Assembly (NCBI GenBank): GCA_965224085.1
Contig: CBDCYI010000011.1
Span: forward strand, 1,440,001-1,504,000
DNA length: 64,000 nucleotides
Direction: 5' to 3'
Source: Candidatus Marinacidobacterales bacterium
Lineage (GTDB): Bacteria > Acidobacteriota > Vicinamibacteria > Marinacidobacterales > SMYC01
Below, in pieces: positions 1-64,000 of the stretch. Under the pieces are notes generated by a model. That model saw only the letters and a list, made by a program, of their open reading frames with translations. It had not been told where the DNA came from and did not search any database. Made by a program: the position numbers and the translations under genes. Numbering within the stretch: the stretch's first letter is position 1; each line of letters starts with the position of its first letter.

Positions 1-865
1 GAAACGCTTCCGTAAAGCTTGCGACCACTTTTTCGAGCGACGCAAGGAACATTTTGGTGAGCTCAAAGGCGAGCGCGACGAGAACTTCAAGAAGAAAGAA
101 GCGCTTTGCGAGACCGCCGAATCGCTTCGCGATTCGACCGATTGGATGAAGACCGTAGCCGAGCTGAAACGGCTCCAAGCCGAGTGGCGTACGATAGGCG
201 CCATCCCGCGAAAGAAATCCGATCAAATCTGGAAACGCTTCCGCGAGGCTTGCGATCATTTCTTCGACCGATTCAAGCGGCGGGACGAAGTCGATGCCGA
301 AGACAAACTGAGGCGCCGAGAAGAGCTCGTCGAGACGGCCGCAACGTTTAACGCAGCTGATCCGAACGAGCCTGACGCCGTGGCGGAAAAAGTGAACGAG
401 CTTTGGACGGAGTGGAAGAGCCTCGGCCGGCTTCCCGATTCGGGGCGCGACGTTCAAATTCGGTTCGAGAAAATCGTCTCCGAGCTCGTTTCGAAAGCGC
501 CTGTTGCATTCGCCAATACGGATCTCGACCCGACGGCGAACCGCAAGAAACGCGAGAAGCTCGTGACACGCCTCGAGTCGCTCGTGAGCGATTTCAAACC
601 TGACGAATCCTCGCCAGGCGAGATCGACGAGCTCGAAGATCTTGCCGCGCGGCTGAAGGCCGCCCTCGCGAGCAATACGATCGCGGGAGGCAAGTCGCGC
701 GACCGGGGTCAGGATTGGAAGGAGGCGTCTTTGGAAGTGCGGCGCCTGCGAACGAACTGGCTACGGGTCGCACCCGTTCCCGGAGACGAAGGCCGTGTGC
801 TCGGAGAACGCTTCGACAACGCTTATCGCGATTTCTTCGAGAACAAACCGAGCCCGGGCCGCTAG
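1..865 (+). CDS. DUF349 domain-containing protein, 5'-partial
   Basis: Frame open from base 2; repeated W/F-x-R-F-R-x-A-C-D-H-F-F and LQAEWRTIG helical repeats typical of DUF349. Confidence 0.8.
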   Translation, partial: KRFRKACDHFFERRKEHFGELKGERDENFKKKEALCETAESLRDSTDWMKTVAELKRLQAEWRTIGAIPRKKSDQIWKRFREACDHFFDRFKRRDEVDAEDKLRRREELVETAATFNAADPNEPDAVAEKVNELWTEWKSLGRLPDSGRDVQIRFEKIVSELVSKAPVAFANTDLDPTANRKKREKLVTRLESLVSDFKPDESSPGEIDELEDLAARLKAALASNTIAGGKSRDRGQDWKEASLEVRRLRTNWLRVAPVPGDEGRVLGERFDNAYRDFFENKPSPGR

Positions 866-939
866 GGCGCGAACAGACCCCCTATCGCCACATCCCCGTG
901 CCTTTCACTCAACACTTCGCACGGCGCGCTCTGTTCTGG

Positions 940-3432
940 TCAGGCGTTGTGTAAGCGCAGGGCGTTCGCTACGACCGAGACCGAGCTCATCGCCATCGCG
1001 CCTGCGGCGATCACCGGGGACAACAACACGCTGAAAACGGGATAGAGGACACCTGCGGCGATAGGGATTCCGAGAGCGTTGTAGAAAAAGGCCCAGAAGA
1101 GATTCTGGCGGATGATGCGCATCGTCTTTCTCGAAAGGCGGACAGCATCCACCACGCCTCGGAGCTTGCCGTCTACGAGAGTTACGTCCGAAGCCTCGAT
1201 AGCGATATCCGTACCGCTCCCGATCGCAATGCCTACATCTGCCTGAGCGAGCGCGGGGGCATCGTTGATGCCGTCTCCCACCATCGCCGTGCGCTTGCCG
1301 CTTTTCTGGATTTTCGCGACTTCCTGGGCCTTCAGCTGCGGAAGCACGCCCGCCATGACTTTGGCTTTATCTATCCCCACGCTTGCGGCAATGTTGCGGG
1401 CAACGACTTCACTGTCGCCGGTAATCATCACGGGCTCGAGGCCATCCGCTTTCATTTCGCGGATAGCTTCCGCCGAGCCCTCCTTCACGGTGTCGGCGAC
1501 TCCCAACATCCCAACGAGATCACCGTCGCAGGCGACGAACATCGTGCTCTTGCCTTCGGAGGCAAGCTGCTCGGCGCCGTCCACCAAACGACCGAGACCA
1601 ACGCCGCGCTCCTCCATCAATAGCGCGTTGCCGACTAGAATCTCTTGGTCACCGATCCGCGCGCGCACACCCTTGCCCGGCAGTGCCTCGAACTCCGACG
1701 GCGTTTTCAGAAGGTCGCCGCGTCCACCAGCATAAGCGACGATCGCCTGCCCGGCAGGATGCTCGGAAGCCTTCTCCGCGGCGGCGGCATAGGCGAGAAC
1801 GAGCCGGGTATCCTGCTCCCCGGCGGAGACGACGTCGGTGACTTGGAGCGAGCCTTGTGTGATCGTGCCTGTCTTGTCGAGCACGACCGACTCGACCGCG
1901 TGCAGGAGCTCTAGGGTTTCGGCCGATTTAATCAAGATGCCTCGTGTCGCGCCCCGACCAGTGGCGACCACGATCGCAGTCGGCGTGGCGAGACCCAACG
2001 CGCAGGGACAGGCGATGATGAGAACTGCGATCGCGTTTCCTAATGCCATCGGAACCGAAGGCCCAAGCACCATCCACACGCCGAACGTCGCCGCCGCAAT
2101 CGCGATGACACAAGGTACAAAGACGCCCGAGATCTTGTCCGCAAGCCGCTGCACCGGCGCTTTCGAGCCTTGAGCGTCCTGAACAAGTTTCACGATCGAC
2201 GCCAACGTCGTTTGCGCGCCAACGCGCTCGACTTCGAACTGAAACGCGCCCGTCTTGTTGAAGGTGCCGCCCGTCACCGTGTCGCCCGGGCCTTTGTCCA
2301 CCGGCAGACTCTCGCCCGTAAGAAAGGACTCGTCGAGCGTCGAGCGGCCGCTTTTGATGGTTCCGTCGAGCGGTACTTTGTCTCCAGGCCGAACCGCGAG
2401 GAGGTCGCCGACCCGGACGTCGCTCACGGGTACGTCCCGTTCTTCGCCGTCGACCCCGCCCACAACGAGCCGCGCCGCGTCCGGTTGGAGCTCGAGGAGC
2501 TTTTGGATCGCGGACGAGGCTCTTCCCTTCGCGCGCGCCTCCAGAAGCTTTCCGAAGAGCACGAGGGTGATGATCATGGCGGCCGAGTCGAAGTAGAGGA
2601 CAGGCTCGACACCGCCCGCCATTAAGAATCCCGGCATGACGGTTGCGGCAACACTGTAGAGATAAGCCGCCCCGGTACCGATTGCTATCAAGCTATCCAT
2701 GTTGAACGAGAACGTCGAAAGCCCCGCCACGAAGCCCGAGAGAAACTGACGGCCACACCAAAACAAGACAGGCGTGGACGCCATCCAGATTAGGACCGCT
2801 CGAAGCCCGCCGGTCGCTCCGATGGTCTCGGATGACACCATGCTGAGCATCATAATGACAGCCGAGAGCAGCGCCGAGACAATCGTCTTAGTCTTGAGCG
2901 TCTCGTATTGCTGGGCGCGCAAGGTCGCCGCAGTTTCGTCCGCGTCCCGGCTCAGAGGGCCGGAGACAATGAGACGATAAGGGCCCGCCGAAGACACAGA
3001 AGCGTCGATCCGTGAAAGGTCGACCCGTTTCGGATCGTAGTCGACCGAGACCCGTTCAGTCGCAAAGTTGACCGAAGCTCGGGAAACGCCGTCGAGCTTT
3101 CCCACCGAGCGCTCGATCGCGCTCACGCAGGCGGCACAGTGCATTCCTGCCACTGGAAGGTCGAGACGCTCTTCCGATGAGCGGACGCTTGCGGGACGGG
3201 GCGACGAGCCGGTCGACCCAATCACGCGAAGCGCGACCAGACCCGTCATTTGGGCGCCTGCAGGAGCATCCGCCTTCAAGAACGCCTCCGGGTCCTCCTC
3301 GAACGCGGTCTTGCAACCGGCGGCGCAAAAAACGTAGAGCTCGTCCTTATAGGTCGTCTTGTGTGGCGCGGTCTCGGGATCCACCGACATGCCGCAAACG
3401 GGATCCGTCAACACTTTGGCCGCAGCTTTCAT
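940..3432 (-). CDS. copA: Copper-translocating P1B-type ATPase with N-terminal YHS and HMA domains
   Basis: DPVCGM YHS domain, GMHCAAC HMA, TGES, CPC, DKTGT, GDGIND, YN and MAMSS motifs. Confidence 0.95.
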   Translation of the reverse strand: MKAAAKVLTDPVCGMSVDPETAPHKTTYKDELYVFCAAGCKTAFEEDPEAFLKADAPAGAQMTGLVALRVIGSTGSSPRPASVRSSEERLDLPVAGMHCAACVSAIERSVGKLDGVSRASVNFATERVSVDYDPKRVDLSRIDASVSSAGPYRLIVSGPLSRDADETAATLRAQQYETLKTKTIVSALLSAVIMMLSMVSSETIGATGGLRAVLIWMASTPVLFWCGRQFLSGFVAGLSTFSFNMDSLIAIGTGAAYLYSVAATVMPGFLMAGGVEPVLYFDSAAMIITLVLFGKLLEARAKGRASSAIQKLLELQPDAARLVVGGVDGEERDVPVSDVRVGDLLAVRPGDKVPLDGTIKSGRSTLDESFLTGESLPVDKGPGDTVTGGTFNKTGAFQFEVERVGAQTTLASIVKLVQDAQGSKAPVQRLADKISGVFVPCVIAIAAATFGVWMVLGPSVPMALGNAIAVLIIACPCALGLATPTAIVVATGRGATRGILIKSAETLELLHAVESVVLDKTGTITQGSLQVTDVVSAGEQDTRLVLAYAAAAEKASEHPAGQAIVAYAGGRGDLLKTPSEFEALPGKGVRARIGDQEILVGNALLMEERGVGLGRLVDGAEQLASEGKSTMFVACDGDLVGMLGVADTVKEGSAEAIREMKADGLEPVMITGDSEVVARNIAASVGIDKAKVMAGVLPQLKAQEVAKIQKSGKRTAMVGDGINDAPALAQADVGIAIGSGTDIAIEASDVTLVDGKLRGVVDAVRLSRKTMRIIRQNLFWAFFYNALGIPIAAGVLYPVFSVLLSPVIAAGAMAMSSVSVVANALRLHNA

Positions 3433-3580
3433 GAATTCCTCGAAGGCCCGTCGAGTCTAGCACAGGAGATCGAGACGGCACTTGCCCGCGGGGTTCATCC
3501 TGCTTACTCTTGAATGCGTGAACGATGCTCAGAAGCTCGCGCACGAAATCCAGCCGCCGCTGACCTCTCTGGAGGTGCAA

Positions 3581-4119
3581 GTGAACAACCACCGCCTAGA
3601 AGGCGGTGGCTTCAAGGGCTGTCAATTGGAAATTGACTGTCGTCGTGAAGAGGCTCGCCATCCTGGGAGTCTATGTACTCCTTTACCATCTCGTCCGTTA
3701 TGCTTCCTGAACTCACCGCCAGATATCCTCGGGCCCAGAAGTGCCGGCCCCAAAACTTCTTCCTCAGGTGAGCAAACTCCTGAAGGAGTACTCGGGAGCT
3801 TATTCCTTTTAGCCACTGCACGATCGTACTCAGGTCCTGGTGTGGTCGGTAGGATACGAACACGTGGACGTGGTCGCGTGCAACCTTACCCGAGATTATG
3901 TGCAGCTCATGTTCCATCGCGATCTGACGAATCAGATCGCGCACACGAACCGCTACTGGACCGATCAAAACCTTTTTACGATATTTCGGTATCCAAACGA
4001 TGTGCGCTTTTAGGTCCGTTTTCGTGTGCGCTCCGTGCCTGTAGTGACGCACGCGACCACAATACCACGATCTTCTCTTCGCCTAAAGGCGAGGGTTTCG
4101 ACCATCCCCGGAAGAGACA
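3581..4119 (-). mobile_element. IS200/IS605-family insertion sequence (TnpA only), 539 bp
   Basis: Subterminal hairpins CCACCGCCT-aga-AGGCGGTGG (3589-3609) and TCGCCT-aa-AGGCGA (4079-4092); right end TCAC; TTAG target on the minus strand; no TSD; removal restores the host frame. Confidence 0.9.
3612..4052 (-). CDS. tnpA: IS200/IS605 Y1 (HUH) transposase
   Basis: HIVWIPKYRK, DHVH HUH motif, LKGISSR, FWARGY, catalytic Tyr in VKEYI. Confidence 0.95.
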   Translation of the reverse strand: MRHYRHGAHTKTDLKAHIVWIPKYRKKVLIGPVAVRVRDLIRQIAMEHELHIISGKVARDHVHVFVSYRPHQDLSTIVQWLKGISSRVLLQEFAHLRKKFWGRHFWARGYLAVSSGSITDEMVKEYIDSQDGEPLHDDSQFPIDSP

Positions 4120-4757
4120 CTAAGAACTCTCATCGAGCAGAACCCGGCGAACACCGCCATCGAAAACTGTTTGCATGAAGTGGAGGCGCTCAAATCGCTC
4201 GTCGCAAGATTCCTCGAGCTCGACATGCCGGCCGCGCCTCACAACCGTTGGCCACTGTCGACCGTGCTGGCGCGGATTGAAAGACGCTTTCGCCCGATAG
4301 CGGGGGCCCGGCTTATTCGGCTCGAGATCGATCACGCCGAGGCCGAAGCTCGGGGCGATCCGCTTGCCACCGAACGCATCCTCACCAACCTCGTTGATAA
4401 CGCCATCAAGTTCTCGCGCAAGGGCGGTCTTGTGCGTGTGCACGTTCAGCATCGAGATGGCCATCTCCACATCGAAGTCAGCGACGATGGCCCCGGCATT
4501 CCGAACGAGGCACAAGAGCGCGTCTTTGAGCCTTTTGTTCGCCTCGACCATGAGGCGCCGGGCGCCGGGCGCGGGCTCGCGATCGGAAGAAGGCTCGCCG
4601 AGGCACAAAACGGCAGCTTGCGACTCGATAGCACGCGAGACGTCGGTGCGTGCTTCCTTCTGACGTTGAAGTCCCCGTGAACCTGCTCGCCTGTCCCAAT
4701 TTGCGGGATCGAGCAATATTGACTCAAACTCCGTATCTAGTGTAGCGTCGACGGCGA

Positions 4758-5270
4758 ATGACGTTGAGACCCATCGTGAAGTTCGGTGCCAACGAGCTCG
4801 ACATCCGCTCCGAGGAGATCACCGATTTTACCGACGAGCTCGAAAGCCTTGCAAAAGACATGGTGCAGACGATGTACGCCGCACCCGGCGTCGGCCTCGC
4901 GGCACCTCAAATTGGATTGAATACGCGCCTGATGGTCATCGACATCACTGTCGGCGAGGACGCCGAACAGCTGATCGTGATGGCTAATCCCGTCTTACTC
5001 GAGCAAGAGGGCGAGCAACATGAAGAGGAAGGCTGTCTCTCGGTGCCGGGCTATGCAGGCGTCGTCTCGCGTGCTGCCTGGGTCAAGGTGCGTGGCCAAG
5101 ATCTGAAGGGTAAACAGATCACGATGGAAGGAACGGGGCTCCTGGCGCGCGCTTTTTGTCACGAGATCGACCACCTAGATGGGAAGCTGTTCATCGAGCG
5201 TCTCGGTGTTTTGAAGCGAGATCTACTCAAGCGGAAGCTCCGGAAACTAATTCGACAGGGCGAGTGGTAG
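4758..5270 (+). CDS. def: Peptide deformylase
   Basis: GVGLAAPQIG, EGCLS, HEIDH motifs. Confidence 0.97.
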   Translation: MTLRPIVKFGANELDIRSEEITDFTDELESLAKDMVQTMYAAPGVGLAAPQIGLNTRLMVIDITVGEDAEQLIVMANPVLLEQEGEQHEEEGCLSVPGYAGVVSRAAWVKVRGQDLKGKQITMEGTGLLARAFCHEIDHLDGKLFIERLGVLKRDLLKRKLRKLIRQGEW

Positions 5271-5280
5271 ACCGCAAGCG

Positions 5281-6246
5281 ATGAAGCTCGTCTTCATGGG
5301 CTCCGGCGCGTTCGCGGTGCCATCGCTCGAAGCTCTCTTCGCCTCCTCGACCCATCGCGTCGTCGCAGTCTTCACCCAGCCTGACAAGCCGGCCGGCCGG
5401 GGACACCATCTCCGGCTCCCTCCGACGAAAGAGGTCGCGCTTGCGCACGGCGTCGCCGTCCACCAGCCCGCCAAAGTGCGGAGCCCCGAGAGCATCGCGC
5501 TCATCGAAGAGCTCGTGCCAGATTGCATCGTCGTCGTCGCCTACGGGCAGATCATTCCCAAAGCGATCCTAGACATCCCTCCGCGCGGCGTCATCAACGT
5601 CCATGGGTCACTCCTCCCGCGCTATCGCGGCGCGGCGCCGATTCAGTGGGCCATTGCACAGGGTGAGACGCAGACCGGGGTCACGACGATGTTGATGGAC
5701 GAGGGCCTGGACACCGGCGCGATCCTTCTCGTGGAGCCTGTGGCGATAGGTCCCGAAGACACGACGGCCACCCTGTCACCCAAGCTTTCCTTTGTGGGTG
5801 CCGCACTTGTCGAGCAAACGCTCGACAAGTGGGCCGAAAAACAGCTCACCCCCATCCCGCAAAACGACGCCCAGGCAACGAAAGCGCCGCGTATCAAGAA
5901 GGAGGACGCGCGCATCGATTGGCACCAATCCGCGGAGCAGATCGCGTGTCGTGTGCGCGCATTCGATCCGTGGCCGGTCGCCTTTACCGAGCTCGAGAAC
6001 GCTGTCCTGAAAGTCTGGAAAGCAGCACCATCGACGGCAACGATGTCGGGCCAGCCCGGCGGGCCCGGTGAGATTATCAGCGTCCATGCGAACGGGATCG
6101 GCGTCGTCTGCGGCGAAGGCAGTTGGCTCCTCGTACAGGAGGTTCAACTTTACGGAAAATCTCGAATGACCGCGGCAGCCTTCGCTCACGGCAAACGCCT
6201 GGGCGTCGCGACGAGCTTCGGATCTCACTCGGAGCAGCCGCGATAG
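5281..6246 (+). CDS. fmt: Methionyl-tRNA formyltransferase
   Basis: VFMGS, TQPDKPAGRG, NVHGSLLPRYRGAAPIQ; follows def. Confidence 0.97.
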   Translation: MKLVFMGSGAFAVPSLEALFASSTHRVVAVFTQPDKPAGRGHHLRLPPTKEVALAHGVAVHQPAKVRSPESIALIEELVPDCIVVVAYGQIIPKAILDIPPRGVINVHGSLLPRYRGAAPIQWAIAQGETQTGVTTMLMDEGLDTGAILLVEPVAIGPEDTTATLSPKLSFVGAALVEQTLDKWAEKQLTPIPQNDAQATKAPRIKKEDARIDWHQSAEQIACRVRAFDPWPVAFTELENAVLKVWKAAPSTATMSGQPGGPGEIISVHANGIGVVCGEGSWLLVQEVQLYGKSRMTAAAFAHGKRLGVATSFGSHSEQPR

Positions 6247-6249
6247 AAT

Positions 6250-7143
6250 GTGGGCGTGCGATTTCTCCGATGGGTGCTCGGCCTCGTCGCGCTACTTGCG
6301 GTTTTGTACCTCTATTTCGCGACCCTCCATCCTCACCAACGCATAAGCCAACACGTCTTTTTCGAGGCACCGGGCCCGTGGGCCATTGCTCACCAAGGCG
6401 GCCGTGGTCTATGGCCGGAGAACACGCTCTACGCTTTCGAGCACGCGCGCGATCTCGGGGTCGACGTGCTCGAGATGGATCTCCGCACGACGGCGGATGA
6501 TCACATCGTGGTTATCCACGACCGCACGGTCGACGACACCACGGACGGTAGAGGGTTCGTCTCCGCGATGACGCTCGACGAGCTTCAAGAGCTTGACGCG
6601 GGCTATCGTGAAGGCGGGGATTTCGCAGTTGGCGAAGACAAGCTTCGCGTACCGGCCCTTCGCGAGGTGCTGACGGCCTTCGGGAGCTCTCGGTTGAATC
6701 TCGAGATGAAAGAATTCACGCCCGAAGAGGCCTTGTCCCTTTGCTGCCTGTTGCAAGAGTTCGACGCCGAGGCGCGCGTGCTCGTGGCATCGTTCGGTCA
6801 CGAGCCCATGTTGGCGTTTCGCAGGAAGTGCCCTTCCGTCGCGACGAGCGCGACGCTCCGAGAGACCCTCGTTTTCTATCAACTCCACCGTCTCAGCCTC
6901 GGAAGCCTCTATCGAAGCCCCGCCGTCGCGTTTCAGGTGCCGGACGACCCCCGTGTGATCGAGCCCGGTTTTCTCGAGCGCGCACGAGCCGCCAATATCC
7001 AAGTCCAGGTATGGACGATCAACGAGGCCGCCGATATGAAACGCCTGCTCGACATGGGCGTTCAGGGAATCCTGACCGATTATCCCGACCGGCTCTTGAC
7101 CGAACCCGCCTTCGCTAAAGCTTCGGCGAGGCAGGCCCGCTAA
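6250..7143 (+). CDS. Glycerophosphodiester phosphodiesterase
   Basis: IAHQGG, PENT, EMD, HD, WTIN, ILTDYP motifs; N-terminal membrane anchor. Confidence 0.9.
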   Translation: MGVRFLRWVLGLVALLAVLYLYFATLHPHQRISQHVFFEAPGPWAIAHQGGRGLWPENTLYAFEHARDLGVDVLEMDLRTTADDHIVVIHDRTVDDTTDGRGFVSAMTLDELQELDAGYREGGDFAVGEDKLRVPALREVLTAFGSSRLNLEMKEFTPEEALSLCCLLQEFDAEARVLVASFGHEPMLAFRRKCPSVATSATLRETLVFYQLHRLSLGSLYRSPAVAFQVPDDPRVIEPGFLERARAANIQVQVWTINEAADMKRLLDMGVQGILTDYPDRLLTEPAFAKASARQAR

Positions 7144-7161
7144 AGCTTCGGCTGGCAAGCC
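7105..7161. repeat. REP-like palindromic element, two partial copies of CGCTAAAGCTTCGGC
   Basis: CCGCCTTCGCTAAAGCTTCGGCGAGGCAGGCC followed by CGCTAAAGCTTCGGCTGGCAAGCC between convergent genes. Confidence 0.6.
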
Positions 7162-7189
7162 GTAGCCTCTTCGGACGCGGGTTCAAGCA

Positions 7190-9831
7190 CTAGTTCTCTG
7201 GCGCGCCCGAGTCGCCGTCGTTCTCTTTGTCGTCGGCGCCTTCTTTCTCCGTTTCCGCGTCCTTGTCGACGTCTTTCTCCTGACGCGCGGCGGCGCGCAG
7301 GTCACGCGCCATCTGAGCGAGGCGTCGCTCGACCTTGCCATAGACGCTGGCTTCAGGGTAGCTGCCGTCTTCACCTTCGGCACCCGCCACCGTGCTCGTC
7401 AAGATCTCGATACCTTGCTCGATCGTCGAAACGGGATAGACGTGAAAATCTCCCGCCGCCACCGCTTCGACGACGCTCTTTCGGAGCATGAGGTCCGGAA
7501 CGTTCGCGCGAGGGATCATGACCCCTTGCTCCCCGGTCAAACCAAAAGACTTGCAGGTGTCGAAAAAGCCCTCGATCTTCTCGTTCACGCCTCCAATCGC
7601 TTGCACTTCGCCTTTTTGGTTCACCGAGCCAGTGACGGCGATGTCTTGCCGTAGCGGGAGCCCGGAGAGGGCCGAGACGAGTGCGTAGAGCTCGGTCGAC
7701 GATGCGCTGTCCCCATCGACTCCGCTATAGCTCTGCTCGAATGCCAAGCTCGCGGACAACGTTAAGGGGCGCCTTTTGGCAAAACGCGAGCGCAGGTAAC
7801 CAGCGAGGATCAACATGCCCTTGTTGTGACTGCGCCCGGAGAGATCGGATTCGCGCTCGATATTGATGATGCCGGCGCGACCAGTCGCGACCGCAGCCGT
7901 GATTTTCGTCGGACGTCCGAAGCGGTAATCCCCCAAATCATAGACTGAAAGGCCGTTCACCTGACCCTCCCGAACGCCTTCGCGTGCGATCATGATGACC
8001 CCCTCTTGGATCATTTCCGAGATGCGGACCTCGATCAGATTCCGGCGTTCGACACGCTCCTCGATCGTGCGATCGATATGCGAGCTCTGGATGATGTCCG
8101 CATTTTCCTGCTGCGCCCAATAATTGGCTTCGCGGAGCAGGTCGGCGATATCACTGAAACGAGTGGAGAGCTTGTTTTGGCTTCCGGAGAGGCGGAGACC
8201 CGCCTCGACGACCGCGGCCGTCGCCGAGCGATCGAAGGGCCGAAGCTTCTCGACCCTGGCAGCGCGGGCAATGAAGCGCGCGTAGCGCTCGATAGACTCG
8301 GGCGTGCGCTCCATGACCGTATCGAAATCCGCTTTGACTTTGAACGTCTTACGGAAGTCGGGGTCGTGCTGGTAGAAAATCTGATAGGACTGCGCATCCC
8401 CGATGAGCACGACCTTGACTTCGACATCAATGGGCTCGGGCTTGAGAGCAGAAGACGTGAACAAAAGGGCGGGGTCGTAGCCTTGGATGTCGACTTTCCC
8501 GCTCTTGAGCGTGCGTTTGAGAGACTGATAGACGCCGGGCTCGGACAAGACTTCGTGAAAGGACAGCACGAGATAGCCGCCCATGGCCTTCAACAAGCTC
8601 CCGGCCTTGATACGAGTGAAGTCGGTATGGGACTGACCGCTGCGATCGAAGCTACGCTCGATCGTGCCGAAAAGGTTCTTGTAGGTGGGGTGGGTCTCCA
8701 CGACAATGGGCGGGCTCGTGATTCCGGAATTGTCGACGAGCAAATTGACGCGGTAGCGGGCAAAGCGATCGGTCTGCGCCACGAGGAGCGCCGCGATCCC
8801 TGCCTGCTCGGAGGTCTCGGGTTTTCGGACGAACTGATCGAGGTTGTCCAGAACGTCGTGCCGGAGATGTTCGAGAAACTGCCCCGTTCTCTCGCCAGGA
8901 AAACGCGCTTTGAGATCTTCGATCCTCGGGTTGATGATCTCGGCGCCGAAACCAAAGACGAGAGCTTTGAGCGCCTCCGAAATCTGGAGCTCGGAGTCGC
9001 GCGCATGTTTCAGCACGTCGTCTAGCTCTTCGGCGAAACCGTCTCGAATCTTGTCGACGCGCTCGTACTCGTCCCGCTCGATCTGGCCCTCGGCGAGCAT
9101 CTGCTCGAGCTCTTCCCCTGGACGAGGCTTGCCGTCGACGATGGGCGCGAGCGCGGTTTTCGTCATGGGCCCGAAACGAATCTCGACGAGCACGAAGTTC
9201 TCATTCTTGATGCGCTCCTCGAACTCTTTGATGATCGCTCGGCCTTTCGATCCCTCCCGCTCGACTAGTGAAGCCCGTCGCTCATTGAACTCGTCCGATT
9301 CGAGCACCGCGGGGACGGTACGGTCTAGATAGTCGACGAGTGCGTCCATGTCTTTGCGCAACTGCAAGCCATCCCCCGCAGGAAGATAGAGTGCTACAGG
9401 GCTGTCCGCATCGTCGAAATTGTTCACGTAGCAGATGTCCGACGGGATCTGGGTAGAGCGATCCTTGATCGTCGAGGATGCTCTTGACGGTCGTTTCCTT
9501 GCCAGTACCTGTAAGCCCCTGAACGAGGATGTTGTAGCCCCGGGACGGCACCATGAGGCCGAGCTGGATCGCTTTGATCGCGCGCTCCTGGCCGATGACG
9601 GGCAACGGTAGCGCAGCTCGTTGGCGGAGAGCTCGGGCATATTGGAAGATGACACGTTTTCTCCTTTTCTAAAATTCGCCCCCAGGGACGAGACCGAATG
9701 ATCTAGCATTCACCTCGATGGTTCTCGAAAGGCGCATCGATCTCTTCCGTCGTTTCGAATGCGAACCTATCGAGCGGGCAACGGTAGCGCAGCTCGTTGG
9801 CGGAGAGCTCGGGCATATTGGAAGATGACAC
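7190..9831 (-). CDS. Lon-like (LonC / S16) AAA protease; 5' end disrupted by a 121-bp insertion and a frameshift near 9472
   Basis: VIGQERA, Walker A GLTGTGKET in an alternative frame, GQVNGL, catalytic GDSAS, IGGVNEKIEGFF; GTG start at 9831 with AGGAG RBS. Confidence 0.85.
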
Positions 9832-9897
9832 GTTTTCTCCTTTTCTAAAATTCGCCCCCAGGGACGAGACCGAATGATCTAGCATTCACCTCGATGG
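9601..9897. repeat. 121-bp direct repeat (9601-9721 = 9777-9897)
   Basis: Identical sequence ggcaacggta...cacctcgatgg read twice, separated by 55 bp. Confidence 0.95.
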
Positions 9898-11222
9898 TTT
9901 CAAGAGCGTCCCCGGCACGCCAGATGGCATTCGAAGTGCTGCGAGGCGTCGACCACAGGCGGGGCGAGCCAGCCGCGCTCCTCCATGCCCCTCGATACGC
10001 CACCCTATCCGCCACCGATCGCGACTTGGCCACGGAAATTGCCTACGGCGTGCTCCGCTGGCGCAACAGGCTCGACTTCGATATATCACACCATAGCAAA
10101 AGGCCACTCGAGAAAATCGATGGAAGCATCCTCGCGGCGCTCCGCATCGGCCTCTATCAAATTCGCTTTCTCGATCGCGTCCCCAACCGCGCCGCGGTCG
10201 ATGAGGCCGTGCGCCTGGCGCATGATTTCGATGCTTCGCGGGGGACGGCTTTTGTCAACGCGCTGCTGCGCAAAGCACTTCGCCATCCGGGCGAGCCCGC
10301 GCTGCCGAGCCGGGACGCGGATCCGCTGGGATACCTTCGCGACGGCCTCTCCCATCCTGAATGGCTCGTCCGACGCTATGTCGAGAAGCTAGGGCTCGAC
10401 GACGCGGAGACCCGTTGTCGCCGGCAGAACGAGCCGCCTCCCGTCTACGTGCGCATCTCGCGCCGAATCGACCTCGACAGAGCGCAGGCGCAACTCGGCG
10501 TCGAGTCCGAGCGCGTCGCGATCTTGCCCCATGGTTTGCGAGCCGATTCAGGAAAACTGCGGGGCAGCAAACTGTTCAAGGAAGGTCTCGCGCTCGTTCA
10601 AGATGCCGGGGCGCAACTCATCCCGCACCTTCTCGAGCCAACGGAAGACGATGTCGTTCTCGATGTGTGCGCGGCCCCGGGTGGCAAAGCGACCGCTCTC
10701 GCGGAGATCGCCCATCGCGGCAGCATCATCGCGCTCGATCGAAGACGGTGGCGCGCCGTCGTGATGCGGGATTTGGCTTCAGAGCTCGGTGTCACGAACC
10801 TCGCCGCCGTCGCCGCGGACGGCCGCAAGCTCCCACTGACGCGACCGTTTCATCGCATTCTCCTCGATGCGCCCTGCTCGAGTCTCGGTACGCTGCGGCA
10901 CAATCCCGACATCAAGTGGCGCGTGGCGGAAAAAGATTTAGAGCGTCACCAGGAGCTGCAATTGCAGCTCCTGCGCGCTTCCGCGCGCGCCCTCAAACGC
11001 GGAGGCAGGCTCGTCTACGCGACGTGCTCCACCGAGCGCGAGGAGAACCAAGACGTGGTCGGCGCGTTTGTCGACAGCATGCCCGGCTTTCGCGTCGTAC
11101 CGGCACATGAATCGCTACCTGAAGGAGCGCGACACCTCGTCTCGTCGGGCGGCTTTTTCGAGACGACGCCCGAGAGGGACGACACGGATGCCTATTTCGC
11201 AGCCATTTTGACACGTGAGTGA
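9894..11222 (+). CDS. rsmB: 16S rRNA m5C967 methyltransferase
   Basis: NusB-like N-terminus (FVNALLR), DVCAAPGGK, LLDAPCS, YATCS. Confidence 0.93.
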   Translation: MVSRASPARQMAFEVLRGVDHRRGEPAALLHAPRYATLSATDRDLATEIAYGVLRWRNRLDFDISHHSKRPLEKIDGSILAALRIGLYQIRFLDRVPNRAAVDEAVRLAHDFDASRGTAFVNALLRKALRHPGEPALPSRDADPLGYLRDGLSHPEWLVRRYVEKLGLDDAETRCRRQNEPPPVYVRISRRIDLDRAQAQLGVESERVAILPHGLRADSGKLRGSKLFKEGLALVQDAGAQLIPHLLEPTEDDVVLDVCAAPGGKATALAEIAHRGSIIALDRRRWRAVVMRDLASELGVTNLAAVAADGRKLPLTRPFHRILLDAPCSSLGTLRHNPDIKWRVAEKDLERHQELQLQLLRASARALKRGGRLVYATCSTEREENQDVVGAFVDSMPGFRVVPAHESLPEGARHLVSSGGFFETTPERDDTDAYFAAILTRE

Positions 11223-11304
11223 ACTAGTGCCCGGATTCCGGTTACGTGATCTTGCCTTTCGGCTCGCATGGCTTCTGATCTTCGAGGCGAGATAGAATAC
11301 GGGT

Positions 11305-12147
11305 GTGAGCAGCAAGCACCGCGCCGGCGAGCGCGGCCTGGGCAAAGATACGCCTACGCCGACATCGAAGCAGGGACGTGGCCGCGTCGCTACGAACACC
11401 ACCTTGAAAGGTAAGAAAGTTCGCACCGTCTTCGTGCGGATGGTAGAGACGCTCGCCATCGCCGGGGGCGTACTCGCGACGGCCGTGATCGCAGCTGCCG
11501 TGTCCTTCAGCCTCGCGGTCCGAAGCAACGACGTCATTGTCCCGGACCTGTCCGGCGCGAGCCTCGATGGCGCGCGTGAAATGCTCGCCACGGCCGAGCT
11601 CACGCTCGTGCTTCGGGGAAACCGCTTTCACGACTCGGTCCCGCCGGATTTCGTTGCGCTCCAGACGCCGGCCGCTGGGACGACGCTTCGGAAAGGCCGC
11701 TCGATACGAGTCTGGGCCAGCCTAGGTCCCGAGCGACGCACGGTGCCGCGGGTGGAGGGAGAGACACTGCAATCGGCGCAGCTCATCCTCGAGCAGTCGG
11801 GCTTCAGCCTCGGACGCGTCGTCGAGATCCACAGCGACATCTACGCGCCCGATACGGTCGTCGCACAAGCACCGCAGGCTTATGACGAGATCGGCGACGA
11901 GACCGTCGTGTCCGTGCTACTTTCCCGTGGTTACCTGGAGGAAGGCTTCGTGATGCCCGACTTCATCGGCCAGGACTATGTCGAGCTCCTCGACAGGCTG
12001 AGCCGAAGCTCGCTCAGAGTCTCTCAAGTCAGGTTCGTCGATTATCCAGGCGTTTCGAAGAACGTGGTCGTGCGCCAGTCCCCATCATCGGGCACGAAAG
12101 TGTTCAGGAGCGACCGTATCATTCTTTATTTGAGCAAAGGTCCGTAA
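11305..12147 (+). CDS. PASTA domain-containing membrane protein (start uncertain)
   Basis: One TM helix then three VPDL/VPRV/MPDF...Q-x-P repeats; rsmB-PASTA-rpe context. Confidence 0.85.
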   Translation: MSSKHRAGERGLGKDTPTPTSKQGRGRVATNTTLKGKKVRTVFVRMVETLAIAGGVLATAVIAAAVSFSLAVRSNDVIVPDLSGASLDGAREMLATAELTLVLRGNRFHDSVPPDFVALQTPAAGTTLRKGRSIRVWASLGPERRTVPRVEGETLQSAQLILEQSGFSLGRVVEIHSDIYAPDTVVAQAPQAYDEIGDETVVSVLLSRGYLEEGFVMPDFIGQDYVELLDRLSRSSLRVSQVRFVDYPGVSKNVVVRQSPSSGTKVFRSDRIILYLSKGP

Positions 12148-12150
12148 GCC

Positions 12151-12807
12151 ATGCGCATCGCTCCATCGATTCTATCCGCCGATTTCAGAAAGCTCGCTTC
12201 CGAGATTGAGCGCGTGGACAAGGCGGGAGCCGGCCAGCTCCACCTCGATGTCATGGACGGCCACTACGTGCCGAACCTGACTTTCGGACCGATGATCGTC
12301 GCGGCCGTACGCGAATGCACGTCGTTACCGCTCGACGTGCATCTGATGGTCGAGCATGCCGATCGTTGGGTGGAAGCGTTCATCGATGCGGGGGCGGACA
12401 TGATCGCCGTGCATCCGGAGACCCTCTACCATCCGCATCTTGTATTGAGCTCCATCAGAAAACGCGGGAAAAAAGCTGGCATCGCGTTGAACCCCGGCCT
12501 ATCCTTCTCGACGATTGAGGCTCTCCTCCCTCTCGCGGACTATGCCATTATCATGTCGGTGAACCCGGGGTGGGGTGGACAGAATTTCATCGAAGGCAGC
12601 TTCGAAAGAGCGCGCGAGCTCCGTCGTGTCGCCGATGCCGCCGGCACCGAGCTCTCCATCGAGATCGATGGAGGGATGAACGCCAAGAGGATATCGATGG
12701 CTGCCGAGGCAGGTGTCGATGTCGTGATCGCCGGCTCCGCTGTCTTCAAAGCGGAGGACCCCGCTTCGGTCCTGCGCGACATGGTGCTCGCAGCCACCGA
12801 AGCCTGA
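12151..12807 (+). CDS. rpe: Ribulose-phosphate 3-epimerase
   Basis: IAPSILSADF, HLDVMDGH, DVHLM, MSVNPG, EIDGG. Confidence 0.97.
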   Translation: MRIAPSILSADFRKLASEIERVDKAGAGQLHLDVMDGHYVPNLTFGPMIVAAVRECTSLPLDVHLMVEHADRWVEAFIDAGADMIAVHPETLYHPHLVLSSIRKRGKKAGIALNPGLSFSTIEALLPLADYAIIMSVNPGWGGQNFIEGSFERARELRRVADAAGTELSIEIDGGMNAKRISMAAEAGVDVVIAGSAVFKAEDPASVLRDMVLAATEA

Positions 12808-12815
12808 ACCCCACT

Positions 12816-13214
12816 TTGCGCAAGATCAGCTGTCAAGTACGTGTCCGCTATGCGGAAACCGACGCAATGGGCGTCGTTTACTACGCCAACTATTTGGCGT
12901 GGTTCGAGGTGGGTCGCTGTGACTTGCTCCGGCAGCTCGGCTCGAGCTATCGGGAGATCGAGCGCGAGGACAAGATCTACCTTCCAGTCGTCGAAGCACA
13001 TTGCCGCTATAAGAGCCCGGCGCGCTACGACGACGTTATCGAGATTCGAACGACGGTGAGCCGGCCATCGCGGGCCCGCATTCGATTCGATTACGAGCTC
13101 GCGCGCCTCGATGATCAAACGGTTGTCGCGACCGGCTCAACCCTCCACGTCGCTACCACCAGGGACGGCAAACCTTGCAAGCTACCAGAAAGACTAACGG
13201 AGTTGTTCGCATGA
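12816..13214 (+). CDS. Acyl-CoA thioesterase (YbgC/4HBT family)
   Basis: RVRYAETDAMGVVYYANYLAWFEVGR; TTG start inferred. Confidence 0.9.
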   Translation: MRKISCQVRVRYAETDAMGVVYYANYLAWFEVGRCDLLRQLGSSYREIEREDKIYLPVVEAHCRYKSPARYDDVIEIRTTVSRPSRARIRFDYELARLDDQTVVATGSTLHVATTRDGKPCKLPERLTELFA

Positions 13215-14149
13215 AAACATCTCTCGTCACCGGCGCAGCCGGATTCATCGGCTCCACGCTCGCTGAGACGCTCGTCGCGAGCGGAGACAGTGTCGTTGGT
13301 ATCGACTCGTTCCTCGACTATTATGATCGGAGCCTGAAGGAGAAGAACCTCGAAAAGCTTCGGGAGAGCGACCGGTTCGAGCTCATCGAGGGATCTATCC
13401 AAGATCAAGACCTAGAAACGCTCTTGAGACGATGCGACCGTCTGTTTCATCTCGCGGCGCAGGCCGGGGTGCGCGCCAGCTGGGGCAGCGAGTTCTCGAT
13501 TTATACAACCAACAATATCCTCGCCACTCAAAAACTTCTCGAAGCCGCCATCAGCTCGGAGCTCTCGTCCTTTGTCTTCGCCTCTTCGTCGTCGGTTTAC
13601 GGCGACTGTGCGGCACTTCCCATGGTCGAAGACGTGCCGCTTCACCCGGTCTCGCCTTATGGCGTCAGCAAGCTCGCAGCCGAAAAACTCGTCGAGCTCT
13701 ATAACATCAACCATGGCCTGAGCACGGCGTCGTTGCGCTACTTCACTGTCTACGGGCCTCGCCAGCGCCCCGACATGGCGTTTCACCGACTCTTGAAATG
13801 CGCAAAGACGGGCGACACTTTTTCGCTTTTCGGGGATGGCCGTCAAACGCGCGATTTCACTTTCGTGACCGACGCGGTGGCCGCGACGATCGCCGCATCG
13901 GAGCGGGGCCGCGCCGGTGCCGTCTACAACATCGGCGGCGGCTCGCGGGTCTCGATGCTCGAAGTCATCGACACCATCCAAGACGTGACGGATAGCGAAG
14001 TAAAGATCGATTTCAACCCGAAGCAAAAAGGTGACATGCGCGACACCTACGCGGACACGTCGGCGGCGCAAACGGACCTCGGCTACGCGCCGTCAACCCG
14101 CCTGCGCCAAGGTTTGGACCAGGAGTGGGAGTGGATTCGAAGCTTGTAG
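13211..14149 (+). CDS. NAD-dependent epimerase/dehydratase (UDP-glucuronate 4-epimerase-like)
   Basis: GAAGFIG, HLAAQAGVR, SSSSVYG, YGVSK, YFTVYGPRQRPDMA. Confidence 0.92.
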   Translation: MKTSLVTGAAGFIGSTLAETLVASGDSVVGIDSFLDYYDRSLKEKNLEKLRESDRFELIEGSIQDQDLETLLRRCDRLFHLAAQAGVRASWGSEFSIYTTNNILATQKLLEAAISSELSSFVFASSSSVYGDCAALPMVEDVPLHPVSPYGVSKLAAEKLVELYNINHGLSTASLRYFTVYGPRQRPDMAFHRLLKCAKTGDTFSLFGDGRQTRDFTFVTDAVAATIAASERGRAGAVYNIGGGSRVSMLEVIDTIQDVTDSEVKIDFNPKQKGDMRDTYADTSAAQTDLGYAPSTRLRQGLDQEWEWIRSL

Positions 14150-14255
14150 AGTGTTCGGAGAGCGGTTTTCGACATAGGACGTTGCGACCGGGCCCCGGCT
14201 CGTCTATTCTGATGCATTGGTGCGCGATTGCTCAAAAGCATATGATGAAGGATTG

Positions 14256-15074
14256 ATGAGAATCAGTTTGGCGTTGAAGCTTTCCCGGCTCCTTTTGACG
14301 GCTGCGCTCGCATCGAGTGTTGCCTGCAGCGGCAAGTCGAATCAAGCGATCCCGGTTTCAGCCCAAGGCGATCAACGCTTGATGGCGTTGGGACGGAGCG
14401 CTCTCGAGAACAAGAAGTGGACCGAAGCACGCGGCTATTTGCAACAGCTTTTGGACGCCTATCCTCGCAGCCAGCTGGCGGGAGATGCGCGGCTCGGGAT
14501 CGCGGACTCCTATTTCAACGAGAAGGGCAGAAGCAGCCTCATCCTCGCGATCGCGGAGTTTCGCGACTTCCTCACCTTCTTCCCGAATCACCCCCGTGCC
14601 GATTACGCGCAGTATCAAATCGGCTACGGGCACTACCGGCAAATCCATAGTCCCGATCGTGACCAGGAGCCGACGGAGCTCGCTGTCGAAGAGTTCGAAA
14701 AGCTCATCGAGCTCTACAGGAACTCCCGCTACGCGGAAGAGGGGCGGGTGCTGCTCGAGGAGTGCTACGAGACGCTCGCCGAGTCCGAGTTCCGCATCGG
14801 GTTGTTCTATTTGGAGATTCGAAAACATTGTCGCGCCTCGATCCCGCGCTTCCAACGAGTGATCGACAACTTCCCGACGTTCACCAAAATGGACGAGGTG
14901 CACTTTCGCATCGGATCCGCCTATGACAAGTGCCGGCAACCTGAGCAAGCGCTCCCTCACTTCCGTCAGATCGTGGACCATTTCCCCGAGAGCCTCTATC
15001 GCGAAGAGGCGCAAACGATGCTCGCCACCATCCAGGTGGAGAACACTGGCGAGCCCAAGAAGCCGCCGCAATGA
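14256..15074 (+). CDS. bamD: Outer membrane protein assembly lipoprotein BamD
   Basis: Lipobox VAC, TPRs, FPNHPRADYAQY, DRDQ motif. Confidence 0.9.
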   Translation: MRISLALKLSRLLLTAALASSVACSGKSNQAIPVSAQGDQRLMALGRSALENKKWTEARGYLQQLLDAYPRSQLAGDARLGIADSYFNEKGRSSLILAIAEFRDFLTFFPNHPRADYAQYQIGYGHYRQIHSPDRDQEPTELAVEEFEKLIELYRNSRYAEEGRVLLEECYETLAESEFRIGLFYLEIRKHCRASIPRFQRVIDNFPTFTKMDEVHFRIGSAYDKCRQPEQALPHFRQIVDHFPESLYREEAQTMLATIQVENTGEPKKPPQ

Positions 15075-15144
15075 TCTTCGCCGACACTTTTTTTGCTCTC
15101 GCAGACCCTCAAGTACCACTTTAGCCGTTCCATGGAAAAACTGC

Positions 15145-15174
15145 TTGACACCTGCCAGATCGAGCTGTTAGAGT
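15145..15174 (+). promoter_or_regulatory. Putative sigma70 promoter of the LysM gene
   Basis: TTGACA-18 bp-TAGAGT with TG extended -10, ~40 bp upstream of a GGAGG RBS/GTG start. Confidence 0.6.
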
Positions 15175-15214
15175 TATTGTAAATCTTCGTTTCCTTACTA
15201 CGTGGAGGTATGCC

Positions 15215-16420
15215 GTGACGACGCGAGCATCCCGGACTGTTTCCAAAGGTCCGGTTCCCCCCAACCCTCGCTCTCGAGCGCTCTTCGAGACATCTGGCTT
15301 TCTGGCCGTTTGCTTTCTAGCTGCAAGCACGTTGGCCCTGGCGGCTCAGGACGCGCGCGATGACGCGCAAGCGATCGTCATTGCCGAGCACTGGTCGCCC
15401 TACCAGGCACCGACGAGCTACCCCGAGGGCACCCAGCTCCACATAATTGTCGACGGCGACACGCTCTGGGCAATCTCCGGGCAATATTTGGGCAATCCTT
15501 ATCTCTGGCCGCAGTTGTGGGACGCGAACCGCTACATCGATGACCCGCACCTTATCTACCCGGGAGACCCCGTCATGATCCCCGACGTGGAGATGGTGCG
15601 CCCTGGTGATGTGGCCGGCGAGCCCGGCGCGGCAGGGGGCCCAGGCGGTACGACGGGAGACCCGGGCGCGGCTGGTACGGGTGCCCCTGGTGCTGGCGAC
15701 CCCGGCACGAGTCCCGGAGCTGGTCAACCGGGCGCCGGGCCACTAGGGCCCACGTTCTACCCTGCTTATGAAGAGCACACCATAGCTTGCGCTGGCTTCT
15801 ATTACGAGAACGAGGATGACGATTTTCGCATCATCGGAACCGAAGAAGGCAGTGCAAGGGTCGGCTACTCTGTCGGTGACATCGTGTATTTGAATCGTGG
15901 CACGAATCAGAGTGTCAACGCCGGCGACCGTTTCTTCGCCCAGCGCATCATCAACTTCAGCTGGGGGATGAATGGCCGCCACGTCCGGCGCACCGGCCTT
16001 GTCGTCGTCCTCGCCGCTCAAGCCGACAGCTCATTGGCCGAGATCGTCGCTTCGTGCATGGATATGCAGGTCGGCGACTTCCTGATGCCGTATAGTCCAA
16101 TCCCCGTGCCACTTCTTCCTGCGCAGCCCGCCGCAACACGCTTGACGCCGGAGACGGGCGAGATGCGAGGTGAGATCGTGGCGTCGCTCGAAGAAATCAC
16201 TTCGCTCGGCGAAGGTTACCTCGTGAGTATCGACGTGGGTGAGGACGACGGCGTGGTGCCGGGCAACTTGTTCACGGTCTTTCGCTATCTCCACCGGGAC
16301 GCGCCACGGAAGGTCCTCGGTGAGCTCGCCGTCTTGACGGTACAACGACAGCACGCCACCGCCAGAATAATGGAAAGCTACGACTTCATGATAGTCGGGG
16401 ATTTGATCGAGCTCAAGTAG
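15215..16420 (+). CDS. LysM peptidoglycan-binding protein
   Basis: GDTLWAIS..YLGNPYLWPQLWDANRYIDDPHLIYPGD; Gly/Pro-rich linker; signal peptide. Confidence 0.9.
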   Translation: MTTRASRTVSKGPVPPNPRSRALFETSGFLAVCFLAASTLALAAQDARDDAQAIVIAEHWSPYQAPTSYPEGTQLHIIVDGDTLWAISGQYLGNPYLWPQLWDANRYIDDPHLIYPGDPVMIPDVEMVRPGDVAGEPGAAGGPGGTTGDPGAAGTGAPGAGDPGTSPGAGQPGAGPLGPTFYPAYEEHTIACAGFYYENEDDDFRIIGTEEGSARVGYSVGDIVYLNRGTNQSVNAGDRFFAQRIINFSWGMNGRHVRRTGLVVVLAAQADSSLAEIVASCMDMQVGDFLMPYSPIPVPLLPAQPAATRLTPETGEMRGEIVASLEEITSLGEGYLVSIDVGEDDGVVPGNLFTVFRYLHRDAPRKVLGELAVLTVQRQHATARIMESYDFMIVGDLIELK

Positions 16421-16458
16421 CGACGCATCTAGTCTGGATCGCGGGCGCGGAGCGTGCG

Positions 16459-16824
16459 TTAGCGCGCGAGCTTCGCGGCTCTCCAAACGTCGCCAAGATG
16501 AACCGAGATTCCGTTCTCGGTGACGACCGCGTCGCCCGGGACGAGCTCTCGAAGCCACCGTGCGCGGTGTTTCTGAAACTCCTCGAACGGCAAGCTCAAG
16601 CCCACGGCCTCCCATTGCCGCTGAGCCTCGTAGCGGCGCGCCACGAGCGTGTTCCAAACGCCACCGACTTGGGCATCCACGGCGAGAACGTCTATCCACT
16701 CCGGGCGCTTAGCCCCCAGGAGCACGCCTCTCTCTCCCAACAACGTGCGCTCGGCATCCGGCCCGATATAGACCCGAGGGACTTTCTCGAGCAGTCTGTG
16801 CGCTGCGGGCGTCACTCGGGTCAT
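16459..16824 (-). CDS. Hypothetical protein, possibly a degenerate JAB/MPN fold
   Basis: ATGA overlap with the pgsA stop; host-like codon use; ERGVLLG...IDV pattern. Confidence 0.6.
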   Translation of the reverse strand: MTRVTPAAHRLLEKVPRVYIGPDAERTLLGERGVLLGAKRPEWIDVLAVDAQVGGVWNTLVARRYEAQRQWEAVGLSLPFEEFQKHRARWLRELVPGDAVVTENGISVHLGDVWRAAKLAR

Positions 16825-17399
16825 TCGATGCTTCCGGCTTGACTTCCAACTGGGAGCTCTCCGGAGACGTTCTTGTAGAAGCGGAAGAAGTAATCGAGCC
16901 CGGACAAAAGGGCCAAGATGACGGTAAGCCACAGAGCGACAGGGCCGAGCACCGCGAGGGGGCCCATGAACTTCTCACCCAGGATCAAAAGAAGAATCGC
17001 GACGACTTGTGTCGCCATTTTTCCTTTTCCCAAGGGGCTCGCGGGTATCGTGATGCCTTGCTGTACGGCAAGCATGCGCAGCCCCATCACGGCGAACTCG
17101 CGGCCCACGATGACCACGACCATCCACGCGGGCGCTAGCTCCATCTGCACTAGGCTGATGAACGCCGCCGATATCAGCATCTTGTCGGCGACGGGATCCA
17201 ACATGATCCCGAGCGTCGTGACCTGTTTGCGCCGCCGCGCTAGATATCCGTCGAGCCAATCCGTGAGGGCCGCGACACCGAAGATCGCAGCGCCGATAAG
17301 CTCCCAGAAATCCGCGCGCGTGAGGAGCACGACGACGAGCAGCGGCACGAGAAAGATGCGGCTCAGCGTGAGGGCGTTCGGCAAGTTCGGAAGCGTCAT
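16821..17399 (-). CDS. pgsA: CDP-diacylglycerol--glycerol-3-phosphate 3-phosphatidyltransferase
   Basis: PNALTLSRI, DWLDGYLAR...G...DPVADK motif. Confidence 0.95.
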   Translation of the reverse strand: MTLPNLPNALTLSRIFLVPLLVVVLLTRADFWELIGAAIFGVAALTDWLDGYLARRRKQVTTLGIMLDPVADKMLISAAFISLVQMELAPAWMVVVIVGREFAVMGLRMLAVQQGITIPASPLGKGKMATQVVAILLLILGEKFMGPLAVLGPVALWLTVILALLSGLDYFFRFYKNVSGELPVGSQAGSIE

Positions 17400-17657
17400 C
17401 GTATCGAGGGGGCGGAAAACACTTTCAGCGTTATTGTACTCTACTACTAATGCGTGCCTGCTTGGGTTTGCAGCAACAAACTCCAACCGCACAAGCGCAC
17501 CGATCGCGGAGATTCTCTCAAATGATCCAGGGTGGTCTCTGCGTTCTCCGCGCAGATTCATTTTTGTTGCGCAGGAGCCGCCAAGCAATGGGAGGCATAG
17601 CTTGAAGGGCGATCCTTCGAGTGCTAGGATCCGCGCGCATTAGAGAACGGAAGACTC

Positions 17658-18731
17658 ATGAACGCTGTAATTCTTGCGGGAGGCAAAGGGACAAGACTGC
17701 GTCCTCTGACGCTCAATACTCCCAAACCCATCGTCCCCATTCTCACCCGCCCATTCCTGTCGCTGCAAATCGAGCTTCTCAAGAAAACCGGGATCGACAA
17801 CATCGTCCTTTCCCTGTCCTATCAGCCTCGGCGCATCGAAGAGTTGTTTGGTGACGGTTCGGCTCTCGGCGTCAAGATCCACTACACGATGGAGCCCGAG
17901 CCTCTCGGCACTGCCGGCGCCGTCAAGAATGCAGAGTCCTTGCTCGCTGGTCGCACGGTTGTTTTCAACGGCGACGTCTTGAGCGATCTCGATCTCGCGG
18001 AGGTGCTGAAGCAGCATGAAGAGACCGGGGCGAAAGCGACGATCGTACTCACACCCGTAGAGAATCCGAGCGCCTATGGGCTCGTGGAGACAGAAGTTGA
18101 TGGCCGCGTCCGGCAATTCCTGGAGAAGCCGAGCTATGACGAGATTACGTGCGACACGATCAACGCCGGTGTCTACGTCCTCGAGCCGGAGACCCTGGAC
18201 TTCATCCCCAAAGGAGAGAGCTATTCCTTCGAACGCGGTTTTTTCCCGAATCTACTGAAAGACAACATCCCGTTCTATGCCTACGTGCATCGCGGCTATT
18301 GGATTGACATCGGCACCCCGGAGAAATATTTGCGAGTGCACCGCGACATTCTGTCCCGAGCCCTTCCCTTCGAAAGCTTCAGCCCGAATGCGGGTGGAAC
18401 CTATGTCGACCCGACAGCGATGGTCGAAAGCGGGGCCAGAATACAAGGCCCCGGATATATCGGCGAAGGTGCGCTCGTGAAGGCCGGAGCTCAACTCGAA
18501 CCGTTCGCGGTCGTGGGGCCCAACTGCCGGATCGAGTCGGAAGCCATTTTGGGCAATTCGGTGCTTTGGTCCAATGTGCGCATCGGCACCGAAGCGCGGG
18601 TGCGTGGTGCACTCATCGGCCGCAGCGCTCATATCGGGCATCGCTCGGTTCTCGATGGCAGCGTCGTTCTCGGAGACAAGTCCGTACTCACGGATTTCAG
18701 CCGTGTGACTGCGCTAGACGCTGACGGGTGA
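17658..18731 (+). CDS. NDP-sugar synthase (mannose-1-phosphate guanylyltransferase-like)
   Basis: LAGGKGTRLRPLT..PKP, EPLGTAG, FLEKP, WIDIGT, C-terminal hexapeptide repeats. Confidence 0.92.
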   Translation: MNAVILAGGKGTRLRPLTLNTPKPIVPILTRPFLSLQIELLKKTGIDNIVLSLSYQPRRIEELFGDGSALGVKIHYTMEPEPLGTAGAVKNAESLLAGRTVVFNGDVLSDLDLAEVLKQHEETGAKATIVLTPVENPSAYGLVETEVDGRVRQFLEKPSYDEITCDTINAGVYVLEPETLDFIPKGESYSFERGFFPNLLKDNIPFYAYVHRGYWIDIGTPEKYLRVHRDILSRALPFESFSPNAGGTYVDPTAMVESGARIQGPGYIGEGALVKAGAQLEPFAVVGPNCRIESEAILGNSVLWSNVRIGTEARVRGALIGRSAHIGHRSVLDGSVVLGDKSVLTDFSRVTALDADG

Positions 18732-18760
18732 AGAGCTGGTGTATACTTCTGTTCGAACGA

Positions 18761-18836
18761 GCGGGTGTAGCTCAGTTGGTAGAGTACAAGCTTCCCAAGC
18801 TTGGTGTCGCGGGTTCGAGTCCCGTCGCCCGCTCCA
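18761..18836 (+). tRNA. tRNA-Gly (CCC)
   Basis: 76-nt cloverleaf GCGGGTG...CGCCCGC-TCCA; anticodon arm CAAGC-TTCCCAA-GCTTG; T-loop GGTTCGAGTCC. Confidence 0.97.
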
Positions 18837-18960
18837 AAGACTCGCCACGGCTCGAGCGCTCGTTCTCACCGCGCGCGCGTGGAGCCTTTGGTTAGGGCCG
18901 CCTTGCGCACCAAGCTGTCGAGTGGAGGGCTAGGCCAGGCCCGAGCTGGAAGGAGGATTC

Positions 18961-19452
18961 GTGGGAATCTTTAGTGGAAAAACGGAGAACAAGCCGGCTC
19001 CGGCCGCTGCGCAACCGGTACGCGAGCGGACGCCGAGCACGCCGAAGCCTTCCGGGCAACCGGCCACGGTCATCGGCAAGGAGGCGCTCGTCAAAGGCGA
19101 GCTCACCAGCAAGAACGAGATGGTGATCGAAGGCCGTGTCGAAGGCACCATCCAGGGGGAACAGCGTGTCGTGATCGGCGAGGCCGGCAACGTCCAAGCC
19201 GACATTTCTGCAACTGTCGTATCCATCCGGGGAGAGGTCTACGGCGACTGCACGGCGTCCGACAAGATCGAGATCACCGAGACGGGCAAAGTGTTCGGCA
19301 ATATTTCGGCCAAGACCATCCGCGTCGCCGAGGGCGCCATCTTCCGCGGTTCGAGCAAGATGGCGAAACCGCCGAAGTCGAAGCAACCACAGCGCAAACC
19401 AACCGAGACCCCGCCCAGCGACAACCCGACGCCTCCGTCGCGCGCAAACTGA
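18961..19452 (+). CDS. Bactofilin (polymer-forming cytoskeletal protein)
   Basis: TVIG...VKGEL...IEGRVEGTI...GNI...GAIFRG beta-helix with Pro-rich tails; GGAGG RBS. Confidence 0.92.
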   Translation: MGIFSGKTENKPAPAAAQPVRERTPSTPKPSGQPATVIGKEALVKGELTSKNEMVIEGRVEGTIQGEQRVVIGEAGNVQADISATVVSIRGEVYGDCTASDKIEITETGKVFGNISAKTIRVAEGAIFRGSSKMAKPPKSKQPQRKPTETPPSDNPTPPSRAN

Positions 19453-19504
19453 AGCGGCCGATTCACGGTCGAGGCCCATCCGTTAACGTAAGGATTCAGC
19501 ACGA

Positions 19505-20617
19505 ATGAAAATCGGCACCATTACGGAGATCAAAGACAACGAATATCGCATGGGGCTCGTGCCGGGTGGCGTCAAAACGCTTACAGCTGCAGGACACGAA
19601 GTCCTGGTCCAGGATGGCGCAGGGCTCGGAAGCGGCATCACGAACAAAGAATTTGTCTCGGCGGGCGCCAGGATTGTACCGTCGGTGGACGACGTCATCG
19701 ACGCGGCGGAAATGGTTATCAAAGTCAAAGAACCGCTCGCAGTGGAAGTCAAGAAGCTGCGGGAAGGCCAGATCCTCTTCACGTATTTACACCTCGCACC
19801 GCTGCCAGAGCTCACCGACGGTCTGCTCGAGCGCGGCGTCACCGGAATCGCCTACGAGACCATCACGTCCCACGACGGCTCGCTCCCTCTTTTGACACCC
19901 ATGAGTGAAGTTGCAGGGCGCATGGCGATTCAAGAAGGCGCGCACTACCTCGAGAAGGCCGAGGGCGGCTGCGGCATACTCGTGGGCGGTGTCCCCGGCG
20001 TTCCCCGCGGAAGAATCTCGATCATCGGCGGCGGGGTCGTCGGGCTCAACGCCTGCAAGATGGCGGTCGGGCTCGGCGCTCAGGTGACCGTGCTCGAGAC
20101 AAGCGTCGGCCGGATGCAATATCTCGACGACATCTTCCAAGGACGTATTACAACGCTCATGTCGAACCCTATTACCATCGAAGAGTCGGTGCGCACAGCA
20201 GACCTCGTCGTCGGTGCGGTTCTCATCCCGGGCGCTTCAGCGCCAAAGATCGTGACCCGCGACATGATCCGAGAAATGAACAAGGGCGCCGTCATCGTCG
20301 ACGTAGCCGTCGATCAAGGTGGGTGCATCGAGACCACCCGCCCGACGACGCATAGCGAGCCGACATTCGTCGTCGACGGCGTCGTCCACTACTGTGTCGC
20401 CAATATGCCAGGCGCCGTGCCGAGAACGTCCACCTTTGCTCTCACGAACGTCACATTGCCCTTCGCGCTCGATATCGCGAATCATGGCTTCAAGGAGGCC
20501 ATCCAATCGGATCCGCATCTGATGGCCGGCGTGAACACGTATCAAGGCAAGATGACGTGCGCACCTGTAGCCGTGTCGCAAAACCGGGACCATTCACCCG
20601 TTCAAGAACTTCTCTGA
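19505..20617 (+). CDS. ald: Alanine dehydrogenase
   Basis: [42 protein letters not shown]. Confidence 0.97.
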
Positions 20618-20720
20618 TTTCTGAACGGCCCCCGGAGGAGAAGGGTGCACATCCCCGAGCTCACCGCCAAATACCGCTCAAAAGGTGGACGAAGCGCGTC
20701 GAGGAGCCGATCTTGTTCGG

Positions 20721-20749
20721 TTGACAAGACACAAGCCGCTTGGTAAAAA
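20721..20749 (+). promoter_or_regulatory. Putative sigma70 promoter of the hrcA-grpE-dnaK-dnaJ operon
   Basis: TTGACA-17 bp-TAAAAA with TG extended -10. Confidence 0.65.
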
Positions 20750-20813
20750 AGGAGTTAGCGGAATCTGCGCTCTCAGACGAACGTCCGCGAAAAAGCAAAG
20801 GCGAACAAGGATC

Positions 20814-21881
20814 ATGGAAGCTCCGGCACTCGATGCTCGCAGTCGCGAGATCCTGCGACAAATGGTCCACATCTTTATCATGACGGGCGAGCCGGTCGGC
20901 TCCCGAACGCTCTCGAAAGTTAACTCACGAGGCTATTCACCCGCGACGATTCGCAACGTGCTCGCTGACCTAGAAGAGATGGGCTACCTCTACCAACCCC
21001 ATACTTCCGCCGGGCGGGTGCCCACGGATCGCGGCTATCGTTTCTATGTAGGCACGCTGATGGAGGGGGAGGAGCTCGCGCCGCCCTTGCGCCAATGGAT
21101 CCAGGAACAAATGCAGCCGAATGAAGCGGGGCTCGGCGGTCACGGAGGCCTCGTGCAGCGCACGTCGAGACTGCTATCCACGATGACCGGCATGGTGGGT
21201 TTCGTGACAGGCCCGAACTCTCGCAATAGCGTCTTGCATCACGTGGATTTCGTACGCATGGCGCCGCGACGTTTGCTCGTTGTGTTGGTTTCACAAGCGG
21301 GTCACGTGACGAATCGCGTCATCGAGATTGCCGACGATCTAGCCGGTGACGATCTCGCACAATGCGCTCGCTATCTCGAAGAGCAGTTTTGCGGCTACAC
21401 GCTCTCGGAGGCGCGGGAGCTCCTTCTGCATCGTTTGAAAGAGATCGAGGCCGTGGTCAATGGCCTCGTTCGCAAGGCGCTAACGATAGCCGATGCGGCC
21501 TTCACGGAAGAGCCCGCATCCGAAATTTACGTCGAGGGCACCTCGCGCATGCTGGAGAAGCCCGAATTCGTCAAGAACATCGAGCACGCACAACAGCTCC
21601 TCGCCACGCTCGAAGAGCGGCACAAATTGGTCGGGATCCTCAACGCGTGCCTCGATGGCTCCGGTCTCCGGATCGTCATCGGCTCGGAAGCGCAGGTCCC
21701 GGTTCTCGAAGGCATCTCCCTGATAGGCGCCCGTTACTCGAATGGCAGCCAACAGCTCGGGTCCATCGGTATCATGGGGCCCACGAGGATGGAATATGCC
21801 CGATATATTTCCGTTGTTGATTACATCGCGAGTTCGCTGTCCGCCGCCATTACACCAGCGGGGAGCGAACTAGCCAATTGA
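20814..21881 (+). CDS. hrcA: Heat-inducible transcription repressor
   Basis: TGEPVGS, SPATIRN, QPHTSAGRVPTDRGYRFYV, GPTRMEY. Confidence 0.96.
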   Translation: MEAPALDARSREILRQMVHIFIMTGEPVGSRTLSKVNSRGYSPATIRNVLADLEEMGYLYQPHTSAGRVPTDRGYRFYVGTLMEGEELAPPLRQWIQEQMQPNEAGLGGHGGLVQRTSRLLSTMTGMVGFVTGPNSRNSVLHHVDFVRMAPRRLLVVLVSQAGHVTNRVIEIADDLAGDDLAQCARYLEEQFCGYTLSEARELLLHRLKEIEAVVNGLVRKALTIADAAFTEEPASEIYVEGTSRMLEKPEFVKNIEHAQQLLATLEERHKLVGILNACLDGSGLRIVIGSEAQVPVLEGISLIGARYSNGSQQLGSIGIMGPTRMEYARYISVVDYIASSLSAAITPAGSELAN

Positions 21882-21956
21882 TTTATTCGAAAAGCGCAGG
21901 GCTCCGTTCACGACGGGTTCGCGAGCAAATAGTGAGCGCCGGTGCCACGAGCACAC

Positions 21957-22712
21957 ATGTCTAGAAAAAAGAGCCATAATAAAAAGAAAAACAACGACCG
22001 TACAACAACAAAAGCGGATACCGGTGTCGCCCACACTGATCAAGTCCAAGTCGAAGTCGATTCTCCCGAAGCTTCTGCGGCAGCGGAAGAGCTGTCGATC
22101 TCTGTCGACCACCAAGAAGCGTCACCCGCCGGCGCTCTGCCGCCGGAAGCGGCATCCGCCCCGGTCGGTCTCGACGGGGGCGACGAGCCGCTCGCAGACA
22201 CGACGGAGTTCGACCGTCTCGCCGCCGACGCTCAGGAGATGCGGTTGCTCGCACAGCGCAAGCAAGCGGAGTTCGAGAACTACCGAAAGCGCGTCGAGCG
22301 GGAGCGCGCTGAGACCATCAAATACGCGGCGGCAGATCTGATGATGGAGATTTTGCCCGTACTCGACAATCTGGAGCGTGCTATCGCCGCGTCGCAGTCC
22401 GGCAGTGAAGAAAAGCTGCTCGAAGGGGTCGAGATCATCCGCAAGCAGTTCCATGATGCTCTGACCAAACAGGGTCTGGTCGAGGTCGACGCGATAGCCG
22501 CACCGTTCGATCCTCACGTTCACGAGGCCGTCGGCAGAGTCGAGACGAACGAGCATCCCGAAGGCACCGTCGTGGAAGTTCTTCAGAAAGGCTATTTGTA
22601 CAAGGACCGGCTGTTGCGACCGTCCATGGTCAGCGTGTCTCAGCCTGCCGAGGGGACGTATGACGAGCCCGTCCAAGAGGACGAGGACCGCGCCGTACCA
22701 CAGGAAGAGTGA
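21957..22712 (+). CDS. grpE: Nucleotide exchange factor GrpE
   Basis: AEFENYRKR, LPVLDNLERA, FDPHVHEA, KGY...RLLRPSMV. Confidence 0.96.
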   Translation: MSRKKSHNKKKNNDRTTTKADTGVAHTDQVQVEVDSPEASAAAEELSISVDHQEASPAGALPPEAASAPVGLDGGDEPLADTTEFDRLAADAQEMRLLAQRKQAEFENYRKRVERERAETIKYAAADLMMEILPVLDNLERAIAASQSGSEEKLLEGVEIIRKQFHDALTKQGLVEVDAIAAPFDPHVHEAVGRVETNEHPEGTVVEVLQKGYLYKDRLLRPSMVSVSQPAEGTYDEPVQEDEDRAVPQEE

Positions 22713-22737
22713 GCGTCGAGCGTGAAGGAGTACTACA

Positions 22738-24537
22738 TTGAGTAAGGTCGTCGGAATCGATCTCGGAACCACGAACTCCTGTATCGTAGTGATGGAAGGT
22801 GGCACGCCGCAGGTCATCCCAAACCAGGAAGGGGCGCGCACGACCCCATCCATCGTCGCTTTCACGAGCAAGGGTGAGAGGCTCGTCGGCCAGATCGCAA
22901 AGCGGCAAGCATTGACCAATCCGCAGAACACCGTCTACGGCGTGAAGCGTTTGATCGGGCGCCGTTTCAATTCGCCGGAAGTGCGAAACGCGCAAAAGGT
23001 TCTCCCCTATCAGATCATCGAAGCGACGAACGGCGATGCTCATCTGCAGATCGAGGACAAGGTCTATAGCCCGCCCGAACTCGCCGCGATCGTTTTGCAG
23101 AAGCTGAAGGCCGCGGCGGAGGATTACCTCGGAGAGCCGGTCGAAGAAGCCATCATCACGGTGCCGGCCTATTTCAACGACTCGCAGCGGCAAGCGACCA
23201 AGGACGCGGGCACGATTGCCGGCTTGAACGTACAACGCATTCTCAACGAGCCGACAGCGGCTTCGCTCGCGTATGGCATGACCGAGGGCGCGTCGGGAAA
23301 GGTCGTCGTCTACGACCTCGGCGGCGGCACGTTCGACATCTCGATCCTAGAGCTCAATGATGGAATCTATCAGGTGCTCGCCACGGGCGGCGACACTTAT
23401 CTCGGTGGCGAAGATTTCGACCAGCTCATCATCAATTGGCTGGTGGAGGAGTTCCAAAAGGAGAACGAGATCGATCTCACCGGTGACAGTATGGCGCTCC
23501 AACGGCTCAAAGAAGCGGCAGAGAAGGCCAAATGTGAGCTCTCGACGCAAGCCCAAGCCGAAATTGTCCTTCCCTTCATCTCGGCAAATCAGAGCGGCCC
23601 CAAACATCTGAACACGGTCCTCACCAAGACGAAGTTCGAGCAGATGATCGAGCCTCTTCTCGAAAGAACGCGCAAACCTTGCGAAGACGCGCTCAAGGAT
23701 GCGGGGCTGTCCGCTGCGGATTTAGACGACGTCATCCCAGTGGGTGGCCAGACGCGGACACCGAAGGTTCTCGAGACGATCCAGAAAATATTCCTAAAAG
23801 AGCCGAACCGGAGCGTCAATCCGGACGAAGTCGTCTCCATCGGCGCCGCGATCCAGACGGGCATCATGCAGGGCGAGGGAACCGACCTCGTGCTACTCGA
23901 TGTCACGCCTCACACGCTCGGTATCGAGACCAAGGACGGCACCTTCACGTCGCTCATCGATCGCAACGCCAACATCCCGACAAAGAAGGGCCGGATCTTC
24001 ACGACGGTCACCGACAACCAGAACAAAGTCGAGGTGCACGTACTTCAGGGCGAAGGCACGATGGCGCACGAGAACACGTCGCTCGGCCGCTTCATGCTGT
24101 CGGATGTCTCGCCTGCCCCGAAAGGTGTACCGCAGATCGAAGTTATTTTCGAGATCGACGTGAACGGCATCGTGCAAGTGACCGCGCTCGATCAGGCAAC
24201 GGGTCGCCAGCAGAACATCACGGTGCGCGCGGCGAGCGGTCTAACGCAATCCGAGGTCGCCAAAGCGCGAACCGAGAACGATCAACAAGTGCAGTTGGAG
24301 GAAGGGTTCAAAGAGCGTGACCGCATTGTCGGCCAGCTCCAGGGTCTCACGCAGAGCACACGGAAGACATTCGAGCTTCTCTCCGCAAAGCTGACCGACG
24401 AGGAGCGGAGCTCTGCGACTCAGGCGCTCACCAAGGCGGAGCAAGCAAAGGAAGGCTCGCTCGACGAGCTTCAAGCAGCCCTCTCGATTCTAGAGACCAC
24501 TGCCGAAGCTCTTGGGCAGGCCATGCTGCGCGGCTAA
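22738..24537 (+). CDS. dnaK: Molecular chaperone DnaK (short C-terminus)
   Basis: [44 protein letters not shown]. Confidence 0.96.
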
Positions 24538-24629
24538 AGGCCCGGAGCCGGAAAACGTCCTATCAGCCGACCTTCGTTCCGACCGGAAAAGACACTCTAT
24601 AATGGGTCCAATCGGTCGGGAGATTCATT

Positions 24630-25766
24630 TTGAGTAGCACGACGAAACGCGATTTTTACGAAGTGCTCGGTGTCGATCGGCAGGCGAGCCAGCAGGACAT
24701 CAAGAAGGCCTATCGCCGGCGCGCAGTCGAATTCCACCCGGACAAGAACCCCGACAACCCCGAGGCGGAAGACTCCTTTAAAGAGGCAGCCGAAGCCTAT
24801 AGCATCCTCGGAGACCAGCAGAAGCGCGCTGTCTACGATCGATACGGGCACGAGGGGCTCCGCGGCGGACCTCAAGTCAACACGGACATCTTCCGGGAGT
24901 TCACCGACATCTTCGGCGGCGGCGGCAGCATCTTCGAAGAGCTGTTCGGCGACTTCTTCGGCGGTGTGGGCCGAAGACGCCGCGACGTTCGCGGCGCCGA
25001 TCTTCGCTACGATCTCGAGATTACCTTCGAAGAGGCTGTCAAAGGCGCCGAGACGCGGATTCTCGTCCCGCGTAACGAGCTCTGCGAAAAGTGCGACGGT
25101 TCGGGAGCGACTCCCGGCACCCAGACCCAAGCCTGCCCCACCTGCGGCGGTCATGGGCAAGTGCGCTACCAGCAGGGGTTTCTCGTCGTCGCGCGCCCGT
25201 GCGCTCAGTGTCAGGGGACGGGACGCTTCACACCGAACCCGTGCGCGCGATGCGCGGGCACCGGCCATGTCGCGCGGGAGCGTGAGCTTACCCTCAGGAT
25301 CCCGGCCGGTGTCGATACGGGCTCACGCCTGCGGCGCACAGGCGAAGGTGAAGCAGGCGTCCAAGGCGGGCCTCCCGGAGACCTCTATGTTGTTCTGAGC
25401 GTGGCACCCCACAGCCTGTATCGTCGGGACGGCGACGAAATTCTCATCGAGCTTCCCATTACGTTCGCCCAGGCCGCGCTGGGCGCCGATGTGGCCGTCC
25501 CCACCATCCACGGAACCCAGCGCATCAGCATCCCTGAGAGCACCCAAACGGGCACTATCATCAAGATTCGCAACAAAGGTGTCCCCCGGCTCAGCGGCTC
25601 AGGAAACGGCGATCAGATCGTCGTCGTGAACGTCATCACGCCATCCAAGCTCACGAAAGAGCAGCGCTCGCTTCTGGTAGCGCTCGGCGAGCTTACACCA
25701 CCGCCCAAAATGGGTGAACGAGCTCCGGGAGCCGAGAAGAGCTTCTTCGAAAAACTCTTTGGATAG
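24630..25766 (+). CDS. dnaJ: Molecular chaperone DnaJ
   Basis: HPD J-domain, G/F region, four CxxCxGxG repeats. Confidence 0.97.
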
Positions 25767-26577
25767 TTATCCGATACTGGAGCTCTCGGGCTCGGCGGAG
25801 GAGCTCGAGATAGCGGTGGCGCTCCTCAGCGAGCACGGCCTTTTAGGAACGATCGAATCCGAGACGAGCGACGGTCTCTGCGCTTACTTCGCGAAATCGA
25901 CCGCTTTGGCGCACGTCGTCGACGAGCTGATGCAGCGCTTCGACTCTGTCCTTTGCCACATCGCCGAGCCTCTCGAAGCGCGTGACTGGCAAGAGGAGTG
26001 GAAGGCGGGCCTCGACGGTTTTCACCTCGGCCGTGGCTTTTTCGTTCTCCCGACATGGAAGAGTCCCGTCGCGACAGACCGAACGCTACTGCGTCTCGAC
26101 CCCGAGCAGGCCTTCGGGACGGGCGCCCACGAGACGACACGGCTAGCGGTCGCGCTCCTCGAAGAGCACGTCGCCCCCGGAGCAGACGTTATCGACGTGG
26201 GTACGGGCACGGGCATCCTCGCCATGGTGGCGGTCCACCAAGGCGCACGCGCCGTGCTCGCCGTGGAGCCTGATGAAGCGGCGGCCGCCTGTGCCCGCGC
26301 GAACATCGAGCGCAACGAGCCCTCGGAGCGCATTCGCATCGAGTCCTGCGGCTGGGAGGCCATGGGAGCCATCGAGGCGGACGTCGTGGTCGCAAACATC
26401 ATCTCCGCCGTGCTCGAGAAAGCGGTGCCTCACATGCGGGGGACGATCCTGTTGTCGGGCCTACTCGTCGAGGAGCTCGACGCATTCGTCGCCGCCCTTC
26501 CAGATGACTGCGTCGTAAGAAAGCGACGCCAAGAGGGCGAATGGGCAGCACTCGCGCTCGAACGGCCTTTGAGTTGA
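25759..26577 (+). CDS. prmA: Ribosomal protein L11 methyltransferase
   Basis: [32 protein letters not shown]; follows dnaJ. Confidence 0.9.
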
Positions 26578-27287
26578 GTCGAGAGCGGCGTTTTTTTGTG
26601 GACGATCTGAACACGCCGTTCATAGAGCTGACCGGCGACCAAGCCCACCACCTCATCCATGTGCTTCGGCTGAGCACCGGCGACACGGTAGCCCTTTTTG
26701 ACGGTCGCGACACAGCAACGTCCGCGCGCGTGGCCAGCATCCACAAGGACACCGTCCAGCTCGAGCTCGGCGACCCCATCCCCGCCCACGAGTCCCCCCT
26801 CGCGCTCACCCTCGCCGTCGCCGTGCCAAAAGGCGAGAAGATGTCGCTCATCGTCCAGAAGCTCACCGAGCTCGGCGTGACAGCCGTACAGCCACTCATC
26901 ACCGACCATGGCGAAGTACATGAAGAGTGGATCCAAAAACGCCTGAAACGCTGGCGCCACATCGCATTAGAAGCCGCAAAACAAAGCGCCCGCAGCCGTC
27001 TCCCCCGCATCGAACCACCGAAACCGTTCGACGACGTCGACGTCATCCAGCGCAACACGTTGCTCCTAAGACCCGGCGCTCCCCCGCTACGAGAAAAACC
27101 GTCGATAAAGCAACCCATTATCGCAGTAGGCCCCGAAGGAGGCTGGTCGAACCGCGAGCTCGCGCTGGCCCACGAACGCTCCGTACTGGAGCTAAGCCTA
27201 GGCCCAAGAACGCTCCGCACCGAAACCGCCGCCATCACCGCCACCGCCGTCATTCAATGGCTAGCCGGCGACCTCGCCGAAACGTAG
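26574..27287 (+). CDS. rsmE: 16S rRNA m3U1498 methyltransferase
   Basis: HLIHVLR, QKLTELG, EAAKQS, VGPEGG, LGPRTLRTETA. Confidence 0.94.
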   Translation: MSRERRFFVDDLNTPFIELTGDQAHHLIHVLRLSTGDTVALFDGRDTATSARVASIHKDTVQLELGDPIPAHESPLALTLAVAVPKGEKMSLIVQKLTELGVTAVQPLITDHGEVHEEWIQKRLKRWRHIALEAAKQSARSRLPRIEPPKPFDDVDVIQRNTLLLRPGAPPLREKPSIKQPIIAVGPEGGWSNRELALAHERSVLELSLGPRTLRTETAAITATAVIQWLAGDLAET

Positions 27288-27454
27288 CTCTGTAGATCGC
27301 TATTTGGGAGGCGCAGCGCTATGCCGGGCTTTCGGCGCTGCCGCTCGCCATGGCCGGGTGCGACCTGTCTACGCAGGTCTATCCGGTTCTCAGGGCTGCG
27401 AAGTCGTAGGCCAAGATTGTGTGCGTACGGCGCGCGCCGTTGGTGCTGGCTGTG

Positions 27455-29464
27455 CTAGCCCATGTTTACCCTTTATGGGCACCCTAACGCTCGTAAGTGA
27501 CTGAATTCAAAGGAACGGGGGTTGAATTTGCCCAAAACGTAGAGACAGATATTGTGCTTTGAGCGCCATTAATACGTTGTAATCGTGGACAATGATATGT
27601 AGTATGCGTGAGGACAGGTTATGTTCTTCCGCATCGTTCGGGCCGCAGGCGGCAAAGGGGTTCAACATGAGTATGTCCGCCTGGTCGAGTCGTATCGGGA
27701 GCACGGCAAGCCGAAGCAACGCGTAGTGTGCAACTTGGGGCGCAAGGATCTCCTAGTTGCCAATCTCGACTCCCTCAATCGGTTGCTTGGGGCCGGTGAA
27801 CCGGCCGACACCGAGCGAGCAGCCGAGCAGATCGCGGGGGCAGACGCGTGGGATTGGGGTCCGATGGTGGTGACGGCGACGCTGTGGCGCGAGCTCGGAC
27901 TGGAGCAGATTCTCGACCGGCTCGGAGGCCGCGGCAAGCGCGACGGAGTGGCGCTAAGCGAGCGAGCTTTGGTGCTGGTCGCCAACCGGCTATGTGCTCC
28001 GTCAAGCGAGCACGGTCTGGCGCGCTGGCTCGAGACCGACTTCGTCTGCGACCGGCAGGGGCGGCGGTGGGTGCCGCAGTGGCGCGATGATGGGGAGCGG
28101 CGAGCGAGTCGCTCCCCGCGGGTTCGCGTGGAGTTTTGCCAACTCAAGCAATGGTACCGAACGCTCGACCAGCTGCATGCCCGCAAAGAACAGATCGAGA
28201 AAGAGCTGTTTTTGCGCTTGCGGGATCTGTTTTCGCTTGAGGTTGACATGGTGTTTTACGACCTGACGTCGACGTACTTCGAAGGTCAAGGCCCTCCGGG
28301 GCTCGGCGCCCACGGCTACAGTCGCGACCGCAGACCGCGTAACCGGCAAGTGCTTGTCGGTCTGGTGATGGTGGACGGTTGGCCGATCGCCCACCATGTT
28401 TTCGCCGGCAACTGGCGTGACGCGAAAACGGTGCCGCAGGTGCTCAACGATCTCAACGAACGATTCGGTTTGCACCGCGTGGTTTTTGTCGGCGACCGAG
28501 GGATGGTAACGAGCGACAGCCTGGCGGTGGTGCGCTCGCGCAAGCAGGGCTATCTCGTCGGGCTGCAAAGACGACGGCGCGAGGAGGTCTATCGTTACAT
28601 CGAGCGCGCCAGCGGAGAGTGGATCGACTGCCCTGGTGGCATCACGGTGAGCGAAAAAGCCGAGCCACCTAAGACTCGTGTGCAAGAAGTCCGCTCCGAG
28701 CAGTCTGGCGTGCGCATCTTCGTCGTTCACAGCGACGAAAGGCTCGCCTACGAGCGCGGGCAGAGGCTGCGGGCCATGGGACGTGCCCGTGCGGCATTCG
28801 AGGCCCTTGAGCGCCGCGTGCGCGAGGGACGATTGAAAGCCCCCGAGAAAATCGGTGCCGCCGCCGCGCGCATACAGGCACGCCACCACGGTCACCGTTA
28901 CTACGACTGGGAGTACAAAAACGCTCGCTTCCGCTTCTTCGAGCACCCGGTCAACCTCAAGCGCGAGCAAGCCTACGAGGGTAAGTACGTTATTCAAACC
29001 GAGGAGCAAAACCTCTCTCCGGTCGACGCCGTGCGCCTTTACAAGGACCTAAACGAGGTCGAGCGAGCCTTCTCATGCCTTAAGGATGTCATTGAGATGC
29101 GTCCCGTTTACCACCAGACCGATGAGCGTGTGGAGGCACATCTTTTCGTAGCTACGCTGGCCTTCCTTGTGCATCGGGCTCTTGAGAAAAAGCTCAAGGT
29201 CGCCGAACTCGACCTGTCCGCAACCGAGGCACTACAAGCGCTACGCTCGGTCCGGCTCGTCGACTTACAGCTGGGTTCTGGGCGGACCAAGCGCGTCGTC
29301 ACGCGCGGCACCGCTCGCGCCAACTCGATCCTGACTGCACTCGGAATCGTTGAACGCGACCCGCCAGCCTTCTCCGAGGAGGTGCTGTCAGCGTAGAGAC
29401 AAACCGCGGATCTCAGTCCTTTGTTTATGATGACTTAGAGACCTAAAAGGGAAACATGGGCTAG
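27455..29464 (+). mobile_element. IS1634-family insertion sequence, 2010 bp
   Basis: TIRs CTAGCCCATGTTT / AAACATGGGCTAG; 5-bp TSD CTGTG at 27450-27454 and 29465-29469; subterminal CGTAGAGACA repeated near both ends. Confidence 0.9.
27621..29396 (+). CDS. IS1634-family DDE transposase
   Basis: YVRLVESYREHGKPKQR N-terminus, FYDLTSTYFEG, GYSRD, VGDRGM, Y..L.EVERAF..LK, RPVYH. Confidence 0.92.
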   Translation: MFFRIVRAAGGKGVQHEYVRLVESYREHGKPKQRVVCNLGRKDLLVANLDSLNRLLGAGEPADTERAAEQIAGADAWDWGPMVVTATLWRELGLEQILDRLGGRGKRDGVALSERALVLVANRLCAPSSEHGLARWLETDFVCDRQGRRWVPQWRDDGERRASRSPRVRVEFCQLKQWYRTLDQLHARKEQIEKELFLRLRDLFSLEVDMVFYDLTSTYFEGQGPPGLGAHGYSRDRRPRNRQVLVGLVMVDGWPIAHHVFAGNWRDAKTVPQVLNDLNERFGLHRVVFVGDRGMVTSDSLAVVRSRKQGYLVGLQRRRREEVYRYIERASGEWIDCPGGITVSEKAEPPKTRVQEVRSEQSGVRIFVVHSDERLAYERGQRLRAMGRARAAFEALERRVREGRLKAPEKIGAAAARIQARHHGHRYYDWEYKNARFRFFEHPVNLKREQAYEGKYVIQTEEQNLSPVDAVRLYKDLNEVERAFSCLKDVIEMRPVYHQTDERVEAHLFVATLAFLVHRALEKKLKVAELDLSATEALQALRSVRLVDLQLGSGRTKRVVTRGTARANSILTALGIVERDPPAFSEEVLSA

Positions 29465-29510
29465 CTGTGTTATACGGAATGCTCGAACGCTACCGAAGAG
29501 GTATCCAGCT

Positions 29511-30842
29511 ATGAACGAGCAGCGCCGAGCCGGACGTGGATTCCGCTCGTGGCCATGCGCCATGACCATCGTTTTGTTTGTCGCGGCGGCTTCCGCGAAC
29601 GATGGCAGGGATGAGTCTAAAGAAAAGAGTGTAGTGGCACAGGTGCCGTCACCGCCGGAGCAGCAAGAAGAAGGCGACCAGGCGAGCGGAGCGAGCTCTC
29701 GCGGAGAGCTTCTTCGCCAGCTGCGCGCCGAGAAGTCCCAAAAGCTGAGGCCGTACAAAGTTTCGAACACGGAGACGAGGACACGCCGATGGGAGAAGGC
29801 GAAGTTTCCGACGAACTGGCTGGTCAAGGGCTGGCGCGGGATCCGGCCAGTGATCGGCGGCATGCCCTCTGGATCAGGAGCCGTATTCGGTGGAGGCTAT
29901 ATCCACGGGCTAGACGCCCAGTACGTTCAATTCCAAATCAACGGTCGGTACTCCACGCGAGGCTACACGATGTTCGACGGGCAACTCGTCTTTCCGCCTC
30001 CTCAGGTCGGCAGAAGGATCGAGTTCAAGTTGGACGGAGCTTATCGCGACCTGACGTCGCTCCGCTTCTACGGCCTGGGAAACGACTCGGCCGTCGACGA
30101 TCGGAGCACCTATCTCCTGAGGGACAAGACGTTCATGGGGTCCGCATGGCTCAACCCGCGCGGGCTTCTTTCTTTTGGGGCCCAAGGGGGCATCATCAGG
30201 GCACGCACCGACTCGGGTGATGCTGGAACCTCGCTGGAAGAGAACTTTGTCCCTGAGGACGTGCCCGGCTTCGGGCTAGAGGAGACCAATTTTGGGGTAT
30301 TCGGCGGATGGGCAGAGTTCGATCTTCGTAGCAAGTGGGAGCAACCAAACGTAGGCATCGTGTTCCGGCTCACCGCCCTCCGATACGAGGATTCGGAACT
30401 GAACCGTTTCGATTTCACTCGCGCGATCGGCGACGTGAAGGCCTATATCCCGCTTGGCCCGAAGAGCCGCATTCTAGCGCTCCGCGTCCGAGCCCAGCAC
30501 TCCAATCCCGATGAGGGGCACGAGGTCCCGTTCTATTTGATGGAGACCATCGGCGGGGCGAACACGATTCGCGGTTTCCGTGAATGGCGGTTTCGCGATC
30601 GGGGGAATCTTCTCATGAGCGCTGAATACCGATGGGAAATTTGGACCCATATCGATTTGAGCTTCTTCGTGGACGCGGGCAAGGTCTTCTTCGACACGGA
30701 CGAGCTGGACTTCGACGGCCTCAAGACAGGCTACGGCTTCGGCCTCCGGGCGCATGCCCCAGGAGGCTTTACCCTTCGCATGGACATCGCCAATAGCTTC
30801 GAGGGCTTCAAATTCCACATCGGCGGCGGTCCGAGCTTCTGA
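29511..30842 (+). CDS. Omp85/BamA-TamA family beta-barrel without recognisable POTRA domains
   Basis: Signal peptide, amphipathic beta strands, PFY..IGG..TIRGF loop-6 motif, AEYRW, FVDAGKVF, C-terminal Phe. Confidence 0.85.
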   Translation: MNEQRRAGRGFRSWPCAMTIVLFVAAASANDGRDESKEKSVVAQVPSPPEQQEEGDQASGASSRGELLRQLRAEKSQKLRPYKVSNTETRTRRWEKAKFPTNWLVKGWRGIRPVIGGMPSGSGAVFGGGYIHGLDAQYVQFQINGRYSTRGYTMFDGQLVFPPPQVGRRIEFKLDGAYRDLTSLRFYGLGNDSAVDDRSTYLLRDKTFMGSAWLNPRGLLSFGAQGGIIRARTDSGDAGTSLEENFVPEDVPGFGLEETNFGVFGGWAEFDLRSKWEQPNVGIVFRLTALRYEDSELNRFDFTRAIGDVKAYIPLGPKSRILALRVRAQHSNPDEGHEVPFYLMETIGGANTIRGFREWRFRDRGNLLMSAEYRWEIWTHIDLSFFVDAGKVFFDTDELDFDGLKTGYGFGLRAHAPGGFTLRMDIANSFEGFKFHIGGGPSF

Positions 30843-30855
30843 ACAGGAGGAGACG

Positions 30856-32522
30856 ATGAGACTCGCGCCGAGACTGTTCGTGGCCGGTTTGCTCGTGAGT
30901 CATCCGAGCGCACAAGCTCAGAGATTCTATCCTGACGATCCAATCCAGCGCGACGACGACAGCCTTGACACTCCCGAGAAGCCAGCTGGAATCGAGCTCG
31001 GCGACTTGTACGATCGTTTTTCGCACATTACCAACGATTTTGGCTCCTCCGAAATCGGGAGCGAAGCGCGAAACGTCAACACTTTGGACGAGGTGCCCGA
31101 CAGCAACTGGTTTACCAATCGGCACGGGTGAATCGCATGAGTCTGGAAGAGCTCGTGCGCGGCTCCAATGTCAGTGGAGCGCCAAACCCCGACGAAACGT
31201 GGACCGTCTTCAAAGGCAAGAGCCAGGGTCTCACACCGGGGTTCGAAATCCTCGATAGCAAGGGAGACCGCTACGTCATCAAGCTGGATCCCGTGGGCGT
31301 TCCCGAACTCAGCACCGGCGCGGAAGCGATTGCCACGAAGATCTTCTACGCGATCGGCTACAACACCCCGGAGAACTATATCGTTCGTTTCGACCCCGAC
31401 AACTTCGCGATCCGGGAGGGGACACAGGTCGAAGACACCTTCGGGGACGAACAGGCTCTGACCGAATGGCGGCTGAGGCGGATGATCCGTCGGGTACCGA
31501 GGGCAGAGGACGGGACGATCCGGGTGACGGCAAGCAAGTACATTCGAGGAACACCGATAGGCCCATTTCGCTACTACGAGACCCGGAGCGACGACCCCAA
31601 CGACATCATCTCGCACGAAGACCGCCGGGAGCTGCGCGGCCTCAGGCTCTTCGCCGCGTGGACCAATCACGACGACACACGAGCTCAGAATACCCAGTCC
31701 ACTTGGATCGAAGAGGACGGCAGGCACTTCGTGCGGCACTACTTGCTCGACTTTGGATCTACTTTCGGAAGCGGTTCCGTCGACATGCAGTTTCCGAACC
31801 TGAGCTTCACCTACTGGCTGGACTTCGGCGAGGTGAAGAGGAACACATTCGGCTTTGGATTTCGTGTTCCGAAGTACCGCCACGTCAAATGGCCGTCCTA
31901 TCCGGAATATCAGGCGGTAGGGCGGTGGGAGGGAGAAGCCTTCGATTGCCTCGGTTGGCGCAACGATTATCCCAACCCGGCCTTCGTTCGTATGATGCCG
32001 CGAGACGCCTTTTGGGCAGCAAAGATCATCATGCGCTTCACCAGGGAAGAACTCAGTGCGATCGTGAACACAGGCGAGTATGGCAACCCTGACGTTGCTC
32101 GCTATTTTCTGGACGTACTCGTACAGCGCCAAACCAAGTGCGGAGAGGCCGGCATCAATCGGACCAACCCTCTGGACGATTTCCGCCTCACGGGACGCTA
32201 TATGGAGTTCACGAACGTTTCACAAGCCCATGGCTTCGTCGATTCCGAGACAGAATACTCGTTAAGCTGGTCGCTATTCGACAATCGAACCGGCGCGCGG
32301 GAAGCTCTACGCTCTGCCGTCACGCAGTCACAGACGAGAAGCGAGCTTCCCGAGCGACCTCGCAAGGGCCCCGACGATTTTCTCCTGGCTGAGCTCCGCT
32401 CCATCAACACGGATTTTCCTCATTGGGACGCACCGATCACCGTCTACCTTCGACCCGTCGGCGGCGGCTATCGCATTGTCGGGGTCGATCGAGCGCAGCG
32501 GGCACAAGAAGAAGATCCGTAG
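30856..32522 (+). CDS. Exported atypical kinase-fold protein (1-nt frameshift at 31126-31128)
   Basis: AGGAGG RBS, signal peptide ending AQA; KGKSQGLTPGF, YVIK, NHDDTRAQN and LLDFGS motifs; the two ORFs join if GGG is GGGG. Confidence 0.7.
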
Positions 32523-32723
32523 ATATGGAGCGCGCTCGCATTCCGCTTCACCGCTCTGCGATGTCATCGAAAAGATACCCTTGAATTTCGGTTCAAGACT
32601 GAGGTCCTAGGCCTAGGATTCGCAGGGCATTTCGACTTCGTCGCCACGCGGGACACCCCGAGCCAGACCCGGAAATTTATGTCTTGGTTGGCCCGCCCCC
32701 TGTGTTTGTAGTTGTCTTAGATT

Positions 32724-33725
32724 CTATGGTTGCGGCGCGCGTGACAAGAGTCTTTCTTTTAGTGCTTGACACACAACCACGGAAGTCAGGGCAGTAATGG
32801 GGTTGGTTTCAACTGGCTGTTCTGAATAATCATTCGCGCGGAGATGAATTTGATTTTCACCGTAAGCACCGATCTGTTCGGGGTCGGTCGGACCATACAG
32901 CGTTAGTGCAGGAACATTTAATGCGCCGCATAAATGTCCTAGGCCCGTGTCGACAGCCACCACTGCGCTGGCCTGAGCCAGCACACAAGCAACACCATGT
33001 AAATTCAAGCGAGGCAAAACTTCGACCCCCGCTATGTCGTTTGCAATACGAACGGCGCGGTCCCGCTCATGCGCCTCACCCCAGGGCAATCGAATGCGAT
33101 AGCCCTCAGCTGTGAGCCGCCGCGCCAAGTCTCGCCAATAGTCTTCCGGGTAAAGTTTGCATTCTCGCGCTGTTGCATGCAAGAACACAATGTTCGCAGA
33201 CTCAGCCGATGAGCCTGTGAAGCGGTGTCGACTAATACCATAGTCGCCTCGCCCCTGTGGCAGGGTATATCCCAAGGCCTGCGAAAATAGCTGACGAATT
33301 CTTTCCACTGCATGCTGTTGCTTGGAGACGGAATACTTTGCATGATAGGCCCAAGAGGCAAGGGGTTCGCGAATGGATTCTTTGTCGAATCCCGCGTTCG
33401 GTGCTTTCACAAGCTTTGATAGCCATGCACTTTTGAACAAACCCTGGCAGTCGATGACTAAATCATAGTGGTGACGGCGCAATTGCGTTTTGAATTGCCG
33501 CCACTCCGCGGAAACCCAGTGCTTAAGAAAATTTTTCCGCCAGCGCCGAATAGCCACAGGGATAACCTGATCAATCGCTGGGTGCCAACTGGGAATTTCC
33601 TGAAAGCCTTCCTCCACCACCCAATCAAAAATATACGAGGGGTAGGCTGCTTTGGCATCGGTGAGTGCCGGCAAGGCGTGAATAACATCGCCCATCGATG
33701 AGGTTTTTACGACCAAAACTCGCAT
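32724..33725 (-). CDS. waaC: Lipopolysaccharide heptosyltransferase I
   Basis: VKTSSMGDVIH.LPALTD, DWVVEE, D.QGL.KSA, HAVER.RQLF, VDTGLGHL; visibly AT-richer codons. Confidence 0.93.
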   Translation of the reverse strand: MRVLVVKTSSMGDVIHALPALTDAKAAYPSYIFDWVVEEGFQEIPSWHPAIDQVIPVAIRRWRKNFLKHWVSAEWRQFKTQLRRHHYDLVIDCQGLFKSAWLSKLVKAPNAGFDKESIREPLASWAYHAKYSVSKQQHAVERIRQLFSQALGYTLPQGRGDYGISRHRFTGSSAESANIVFLHATARECKLYPEDYWRDLARRLTAEGYRIRLPWGEAHERDRAVRIANDIAGVEVLPRLNLHGVACVLAQASAVVAVDTGLGHLCGALNVPALTLYGPTDPEQIGAYGENQIHLRANDYSEQPVETNPITALTSVVVCQALKERLLSRAPQP

Positions 33726-33745
33726 ATCCAAAAAGCTAATTAACG

Positions 33746-34684
33746 CTACTGCGACTCCCCGCAGAACGGACAGCTCGTGCTTCGCGCATGGAGGGGTTTG
33801 CGGCAGTTCCAGCAGAAGCCTGCGGAGGTTTTCTCTCTTGCTCTCAGTCTCGAGCGGATGTCTTCGAGGCGCGAGGCGCGGTGATCGATCTCGCTCGCGG
33901 TGCCGAGATCGTCTAGGAGCTCTCGCGTGCGCTGGTAGCGGTCGGAGATATCGGGGGCTAGCGCGCGCATGATGATCTCCTCCATCTCTACCGGGATCGT
34001 TTTGTTGCGCTCGCGGGGGCGCACGGCGCGGCCAGAGAGCGCCATCTTCTCCAGCTGTCTCGGATTGGCACTGAAGTAAGGGAGGACGCCGGTCATCATC
34101 TCGTACATGATGACGCCGAGCGAGTAGACGTCGGAGGAGAACATGGCGCGTCCCTGGAACTGCTCGGGCGCCATGTAGGGCGGGCTCCCGATGATCGTCG
34201 ACGCGTGCTCCGCGACTTCGAGGAAGCGGGACGTGCCGAAATCCGTAATCTTGATCTGGCCCTCAGGTGTCACCAAAACGTTCCCTGGCCGCAAATCGCG
34301 ATGGAGAACACCCTGAGCGTGAGCATATTCGACACCCGTGGCAAGTTGGCGCGCGAAATCGGTTGCTTGCTCGATACCGAGACCGTTCTCGCGCTCGAGC
34401 ATGGCTTCGAGGCTCTCACCTTCGACGAATTCCATGACGATGAAGAAGTAGTCTTCAGCTTTCTCAGCGGTGACGATGCTGACGATGTTTGCATGGTCTA
34501 GCGCCGCAAGTAGCCTCGGCTCTCGGAGCAACTCGTCGAACTCACCATTTTGTTTGTGCGGCACCTTGATCGCGACTTTCTTGTCGATCCACGTGTCGCG
34601 AACGAGATAGACCGTTCCGAATCCCCCGCTCCCTAGCGTCTTGAGGACCTCGTACTTGCCGAGTTGGTTTCCGAGGAAAAACAT
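33746..34684 (-). CDS. Hanks-type Ser/Thr protein kinase with C-terminal zinc ribbon
   Basis: GSGGFG, VAIK, HRDLRPGN, DFG, YMAPE, DVYSLG; CWNC...CPFC tail. Confidence 0.93.
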   Translation of the reverse strand: MFFLGNQLGKYEVLKTLGSGGFGTVYLVRDTWIDKKVAIKVPHKQNGEFDELLREPRLLAALDHANIVSIVTAEKAEDYFFIVMEFVEGESLEAMLERENGLGIEQATDFARQLATGVEYAHAQGVLHRDLRPGNVLVTPEGQIKITDFGTSRFLEVAEHASTIIGSPPYMAPEQFQGRAMFSSDVYSLGVIMYEMMTGVLPYFSANPRQLEKMALSGRAVRPRERNKTIPVEMEEIIMRALAPDISDRYQRTRELLDDLGTASEIDHRASRLEDIRSRLRAREKTSAGFCWNCRKPLHARSTSCPFCGESQ

Positions 34685-34752
34685 CTGAGCGGCGCGCAGT
34701 ATAACATCCGCTTCGTCTCGGCTCGGCCACCAGCAATCGATCGCTCGATGTG

Positions 34753-34781
34753 TTGACAACACAAGGGTTTTTACCTAGCAT
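34753..34781 (+). promoter_or_regulatory. Putative sigma70 promoter of pilT
   Basis: TTGACA-17 bp-TAGCAT. Confidence 0.55.
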
Positions 34782-34892
34782 AGATCCTTAGAGGAAACTT
34801 TTTTTCAGCGCAAACTGAGTGAGTAAGTGTGTTTTCAAAAAGCGCTATCTATCCGTTCTACGAGATAATCTCGCCGGGAGCAGGGACAGAAC

Positions 34893-36252
34893 ATGCATAT
34901 TAACGACTTGTTAACCCTAATCGCAAAATCTTCGAAGCACGAAAACGCGAAACAGCCGCACTGGGCGCAGGCGAGAAGCTCGTGCTGGGGCACCCGCTCG
35001 CCGCCACTATAGGTGATTCTGCACGGTGTATGCAGAACCTGGAAAAGGTGCTATTCACGGGGCCAAAGACCTCAGACACGGTGACGTTTATTTGCGATTA
35101 GGGTTAAAAGTCGCATCGGAGCGCAAGGCGTCCGATTTGCACCTCAAGGTGGGAAGCCATCCTGTCATTCGCGTCGCCGGAGAGCTCGTCCCGCTCGTGG
35201 AAATGAAGCGCTTGATGCAAGAGGACACCATCGCGATGGCGTTCTCCATCATGAGCAACCGTCAGAAGCAGAAGTTCAAGGACAATCTCGAGATCGATAT
35301 CGCCTACAGTGTCCCTGGGCTCGGACGTTTTCGAGCCAACGTATTCCAGCAGCGCGGCACCGTGGGCCTCGTCCTTCGTGTCATCCCCGTCAAGATTCTC
35401 ACCATCCGAGAGCTGGGCCTGCCACTCGTGCTCGAGAAGATCTCGCAGGAGACGCGCGGGCTCATCCTCTGCACCGGAACGACTGGTTCGGGCAAGTCCA
35501 CCACGCTCGCGGCGATGATCGACTACATCAACTCGCATCGCTGCGAGCACATCATGACGATCGAGGATCCGATCGAGTTTCTCCACCGCGACAAAAAGTC
35601 GATTGTGAACCAGCGCGAGGTCGAAGTCGACACGAAGAGCTTCGCGGGGGCGCTCAGAAGCGCCTTGCGTCAGGATCCCGATGTCATCCTCGTCGGTGAG
35701 ATGAGGGACTACGAAACCATCGAGACCGCCATAACCGCCGCGGAAACGGGTCATTTGGTGCTCTCGACGCTCCATACCCTCGATGCCACGGAAACGGTTA
35801 ACCGCATCATCGCGGTCTTTCCCCCGCATCAACAGAAACAAATTCGACTGCAGCTCGCTGGCGTCCTCAAAGCCGTCGTTTCCATGCGACTCATCCCGCG
35901 TGCCGACGGGCATGGCCGTGTGCCCGCCGCGGAAGTAATGATCGCGACCCCGTTCATCCGTGACTGCATCATAAACAAAGACCAAACAAAGCTCATCCAC
36001 GAGGCCATCGCCGCGGGCGTCTCCCAGTACGGAATGCAGACCTTCGATCAGTCCATCTTCAACCTCTACAAGAAAGATCTCATCACGTATGACGAGGCCT
36101 TGAGGCGCGCTAGCAACCCGGACGAGTTCAAGCTCAAGATCCAGGGCATCCAGTCCACTAGCGACCTGGCCCAAGAAGAGATGGAACGCAGCATGACCGA
36201 CTTCATGGACGAGGGCGGTGCCGGTGGAGGAAGCGAGTTCGAGCTCACTTGA
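34893..36252 (+). CDS. pilT: Type IV pilus retraction ATPase, interrupted after codon 7 by a MITE
   Basis: MHINDLL|KVASERKASDLHLKVG reconstructs after removing the insert; GTTGSGKST, TIEDPIE, RQDPDVILVGEMRD, AETGHLV.STLH, GMQTFD. Confidence 0.93.
34915..35103. mobile_element. MITE-like non-autonomous element, 189 bp
   Basis: TIRs CCCTAATCGCAAA / TTTGCGATTAGGG flanked by TTAA at 34911-34914 and 35104-35107; no transposase inside. Confidence 0.9.
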
Positions 36253-36754
36253 TGGGTCCGTCCCCAAACGCTCGAAGGCCAAAGCACACGACTTTGCGCT
36301 GAGAAGGCTCGCTCGCCGCTCCCATAGTGAAGGCGAGCTCACGCGCAAGATGGCCCGCGCCGGCTATCCCGATGACGAGATCGTCGAAACGATCGATTTT
36401 CTTCGGGCACACGGCTATTTGGACGACGTCACTTTCGCTCGCGATTTCGCACGCGCGCGAGCGAATCGTCGGCGCTGGGGCCCAGCGCGCATCGAGACAG
36501 CGCTTCGAGCGCTCGCGCTCGCCGAGCAACCTATCAAGGCGGCCCTCGCAGAGGTATTCCCCTCCGGTGAGCGCGAGGCCTGTGAGCGCGCTCTCCTCCG
36601 TTTTCTCGCGCGCGAGCGTCGCTCGCTTTCCCCGGCAAAACGCAAAGCGCGCGCCTATCGCCACCTGCTTTCACGAGGATTCGCGCCTGAGACAGCTCAT
36701 GAATTGGTATCCAACCGCGATTTCGAGGATACTGACGGGTTAGAATCTGAGTAA
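36218..36754 (+). CDS. recX: Regulatory protein RecX (start uncertain)
   Basis: ALRRLARRSHSEGEL, GYLDDVTFA, WGPARI, LLSRGF; precedes alaS. Confidence 0.88.
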   Translation: MPVEEASSSSLDGSVPKRSKAKAHDFALRRLARRSHSEGELTRKMARAGYPDDEIVETIDFLRAHGYLDDVTFARDFARARANRRRWGPARIETALRALALAEQPIKAALAEVFPSGEREACERALLRFLARERRSLSPAKRKARAYRHLLSRGFAPETAHELVSNRDFEDTDGLESE

Positions 36755-36764
36755 TCGATCCGAC

Positions 36765-39446
36765 ATGAAGGTCAAAGACATCCGAAAGCGCTTCCTCGAC
36801 TACTTTGCTAAAAAAGAGCATCGTGTCGTCGCGAGCTCTTCGCTCGTTCCCATTTCCGACCCTACCCTCCTTTTCATCAATGCCGGTATGAATCAGTTCA
36901 AGGATGTGTTCCTTGGCCTCGAGGCCCGCGACTACAACCGCGCAACAACGGCCCAGAAATGCGTCCGTGCCGGCGGAAAACACAACGATCTCGAGAATGT
37001 CGGCGTCACCGCACGCCATCACACCTTCTTCGAAATGCTTGGCAATTTTTCCTTTGGCGACTACTTCAAAAAAGAAGCCGTGGACTTCGCGTGGGAGTTT
37101 CTCGTCGACGAGCTGAAGCTAGATCCCGAGCGGCTCGTCGTCACCATCTTCGAAGGCGATGACGACGTGCCCCGCGACGCGTCCGCCTACGATTTTTGGC
37201 GAAAGTATTTCGAGCCCGAATTTATCCACGAGCTCGGCCGAAAGGACAACTTTTGGTCCATGGGCGATACCGGCCCTTGCGGTCCGTGCTCCGAGATCCA
37301 CTTCTTTCAAGGCGATCACTTGCCTTGCGACGAGACGAAGTGCCTCGGCGTCGCCTGCGAGTGCGACCGCTGGCTCGAGATCTGGAATCTCGTATTCATG
37401 CAGTTCAACCGCGCCGAGGATAAGAAGCTGCACCCTCTGCCCCAGCCAAGCGTCGATACCGGCATGGGCCTCGAGCGAATCGCGGCGGTTGTCCAGAACG
37501 TTTCCAGCAACTACGACACGGATTTATTCACTGAGCTCCTCGACGCCATCGGCCGGCGCATGGGCAAAACCTACCAGCGGAGCGCGTCCGACGACGACGT
37601 CTCTTTCCGTGTTATCGCCGACCACGTCCGAGCGAGCACATTCTTGATTTCCGACGGGGTGATGCCGGCTAATGAAGGTCGAGGCTACGTGCTCCGCAAG
37701 ATCATGCGCCGCGGGATGCGCCACGGCAAGAAGCTCGGGATCAGAGAGCCGTTTCTCTTCGAGCTGACCGAAAACGTGATCGAGGAGATGCAGGACGCTT
37801 ACCCGGAGCTTTTGCTCTCGCGCGAGCTCGTCCGACGGGTCGTGAAATCTGAAGAGGAGCGTTTCGGCACAACGCTCGCCACTGGAATAGCCGCGCTCGA
37901 AGAACAACTCGGAAAAGAAACTATTTTCAAGAGCAAAGTACTTCCGGGACCCGAGGCCTTCAAGCTCTACGACACGTTCGGTGTGCCTCTCGATCTTCTC
38001 GTCGACATCGCGTCCGAATCCGGGGTCGCTGTGGATTCCGAGGGCTTCGATAGGGAAATGGAACGCCAACGCACCAAGGCCCGCGCGTCATGGAAAAAGA
38101 TCGCGGCCGTGCCCTATCGATCCATTTACGGAGAGCTACGCGGGCGCTTCGAGACGCGCTTTGACGGCTACGATCACGAGAAAATATCGGAGTCACGCAT
38201 CCTCGCTCTCACGAAAGACGGCGTGGAGGTGCCCGAGCTTCGCGAGGGCGACGAAGGCGAAGTTTTCCTCGACAAGACGCCCTTCTATCCGGAAGGCGGC
38301 GGCCAGGTCGGTGACCGTGGGGTGATCGCTGGCCCAGACGGTGTCGCCGACGTCGTGAACACACAGTCGCCAGTGAGCGCGCTCGTAAGCCATCACGTTC
38401 GCGTGAGCAAAGGAACTCTCGGCCATGAGCAAAGCGTCGTCGCGAGCGTCGACGCCACGTCGCGCAAAGGCGCGGCATCGCACCACACGATTACCCACAT
38501 ACTCCACGCAGCGCTTCGAGAGACCCTCGGCCCTCACGTGAAGCAGGCGGGCTCTCTCGTGGCGCCCAATCGATTGAGGTTCGACTTTTCGCACTTCGCG
38601 CCAATGACTCGCGGAGAGCTTCAGCAAGTCGAAGGCCGGGTGAACGAGAAGATCCAAGAAGATTTGGATGTCGCGACCGACACGTTGTCTCTCGACGAGG
38701 CGCTCGCGCGCGGCGCCATGGCCTTCTTTGGTGAGAAGTACGGTGACCGTGTTCGCATCGTCGAGATCCCCGAGTTCAGCCTCGAGCTTTGCGGCGGGAC
38801 GCATCTGCGCCGCACAGGCGAGGCCGGCCCTTTCCTCATCACGAACGAATCCTCGGTCGCGTCCGGTATCCGGCGCGTCGAGGCTTTGACCGCTCTTGCC
38901 GCGATAGAGCATTGGCAGAAGCGGAACATTTTGCTCGAGCAAGCAAGCCACGCGCTCAAAACACGGCCGGACGAGCTCTCTCGAACTGCCTCGCGGCTAC
39001 GCGAAGAGCTCAAGCGCAAAGAGCGCGAGGTGGAAGACCTCAAGCTCAAGCTCGCCACCGGGGGCGTGGCTAGCGCCGATGCCGAGACAACGACGATCGG
39101 CGACGTCGTCGTTTGGACGCCCGCGCCTCTCACCGGCTACGGAAAGAAACAACATCGTCAAGTCGTCGATACGTTCAAGGAGAAGCACCAAAAGGCGTCT
39201 TGGGTGGCCATTTCCACCGCGGTCAACGACGACAAAGTGTCTCTCATCGTCGAAGTCTCGAAAGGCCTCGTCGACCAGATTCGCGCCGACCAGCTCATCA
39301 AAGAGCTCGCTACCATCATCGAGGGTCGCGGCGGCGGCAAGGCCGAGCGTGCGGAAGCCGGAGGCGGCTTTCCCGATCGCGTTGACGAGCTTCTCGAGCG
39401 TGGTCTCGATCTCGTGCGCCTCGCGCTTTCAGGACAACGTGTATAA
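36765..39446 (+). CDS. alaS: Alanine--tRNA ligase
   Basis: NAGMNQFK, HHTFFEMLGNFSFGDYFK, GPCGPCSEI, DTGMGLER, HTITH, ELCGGTH, GRGGG. Confidence 0.98.
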   Translation: MKVKDIRKRFLDYFAKKEHRVVASSSLVPISDPTLLFINAGMNQFKDVFLGLEARDYNRATTAQKCVRAGGKHNDLENVGVTARHHTFFEMLGNFSFGDYFKKEAVDFAWEFLVDELKLDPERLVVTIFEGDDDVPRDASAYDFWRKYFEPEFIHELGRKDNFWSMGDTGPCGPCSEIHFFQGDHLPCDETKCLGVACECDRWLEIWNLVFMQFNRAEDKKLHPLPQPSVDTGMGLERIAAVVQNVSSNYDTDLFTELLDAIGRRMGKTYQRSASDDDVSFRVIADHVRASTFLISDGVMPANEGRGYVLRKIMRRGMRHGKKLGIREPFLFELTENVIEEMQDAYPELLLSRELVRRVVKSEEERFGTTLATGIAALEEQLGKETIFKSKVLPGPEAFKLYDTFGVPLDLLVDIASESGVAVDSEGFDREMERQRTKARASWKKIAAVPYRSIYGELRGRFETRFDGYDHEKISESRILALTKDGVEVPELREGDEGEVFLDKTPFYPEGGGQVGDRGVIAGPDGVADVVNTQSPVSALVSHHVRVSKGTLGHEQSVVASVDATSRKGAASHHTITHILHAALRETLGPHVKQAGSLVAPNRLRFDFSHFAPMTRGELQQVEGRVNEKIQEDLDVATDTLSLDEALARGAMAFFGEKYGDRVRIVEIPEFSLELCGGTHLRRTGEAGPFLITNESSVASGIRRVEALTALAAIEHWQKRNILLEQASHALKTRPDELSRTASRLREELKRKEREVEDLKLKLATGGVASADAETTTIGDVVVWTPAPLTGYGKKQHRQVVDTFKEKHQKASWVAISTAVNDDKVSLIVEVSKGLVDQIRADQLIKELATIIEGRGGGKAERAEAGGGFPDRVDELLERGLDLVRLALSGQRV

Positions 39447-40347
39447 GCTCACCATTTGCCTGCTCGGACTGGCCTGGCTCGGCTCGGCCGCTCTCGGCGA
39501 AGCCCAAGTCTACGGCTATACCGACGATAACGGCGTGTTCATTCTCTCGAACGTTCCCACCGACGACCGGATGCGAATGATCGCCGATGGAACCGCCGAG
39601 CCCTCCAGCAAGGTATGGCGCTACACGGGACAGTACGACCCGATGATTCTGAAGGCGTCGCGCATCCACGGCGTCGAGTCCGCGCTCGTGCGCGCCGTGA
39701 TCGCCGTCGAGTCGGCCTTCAATCGCTACGCACGATCCCACAAAGGCGCCCTCGGCCTGATGCAGCTGATGCCGGCCACCGGGCGGATGTACGGAGTCGT
39801 CAACCCCTACGACCCTTGGCAAAACATCCGCGCCGGTACCGAGCATCTCCGAAGTCTCATCAACGAGTTCAGCGACATCCGACTCGCGCTCGCAGCCTAT
39901 AACGCGGGCGCGACCCCGGTCCGGCGCTATAACGGCATCCCGCCCTATCGCGAGACTCGGGCCTACGTGAAAAAGGTGATGGCCATTTATCGTGCTGGCA
40001 GCAAGATCCAGATCGTCAAGGGCGATCTTGTCTACAGCATCGGCCAGCCGGGAGGCCAGGCGCGCGTCACGAAGTTTCACGGACAAGCCGTAGCGAGCGC
40101 GCAACCACCCGCAGAAGCAGCACCCGAGAGCCTCGGCGAAGTCGCGCGGCGGAACCAGGCGCGGCGCGCTGCCGCAGCCAATGCGCCGCTCCCGCTCGTC
40201 ACCGACCACGAATCGCTTCCACAAACACAGCAAACACTACAAGATACTGCCGAGGCTCCTTACTACCGCTACGTCGACAGCGACGGCGTGGTGCGCATCA
40301 CCCGTGTGCGCCCCCCGAGCTTTCCCTACGACGTGCTACAACCGTGA
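39439..40347 (+). CDS. Lytic transglycosylase (SLT domain), exported
   Basis: Signal peptide, AVIAVES, GALGLMQLMP, LAAYNAG, ETRAYV. Confidence 0.92.
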   Translation: MYKLTICLLGLAWLGSAALGEAQVYGYTDDNGVFILSNVPTDDRMRMIADGTAEPSSKVWRYTGQYDPMILKASRIHGVESALVRAVIAVESAFNRYARSHKGALGLMQLMPATGRMYGVVNPYDPWQNIRAGTEHLRSLINEFSDIRLALAAYNAGATPVRRYNGIPPYRETRAYVKKVMAIYRAGSKIQIVKGDLVYSIGQPGGQARVTKFHGQAVASAQPPAEAAPESLGEVARRNQARRAAAANAPLPLVTDHESLPQTQQTLQDTAEAPYYRYVDSDGVVRITRVRPPSFPYDVLQP

Positions 40348-40431
40348 GCACCTGCCAGTTTTCCGCAGAATGAGATAATATTGTCGAGCTGAGTCTCCCT
40401 CAACCGATACGGTTATCTGAGCGCTTTTTCT

Positions 40432-42202
40432 ATGGCCAACCATTCGTCGACACCGTTCGACCAGGGCCTGTTCCTGGTACATCTGAACCGCGGGCGCGAG
40501 CATTTCGACCGACGGAATTTCATCGACGCAGCCGAGCAGCTCGAAGAGGCGCGTCGTCTTCGCCCCGAGGACGACACGGTTCTGAACCTTCTCGGCCTCG
40601 CCTATTTCAAGCAGGAGAAATATAAGGAGTCAGACGCCGTTTATCGCAAGCTCATCGAGCTCAACCCCGAGTCCTATACCCTTCACTTCAACCTGGGACT
40701 CGTGTGCTTCAAGATGCTCGATCTGGACAACGCGGAAGCGGTTTTCCTTCGAGCTCTCGAGCTCAAGCCCGATAATCAAAAAGCGCATTTCTACCTTGGC
40801 AATATCTACGAGAAAAAAAGCCAGTACTACAACGCTATCTTCCAGTATCGAAAAGCCGGGGCCAACATCATGGTCAAGCGGGTGCAGGAGAAAATCGATC
40901 TCGAGCGCCCTGCTGACCGGGCTGTCCAGGCCGAGGGTGCCGGCGAGAGGGACTCGATGGTCCCGACGCCGAGCCCCGACGATACGCGGCCATCGCGTGG
41001 TATCTCCGAGGCAGTGCCCAACATGGACGCCTCGGGTATCACGATCGGGGGCATTAAAGATACGGATACGCTCGAGAAAGTCAACGTCGATCACATCGAT
41101 CGACGCCGCTTCCTGACCGCGCTCCAAGAAGGGCTCTTCAAAGATGAACCGCGGCCCGAGCCTGGAGCCGTGTCCGACGACACGTCTCCAAACCTCGAGA
41201 TAGGCCTGAGCCCGTCGCGCCCAGCGACCAAAACCGTGGACACACAGAGGAAGTTCTTTCCGCCGAAGACCAGGCGGTCATCGCGGAGACCTTGGACCGA
41301 ATTGCCCCAGACGCAGAGAGCGTGCCGTCTGCGGAGGCGAGACCTGACTCGAAAGGCACCCGCTTACGGCTAACCGAGCCGCTCGTGCCCGATCTGTCGC
41401 TCGAGGATGCCTCAAGACATAAGCTTCCAGAACGGGCAAGCTCGGAGTTGTTCTCCGATCGTCGCCACGACGAACAGCGCGAAAGCGTCCGCTCCGGGGG
41501 CATCCCGCCCGGCCTCTCTCGACCGGAGAGTCGGATGCGCACGGCCACCCGCAGCACATCGATTGGCGTTCCGCCGGCCAGGAGAGGGAGTCCCACGTCC
41601 GTACGCACATGCGCCGGCGGGACGATACTTTCCGCTACCTCGAGAACAATCTCATGGAGGTCAACTTCTCGGGGAAAGTGTTCATCAAGCAGGGCACGAT
41701 CTACAGCTATAGCGGCAATCTAACGTTTTGGGTCAAGCCTCGGCGCGAAGAATCCGCACCAGCGCTCGTGATCGTGAGCGGCACGGGTAAACTCCTTCTC
41801 ACCGATCGCCAACGCGACATCACCGTGCTACAAATCGATGAGGAGGAGATCTTCGTCGAGCCGTCCCACCTCCTGGCATGTGAGGAGACCCTCATGCCGC
41901 ACCACGCCGTCATCGAGAAAACCGACGGTGATCCTGCCGGTGGCATGCACGTGCTCATGATCAAAGGCACGGGGGTCGTTGCGCTCTCGCTCGCGACGAG
42001 CCCCCTCGTCATGACGGTTCAAAAGGACTACCCCGTCAACGTGTCGAGCGCGAGCTTGATTTCATGGTCCGGAGACCTGACACCCACGCTCGTCCAAGAC
42101 GAGGCGCTCGCGGAGCTCATGCAGCCGGGAGCCGAAGCGGGCGTGACCCTCCGTCTCGAGGGCGACGGCAAAGTCTTGATGGAAAAATCAGCGAGGGGTT
42201 GA
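40432..42202 (+). CDS. TPR + low-complexity linker + AIM24-like domain protein (two apparent -1 frameshifts)
   Basis: TPR motifs (LGLAYF, HFNLG, HFYLG) in 40432-40860; C-terminal Y.GNL.F, V.G.GKLL, ISWSG.L, L.G.G.V.M strands; frames link near 41240-41248 and G5 at 41496-41500. Confidence 0.7.
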
Positions 42203-42203
42203 T

Positions 42204-43442
42204 TCAGCGAAACTGCGACCGAACGAACAACACTTCCTGGCCGCTCGACTCGAGCTCGTAGAACGCATTCCCGATGCTCCCGTCCATGTGCGTTTGTAGC
42301 GCGGACGCGAACTCCCGTGCATCTTCGAGGCTGTCCCAAACGCTACGCCACACGAGCCGAAAGCCTTCGCTCGTGCGCAGGACGGCGAAAGCATCCCCAC
42401 CCCAGCCTGCGGCCGCGCCGTTGGCTTGGGCGCTCGCGGCACCGCCGCGTAGCAGCACTTGGATGAGAAGCTCGCCAAGGCGTCCCTCGAAATCGACTTC
42501 CGCCCCGTGTGTTTCGGAGAGTTGCACCGGAACCGGCTCGTCCAATCTGTCTGGCCGGTCCAGATATTTTTCCGGATGGAGCACTTGCTCCATCGAGCGC
42601 GGCGGACGCTTCATGAGCTCATTCAATAGCGCGAATCCGCCTTTCTCATAGGCGGCCATAGCCAAAGCTCGGCCCTGCATGTAGGGTGCGACGAGCTGCT
42701 CCTGCACGATGTCTGGCGCCGTCTTCAAAGCGGGTCCCGCGCCCAACATCTCGGCGATATCCGCGCCGCTCAAGCCTTGGTTGAAAACCTGGAACAAATT
42801 CGCCATCTCGGGCGTGCTCTCTGTGACGCCCGATGTCAGATAGTGCTCCATAAGTACAGAAGCATCACCCTCGAACAGGCAAAGGGCGGCGAGGCGGCGA
42901 TCGTCGTAGTCGCTATCCACGGTCAGCTTCTCGCGGATGACGACGTGCTGATCTTGCAAAGCATGCCGCAGCTCGTGCGAAAGAATGAGCTGATTCATCA
43001 CGTTGAGGGTACGCCCTGTCGAGATGGCGAAAAGTTTCTTGACACCGGGGCGCTCGTCGTAAAAGCCCGCGATGTTCTCGTTGAGCACCCTCTCGCGGAT
43101 CGCTCTCAAGTCTTGCCCGTCCTCGAGAAAACCGAAGCCCCGGAGAGCACGCTCTTCTCGCTCGGCAAGGTCGGTAGGATACTCTTCATCGAAGAGCTCG
43201 CGGAGGTATTCCGTGAGCTCTTCCCGCGACATGAAATCGATGGGAACCGCTTGACGGAAGCGAAGCTCCCCGATTTCCTCGACCTTCCGCGAGAGCTCGG
43301 CAGGCTCGACCGGAGCGAGCCCCAAGAGCCGGCCAAGCTGATCGAGGGCCTCAGCTATCTGGGCCTCGTCCACTTGTGCGGATTGGGACGCGCCCACCGC
43401 GATAAACAACGTAATGAGAACTGCGAGTAGGATTCGTTTCAT
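42204..43442 (-). CDS. Exported putative zinc metallopeptidase (HExxH)
   Basis: Signal peptide, AGFYD, HELRHALQDQH, EGDA, PY..G, EQVLHPEKY, AAAGWGGD. Confidence 0.75.
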   Translation of the reverse strand: MKRILLAVLITLFIAVGASQSAQVDEAQIAEALDQLGRLLGLAPVEPAELSRKVEEIGELRFRQAVPIDFMSREELTEYLRELFDEEYPTDLAEREERALRGFGFLEDGQDLRAIRERVLNENIAGFYDERPGVKKLFAISTGRTLNVMNQLILSHELRHALQDQHVVIREKLTVDSDYDDRRLAALCLFEGDASVLMEHYLTSGVTESTPEMANLFQVFNQGLSGADIAEMLGAGPALKTAPDIVQEQLVAPYMQGRALAMAAYEKGGFALLNELMKRPPRSMEQVLHPEKYLDRPDRLDEPVPVQLSETHGAEVDFEGRLGELLIQVLLRGGAASAQANGAAAGWGGDAFAVLRTSEGFRLVWRSVWDSLEDAREFASALQTHMDGSIGNAFYELESSGQEVLFVRSQFR

Positions 43443-43529
43443 TTGAAATCAGCTATCGTCTACACCGGTCAAGAATTCTATTCTGTGCAGCGTGTGGTTT
43501 TCCAAGGCCCCGGTCGAGGGAGGGTTTGT

Positions 43530-44129
43530 TTAGGCCGCTTTGGGGCGCAGAAGCGCTTCGAAGCGGCACTCGTCCTCGCCCTGGCCCCGGCAACTCGCTT
43601 CAGTGACCGAGTAGCAGTGGATGTCCGTTTTCTCGAGTAGCCCGGCGAAGAGGCCCGCATAAAAGTGACAACGCTTCTGGCCGCCATCCTCCGCTGGCGT
43701 GTGGCAGAACAACGAATTCCCCAAACTCAGCAGGAGCTTCTCACCATCCCGTTTTACTGCCAGCTGAGCGTCTTTGTGAATGCTCCTGAGGCCCGAATGG
43801 AGCAGATGCTTCACGAGCCGCTCGCGGCCGAAGCGAGGCAGGCTTTCGAGCAGCCGCCGCTCAATTGGGGAGAACTCGCCATAAGCCCGCTCCGAAGCAT
43901 TGCGGCCCGCGGCGTCGATCACTTTGGCGTAGAGCGTTGGATTGCGGCGCAAGTAGCCCACCGCGCCGATCACAGTCGCGATGTGGAATCGTGTTTGACG
44001 CGCCGACGGGTCGAACCACTCGCTCAACACCTCGAGCTCTCCGGGCGCATGCTCTTCGATGGCCTTTTGCAGGCTTGTCACGAAGACGCGCTCGACCTGA
44101 ACTTCTTTGATTTCGGCAGAACGCCCCAT
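43530..44129 (-). CDS. V4R-domain protein (BchJ-like)
   Basis: NSLFC, CHFYAGLF.GLL, E..CRGQG...CRFE C-terminal V4R pattern. Confidence 0.7.
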   Translation of the reverse strand: MGRSAEIKEVQVERVFVTSLQKAIEEHAPGELEVLSEWFDPSARQTRFHIATVIGAVGYLRRNPTLYAKVIDAAGRNASERAYGEFSPIERRLLESLPRFGRERLVKHLLHSGLRSIHKDAQLAVKRDGEKLLLSLGNSLFCHTPAEDGGQKRCHFYAGLFAGLLEKTDIHCYSVTEASCRGQGEDECRFEALLRPKAA

Positions 44130-44257
44130 CAGCTCGATGGCTCCATCCATCCATGTCCGTAGGACGGGCTTTGCCCGGGAAATTGGCACGCTGTTATCAT
44201 TAGCTTTCGGAGTTTCTGTCGACGAGTATACCATCGGAGCTTGTCGGCCCAAAGTCT

Positions 44258-44872
44258 ATGACCGATCTCGAAGGTGCCGTCCTTGTGGGCGGCGGTAGCC
44301 ACCGAATGGGACGCGACAAATCCGGCCTCCCTGTCGGTGGACGACCGATGCTCGAACGGATTGTCGAGGCAATGTCCTCAGTCGTCGAGCGCGTGCGCCT
44401 TGTGGGCTCCAACCGAGAGGCCAACGAAGGTTTAACCAACGCCATAACAGCACTTTGCGAGCACCAGCCCGACCTCGAGCCCGGACTCGGGCCGCTTTCC
44501 GGCATCCACGCCGCGCTTATGACCTCGATGGCCCCGGCCGTGCTCGTCGTGGCATGCGACCTCCCTTTCGTCACACAACGCTTCCTGAGAGGCCTTTGTG
44601 CGGAGCTCACCAACGAGGACGATGCCGTCGTTCCCATCGACGCTTCGGGCCGCCTCGTCGCGGTGTGCGCGGTCTATCGAACGTCGTGCCTGTCCACTCT
44701 CGAGCTTCGCCTGGAAAGACAGGAGCTCGCCGCGCAAGGCTTCGCTGCCTCCGTGCGCACGCGCTATTTGGGTGGCAAAGCCCTGCGCGCGCTCGACCCG
44801 AGAGGCCTCTGCTTGAAAAACATCAACACGCCCGCCGAGCTCGACGAAGCGCGAAAAATAGCCAGTCTCTAG
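44258..44872 (+). CDS. mobA: Molybdenum cofactor guanylyltransferase
   Basis: LVGGGSHRMGRDK, GPLSGI, ACDLPF, NINTP. Confidence 0.92.
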   Translation: MTDLEGAVLVGGGSHRMGRDKSGLPVGGRPMLERIVEAMSSVVERVRLVGSNREANEGLTNAITALCEHQPDLEPGLGPLSGIHAALMTSMAPAVLVVACDLPFVTQRFLRGLCAELTNEDDAVVPIDASGRLVAVCAVYRTSCLSTLELRLERQELAAQGFAASVRTRYLGGKALRALDPRGLCLKNINTPAELDEARKIASL

Positions 44873-44930
44873 AATGGCCAGCAGCCGAGCCTATCAGACA
44901 GGATCTCCTCTGCTTTCCTCTTTCTTTTCG

Positions 44931-44965
44931 TTGCGCCTTTGCGACTTTGCGTCTTTGCGCTGCGC
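44931..44965. repeat. Short tandem repeat (CTTTGCGN)x3 plus partial units
   Basis: ttgcgc-ctttgcga-ctttgcgt-ctttgcgc-tgcgc between convergent genes. Confidence 0.7.
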
Positions 44966-45027
44966 TTTTCTCAATATTGATCTTTTCCGAGCACCCCAAA
45001 TCGGACTAGTCAGGATGCTTTGAGCTC

Positions 45028-46293
45028 TTACGCCTCGCTCGCGGCGACGTAGCACACGGCGGTCGCATCTCCGGTCACGTTGACGACGGTACGGCCCATA
45101 TCGAGAATACGCTCCACGCCGAGAACGAGCGCAAGCCCCTCTCCGGGGATGCCGAAATGCATCAAGACGACGATGATGATCGGCAGGGATCCGCTCGGGA
45201 CGCCGGCAGCGCCGACTGCCGTGAGCACGGCAAACAGGATCACGGTTAGCTGAGAGACATAGCCGATCTCGATCCCGAAGACCTGCCCCAAGAAGAGGAC
45301 GACGACCGTTACGAATAGTGATGTCCCGTTCATGTTGATCGTGGCTCCCAATGGAAGGACGAAGCCCGCGAGACGTCGCGGAACGCCGAGGCCCTCCTCG
45401 CTCACCTTCATGGTCGTCGGGAGCGTCGCTGCCGACGAGCTCGTCGAAAGCGCCGTCACCATGACCGGAATCATCGTCTTGAAAAAATGCACGGGATCTA
45501 CACTGGCGACAAACTTCACGAGAGCCGCATAACTTCCGAACTGGTGCAAAACGTAGCCCGCGAGCACGACGAAGACAAACAGAGACAGCTGCCCGAAGAT
45601 GCTCCACCCGAAACGCGCGGTAACATCAAAGATGAGCGCCGGCACAGCGTAAGGCGCCAACCGCATCGCCATACCAACGATGACGACCATTGCAGAGCCG
45701 ACGCCTTCGAGCAACGCGTTGACGGGAGCAGCTTTCTCGCCGGGCAAGCTCGCGAGCGCGATGCCGAAAAAAATAGCGGTTACGATGATAGGAATCATGT
45801 TGAGCTCGACCGCGTCCTTGAGCGGATTGCGGCTGACAATCCCCACGAGCACATCGGGCCAAAACCTTTGCTGCTCCGCCATCGCGCGCTTTTCACCCGC
45901 CTCACCACGATACTGCTCGAGGAGCGCCGTCTGGTCCGCCGGATCGAAGCGATCTCCGGGCCGCACGACTTGGACGAGCAGCAAGCCCAAAGTCGCGGAA
46001 ATAGTGCTCGTGGCGACGAAATAGCCAAGTGTTTTGGTGCTGACTCGGCCGAGCTTGTGGCCGCTTCCGAGCTGAGAAACGCCGAGAGCGATCGAGCAGA
46101 ACACGATCGGAACGACCACCATGAAGAGAAGATTCAGGAAGATCCGGCCGAGCGGGGCGGTGAAATTCGTAATGAGCCACTCGAGCTGGCGCGGGGCAAG
46201 AGCTTCACTCGCGACGAGCTGATTGGCGACGAGCCCTAAAACGGCGCCCATTGCAAAGCCGACAAAGATTCGCGTGTGCAGGGTGAGCTTCAC
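45028..46293 (-). CDS. Dicarboxylate/amino acid:cation symporter (DAACS)
   Basis: STSSSAATLP, LPLGATINMNGT, GAAGVP, DMGRTVVNVTGD. Confidence 0.95.
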   Translation of the reverse strand: MKLTLHTRIFVGFAMGAVLGLVANQLVASEALAPRQLEWLITNFTAPLGRIFLNLLFMVVVPIVFCSIALGVSQLGSGHKLGRVSTKTLGYFVATSTISATLGLLLVQVVRPGDRFDPADQTALLEQYRGEAGEKRAMAEQQRFWPDVLVGIVSRNPLKDAVELNMIPIIVTAIFFGIALASLPGEKAAPVNALLEGVGSAMVVIVGMAMRLAPYAVPALIFDVTARFGWSIFGQLSLFVFVVLAGYVLHQFGSYAALVKFVASVDPVHFFKTMIPVMVTALSTSSSAATLPTTMKVSEEGLGVPRRLAGFVLPLGATINMNGTSLFVTVVVLFLGQVFGIEIGYVSQLTVILFAVLTAVGAAGVPSGSLPIIIVVLMHFGIPGEGLALVLGVERILDMGRTVVNVTGDATAVCYVAASEA

Positions 46294-46374
46294 GGGCTTT
46301 GCCGTTTCGTCAAAACGCGGGCGAGTATATCAGAGCCGATCCCGCTCGGTGGCGGGACTGCCCAGCGGAGAACG

Positions 46375-46878
46375 CTATTCGAACGGGCGGGGCTGTTCGC
46401 GCCTTTGTCCGCGCACCTGTCGCATGAGCTGCGTGAGCCGGCGCTGAATCTCTGCCTCGAGGATGCGGTAACGGGCCCTTTGGCGGATCTCGAGAATCTC
46501 GTCGATCGCGGCGTAGCGTTCTCTCTGATTCTGCGAGAACTCGATTTCCAAAGCGTCGAGCTCGTCGAGCAAGCGCACGAGCTCCTCCTCTCTAGCCTCG
46601 TCGCGCCGGAGCGTTTGGCGCATCCGACGCAAGAGGGTCATCCGGCCTTGGTGATAATTGCGGCGCGTGTCCTGAAGCTTCTTTTGGGCGACGACCATCG
46701 TTCCAAATTGGTCGTCGGTCAGCTCGAGAGCATCCTGGAGCTTGCTCAGGATGTAGGCGTCCATCATTCCCTCGACCTCATCGCGATTCGGCCCGACATC
46801 GCGCTCCTGCGCGTTTGTGGAAGCGGCGAAAGCGACAACGACGACCAGGGACGCGATGGACCAAACGAGTCTCTTCAT
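46375..46878 (-). CDS. Periplasmic helical protein (Spy/CpxP/heavy-metal-sensor-like)
   Basis: Signal peptide ending TNA, L.LTDDQ and IL..RQRA motifs. Confidence 0.7.
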   Translation of the reverse strand: MKRLVWSIASLVVVVAFAASTNAQERDVGPNRDEVEGMMDAYILSKLQDALELTDDQFGTMVVAQKKLQDTRRNYHQGRMTLLRRMRQTLRRDEAREEELVRLLDELDALEIEFSQNQRERYAAIDEILEIRQRARYRILEAEIQRRLTQLMRQVRGQRREQPRPFE

Positions 46879-47099
46879 GACGAGCTAGACCTCAATTCTT
46901 CCGCGAGCTTCTCGACGAAACGACGACGTTCTCCCGCCGTCCAGTCACCCGGATCGAGACCGGTCTCGGATTCTAAGGCCGACGCCTCCTCAGATTCCCA
47001 TTCCTCGCCGAGGGCATCCGTCAAAACCAAAAGGAGTTGAAACTCCGTATCTTGTTCCAAAGGCGGCAATATTTCTTCGAATTCGACTGCTTGTATGTC
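46875..47099 (-). pseudogene. C-terminal fragment of a putative anti-sigma-like protein
   Basis: Acidic frame ending ..TAGERRRFVEKLAEEL; ATGA overlap with the downstream periplasmic gene; no convincing start. Confidence 0.45.
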
Positions 47100-47352
47100 C
47101 GTTCTCACGCACAAAATCAATGCGGTTCTGATCGAGGATCTGTTCGGTGAAACCGGATTTCGGAAGCTCGATGAAGGCGTTGAGCTCGGAGCTCGCGCGC
47201 ACGCCCCGTCCGTTTGGACGCGCGACGACGACGGTACTCGTTCCGAGATCGAGTCCGATGGGCCTCGCGGATCTGGAAGAGGTCTTTTTGCGAGCTGGAG
47301 CCGCGGGACGCCGGTTCGTCGCGGTCTTTTTTCGAGACTTGCGGATAGCCAT
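47096..47352 (-). pseudogene. N-terminal fragment of an actin-like (volactin/MamK-like) protein
   Basis: IGLDLGTS phosphate-1 motif, NAFIELP, EQIL; similarity ends after ~85 aa and the frame stops at 46990. Confidence 0.7.
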
Positions 47353-47595
47353 TTTCGTGATTCCTATCCCCTGATATTCTCGTCGGACTGAAGAGAGGGA
47401 GAAATCCCGTAGTGGGAACGGTCCCGGTCTGCTTGCTAGATCTAAGTCAGCAGGGGCTTAGATAAACAAAAGATCCAAGAGAAAAGGGTAACACTTTGGC
47501 GGGTTTTGGGTAGCCGCGGGCTCTAGGCGGTGAACGGCACGGATGTCAGGACGAGCGCTGTCACGAGCCCCAGGAACGAGATTCTGCTTTCCACG

Positions 47596-47625
47596 AAACT
47601 AGCGAGGTCGCGTTGCTTTTGTCAA
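47596..47625 (-). promoter_or_regulatory. Putative sigma70 promoter facing the actin-like gene
   Basis: Minus-strand TTGACA (47625-47620)-18 bp-TAGTTT. Confidence 0.45.
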
Positions 47626-47638
47626 TCTGCTCGTCGAT

Positions 47639-47677
47639 CTATTACAGGCTATTGCAGGCTATTACAGGCTATTGCAG
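47639..47677. repeat. Tandem 10-bp repeat CTATTRCAGG x ~4
   Basis: ctattacagg-ctattgcagg-ctattacagg-ctattgcag. Confidence 0.9.
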
Positions 47678-48053
47678 AAACAAAACAGCCGTCACGGGAC
47701 CGAGCTTTACGGCCATAGGAAACGTCAGCTCCATGGCCATTTGCGCCCACATCTGGCTCAAAACGAACAATCCGACACTCAAGACAACGATTCTACCCAA
47801 CCGTCCACGAGTAACTGGCACGTATAACTCCCTAGAGAATAAATTAAAGTTGCATGAATCCCCATTCCTATTAGAAATCTACGATTTAGAGATTCACAGA
47901 TGCATCGTAGGGAATCGAAGTAGCCGTGTCTAGAGTAAGAAATTCCCCATATGCTGTTTCCCCCGCACAAACACGGTTGGTCGGCTCACTTGGGTGGGTT
48001 TCCCCACGACGTTGCCGGCGTTTGGCGTCGGGAACAGCGCTTGACGGATCTGT

Positions 48054-48392
48054 TCAGCCGCCATCATCTTCGCCAGATCTGACGTTGTCTTCCACCCAGC
48101 CGAGATAGGCGGCGGAGCCGTTTTGGATTGGCAGCGCGATGAGCTCGGGCACGTCGTAGGGGTGGAGCTCGTCGAAGGCAGTTCGAAGAGCATCGAAGCA
48201 CGCCTCGCGCGTCTTCATCAACAATAGCTGCTCGTCGTCTTCTTCGATGGCTCCTTTCCAGTGATAGAAGCTGCGGACTTTCGCCAGGACGTTCACACAG
48301 GCGACGAGTCTCCGCTCGAGAAGGGCATGGGCCAACCGGGCCGCCGTAGGCTCGTCGCCGACGGTGGTCATGGCCAAGATGTAATCCGACAT
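48054..48392 (-). CDS. cutA: Divalent-cation tolerance protein CutA
   Basis: LVACVN, SFYHWKG, KT, HPYDVPE, YLGW. Confidence 0.95.
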   Translation of the reverse strand: MSDYILAMTTVGDEPTAARLAHALLERRLVACVNVLAKVRSFYHWKGAIEEDDEQLLLMKTREACFDALRTAFDELHPYDVPELIALPIQNGSAAYLGWVEDNVRSGEDDGG

Positions 48393-48649
48393 GGTCTGTT
48401 CTCTCCTCCCTGCTTGCTACCTACGGGTCCGCGCAAAATCAGTTCGCATTTTCGGGCCCCATTTATCAAAGGGCGCACGACTGGCAAAGCGCGAGGAGCG
48501 AATAATATCCAGATCGATGAATGACGATCAACGCCGCCAAACGTGGTGCTTCGACGTCCCAAAATGTGAAGTTATCGTTGCGCAGGCCCTTAAGAGCCGA
48601 GAGGTTGCACGTTTTGTCGCGACCGCAACTATAATGTAGGGACACCGAC

Positions 48650-49006
48650 ATGCCGAAAGTTCCGCCGAGAAATAGAGGTCGCGGCCACCAACGGGTGGAG
48701 CGCCTTCAGGAGTCGAAAGTCAAGAAGAAGGCCCTGGGGCTCGCCGCCTTTCTCATCGTCGTGGCATCGATAGTCAACGCCTTTTTCGGCGAGCGCGGCG
48801 TTTTGGGCCTCATAGAAGTGAGTAAGAACTTCCAAGAGCTCGAACGCGAGGTGCACTCGATCAAGTCCGAGAATGAACGCCTAGCGCGGGAGATCCACGC
48901 ATTGCGAACAGACGCGTCGGTCGTAGAACGAAGAGCGCGCGAAGTGCTCGGCATGGCGCGTCCCGGTGAAATCTCCGTCGAGATCCGCCCCTCCGGGAAC
49001 CGCTAG
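48650..49006 (+). CDS. ftsB: Septum formation initiator (FtsB/DivIC family)
   Basis: TM helix, FGERG, coiled coil, ERRAREVLGMARPGE. Confidence 0.88.
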   Translation: MPKVPPRNRGRGHQRVERLQESKVKKKALGLAAFLIVVASIVNAFFGERGVLGLIEVSKNFQELEREVHSIKSENERLAREIHALRTDASVVERRAREVLGMARPGEISVEIRPSGNR

Positions 49007-49045
49007 CAGCCTATCCCCTCATCCTCCCCTCCTATCCCCGTATCC

Positions 49046-49897
49046 CTAGGAAGACTTCTCCTCGCGAAAGCCGCCGGCGGCCGCGGCGAGCTCACCGCCC
49101 CACAACAAAAGGCAAGCGGACAAGTTGATCCAAAGGAGAAAGACCACGACCGTCGCGAGCGCCCCGTAGGTACGCGTGTAATTGGCCATATGGCTGATGT
49201 AATAGGTAAATCCGACCTTCAGCACGGTCCAGAGCGAGCCTGCCACCAAACCACCGATGAGCGCGACGCGCCACGGGATGGAGGTCGCCGGGATAAGCCA
49301 GTACACAGAAAAAAAAGCCAGCACCGTGATCGACCAGGGCGCAACATAACGACTCACGACGCTATCCACATTTCGATATAGAGGCAGCTCTTTGAGAGGC
49401 GCGAGCGCCGTCGTTTCGATGAATCTGTCTATGGTGGAAAGAAGACCCTCAACAACGACCGAGGCAACGAGCAGAACACTGAGAATCCCAACGAGGGCAA
49501 AGGCGAACACTTTGCGCAGCGCGAAGGGACGCCTTTTGTCGACGCGGAAGACGCTATCCAGGCCGGTTTCGATTTTGGAGAACACTTTGCTCGCGGTCCA
49601 GAAGACGAGAACGAGGTAGCCGACGCCCGACCAAATCTCCTGCTGCATCGATTTGACCTGGGTCATGACTTGAGGCGGGAGGCCATACAGCACGTTTTGC
49701 AGGAAGAGCTCCGTGCCTTTTGCCGCAGCGTCCGTACCGAGTGCGAGCGAGCCTAGAGTCACGAGTAAAACCGCCAGAGGAAGAAACGACAGCAGGCCGA
49801 AATAGGCAATCACCGTCGCACGATCGTAGCATCGGTCACGACGGAAATTGACCGTGGCTCGATAGACCGGTGTCCAGACTTCACGAAGCCGCTTCAT
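49046..49897 (-). CDS. YihY/virulence factor BrkB family membrane protein
   Basis: AYFGLLSFLP, WTAS, Y..IP, YGALATVVVFLLW, GGEL. Confidence 0.9.
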   Translation of the reverse strand: MKRLREVWTPVYRATVNFRRDRCYDRATVIAYFGLLSFLPLAVLLVTLGSLALGTDAAAKGTELFLQNVLYGLPPQVMTQVKSMQQEIWSGVGYLVLVFWTASKVFSKIETGLDSVFRVDKRRPFALRKVFAFALVGILSVLLVASVVVEGLLSTIDRFIETTALAPLKELPLYRNVDSVVSRYVAPWSITVLAFFSVYWLIPATSIPWRVALIGGLVAGSLWTVLKVGFTYYISHMANYTRTYGALATVVVFLLWINLSACLLLWGGELAAAAGGFREEKSS

Positions 49898-49962
49898 CCA
49901 TCCTATTCAATCAATAAAACGTATGGGAGGACAAGAAGGGCGCGGGAGGATACACTGCGAGC

Positions 49963-50796
49963 GTGCGACCGAAGCCACCTTCCTCGCTCGACTATGACGA
50001 CTTTCTCCACGAGCTCGCGCTCAAGAATTGGAACCGCGCTATGGTCGAGGCGGACGGCGAGAAAGCCGAAACGAACGCCAAGAAACTCGCCGCTTCCCAC
50101 GACAAGTTCTGGCGCTTCGTGGGCCATATCCACGTCTCCACATCGCGGCTCACTCGGGGACAGGCCACGCTCGCTATCGATGCCTTGGCCGACGCTGCGC
50201 GCGTCTTCGCCGAGCCCGGTGAGATCGCAGCCATCGCCAAGAGCCTTCAAGCACACATTCACATCGAGACCCATTCTCCGAAGCGAGCTCTTTCTGCATT
50301 GGAGGGCGCCGTCGCGACTCCCGAGGTCTCTTACTGGCGCGCGCTCGCCTGCGCGCGAGAAGCTCGGCGCAAGGAGGCGCTCGCACTCGCCTGTGCACTC
50401 GAGGCCCAGGAAAAGCCCACGAGCAAAGCTTTCGCGTCGCATGTGCGCGCCGAGCTCGACCCTAAGAGCCGCCTCGCATCGCTTCAGCGCGCTGCCGGCG
50501 CCCTGGAAGAGCAAGCCGTCCTTTCTCCCGAGCCCGTTCTCCCCATCCGCTTCGCCTACGCTAGAGCACTCGAGGACGCCGGACTCCACGCAGACGCGGA
50601 GGCGCGCTTCCGCGAGATCACTAGAGCACCGGGATCCCTCGCTTATTGGCCGATTCCGTATATTCGTAGTTTGTACCGTCTAGGACGGCTCGGCTCGGAT
50701 GCAAGCACGCGGCAACGAAGCATGGAGCGCTTCGCGGCGTTCTGGAAGGGCGGGGAGCTGGACCGCGCGGAGGTCCAATTAGCGTCTCGTTCTTGA
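49963..50796 (+). CDS. Hypothetical alpha-helical (TPR-like) protein
   Basis: 277-aa Ala-rich ORF with host-like codon use; RSLYRLG and F...W.GGELD tail. Confidence 0.6.
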   Translation: MRPKPPSSLDYDDFLHELALKNWNRAMVEADGEKAETNAKKLAASHDKFWRFVGHIHVSTSRLTRGQATLAIDALADAARVFAEPGEIAAIAKSLQAHIHIETHSPKRALSALEGAVATPEVSYWRALACAREARRKEALALACALEAQEKPTSKAFASHVRAELDPKSRLASLQRAAGALEEQAVLSPEPVLPIRFAYARALEDAGLHADAEARFREITRAPGSLAYWPIPYIRSLYRLGRLGSDASTRQRSMERFAAFWKGGELDRAEVQLASRS

Positions 50797-50824
50797 TGTC
50801 AGTCCGTCTTGATGTCAGTCCGTC
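50791..50824. repeat. 16-bp tandem duplication spanning convergent stop codons
   Basis: TCTTGATGTCAGTCCG x2 followed by TC. Confidence 0.85.
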
Positions 50825-51477
50825 AACAGGTAGGCGAACCGGAGCACTTGGCCGCGACGCTCCACGACAACGCGCAGTTCGTGCGCGTCCTGGAGCCGAG
50901 CGAGCAAATCCCAGAGCGAGTCAAGCCCACGTAGAGGCTCTCCGTTGATGCTTCGGACGAGGTCACCCGGCAGTAGCCCTGTTTCCGACAACAACGTGCC
51001 ATCTGGCAGGCGACGCAGCTCGAGGCCTAGGATCTCGCCCTGCTCGACCCGCGGGCTGAGCTCGGTCTCGCTCAGAATGACAGGGATCTCCTTTTCGAAA
51101 CGAGCGCTGGCTTCAGCGCGCGAAACGTCGCGAAAGACCCAGCCATCATCTTCCGCGGCGGGCGCCACTGTCGCCGGCCCGGTCGTCCGAGCCGCTGCAC
51201 TTGCGTCCACGTAAAGCCGAAGCGCACCGCGGATGCTGTCCAGAAGCACCGAGCCCTCCTCTACGGCAACGAGGGCGTAGCCATAATATTCCTGCCCCAT
51301 CCGCAGCGGCTGGGCTCGGGCCGCCCCGCTCCGACGGACGAGGGCTATCGAGTGCGCTGGATTTTCAGCGACGATCACGCCATCGAGAACGAAGCGATCC
51401 TCCTGGGCCCGCGCGAGCTCGCCAAAGGCAAGCACCAGGTAAATCACAACGCCGGCAAACCTAAGTAACGCCCCCAT
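50815..51477 (-). CDS. GspC-like protein (HR + PDZ domain)
   Basis: L.GVIV...SIALV HR-type region; GL..GD.V.SING PDZ, VERRGQ. Confidence 0.7.
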   Translation of the reverse strand: MGALLRFAGVVIYLVLAFGELARAQEDRFVLDGVIVAENPAHSIALVRRSGAARAQPLRMGQEYYGYALVAVEEGSVLLDSIRGALRLYVDASAAARTTGPATVAPAAEDDGWVFRDVSRAEASARFEKEIPVILSETELSPRVEQGEILGLELRRLPDGTLLSETGLLPGDLVRSINGEPLRGLDSLWDLLARLQDAHELRVVVERRGQVLRFAYLLTD

Positions 51478-51594
51478 AAACAGATACCAGGAATGTAGGA
51501 TAGCCACGAGTGGAAGCTCGGGTCAAGCGCGAGCCGAACACCTTGTGCTATATTGTCATCGTCGCTCCTTTTTGACGTATTCCCCACAGAGTTG

Positions 51595-53673
51595 ATGGCT
51601 TCCGACCAGTTGGTGCCCACGGCAAAAGGTGCGACACGCGGGCGCGGGCTGAAACGTTTCCTCTTTCACACGCGGCGCGGACAGCTTCTCCTCGCACTCT
51701 GCACGTTCCGTTTACTCGGCGCGCTCGAGCTCATCCCAGGTTTTCTCTCCACCCTGTCGACGGTAGGCCTCTGGGCCTATGCGCTCGGCTTCGTCATTTG
51801 GGGCCTTTCCGGCTTACGACGTAGTCTTCTGTGGCGCATCCGACGAAAGCTCATCATTTCGTATCTGCTGATCGGACTCGTCCCAACGATCTTGATCCTC
51901 TCGTTCTTTGCGCTCAGTGGCTATTTCACGCTCGGACAGGTCAGCTCTTTCATGCTCATGAGTTCCGTCCGCGACGCGGAGATGCGCGCCGCCAATACCG
52001 CAAATTTGATGGTCTTCGCGCTTCGCGGAGGTGGAACGGCGAGCTCCCGTCTGTCCGATGAACGTATTCGCAAAGTGCTCACGGAACGCGTCCAAGGAAT
52101 AGGAAAAAACGAGCCCCGTTGGAGCGCAGTCTACCTCGAGCATCGCCGCGGACGCATTCAACGTGTGGTGACGACGGATGATATCGGATTTTCAACGAGT
52201 GTAGGGACAACCCTTCCCCAGTGGCTTGCAGATGGGTATCGCGGTGCCATCGAGTATGGCGGCGTCGGCTACACAGCAGGCGTTTCGACACCTCACGAGT
52301 CGGCCAAGAACGCAACCATCATCGTGCTCACCACGTTGTCCGACGTCCTCAAGAAATCCGCGGAAGAGCTGGGCTTTCACATCGATCAAGTGCTCGCGAG
52401 CGACACCGATGACGCCACGGCTGAAAATGTGTTCATCCGCCAACCCGCTTCGTCGGAGGGAGAGAGCGAGAACGCGACTTCGGCCAGTTCTGCGCCGTTA
52501 ACGTTCCCATGGTGGACGCTCCTGCCAACGAGAAGCCTCGATGATCCCCATGCGGAGGAGTCCGAGCTCGCATTTGTGCAGTTCGGTTTCCCGCTCAGTA
52601 GCTTCTACTCCAGCATCGCCTCGGGGGCGCTTCAACTCGGCCCGAATGGCTCCGATCTCGGCGCGGTCCTTCTCACGGCGATGGCGCTTCTCGCGGGCCT
52701 TTTTCTTGTGATCGAGGTTTCCGCAATCTTCGTGGGCCTCGTACTCGCCCGATCGATCACGGGCTCGGTGCACGCGCTCAGTCAGGGCACCGAGCACGTG
52801 CGCCAGGGAGACTTTAGCTACAGGGTGCAAGTTCGATCGCGGGATCAGCTGGGTGAGCTCGCGGAGTCGTTCAACTTGATGACGACGAGCATCCAAGATC
52901 TACTGAGGCAATCGTCGGAAAAAGAGCGCATGGAGGAAGAGCTCCGCGTCGCGCGAACCATCCAGATGAGTCTACTGCCGAAAGACCGCGTCGACGTCCC
53001 CGGTCTTTCCATCGCACCGTTCTGTCTTCCCGCCAATGAAGTTGGCGGTGACTACTACGACTTCATTCCGCTCAATGACGGACGGTTCGCCCTCCTCATC
53101 GCGGACGTTTCGGGAAAAGGTACGTCGGCGGCGCTTTACATGGCAGAGCTCAAGGGGCTCGTTCTGTCCTTGAGCCAGATTTACCATTCGCCCCGCAAAC
53201 TTCTCGTCGAAGCCAACAAGATCCTCGCGGCGACTCTCGATAGACGGAGCTTCATCACGATGGCCTATGCCGTCATCGACATGAACGAACGCCATATGAC
53301 CTATGCGCGCGCGGGACACAACCCCATCTTTCATGTCTCCGCAAATGGCGCCGAACCCAAGACGAACGCCCTGGCCCCAGATGGGCTCGGGCTCGCCTTG
53401 GATCGGGGCACGCAGTTCGAGCGCATTTTACGGGAAGATCTTGTGAGCTTGCGCGCGGGAGACGTCTTCCTGTTCTTCACGGACGGCGTCTCGGAGGCCA
53501 TGAACACGAGCTCCGAGCTCTTCGGAGAGGAGCGGATTCGCCTCATCCTCGAGGAGAATGCCGACCTCCAGATGGAAGAGCTGCGCGAAAAGCTGGTCGA
53601 CGAGGTGTTCGACTTTGCGGGCGGAGCCGTGCAGCACGACGATATGACGATGGTCCTCCTCAAAGTATTGTAG
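51595..53673 (+). CDS. Membrane HAMP + SpoIIE/PP2C serine phosphatase (RsbU-like)
   Basis: TM helices, HAMP (DQLGELAESFN.M), VGGDYYD, IADVSGKG, AGH, FTDG, DDMT. Confidence 0.92.
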   Translation: MASDQLVPTAKGATRGRGLKRFLFHTRRGQLLLALCTFRLLGALELIPGFLSTLSTVGLWAYALGFVIWGLSGLRRSLLWRIRRKLIISYLLIGLVPTILILSFFALSGYFTLGQVSSFMLMSSVRDAEMRAANTANLMVFALRGGGTASSRLSDERIRKVLTERVQGIGKNEPRWSAVYLEHRRGRIQRVVTTDDIGFSTSVGTTLPQWLADGYRGAIEYGGVGYTAGVSTPHESAKNATIIVLTTLSDVLKKSAEELGFHIDQVLASDTDDATAENVFIRQPASSEGESENATSASSAPLTFPWWTLLPTRSLDDPHAEESELAFVQFGFPLSSFYSSIASGALQLGPNGSDLGAVLLTAMALLAGLFLVIEVSAIFVGLVLARSITGSVHALSQGTEHVRQGDFSYRVQVRSRDQLGELAESFNLMTTSIQDLLRQSSEKERMEEELRVARTIQMSLLPKDRVDVPGLSIAPFCLPANEVGGDYYDFIPLNDGRFALLIADVSGKGTSAALYMAELKGLVLSLSQIYHSPRKLLVEANKILAATLDRRSFITMAYAVIDMNERHMTYARAGHNPIFHVSANGAEPKTNALAPDGLGLALDRGTQFERILREDLVSLRAGDVFLFFTDGVSEAMNTSSELFGEERIRLILEENADLQMEELREKLVDEVFDFAGGAVQHDDMTMVLLKVL

Positions 53674-53727
53674 TAATATCGTTGACAGCGCTCCTGACGT
53701 CGGCCCGACCCGATATTCGTCGAGGCA

Positions 53728-54474
53728 TTGCTTGTGTCCACAACCGTAGAACGTGAACCCCTTCCGACTAGCCTTTCCACAGCCGATCTCAAAAAGCTGT
53801 ACAGGCGACTCGGACATGAATTTCGTCGCGCCCAGCTCTTACAGCAGGCGCTGACGCACAAGTCTTTCGCCCACGAATCCGAAAGCAGCGGGCACAACGA
53901 GTCGATGGAGTTTCTCGGAGACGCCGTGCTCGGATTTCTCGTAACCGATTTCATCTATCGTGACTTTCCGGCTTTTTCGGAAGGACGAAAATCGAAGATA
54001 AAGGCCTATCTCGTGAGTGCGTCCACGCTCTCACTATTGGCGCTCAAGCTTCAGATCCCGCAGTTCCTACTTCTCGGCAAGGGCGAGGAGAAAACCGGCG
54101 GCCGCAAGAAAAAAGCACTCTCCGCCAACGCGCTCGAGGCCGTCGTCGCCGCGATCTATCTCGACTCCGATGTCGACGGAGCACGCCGTTTTCTCAAGCC
54201 CTTATATGCGCCACTCATCGACGAAGTCCGCGAGGGCCGGGCCGCCGTCGAAGACCCCAAGACCGCTCTTCAAGAATTCTTGCAAGCTCGTAGTCTACAG
54301 CCCGCCCAATATCTCGTCACCGCGGAATCAGGACCCGAGCACCGCAAGACCTTCCAGGTCGAGCTCAAGATCGGCCCGCGCAAACTCGGCGAAGCCACCG
54401 GCACAACGAAGAAAAAGGCCGAGCTAGACGCCGCCCAGGCCGCTCTCGCACAATTGTTAGAAGAAGAAGACTGA
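53728..54474 (+). CDS. rnc: Ribonuclease III
   Basis: ALTHKS, NESMEFLGDAVL, LGKGE, EAVVAAIYLD, dsRBD DPKTALQE. Confidence 0.96.
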   Translation: MLVSTTVEREPLPTSLSTADLKKLYRRLGHEFRRAQLLQQALTHKSFAHESESSGHNESMEFLGDAVLGFLVTDFIYRDFPAFSEGRKSKIKAYLVSASTLSLLALKLQIPQFLLLGKGEEKTGGRKKKALSANALEAVVAAIYLDSDVDGARRFLKPLYAPLIDEVREGRAAVEDPKTALQEFLQARSLQPAQYLVTAESGPEHRKTFQVELKIGPRKLGEATGTTKKKAELDAAQAALAQLLEEED

Positions 54475-54477
54475 TCC

Positions 54478-54533
54478 GGATTCAGCATTCAGGTCCGCGC
54501 CGGACCTAGACGTTTGCGTCTCATTCTGAATCC
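54478..54533. terminator. Branched hairpin between convergent rnc and FHA genes (possible bidirectional terminator or processing site)
   Basis: Outer stem GGATTCAG/CTGAATCC enclosing AGGTCCG-cgc-CGGACCT and AGACG-tttg-CGTCT; no clear U-tract. Confidence 0.45.
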
Positions 54534-54536
54534 AGA

Positions 54537-55121
54537 TTATTCTCGGTCCGTCACGATCAACATCAGCACGTGCTCACCGATGCGGAACTCGCTGTGGTTT
54601 TGGAGCTCGGCGCTGTCGATTTGTTCGCCGTTGACGAATGTGCCGTTCGTGCTTTTCAAATCGGAGACGACGACGCGCGAGCCTAGGACCTCGAGCGAGG
54701 CGTGTTCGCGGGACGATTCCGGGTCGTCGAGGATCACATCGCAGTCAGCGCGGCCGATGACGGTGCGCACTTTGGTGATCGCGAAAATCTGACCGCTCGC
54801 CTTTCCCTGCAGCACCGCTAGCGAATACTTCTTGTCGTGCGGAAGATCCATTTTCTCGGCTACTGCAGGCCCGGACATCGTCTGCTCGCCGACCGGCTCG
54901 TCCGAGCGGAGTTTTTTGACCCGCGCGGTCGTGTTCTCGGTGACCGGACCGGATGGCGGGGCCTCCAAAGGGGGGCCGCTCGGAGCCGTCGCGTCAGAGC
55001 TAGTGATGTCGATCGTGCCGCCACACTTCTTGCATTTCGCCTGCGCACGCGACTTTCCGCCGAGCTGACTCTCGTCGAATCGGTATTTGGTTTGGCAGTG
55101 TGGGCAGGCTACTCGGATCAT
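54537..55121 (-). CDS. Zinc-ribbon (MJ0042-like) + FHA domain protein
   Basis: CPHC...CKKC N-terminus; IGR, SREHA, STNGTFVNG. Confidence 0.92.
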   Translation of the reverse strand: MIRVACPHCQTKYRFDESQLGGKSRAQAKCKKCGGTIDITSSDATAPSGPPLEAPPSGPVTENTTARVKKLRSDEPVGEQTMSGPAVAEKMDLPHDKKYSLAVLQGKASGQIFAITKVRTVIGRADCDVILDDPESSREHASLEVLGSRVVVSDLKSTNGTFVNGEQIDSAELQNHSEFRIGEHVLMLIVTDRE

Positions 55122-55198
55122 GTTTCTTGCGGATTCGGTTGGTGACGGTTCCTTGCTAACTCATTTAACACTATTTGTACGATGCCGTTCAAGTCGGA

Positions 55199-56759
55199 TC
55201 AACTGTAGCGGCGCTTGATGAAGTGCTCCCAATCGCGGATGAGCCCGCGGACATCGTGGCCGACAATCCGACGCAACGTGGAATCCACGTCCTCGCCCTC
55301 ACCGAGCGCGGTCAGGATGTCGCGGATGCCTCCCATACCGCGTTTTTGAATCACGTAGTCAACCATCGATGACGCGGCCGGGTAGAACATACGTGGATCG
55401 CATCGCGCGGTGGGCAGGCAACTCTCGAAGCTCTGACCTTCCTGCAACACGCGGCCCAACAGTTCCCCATTATCCTCTGTGCGGACACCTTCCACGTACT
55501 CCGCAATACCTTCGTGAATCCACCGTGGAGCATTTTTGCCCGCCCGAGCGTGAATGAACGCGTGGGCGAGCTCGTGGTGAAGCGTGGTCTTGATCCTTTC
55601 ATCGAGCCGTTGAAGTCCGCGAACGGGCACGCGTATTTTTCCATCGAACAGGCCTGCGGACCAATCAGGGCCGCCCATCTCGTTGTAGTCGCGCCGCGTA
55701 TAGAGAATCACAACCACGCGCTCGGACGGCTCGAAGCCGAGCTGGGTTTTCAAGCTCGCGTAGCTGCGGTCCATCGTATCGATGACCATCCGGCCCGTGC
55801 TTTCCATCGCACCGCCGTCATAGCTTACGATGAAATGCGCGAGCCGCTGCGTCTTATTGCCTCCACCAGCGCGCGCTTCAGAGAGCGCTTTGTTGAGTGA
55901 GGCCCGGATCGTCGGATTCTCGCCGAGGTCGAGCGCTTTCTCAAAAAAACTCGACGGCTTTGCTGATTTCCTGATGGTAGTAATGAGTCTTACCGACGAT
56001 GTGGTACATCTCGGCGGATTGGGACGTCTGGCCGTAGGCGATCGCGGTCTCCGCCCAGCTCTTGGCGACCTCCCACTCTTCTTGCTCGCTATAGATGACC
56101 GCTTTCAGAGTCGCGATATCCCCGGCTTCCGCACCCCAGTCCTCCGAGCCGTTCACATAAGTCAAGGCTTCGTGGAATCGGCGGGCGCGAATCTTCTGCC
56201 CGGCCATAAGAAAGTGCGCGGCCAAGACATATTCCCGCAGCCACTCCACACCGGGATATTCGCGCGCCAGAGACTCGGCCCGCTCGACAACCGCAGGCGT
56301 CACGCTCTCGTGCGTGAGATCGGGAAGCCGCGGGATCGGTGAGCTCGGCTCGGGCTCGGGCGCAGGGATGACATCGGGCTCGGAGCTCTCAGAAGGCAGC
56401 CCACTCAAGACCAAAGCCTGAGCGCCGCGCGCGACAGGCGCTTCGACGCCTTCGAGAACGGTCGGTTCCGCGGGGGATCGAGGCTCACTCGAGGGGCCCG
56501 GCGAACCTGCCGAAGGTTTGTATTGCTCGTAAAGCTGCAGGCCGTAATACGCCCCCCCCGACAGCAGTGCCGACATGGCAACGACATTGAACAGGACCGA
56601 CCACCGCGATGGCTCCGGCGTCACAAAAGGCTGTGGCTGTGGCCGGGGACGGGGGCGCGGCACTCGGTCGCGCCCGAGCTTGCCGAATACGACACCGCAT
56701 TTTGGACACGAAGGGTCGCTCGAAGGTACACTCTGAAATCCGCACTTGGGACAGTTCAC
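55199..56759 (-). CDS. Zinc-ribbon/TM/TPR + peptidase MA-like protein (+1 frameshift at A7, 55943-55949)
   Basis: CPKC..CPKCG, TM helix, TPR, HELAH and PRWIHEGIAEY; frames join as AVEFFEKALDL with one fewer base. Confidence 0.8.
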
Positions 56760-56813
56760 CGTTGCCTCACTCTTGATTGGATTCTCGTTTTGATGGCGGC
56801 GGCGTTCCCACTG

Positions 56814-58002
56814 CTATGACGAGCCGTTCACGCGCGCTACGAATTTTCCTTCGCGCAAAGCCGTCACGGCGTCTCGAAGAACTTGCGCAAAGACTTCGAG
56901 ATCCTCCTCCCTAGTGTAGCGCCCCAAGCTAACGCGGATCGAGCCTCGGATCTGTTCCGTCGAAAGCCCCAGTCCTAGCAGCACATGTGACGGCTTGACG
57001 GCGCCTTCATTGCAGGCCGCACCCGCGGAAACGGCGTATCCTGCTTCGTCGAGGGCGAGAACGAGAGCCTCACCATCCAAACCGTCGAAACGAAAATTCA
57101 CCGTGTTCGGCGTCCTCCGCGCCGCCCCCTCACCGTTCACGTGGCTGTCGATGACGGACGAAAGCACGCTTCGCTCGAGCGCGTCCCGGTAGGTTGCGAG
57201 GCGCTTCGACTCGGTCGGCAGAAGCTTGTCGACTTGCCTCGCCGCCTCCGCGAGCCCTACGATGCCCGCGACGTTCTCCGTGCCAGGCCTCTGCGGCAGC
57301 GTTCCTGCCCCCCCCGCGAAATACGGGCTCGAACGGCGTGCCGCCGCGAACGTAAAGGGCACCGACGCCCCTTGGACCATAGAATTTGTGGCCCGATATC
57401 GCGAGCATATCGATGCTGAGCTCCCGGACGTCGAGCGGAATCTTGCCGCATGCCTGTACGGCGTCCGTATGGAAAAGCGCCCCAGCGTCGTGGGCCACCC
57501 TCGCGAGCTCACGCACGGGTTGCACAACCCCGGTTTCGTTATTCGCTACCATGACGGACACGAGAAGAGTGTCCGAGCGGAGTGCGCCTCTAAGTCTATC
57601 GGGCGTCAGCTCGCCTCTTTCGTCGACCTCTACGATGGTCACAGGCCAATCCCGGCGCTCGAGCTCCTCTATGACTTGGAGCACCGCATGATGCTCCACA
57701 TTCGACGTCACGATGTGACGTCGCCCGTCGTCTCGGCGCGCGGCCACAGCACCGAGAAGCGCGAGATTGTCGGCCTCGGTTCCCCCGCTGGTGAACACCA
57801 ACTCTTCGGGCCTCGCCCCCAAGAAAGAGGCAAAGGAGTCGGTCGATTCGACGAGGGCCTCTTTTGCTGGACGCCCGAACCCGTGAATGCTCGACGGGTT
57901 GCCGAAGTGTTCGTCGAGAAATGGCAACATCGCCTCGAGCGCTTCGGGCGCGAGAGGTGTTGTCGCGTTGTAATCTAAGTAGACTCGATCAGCATTCAGC
58001 AT
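56814..58002 (-). CDS. Cysteine desulfurase (IscS/NifS-like), frameshifted near 57288-57315
   Basis: YLDYNATTP, GNPSS.H, FTSGGTE, NNETG, HTDAVQ, SGHKFYGP, RPGTEN, catalytic SAGAAC. Confidence 0.92.
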
Positions 58003-58127
58003 TCAGGATCCAGAATCAAGGCGTTTCGTGAATCGTCGGTGGTCTTAATTAAGTCTCTGTCTTTTCTAGCATAAATTTTGCGCGGGGACCAGAGACACCG
58101 GCATTTCCATGTGCTAGCATATTTCTA

Positions 58128-58940
58128 ATGGACGAATCCCTCGACGCTCTGGGAGCACCGGACAGCCCCAAAACGCTGAAAAATATTCGTTTTCAGGTGG
58201 ATAGCGGTATTGCGAAGATCGCACTGGCTCGTCCGGAGGCGGCGAACGCACTGAGCTTGGCGGCACTCGAAGAGATCGCTCGTACGCTCGGAGAGCTCGA
58301 TCTGGACGAGGCTGTCAAAGTCGTCGTCTTCACCGGCAGCGACCAAGCTTTCTCGAGCGGACTCGACATCGCCGAGCATACGGAGGACAACGTTTATCAA
58401 TTGCTCGAGATGTTTCACGAGGTCATTCGCCGTTTGATGGAGCTCGAATTGGTGAGCATTTCGGTCGTTAAAGGGATGGCGCTCGGAGCGGGATGCGAGC
58501 TCGCGGCCGTCTGCGATTTTTGTTTCGCCGCGGAGGGCGCGAAGCTCGGCCAGCCGGAGCTCAAGGCGGGTCTCTTCCCTTCCGTCGCGCCCGTGATCTA
58601 CCCGCGGCTCGTCGGATTGCACCGCACCTACGAGATGATTCTCACGGGACGGATCTACGACGCCAAAGAAGCGGAAGGCATAGGCCTGATCACGCGGGCG
58701 ATGGCTCCTGGCCAGCTGGATGCGGAAGTCGAAAAGTGGACTCAGTTCTTGAAGAATTTTTCGACGCCGGTGCTTCGCCTCGCTCGACGCGCCATCTCGG
58801 ACGCGGTCAATCTTCCCTTCGACGAGGGGCTCCGGCACGTGGAAAGCGTGTACCTCAATCAGCTCATGTCCACCGAGGACGCGAAGGAAGGCGTTCGCGC
58901 TCTTCGCGAGCGGCGCCAACCCGTCTGGAAGCACAAATAA
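58128..58940 (+). CDS. Enoyl-CoA hydratase/isomerase family protein
   Basis: FSSGLDI, ALGAGCEL, GQPELKAG, EDAKEG. Confidence 0.92.
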   Translation: MDESLDALGAPDSPKTLKNIRFQVDSGIAKIALARPEAANALSLAALEEIARTLGELDLDEAVKVVVFTGSDQAFSSGLDIAEHTEDNVYQLLEMFHEVIRRLMELELVSISVVKGMALGAGCELAAVCDFCFAAEGAKLGQPELKAGLFPSVAPVIYPRLVGLHRTYEMILTGRIYDAKEAEGIGLITRAMAPGQLDAEVEKWTQFLKNFSTPVLRLARRAISDAVNLPFDEGLRHVESVYLNQLMSTEDAKEGVRALRERRQPVWKHK

Positions 58941-59275
58941 AGTCAGTTTCAAATCACGCTCGAGCTTTTCTGTTCTTCCCGATGACTCGTCACCGACGCG
59001 GCGACCGCCCCACACACAATGCATCACTCAGCAACGAAGAAGGATGCCAACTGGCAGCTGATATACTTGCTTTCTTGGTCCGAGCGAGACGCCCAAATGC
59101 AGAGAAGTCGCGCTTGCCGCAAAGAAACGAACTCAGCTAGAATCACAACCGTCTCACCAACCACGAACTCTTGACGACACTCCGAAACGCCGACCGCCAC
59201 TAACACGCACGTTCACACGATGTCGCATCCAAACCAGGCGAAGGACGCCGAAACGCACAGGTGGGATAAAAAGCC

Positions 59276-59692
59276 GTGAAGGTCGATCTGGAAGCGGTAC
59301 TCGTTGCTTTCAGCGATGACTCCGTCGAACGAACTTACTATCTTGATGGGGACTCGGGTCGCGTGTTCAACGTCCTCGAAGACCACGACGACCCCGAGAC
59401 CCGGGAGCTCGTGTGGGCGCTCGAATCGGATACCCGCGGGCGTTATATTCAAGTTCCCAAACCCAGCATGGAGGAAACGCTAAAGGAACAGGACGCCTTC
59501 GTAGAGTCCCTCGATGGAGAACTCAAGGAAAAGCTCGACAAAATCATCCATGATGATCACGACGGATCCAAGTTCGCTGATTTCGTCGAGCGTAACCGCG
59601 AAGCGCGGGAGGCTTGGCGCGATTACCGCACATTGCGTTCGCGTGACCAAGCCAACGAGTGGATTCAGACGCTCAATCTTCCCGCGAGCTGA
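59276..59692 (+). CDS. UPF0158 family protein
   Basis: YYLDGDSGRV, RYIQVP, F...W..YR......EW pattern. Confidence 0.75.
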   Translation: MKVDLEAVLVAFSDDSVERTYYLDGDSGRVFNVLEDHDDPETRELVWALESDTRGRYIQVPKPSMEETLKEQDAFVESLDGELKEKLDKIIHDDHDGSKFADFVERNREAREAWRDYRTLRSRDQANEWIQTLNLPAS

Positions 59693-59709
59693 GCGACACC
59701 GGCTCGCCG

Positions 59710-60576
59710 GTGCGCGTTGGCGTCGCTGGCTGGTCTTACTCTGACTGGGAAGGCATCGTTTATCCGAAGACACCCCGTACGGACGGCCTCGTGTACCTGG
59801 CGCGCTATTTCGACACTATCGAGATCAACAGTTCCTTCTACCGCATCCCAAGCCCGAAAATGACAGCATCCTGGGCACGGCGCGCCGCCGCCAAGGCCGA
59901 TTTTCGCTTCACTCTGAAGCTGTTTCAAGGCTTCACCCACGAACGAAGCTCGGGGTCTCGAGACGAGCGAGCGTTCAAGCAGGCACTCGGCCCGCTCATC
60001 GATGCCGAGCTTCTCGGCGGCCTCCTTCTTCAGTTCCCGTGGTCGTTCAAGAACGATCCCGAGAGCCGAGACTATCTGAACAAGCTTCTCGACCGCTTTG
60101 CGGGCTATCCACTCGTGGTCGAGATCCGTCATGCGTCCTGGAACGATCGAGCGTTTTTCGACTTCCTGACACAAAGAGCTATAGCGTTGTGCAATATCGA
60201 CCAGCCGCGGATCGGCCGTTCCATCGGTCCCTCGAACCGCGCCACGGGGCCTATCGGGTACGTACGGCTCCACGGGCGGAACTACAAGGACTGGTTTCGG
60301 GAAGACGCTGGCCGCGACGCGCGCTACGACTATCTCTACAGCGAAGAGGAGCTCGTTCCGTGGATGGAGAAGATCTCCGAAGTGAGCGAGAACGCGTCCG
60401 AGACCTATGTGATTACGAACAACCACTTTCGCGGCCAAGCGGTCGTCAATGCACTTCAGATTCGCGCGCGCCTCGAGAAGCGGAAAGTTCTTGCACCCGT
60501 TTCGCTCATAGAGCACTATCCGGTATTGCACGGCGTGGCCGAGCCGGACCGCCCCGAACAACCATCCCTGTTCTAG
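59710..60576 (+). CDS. DUF72 domain-containing protein
   Basis: GVAGWSY..W, EINSSFY, LQFPWSF, EIRH.SW, YVRLHGRN, Y.YLY, TNNH. Confidence 0.93.
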   Translation: MRVGVAGWSYSDWEGIVYPKTPRTDGLVYLARYFDTIEINSSFYRIPSPKMTASWARRAAAKADFRFTLKLFQGFTHERSSGSRDERAFKQALGPLIDAELLGGLLLQFPWSFKNDPESRDYLNKLLDRFAGYPLVVEIRHASWNDRAFFDFLTQRAIALCNIDQPRIGRSIGPSNRATGPIGYVRLHGRNYKDWFREDAGRDARYDYLYSEEELVPWMEKISEVSENASETYVITNNHFRGQAVVNALQIRARLEKRKVLAPVSLIEHYPVLHGVAEPDRPEQPSLF

Positions 60577-60610
60577 GCTTTCTGGCTGGACCGATAGTAG
60601 TATTGATCCG

Positions 60611-61636
60611 CTACAGCACGGGAGGGGCGGCGATGTTCAAAACGTCCTTGATGACGGAGGCGGCCGTCGCGAGTGGTCCTCCTTTACTGCTGCGCACCGT
60701 GATCGTGCCCATGACGTCGGTCTCGAAGACCGCGCCTTTCTCGCCCGGCCCGAGATCGTAGAGCGGGTCCTCGGGCGCTAGGAACGCGGGCTCGGTATTC
60801 AATCGGACCGACCCGTCGGCGTCGCGCTCGCCCGTCGCGATGAGGCGGATACGGCGGCGGCGCGAGCGGGCATCATCGAGCTCTTTCTTGCCGATCGCGC
60901 CGACTCCCATGGTATTGACATCCGCGAGCGTGAGCGCCGGATCCCAGATCGCTCGATCTAGAATCAAAAGCTTGTAGGCAGCGTCCCAGCCATCGAGGTC
61001 GAGAGAAGGGTCCTCTTCGATCGTGCCTTCGATCCGCGCGCTCTCGATGGACTTCTCTAGAGAGATGCCGGATTCGAGATCGCACAATACTTGATTCGTC
61101 GTGTCGTTGAAAACACCGCGGAAGCGGCTCAGCTTCGTCCCGCGCAGCCCCAAAACGCCGACTTCCAGACTCGGAAGCGGGATCCCGACCGCGGCCGAGG
61201 CGCCAAGCCTCGCCCCGTTCGCTTGTGCGAGAGCGGATAGTTCGCCGTAGCGCGCGACGAGCGGCCCTTTGCTCGCGAAAACGACCGGGACCCCGCGCTC
61301 GAGCGCCGCGCGGGCAGGGGTGAACCCCGGCTCACCCGTCCGCGCATCCGTGATGCTCGTGTCGACGAGCACGCCTCCGGAGAGGGCGTCGAGAGCGTTA
61401 TCGAGTGCAAGCTCCCGGGCGCCTTCGATCGCGCGCACGTGGCCTTGCTTTCTCTTGGCGCTTACGAGTGCCCCTAAATCGTGGCCCTCGGTGGCCACGC
61501 CGCCGCTTCGATCGAAGATCGAGTGGATCGTCAGTCGAAAGCCTTCACGCGCATAGCCGTCGTTCTGCTGGACCAGTCGTGCTATCGACTGGCCGACATT
61601 GCCGAATCCTAGCAGCATGATCGGCACGTTCTTCAT
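60611..61636 (-). CDS. Homoserine dehydrogenase family protein
   Basis: GFGNVG, ASKGPL, GVFNDTTN, EEDPSLDLDGWDAAYK, TAASV. Confidence 0.85.
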   Translation of the reverse strand: MKNVPIMLLGFGNVGQSIARLVQQNDGYAREGFRLTIHSIFDRSGGVATEGHDLGALVSAKRKQGHVRAIEGARELALDNALDALSGGVLVDTSITDARTGEPGFTPARAALERGVPVVFASKGPLVARYGELSALAQANGARLGASAAVGIPLPSLEVGVLGLRGTKLSRFRGVFNDTTNQVLCDLESGISLEKSIESARIEGTIEEDPSLDLDGWDAAYKLLILDRAIWDPALTLADVNTMGVGAIGKKELDDARSRRRRIRLIATGERDADGSVRLNTEPAFLAPEDPLYDLGPGEKGAVFETDVMGTITVRSSKGGPLATAASVIKDVLNIAAPPVL

Positions 61637-61637
61637 G

Positions 61638-62534
61638 TCAGGGGATCCTCTCGCTTGGCTCTTCGATCTCGAAGGTCAACGTGCACCAAAAACTCTCCCA
61701 CGATATCTGAGGATCGTCGTCCACCCGCACGAGATGAATTGAGCTCAAGTACCAAAGCCCGTCGGACGGAATCGTCACGATTGCCTTGCCGCTTCCATCC
61801 GTTTTCGTCTTGATCTCTCCGCGACGCCCTCCCGCCTTCCCGCCAAAGATCGGCATCTCGGCGAGCGGCTCGCCCTCGTATAACAGCTGAAGCTCGAGCT
61901 CTTCTCCAGGCAGGACGCGGTTCGGGTTGCGGGAAGGAACGATCTCGATCCTATGCCCTACCGGTTTCGACCATGACGGCTCCGTATCCGCATGGCTCTC
62001 TTCGGACTCCGGGTCGCCGACGCCGACGACAACATCAATCGTAGCCTTAGCCCATTTCGAGTAGCGCTCGACCGCCGCATCCGCGTTCTCGCCGAGCTCG
62101 TCGCGACGCGCGAGGATGCGCTCGAGCCCATTCTCTTCGAGATAATCTTCGAAGTCTTCTGCCTTGAGACGGACGCGACGAGGACGGGTCCCGAGAGCGA
62201 TCACGTGACTCCCAATGGCCGTCCCCTGTAAATCGAAGCTCAACGATTTCCCATCCACGCGAAAGGCGCTGATCCGCCTAGCCTCGAGCGGCCCATGAAG
62301 CACCACCGTCGTGAGACGAAGCTCGCCGATGAGCGACAAGCTCTCGGGATATTGATCTCCGCTATTGACAATGACCCGGGTAATCTCGCCGGGAGCGAGA
62401 CGATACTTCCCCACCACCAACCATAGGTCATGCGCACTGGCGGAGCTCGTCCAAAGAGCAAGAGTGCCGAGGGCATGAGCCACCAAAAACACGAATCCCC
62501 GCACCCGTCGAGCGGGTGCGGGGACAATTCGCAT
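61638..62534 (-). CDS. DUF4198 domain-containing exported protein
   Basis: Signal peptide ASA-HDLW, ERYSKWAK, EIVP..NP, Y.GEPL, TDG.G, W. Confidence 0.85.
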   Translation of the reverse strand: MRIVPAPARRVRGFVFLVAHALGTLALWTSSASAHDLWLVVGKYRLAPGEITRVIVNSGDQYPESLSLIGELRLTTVVLHGPLEARRISAFRVDGKSLSFDLQGTAIGSHVIALGTRPRRVRLKAEDFEDYLEENGLERILARRDELGENADAAVERYSKWAKATIDVVVGVGDPESEESHADTEPSWSKPVGHRIEIVPSRNPNRVLPGEELELQLLYEGEPLAEMPIFGGKAGGRRGEIKTKTDGSGKAIVTIPSDGLWYLSSIHLVRVDDDPQISWESFWCTLTFEIEEPSERIP

Positions 62535-62545
62535 GGAAAGTCTGA

Positions 62546-63058
62546 TTAGGCCGCCGAGAAATCAGCCGTCAGTCGCGCCGTTCCCCAATCGAGAATGAGC
62601 TTGCCTTCGTCGCCGCTCCCCTCGAGCTTGATCGTCATGTTGTTGACCGGCGTATCGAGCTTGGAGATGACGCCTGTGACCTTACCGACGACGTTCGTCG
62701 GCTTGACGCTGCCAGTAAGGTCTTCCGCCACGATGAGCGTCCACTTCCTGTTCTCGTCAAAATGCGCCACGAGTTTGTAGCTCCCCTCGGGGACCACCAT
62801 ATCGCCGAACTTCAAGTCGACAGCCGTCGTGAGCGTTGTCGCTCGATCCGCGCCCATGCGCCAATAGCCTCCGGGAGGAAGCATGCTCAGCACGTCCCGA
62901 CCCTTGGATTCCGGTCCGGTGAAATCCACCTTGACTTCCCCACCCCCGATCTTCGCAGAACTGGACCCGGCCTTGTTTCCGTGACCCATCACGACCGGCG
63001 CCGCAACCATAGCGGCCACACCGAACACCAATCCCAACATCCCTAGCTTTTTCGTCAT
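62546..63058 (-). CDS. DUF2911 domain-containing exported protein
   Basis: Signal peptide, P..KGR, WRMGAD.AT, VP.G.Y.L, W. Confidence 0.85.
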   Translation of the reverse strand: MTKKLGMLGLVFGVAAMVAAPVVMGHGNKAGSSSAKIGGGEVKVDFTGPESKGRDVLSMLPPGGYWRMGADRATTLTTAVDLKFGDMVVPEGSYKLVAHFDENRKWTLIVAEDLTGSVKPTNVVGKVTGVISKLDTPVNNMTIKLEGSGDEGKLILDWGTARLTADFSAA

Positions 63059-63151
63059 ATTCTCGGGCTCCGTTTCTTTCGAACGTTACGATGCCACCTT
63101 GAACAGCATCTCGATTTGCCTGGCTTGCAAGATTCTCATCTCCGAATGAGG

Positions 63152-64000
63152 TTAGAACCCGCCACTCTCCGGCGTCGCGAGCGCCGTCTCGATCGCAAGA
63201 CCAAGGGTTTCGCGAGACTGAAAGTTCACGAAGTGATTGGCGATGGTGCCTGAGCCGTTCACAAGAAACAACGTCGGAAAGATGTTCACGTTACCCAACG
63301 AGGCTCGAACGTCCTCCGTGAGGTGAAGATTCGGATAGTTCACGCCGATCTTCTTCGCATATTCCGCGCGATAGGCGTCGTCATATTTCAATTTCAGGAT
63401 CCTGTCCGCGTTGAGCCCCAGGACCGTGAATCCCTTGTCTTCGTAGGTCTCTTGAAGCGCTACGAGCTCTGGCCCAATCTTGACACATGGCGGGCAGTTC
63501 GTGAACCACACATAGACGAGCACGGCCTTGCCCGAGAATTGGCCCACGTTCATCTCTTTACCGCTATAGCTCGTGCCCGAGATAGCGGGGATACGCTTGC
63601 CTTCCCAGCCGGTGAGCGTCCGCTCGACCGCCCGGTTGAATCGCTCGTCAGCTTTCACCGCATCGATGTCGATTCTTGTGATCTCGCGGGTCTTCGGATC
63701 GCGCTCGATGAATCTCGGCACGCGAGGGTCGGATTGCATCACGCTCAAGACGACATCGGCGGCCTCGGGACCGTAGAAAGCGAATTGGCCCGCAATGTCT
63801 AGAAGAGTCGGAAGACGCCCCTGCCGATCCTCGAACTCGATGACGAAGAGCGGGATGCGAAAAAACGCACCGGTGAGCTTGTCGAGCGCGGCCCGCTCAT
63901 CGGGGGTGGTAAACACCTCGTTCCAGAGAACGGAGAGGACGAGCCGCTCGCCAGGTTTCGCGTTTTCCTTGATGTAATTAATGATGCGCCGCTCGGCATC
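63152..64000 (-). CDS. TlpA/peroxiredoxin-like thiol-disulfide oxidoreductase, 5'-partial
   Basis: WFTNCPPC, FPT cis-Pro motif; frame open to the window end. Confidence 0.85.
   Translation of the reverse strand, partial: DAERRIINYIKENAKPGERLVLSVLWNEVFTTPDERAALDKLTGAFFRIPLFVIEFEDRQGRLPTLLDIAGQFAFYGPEAADVVLSVMQSDPRVPRFIERDPKTREITRIDIDAVKADERFNRAVERTLTGWEGKRIPAISGTSYSGKEMNVGQFSGKAVLVYVWFTNCPPCVKIGPELVALQETYEDKGFTVLGLNADRILKLKYDDAYRAEYAKKIGVNYPNLHLTEDVRASLGNVNIFPTLFLVNGSGTIANHFVNFQSRETLGLAIETALATPESGGF

Follow-up and report, generated by a model that had tools for sequence, protein, structure and literature searches.

The window, a stretch of 64,000 nucleotides from a Candidatus Marinacidobacterales bacterium, raises the question of what an outer-membrane barrel and an exported kinase-like protein, encoded 13 bp apart, could do together when the periplasm is usually regarded as devoid of ATP. 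To our knowledge, no outer-membrane-tethered periplasmic kinase has been characterised. The reading that we favour, with a probability of about 0.5, is a two-protein envelope module in which a periplasmic kinase is tethered to the outer membrane and possibly fed by ATP exported by a carrier of the NTT family. The features of the locus are listed below, with kinase residues given in the numbering of P0002, an intact natural 555-aa orthologue of gene 2.

27454..29465, + strand: insertion sequence with 22-nt terminal inverted repeats (27454-27475 and 29444-29465; 91% complementary) and a DDE transposase open reading frame (27621-29396; Pfam DDE_Tnp_1, E 8.3e-8)
29511..30842, + strand: gene 1, a POTRA-less (noNterm-type) Omp85 outer-membrane barrel of 443 aa (Pfam PF01103, AlphaFold and Foldseek)
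29700..29828, + strand: N-terminal periplasmic helices of the Omp85 protein (residues 64-106), the predicted kinase-docking arm (model and conservation)
30570..30578, + strand: R-G-F of the loop-6 IRGF motif, gene 1 residues 354-356 (read from the sequence)
30845..30850, + strand: AGGAGG ribosome-binding site in the 13-nt intergenic spacer (read from the sequence)
30856..31131, + strand: first piece of gene 2, 91 aa, with a signal peptide (30856-30918) and an N-terminal wrap segment, ending at a premature TGA (84% identity to P0002 residues 1-91)
31126..31131, + strand: frameshift site, a GGG run and then TGA, with one base missing relative to intact relatives
31128..32522, + strand: second piece of gene 2, 464 aa, with a kinase-like domain (~31152-32159) and a C-terminal FN3/Ig-like sandwich (~32160-32465) (P0002 match and model)
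31584..31604, + strand: R-S-D-D-P-N-D motif (R244, D247, D250; R-x2-D-x2-D), the predicted contact with the Omp85 arm (each residue in 81/81 relatives)
31665..31691, + strand: catalytic-loop-like N-H-D-D-T-R-A-Q-N with D274 (31674-31676; 77/81) and N279 (31689-31691; 80/81)
31749..31757, + strand: DFG motif with D299 (31749-31751; 79/81), F300 (73/81) and G301 (69/81)

Gene 1 matched the Pfam Omp85 family with an E-value of 1e-14 and 55.2 bits (curated cut-off 24), and scored 78.6 bits, under the cut-off of 200, against the NCBIfam model Omp85_fam. Its AlphaFold model (pLDDT 84.8) contained 16 strands within residues 111-440, and the top Foldseek matches were TamA/BamA barrels (E 2.9e-13, TM 0.73 on the target). 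The protein ends in ...GGGPSF ahead of a stop codon at 30840-30842, the ATG of gene 2 follows at 30856, 13 nt past that stop, and R354 of the loop-6 motif was invariant among 37 partner barrels. In the model the barrel was preceded only by a signal peptide, a disordered stretch and three helices (64-78, 86-96 and 98-106), which stand where POTRA domains would be. No POTRA domain was found in gene 1 by the Pfam scan or in the AlphaFold model, DUF5982 gave no Pfam match at E<=0.1, and the Pfam ShlB model reached an E-value of 0.079, below its cut-off. Conservation within the helical arm was high, with R72 kept in 16/17, K75 in 17/17 and L79 in 17/17 of the closer relatives, and P81 in 36/37 overall. 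The layout given in the original prediction, namely two genes 13 bp apart with an AGGAGG site between them and a first product that is an Omp85 barrel with the IRGF motif, a terminal Phe and no POTRA domain, was found exactly where it had been placed. A promoter and terminator scan of 29300-32800 returned no more sites than shuffled sequences, and base composition across 20-46 kb (GC 0.55-0.65) showed no break at the pair.

Barrels of this general type have been described as noNterm Omp85 proteins (Heinz and Lithgow 2014, PMC4104836; Leptospira paralogues, PMC11358297; partial texts), which share with gene 1 the 16 strands, the loop-6 RGF and the lack of POTRA, and whose genes are likewise followed by one for an exported protein or lipoprotein (PMC11358297, partial text). 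Gene 1 differs from them in lacking DUF5982 and in having a conserved three-helix N-terminal arm and a kinase-fold partner; the word 'kinase' is absent from the available part of the Leptospira text. The pairs TamA-TamB and TpsB-TpsA also resemble the window's pair, with adjacent genes for a barrel and a partner that engages its periplasmic side, and TamA barrels were the best Foldseek match of gene 1. However, TamA carries three POTRA domains and TpsB two, while gene 1 has none, and the gene 2 product belongs neither to the AsmA-like lipid bridges nor to the TPS-domain exoproteins (no TPS-type Pfam match).

Gene 2 was present in two frames, the first beginning with the signal-peptide-like MRLAPRLFVAGLLVSHPSAQA and closing at the TGA of 31129-31131, and the second matching P0002 residues 92-555 with 87% identity. 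Because the two pieces match consecutive parts of P0002, their sequences identify gene 2 as a single gene of ~555 aa split by a 1-nt frameshift, the length that had been predicted from repair of the G run; its relatives are nearly all 540-580 aa. The base was lost within or next to the GGG run at 31126-31128. The frameshift and stop letters were identical in the contigs of X1, X3 and X5, which are runs from three studies, so the window's copy is probably a real pseudogene, recent, decaying and inactive. Contigs of X8 break off at 31128 and restart at 31140, which may mean that the frameshift site is polymorphic. In two runs of study P3 the barrel gene carried an additional +2 insertion (TG). 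The insertion sequence ends 45 bp ahead of the Omp85 start codon and sits in the promoter region of the pair. There is no evidence that programmed frameshifting rescues gene 2, and at the same locus a related genome shows a simple deletion (a remnant). A genuine stop at 31129-31131 had been named in advance as counting against the kinase reading, and for the window's copy the stop is probably genuine; the family-level reading is left untouched, because the same genome keeps an intact paralogous barrel-kinase pair elsewhere, that of C4, which can carry the function. The frameshifted gene was left unrepaired and the kinase was folded as P0002.

The P0002 model (pLDDT 94.3, pTM 0.93) places the gene 2 product among atypical protein-kinase-like folds of the HipA/CtkA/Fam20/PI4KII type. 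The best 14 of 48,161 chains aligned by VIA-align were all atypical kinases (Z 13.2-9.7, 216-257 residues aligned), led by CtkA (Z 13.2, 229 residues aligned, rmsd 4.0), Fam20C (13.0), PI4KIIalpha (12.2) and CotH (11.6), and including actin-fragmin kinase (11.4), HipT (10.7), MavQ (10.2) and HipA (10.0). These matches covered model residues ~100-440, while FN3 domains matched residues 436-537 with Z 7-8. Foldseek agreed on the kinds of kinase at the top (E 2.9e-4), with low TM-scores of 0.28-0.55. Searches by sequence returned little: gene 2 had nothing above noise in Pfam and NCBIfam, a PDB sequence search with P0002 and then a profile gave chance-level matches only (E >= 0.025, armadillo repeats), the Pfam HipA family models did not match the window's pieces or P0002, and Fam20 (PF06702) was not among the 25 families listed for the 81 members at E<=1. 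Weak Pfam matches were observed to HipA_2 (PF20613) in 19/81 relatives (best E 7.4e-5) and to HipA_C (PF07804) in 11/81 (best E 0.012). In the ESM Atlas the protein's own clusters were unnamed, and the named neighbours Fam20C (0.81), PI3_PI4_kinase (0.80) and HipA_2 (0.80) were taken as leads only because all scored below 0.9.

The second piece of gene 2 contains KGKSQGLTPGF, YVIK (Lys codon 31281-31283), TGAE, NHDDTRAQN and DFG, in canonical order. The lysine, K143, was retained in 79 and the acidic residue E/D157 in 77 of the 81 relatives, so that the five positions K/E/D/N/D were each conserved in 77-80. In the P0002 model K143 lies on strand 139-144, E/D157 on helix 152-167, D274 and N279 in the loop after helix 263-270, and D299 in the loop after strand 290-297. 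Retention of the Lys/Glu/D-x4-N/DFG set in nearly all members is the pattern that active phosphotransferases would be expected to leave in a family. Kinase folds also carry out AMPylation or glutamylation or act as scaffolds, and a shared fold does not show function. A hydrophobic N-terminal signal segment was observed in 80/81 relatives, and a lipobox-like Cys in 29/81 (about a third) marks these as lipoproteins. The kinase-like fold, the order of its motifs and the Sec signal peptide, each proposed earlier from the window's letters, are thus supported. CtkA of Helicobacter pylori, the best structural match, and HipA/HipT share with gene 2 a D-x4-N catalytic loop without HRD, but the gene 2 protein has no antitoxin partner, is exported, is paired with a barrel, and carries a ~100-aa N-terminal wrap and a C-terminal FN3-like domain.

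A survey of gene neighbourhoods, proposed earlier as a check, did show conserved adjacency. In 45 of the 49 external loci the gene immediately upstream, in the same orientation, matched Omp85, 42 of them lying within 3-384 nt, and by record titles the loci fall in at least five phyla (Acidobacteriota, Zixiibacteriota, Omnitrophota, Myxococcota and Bdellovibrionota). Given this recurrence, and a kinase family of 2705 cluster representatives (E<=1e-3), the pairing is far beyond chance. The pair is carried mostly by Acidobacteriota that live free in soil or sediment and have large genomes. The window's genome contains three barrel-kinase pairs in which barrel and kinase have diverged in parallel (68% and 33% for the Omp85 proteins, 63% and 37% for the kinases). 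Judged by its residues, one of these paralogues (C9) would be catalytically dead, having lost K143, D274 and N279, yet it keeps the docking motif, which suggests that docking is valuable without catalysis.

Export, anchoring and substrate feeding had all been offered as roles for the barrel, and of these it was anchoring, on the periplasmic face, that complex prediction backed. The pair gave ipSAE values of 0.82, 0.82 and 0.81, and the best of 3 controls gave 0.00. The ipSAE mark was reached by 116/157 solved complexes and 2/215 mismatched pairs, a calibration that is only rough because the alignments were self-made. At least 61% of contacts agreed between runs, and the partner pLDDT was at least 86. 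Most of the predicted interface was formed by Omp85 residues 61-106, and the lowest-error contacts linked residues 72-82 of the barrel protein with residues 244-251 of the kinase. Beyond the arm, the barrel's contacts (134-135, 317-320 and 375-383) all fell in even-to-odd strand turns of the gene 1 model, which are the periplasmic turns. The kinase is therefore predicted with high confidence to dock on the barrel's periplasmic face through the N-terminal helices and the R-x2-D-x2-D motif.

A possible answer to the objection that the compartment lacks ATP came from the neighbouring genes. Of the 49 loci, 27 contained a match to the transporter domain of NTT (ATP/ADP-carrier family), and the gene order took three different forms. 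The match was absent from the other 22, and likewise from all three loci of this genome (window, C4 and C9). The NTT-HEAT gene of the window's genome lies on contig C5, and a separate cNMP-binding gene comes after it. The scanned NTT neighbours scored 41.7-74.6 bits against PF03219 (cut-off 21) with HEAT_2 in 5/5, with or without cNMP_binding, and scored far under the cut-off of TIGR00769. Every PF03219 match sat at the kinase locus in 5/5 genomes tested. Among 121 Acidobacteriota sampled, an NTT-like gene was found in 21/24 kinase-positive and 33/97 kinase-negative genomes, counts that include the unpublished genome G054 (20/23 without it) and related genomes that are not independent. The three kinase-positive genomes without an NTT-like gene (G034, G050 and G093) are 98-99% complete. 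The linkage of NTT to the kinase pair is thus neither universal nor exclusive. A DSP/PTP-type phosphatase gene occurred in 4 loci, just upstream of the barrel in L032, L038 and L043 and on the barrel's far side in L024, with a signal-like N-terminus in 4/4.

In the tethered-kinase reading, the first product would be a 16-strand Omp85 barrel in which three short periplasmic helices replace POTRA, and the second a Sec-exported enzyme that adopts an atypical protein-kinase-like fold and, in about a third of relatives, is a lipoprotein. The helices would grip the R-x2-D-x2-D motif, leaving the enzyme suspended from the outer membrane on its periplasmic side. We infer that it most likely moves a nucleotide phosphate onto an envelope substrate, which may be a protein, lipid or glycan. 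The inner-membrane NTT/TLC-family carrier encoded next door in many relatives, usually HEAT-fused and often with a cyclic-nucleotide-binding domain, would swap cytoplasmic ATP for periplasmic ADP, export being the direction we infer, and the exported dual-specificity phosphatases of some loci would reverse the mark. A wider proposal, which we advance tentatively and hold to be somewhat improbable as a whole, is that free-living diderms of several phyla run periplasmic ATP-dependent phosphorylation, with NTT-HEAT(-cNBD) exporting ATP for ADP under cyclic-nucleotide control, the barrel-docked kinase phosphorylating envelope or outer-membrane substrates, and the exported phosphatases erasing the mark.

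Eukaryotic secretory-pathway kinases are supplied by lumenal ATP/ADP exchange, and if true, the periplasmic module would be a bacterial counterpart of that system. The Golgi casein kinase Fam20C shares with the gene 2 product a signal peptide and an atypical kinase fold outside the cytosol (chains with Z 13.0-11.0 against P0002, one alignment covering 31-432 including the N-terminal wrap), and both would need a nucleotide carrier bringing ATP into the compartment. The gene 2 protein differs in having no Pfam Fam20C match and in belonging to an Omp85-tethered system of the bacterial periplasm, known here from computation alone, and its carrier would be of the NTT/TLC family, a different one from the eukaryotic exchanger. 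With its large family, canonical catalytic residues, dedicated barrel and frequent carrier and phosphatase neighbours, the module would add a new layer to envelope regulation or biogenesis, and would supply two orphan groups, the noNterm Omp85 barrels and the NTT-HEAT carriers, with a function that can be tested. No description of a barrel-kinase system or of its NTT link was found in open-access papers and bioRxiv. The carriers beside the pair in relatives have exactly the architecture of the NTT-HEAT and NTT-HEAT-cNBD fusions of Major, Embley and Williams (2017, PMC5381601, partial text), which are widespread in free-living bacteria, occur also in Chlamydia and oomycetes, and are left there without an assigned function, with uptake discussed. 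No connection between NTT-HEAT, an exported kinase and an Omp85 barrel appears in the available part of that paper or in the listed entries for three papers using the term NTT-HEAT.

A rather unlikely alternative is that the barrel translocates the unfolded kinase across the outer membrane, as in two-partner-like secretion, for surface display or release, and that the kinase acts outside or in a target cell. Omp85/TpsB barrels do export same-operon partners and Omp85 barrels carry fused passengers such as patatin (PMC11358297, PMC4104836, partial texts), and the Leptospira noNterm genes precede lipoprotein genes whose products are thought to be surface-exposed (PMC11358297, partial text). CtkA is, by its PDB title, a Helicobacter proinflammatory kinase, and the pair was found in predatory lineages (Bdellovibrionota, Myxococcota) and in Omnitrophota. 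However, this barrel has no POTRA to receive a substrate and its partner has no TPS domain in Pfam. The predicted complex is a folded kinase held periplasmically by a conserved arm, which could itself be a pre-export intermediate, but the dead paralogue also keeps the docking motif, and the neighbouring NTT carriers, exported phosphatases and lipoproteins suit periplasmic chemistry.

More doubtful still is scavenging, in which the barrel would admit external nucleotides or organophosphates, the kinase-fold protein would bind or process them, and NTT would import them as in energy parasites. All characterised NTTs are nucleotide importers (PMC5381601, partial text), Omnitrophota translocases have been interpreted as ATP scavengers (PMC10066038, partial text), and a phosphate theme runs through the neighbours. 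Against these points, the catalytic Asp and both metal-binding residues were kept in 77-80/81 relatives, which a mere binder would not need; no Omp85 barrel is known to act as a solute channel, most carriers have the large genomes and free-living habit noted above, and the phosphate-related neighbours are each limited to one lineage. We give small odds to other chemistry (AMPylation, glutamylation, modification of a small molecule, lipid or glycan, or another donor such as polyphosphate) or to a non-catalytic regulator or plug of the barrel. The lipid kinases PI4KIIalpha and MavQ among the top structural matches, the lost catalytic residues and retained docking motif of the C9 paralogue, and the PPK2 genes of Vicinamibacterales loci would fit such roles, but nearly all members keep the full catalytic set.

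The phosphate-theme neighbours were distributed as follows. PPK2 was observed in the Vicinamibacterales loci L001 (scanned), L004, L019 and L020 (full-length) and L009 (a shorter open reading frame), the last four by the same BLAST cluster. PsiE was observed in L026, PAP2 in L029 (scanned) and L045 (by cluster), a Metallophos/purple-acid-type phosphatase in L040, and Exo_endo_phos in L041.

The two genes of the pair lie on the forward strand in the following arrangement, with identities given to P0002, an intact natural orthologue of gene 2 with 555 aa.

29511-30842, forward strand: gene 1, Omp85 barrel, 443 aa (Pfam Omp85, E 1e-14)
30856 to TGA at 31129-31131, forward strand: gene 2, first piece, 91 aa, 84% identity
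31128-32522, forward strand: gene 2, second piece in another frame, 464 aa, 87% identity

The start of gene 2 lies 13 bases past the stop of gene 1 and is preceded by AGGAGG. Because both pieces match P0002, and nearly all relatives among the 120 matches listed are 540-580 aa long, gene 2 is a single gene that carries a 1-nt frameshift in the GGG run 31126-31128. The AlphaFold model of gene 1 (pLDDT 84.8) opens with a signal helix and a disordered stretch; three helices (64-78, 86-96 and 98-106) and then 16 strands (111-440) follow, with no POTRA domain. TamA and BamA barrels were its top Foldseek matches (E 2.9e-13), and its product belongs to the Omp85 superfamily as a noNterm type, outside the DUF5982 group.

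The fold of the partner was modelled on P0002 rather than on the mended gene 2, using an alignment of 81 relatives (pLDDT 94.3, pTM 0.93). When the model was compared with 48,161 chains by VIA-align, rows 1-14 were all atypical protein-kinase-like enzymes, matched over model residues ~100-440: CtkA (Z 13.2), Fam20C/Fam20 (13.0-11.0), PI4KIIalpha (12.2), CotH (11.6), the bacterial Ser/Thr kinase 7wcf (11.4), actin-fragmin kinase (11.4), HipT (10.7), MavQ (10.2) and HipA (10.0 and 9.7). From row 15 on, FN3/Ig-like sandwiches predominated (Z 7-8) over residues 436-537. Foldseek recovered these kinases as well, with E values from 2.9e-4 upwards and low TM-scores. Searches of PDB sequences found nothing, and only a faint sequence link to HipA was observed, with Pfam HipA_2 matched in 19 of the 81 relatives (best E 7.4e-5) and HipA_C in 11. 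Fold and motifs place the enzyme in the kinase-like superfamily; membership in the HipA, Fam20, CotH or PI3/4K Pfam families could not be demonstrated. The motif residues fell on the expected elements of the model and were conserved among the 81 relatives as follows.

K122 (first loop, with G125 and G129): 75/81
K143: 79/81
E/D157: 77/81
D274: 77/81
N279: 80/81
H295: 78/81
D299: 79/81

Such a pattern is that of an active phosphotransferase, although it is not proof of activity. A hydrophobic N-terminal segment was observed in 80 of the 81 relatives and a lipobox-like Cys in 29, and in the window copy and its close relatives the signal peptide is a plain one that ends in A-x-A. The original prediction of a barrel without POTRA domains, followed by a single frameshifted gene with kinase-like motifs and a Sec signal, is therefore borne out by these analyses.

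Conserved adjacency of barrel and kinase was found in several phyla. A scan taking one genome per species gave 49 loci, and 45 of these had a same-strand Omp85 match upstream of the kinase gene, with a gap of 3-384 nt between the matches in 42 of the 45. Among the exceptions, two loci were cut at a contig end (L018, L045), one lay on a rearranged contig where the neighbouring barrel gene is inverted (L024), and one was a kinase fragment with no barrel within 6 kb upstream (L028). An opposite-strand ORF was observed between the two genes in L004, and a Polyangiaceae MAG (L040, 2664-7362) had two kinase-like genes in tandem (ORFs of 606 and 538 aa) after a single Omp85 gene. The phyla named in the record titles were Acidobacteriota, Zixiibacteriota, Omnitrophota, Myxococcota and Bdellovibrionota. 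The window's own genome, G000 (6.87 Mb, 12 contigs), contained three pairs: that of the window, an intact pair on contig C4 (68% identity to the window barrel and 63% to the kinase) and a distant pair on contig C9 (33% and 37%). Barrel and kinase diverge in step, and the pairs were therefore duplicated as units. In the closest intact relatives a Pfam-less ORF family was also observed immediately ahead of the barrel, namely in the C4 paralogue (L055 7866-10016, 716 aa), L026 (3822-4298, 158 aa) and L027 (3932-4522, 196 aa), with a clear signal-like N-terminus only in L027; in L026 a gene for phosphate-starvation-inducible PsiE lies between this ORF and the barrel.

The two partners were predicted to form a complex. 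With window barrel residues 30-443 and P0002 residues 22-555, each with its own alignment, three runs scored 0.82, 0.82 and 0.81, while the best of three controls scored 0.00. A score at this level was attained by 116 of 157 solved complexes and by 2 of 215 mismatches, a calibration that is rough since our own alignments were supplied. The runs shared at least 61% of contacts, with partner pLDDT of at least 86. The predicted interface comprises the N-terminal helices 61-106 and residues 134-135, 317-320 and 375-383 of the barrel, and residues 25-56, 75, 194-197, 244-251 and 313-342 of the kinase. The three barrel patches outside the helices fall within the turns that follow strands 2, 10 and 12 in the gene 1 model. 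Placing the N-terminus in the periplasm makes these turns periplasmic, and the docked kinase is therefore predicted to sit on the periplasmic face of the barrel. The lowest-error contacts, barrel 72-82 with kinase 244-251, involve the most conserved non-catalytic residues of both partners: R244, D247 and D250 of the kinase (each 81/81), and R72 (16/17), K75 (17/17) and L79 (17/17) among closer barrels and P81 (36/37) among barrels overall. Like the fold, motifs, signals and adjacency, the docking was obtained by computation.

The distant C9 pair (L056 5518-8516) bears on the role of this contact. In a MAFFT alignment its kinase showed K143 replaced by R, D274 by R and N279 by Y, and the DFG region was lost, while R244, D247, D250, H254, R258 and R261 were retained. 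Since catalytic residues were lost yet the R-x2-D-x2-D motif was kept, the pattern fits a docking role for the motif apart from catalysis, and the C9 protein is likely a pseudokinase still bound to its barrel.

Clustering of all ORFs of the loci identified a third gene that recurs, 775-1257 aa in length. Five of these were scanned and matched Pfam TLC, the ATP/ADP transporter family (41.7-74.6 bits, cut-off 21), together with HEAT_2; both Vicinamibacterales carriers among the five (L001, L010) also matched cNMP_binding. The transporter domain was matched in 27 of the 49 loci and the HEAT/cNBD part alone in 3 more. Three arrangements were observed: in Vicinamibacterales the gene lies downstream and is convergent, and in Omnitrophota and others it is co-directional, either upstream or downstream. 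The architecture of this neighbour is the NTT-HEAT(-cNBD) one described by Major et al. 2017 (PMC5381601) as monophyletic, widespread in free-living bacteria and uncharacterised. In each of the 5 genomes tested, all PF03219 matches fell at the kinase locus. Among 121 evenly sampled Acidobacteriota genomes, one of which was G000, the kinase was found in 24 and an NTT-like gene in 54; the latter was present in 21 of 24 kinase-positive genomes (20 of 23 without the unpublished genome G054) versus 33 of 97 kinase-negative genomes, for which no test statistic is given because kin are not independent. Counting against a kinase-NTT link, no NTT-like match was present in the kinase-positive genomes G034, G050 and G093, and none of the three pairs of G000 is linked to its NTT-HEAT gene. 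This gene (955 aa) lies on contig C5, and after it come a separate cNMP-binding gene and a Metallophos-TPR gene (L063 7842-13324). A more distant NTT-like gene was observed on contig C4 (931417-933552).

The remaining neighbours are lineage-bound yet share a common theme. Exported DSP/PTP-type phosphatases occurred in L024, L032, L038 and L043 (signal-like N-termini 4/4), DUF5329 lipoproteins in six mostly Omnitrophota loci (lipobox 6/6; L031 and L049 by Pfam scan, the rest by cluster), and BON-domain proteins in ten Vicinamibacterales loci. PsiE was found in L026, PAP2 in L029 (scanned) and L045 (by cluster), Exo_endo_phos in L041, and a purple-acid/Metallophos-type phosphatase gene beside the tandem kinase-like genes of L040. 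A two-domain PPK2 was identified by Pfam scan in L001 (8556-10115, E 9.4e-133), with BLAST cluster members of full length in L004, L019 and L020 (519, 511 and 519 aa) and a shorter one in L009 (293 aa). The PPK2 gene lies between the kinase and NTT-HEAT genes in Vicinamibacterales, and upstream of the barrel in L009; its placement hints at nucleotide regeneration from polyphosphate. Just downstream of the pair, at 32724-34762 on the reverse strand, the window encodes a Hanks-type Ser/Thr kinase of 338 aa with a zinc-ribbon tail, as well as a family-9 heptosyltransferase. Hanks kinases were also observed near the module in L002 (3095-4708), in L024 and L029 by ORF cluster only, and near the NTT-HEAT gene of G000 (L063 3748-4815), a proximity that could be due to chance in kinase-rich Acidobacteriota.

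We propose, with a probability of about 0.5, an outer-membrane-tethered periplasmic kinase, for which we infer catalysis, donor, carrier direction and substrate. The kinase would be held in the periplasm by its barrel, the NTT carrier would act as an exporter supplying it with ATP in many lineages, and exported phosphatases would counteract it. The barrel might instead serve two-partner-like export or surface display of its partner, which we regard as unlikely given a dock predicted on the periplasmic face. An uptake route for nucleotide or phosphate, to which the carrier and phosphatase neighbours could also belong, seems more doubtful still, and a scaffold role or non-kinase chemistry, as the C9 paralogue might suggest, appears improbable beside catalytic residues conserved in 77-80 of 81 relatives.

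In its logic the proposed barrel-tethered kinase is similar to the secretory-pathway arrangement of Fam20C, and in its architecture to TamA-TamB, but it falls outside the definition of either. We found no description of an Omp85-kinase pair, nor of a function for NTT-HEAT carriers, in open-access papers and bioRxiv. The window contributes a predicted residue-level docking interface, a dead paralogue retaining that interface, genome-level co-occurrence counts including exceptions, and an example of module decay.

The decay concerns the window copy itself, which retains all catalytic and docking residues. Contigs of runs X1, X3 and X5 (three studies) spanning 30600-31700 showed no other letter at the frameshift site, although the assembly may itself derive from any of these, and rare variants are lost from contigs. 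The window's truncated ORF (P0001) was found in identical form on 3 contigs. In contigs of X5 and X8, both from study P3, TG is inserted after 30705 within the barrel gene; this would put the last ~45 Omp85 codons out of frame, so that the pair of that population looks doubly broken. A complete-looking mobile element lies upstream.

27454-29465: IS element with 22-nt inverted repeats and a DDE transposase ORF of 591 aa

It ends 45 bp before the barrel start codon and separates the dnaK-dnaJ-prmA-rsmE block (22738-27287) from the pair. We read the window copy as a recently inactivated, redundant paralogue rather than a sequencing error. A deletion remnant was observed in the related genome of L023, where homology to the window spans 29483 to 32524 with unrelated flanks; the limits of the cassette match those of the two genes. 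The cassette lacks the equivalent of window 30060-31712, and at L023 5534-6916 (~80-84% nucleotide identity) kinase residues ~252-555 directly follow Omp85 residues 1-183.
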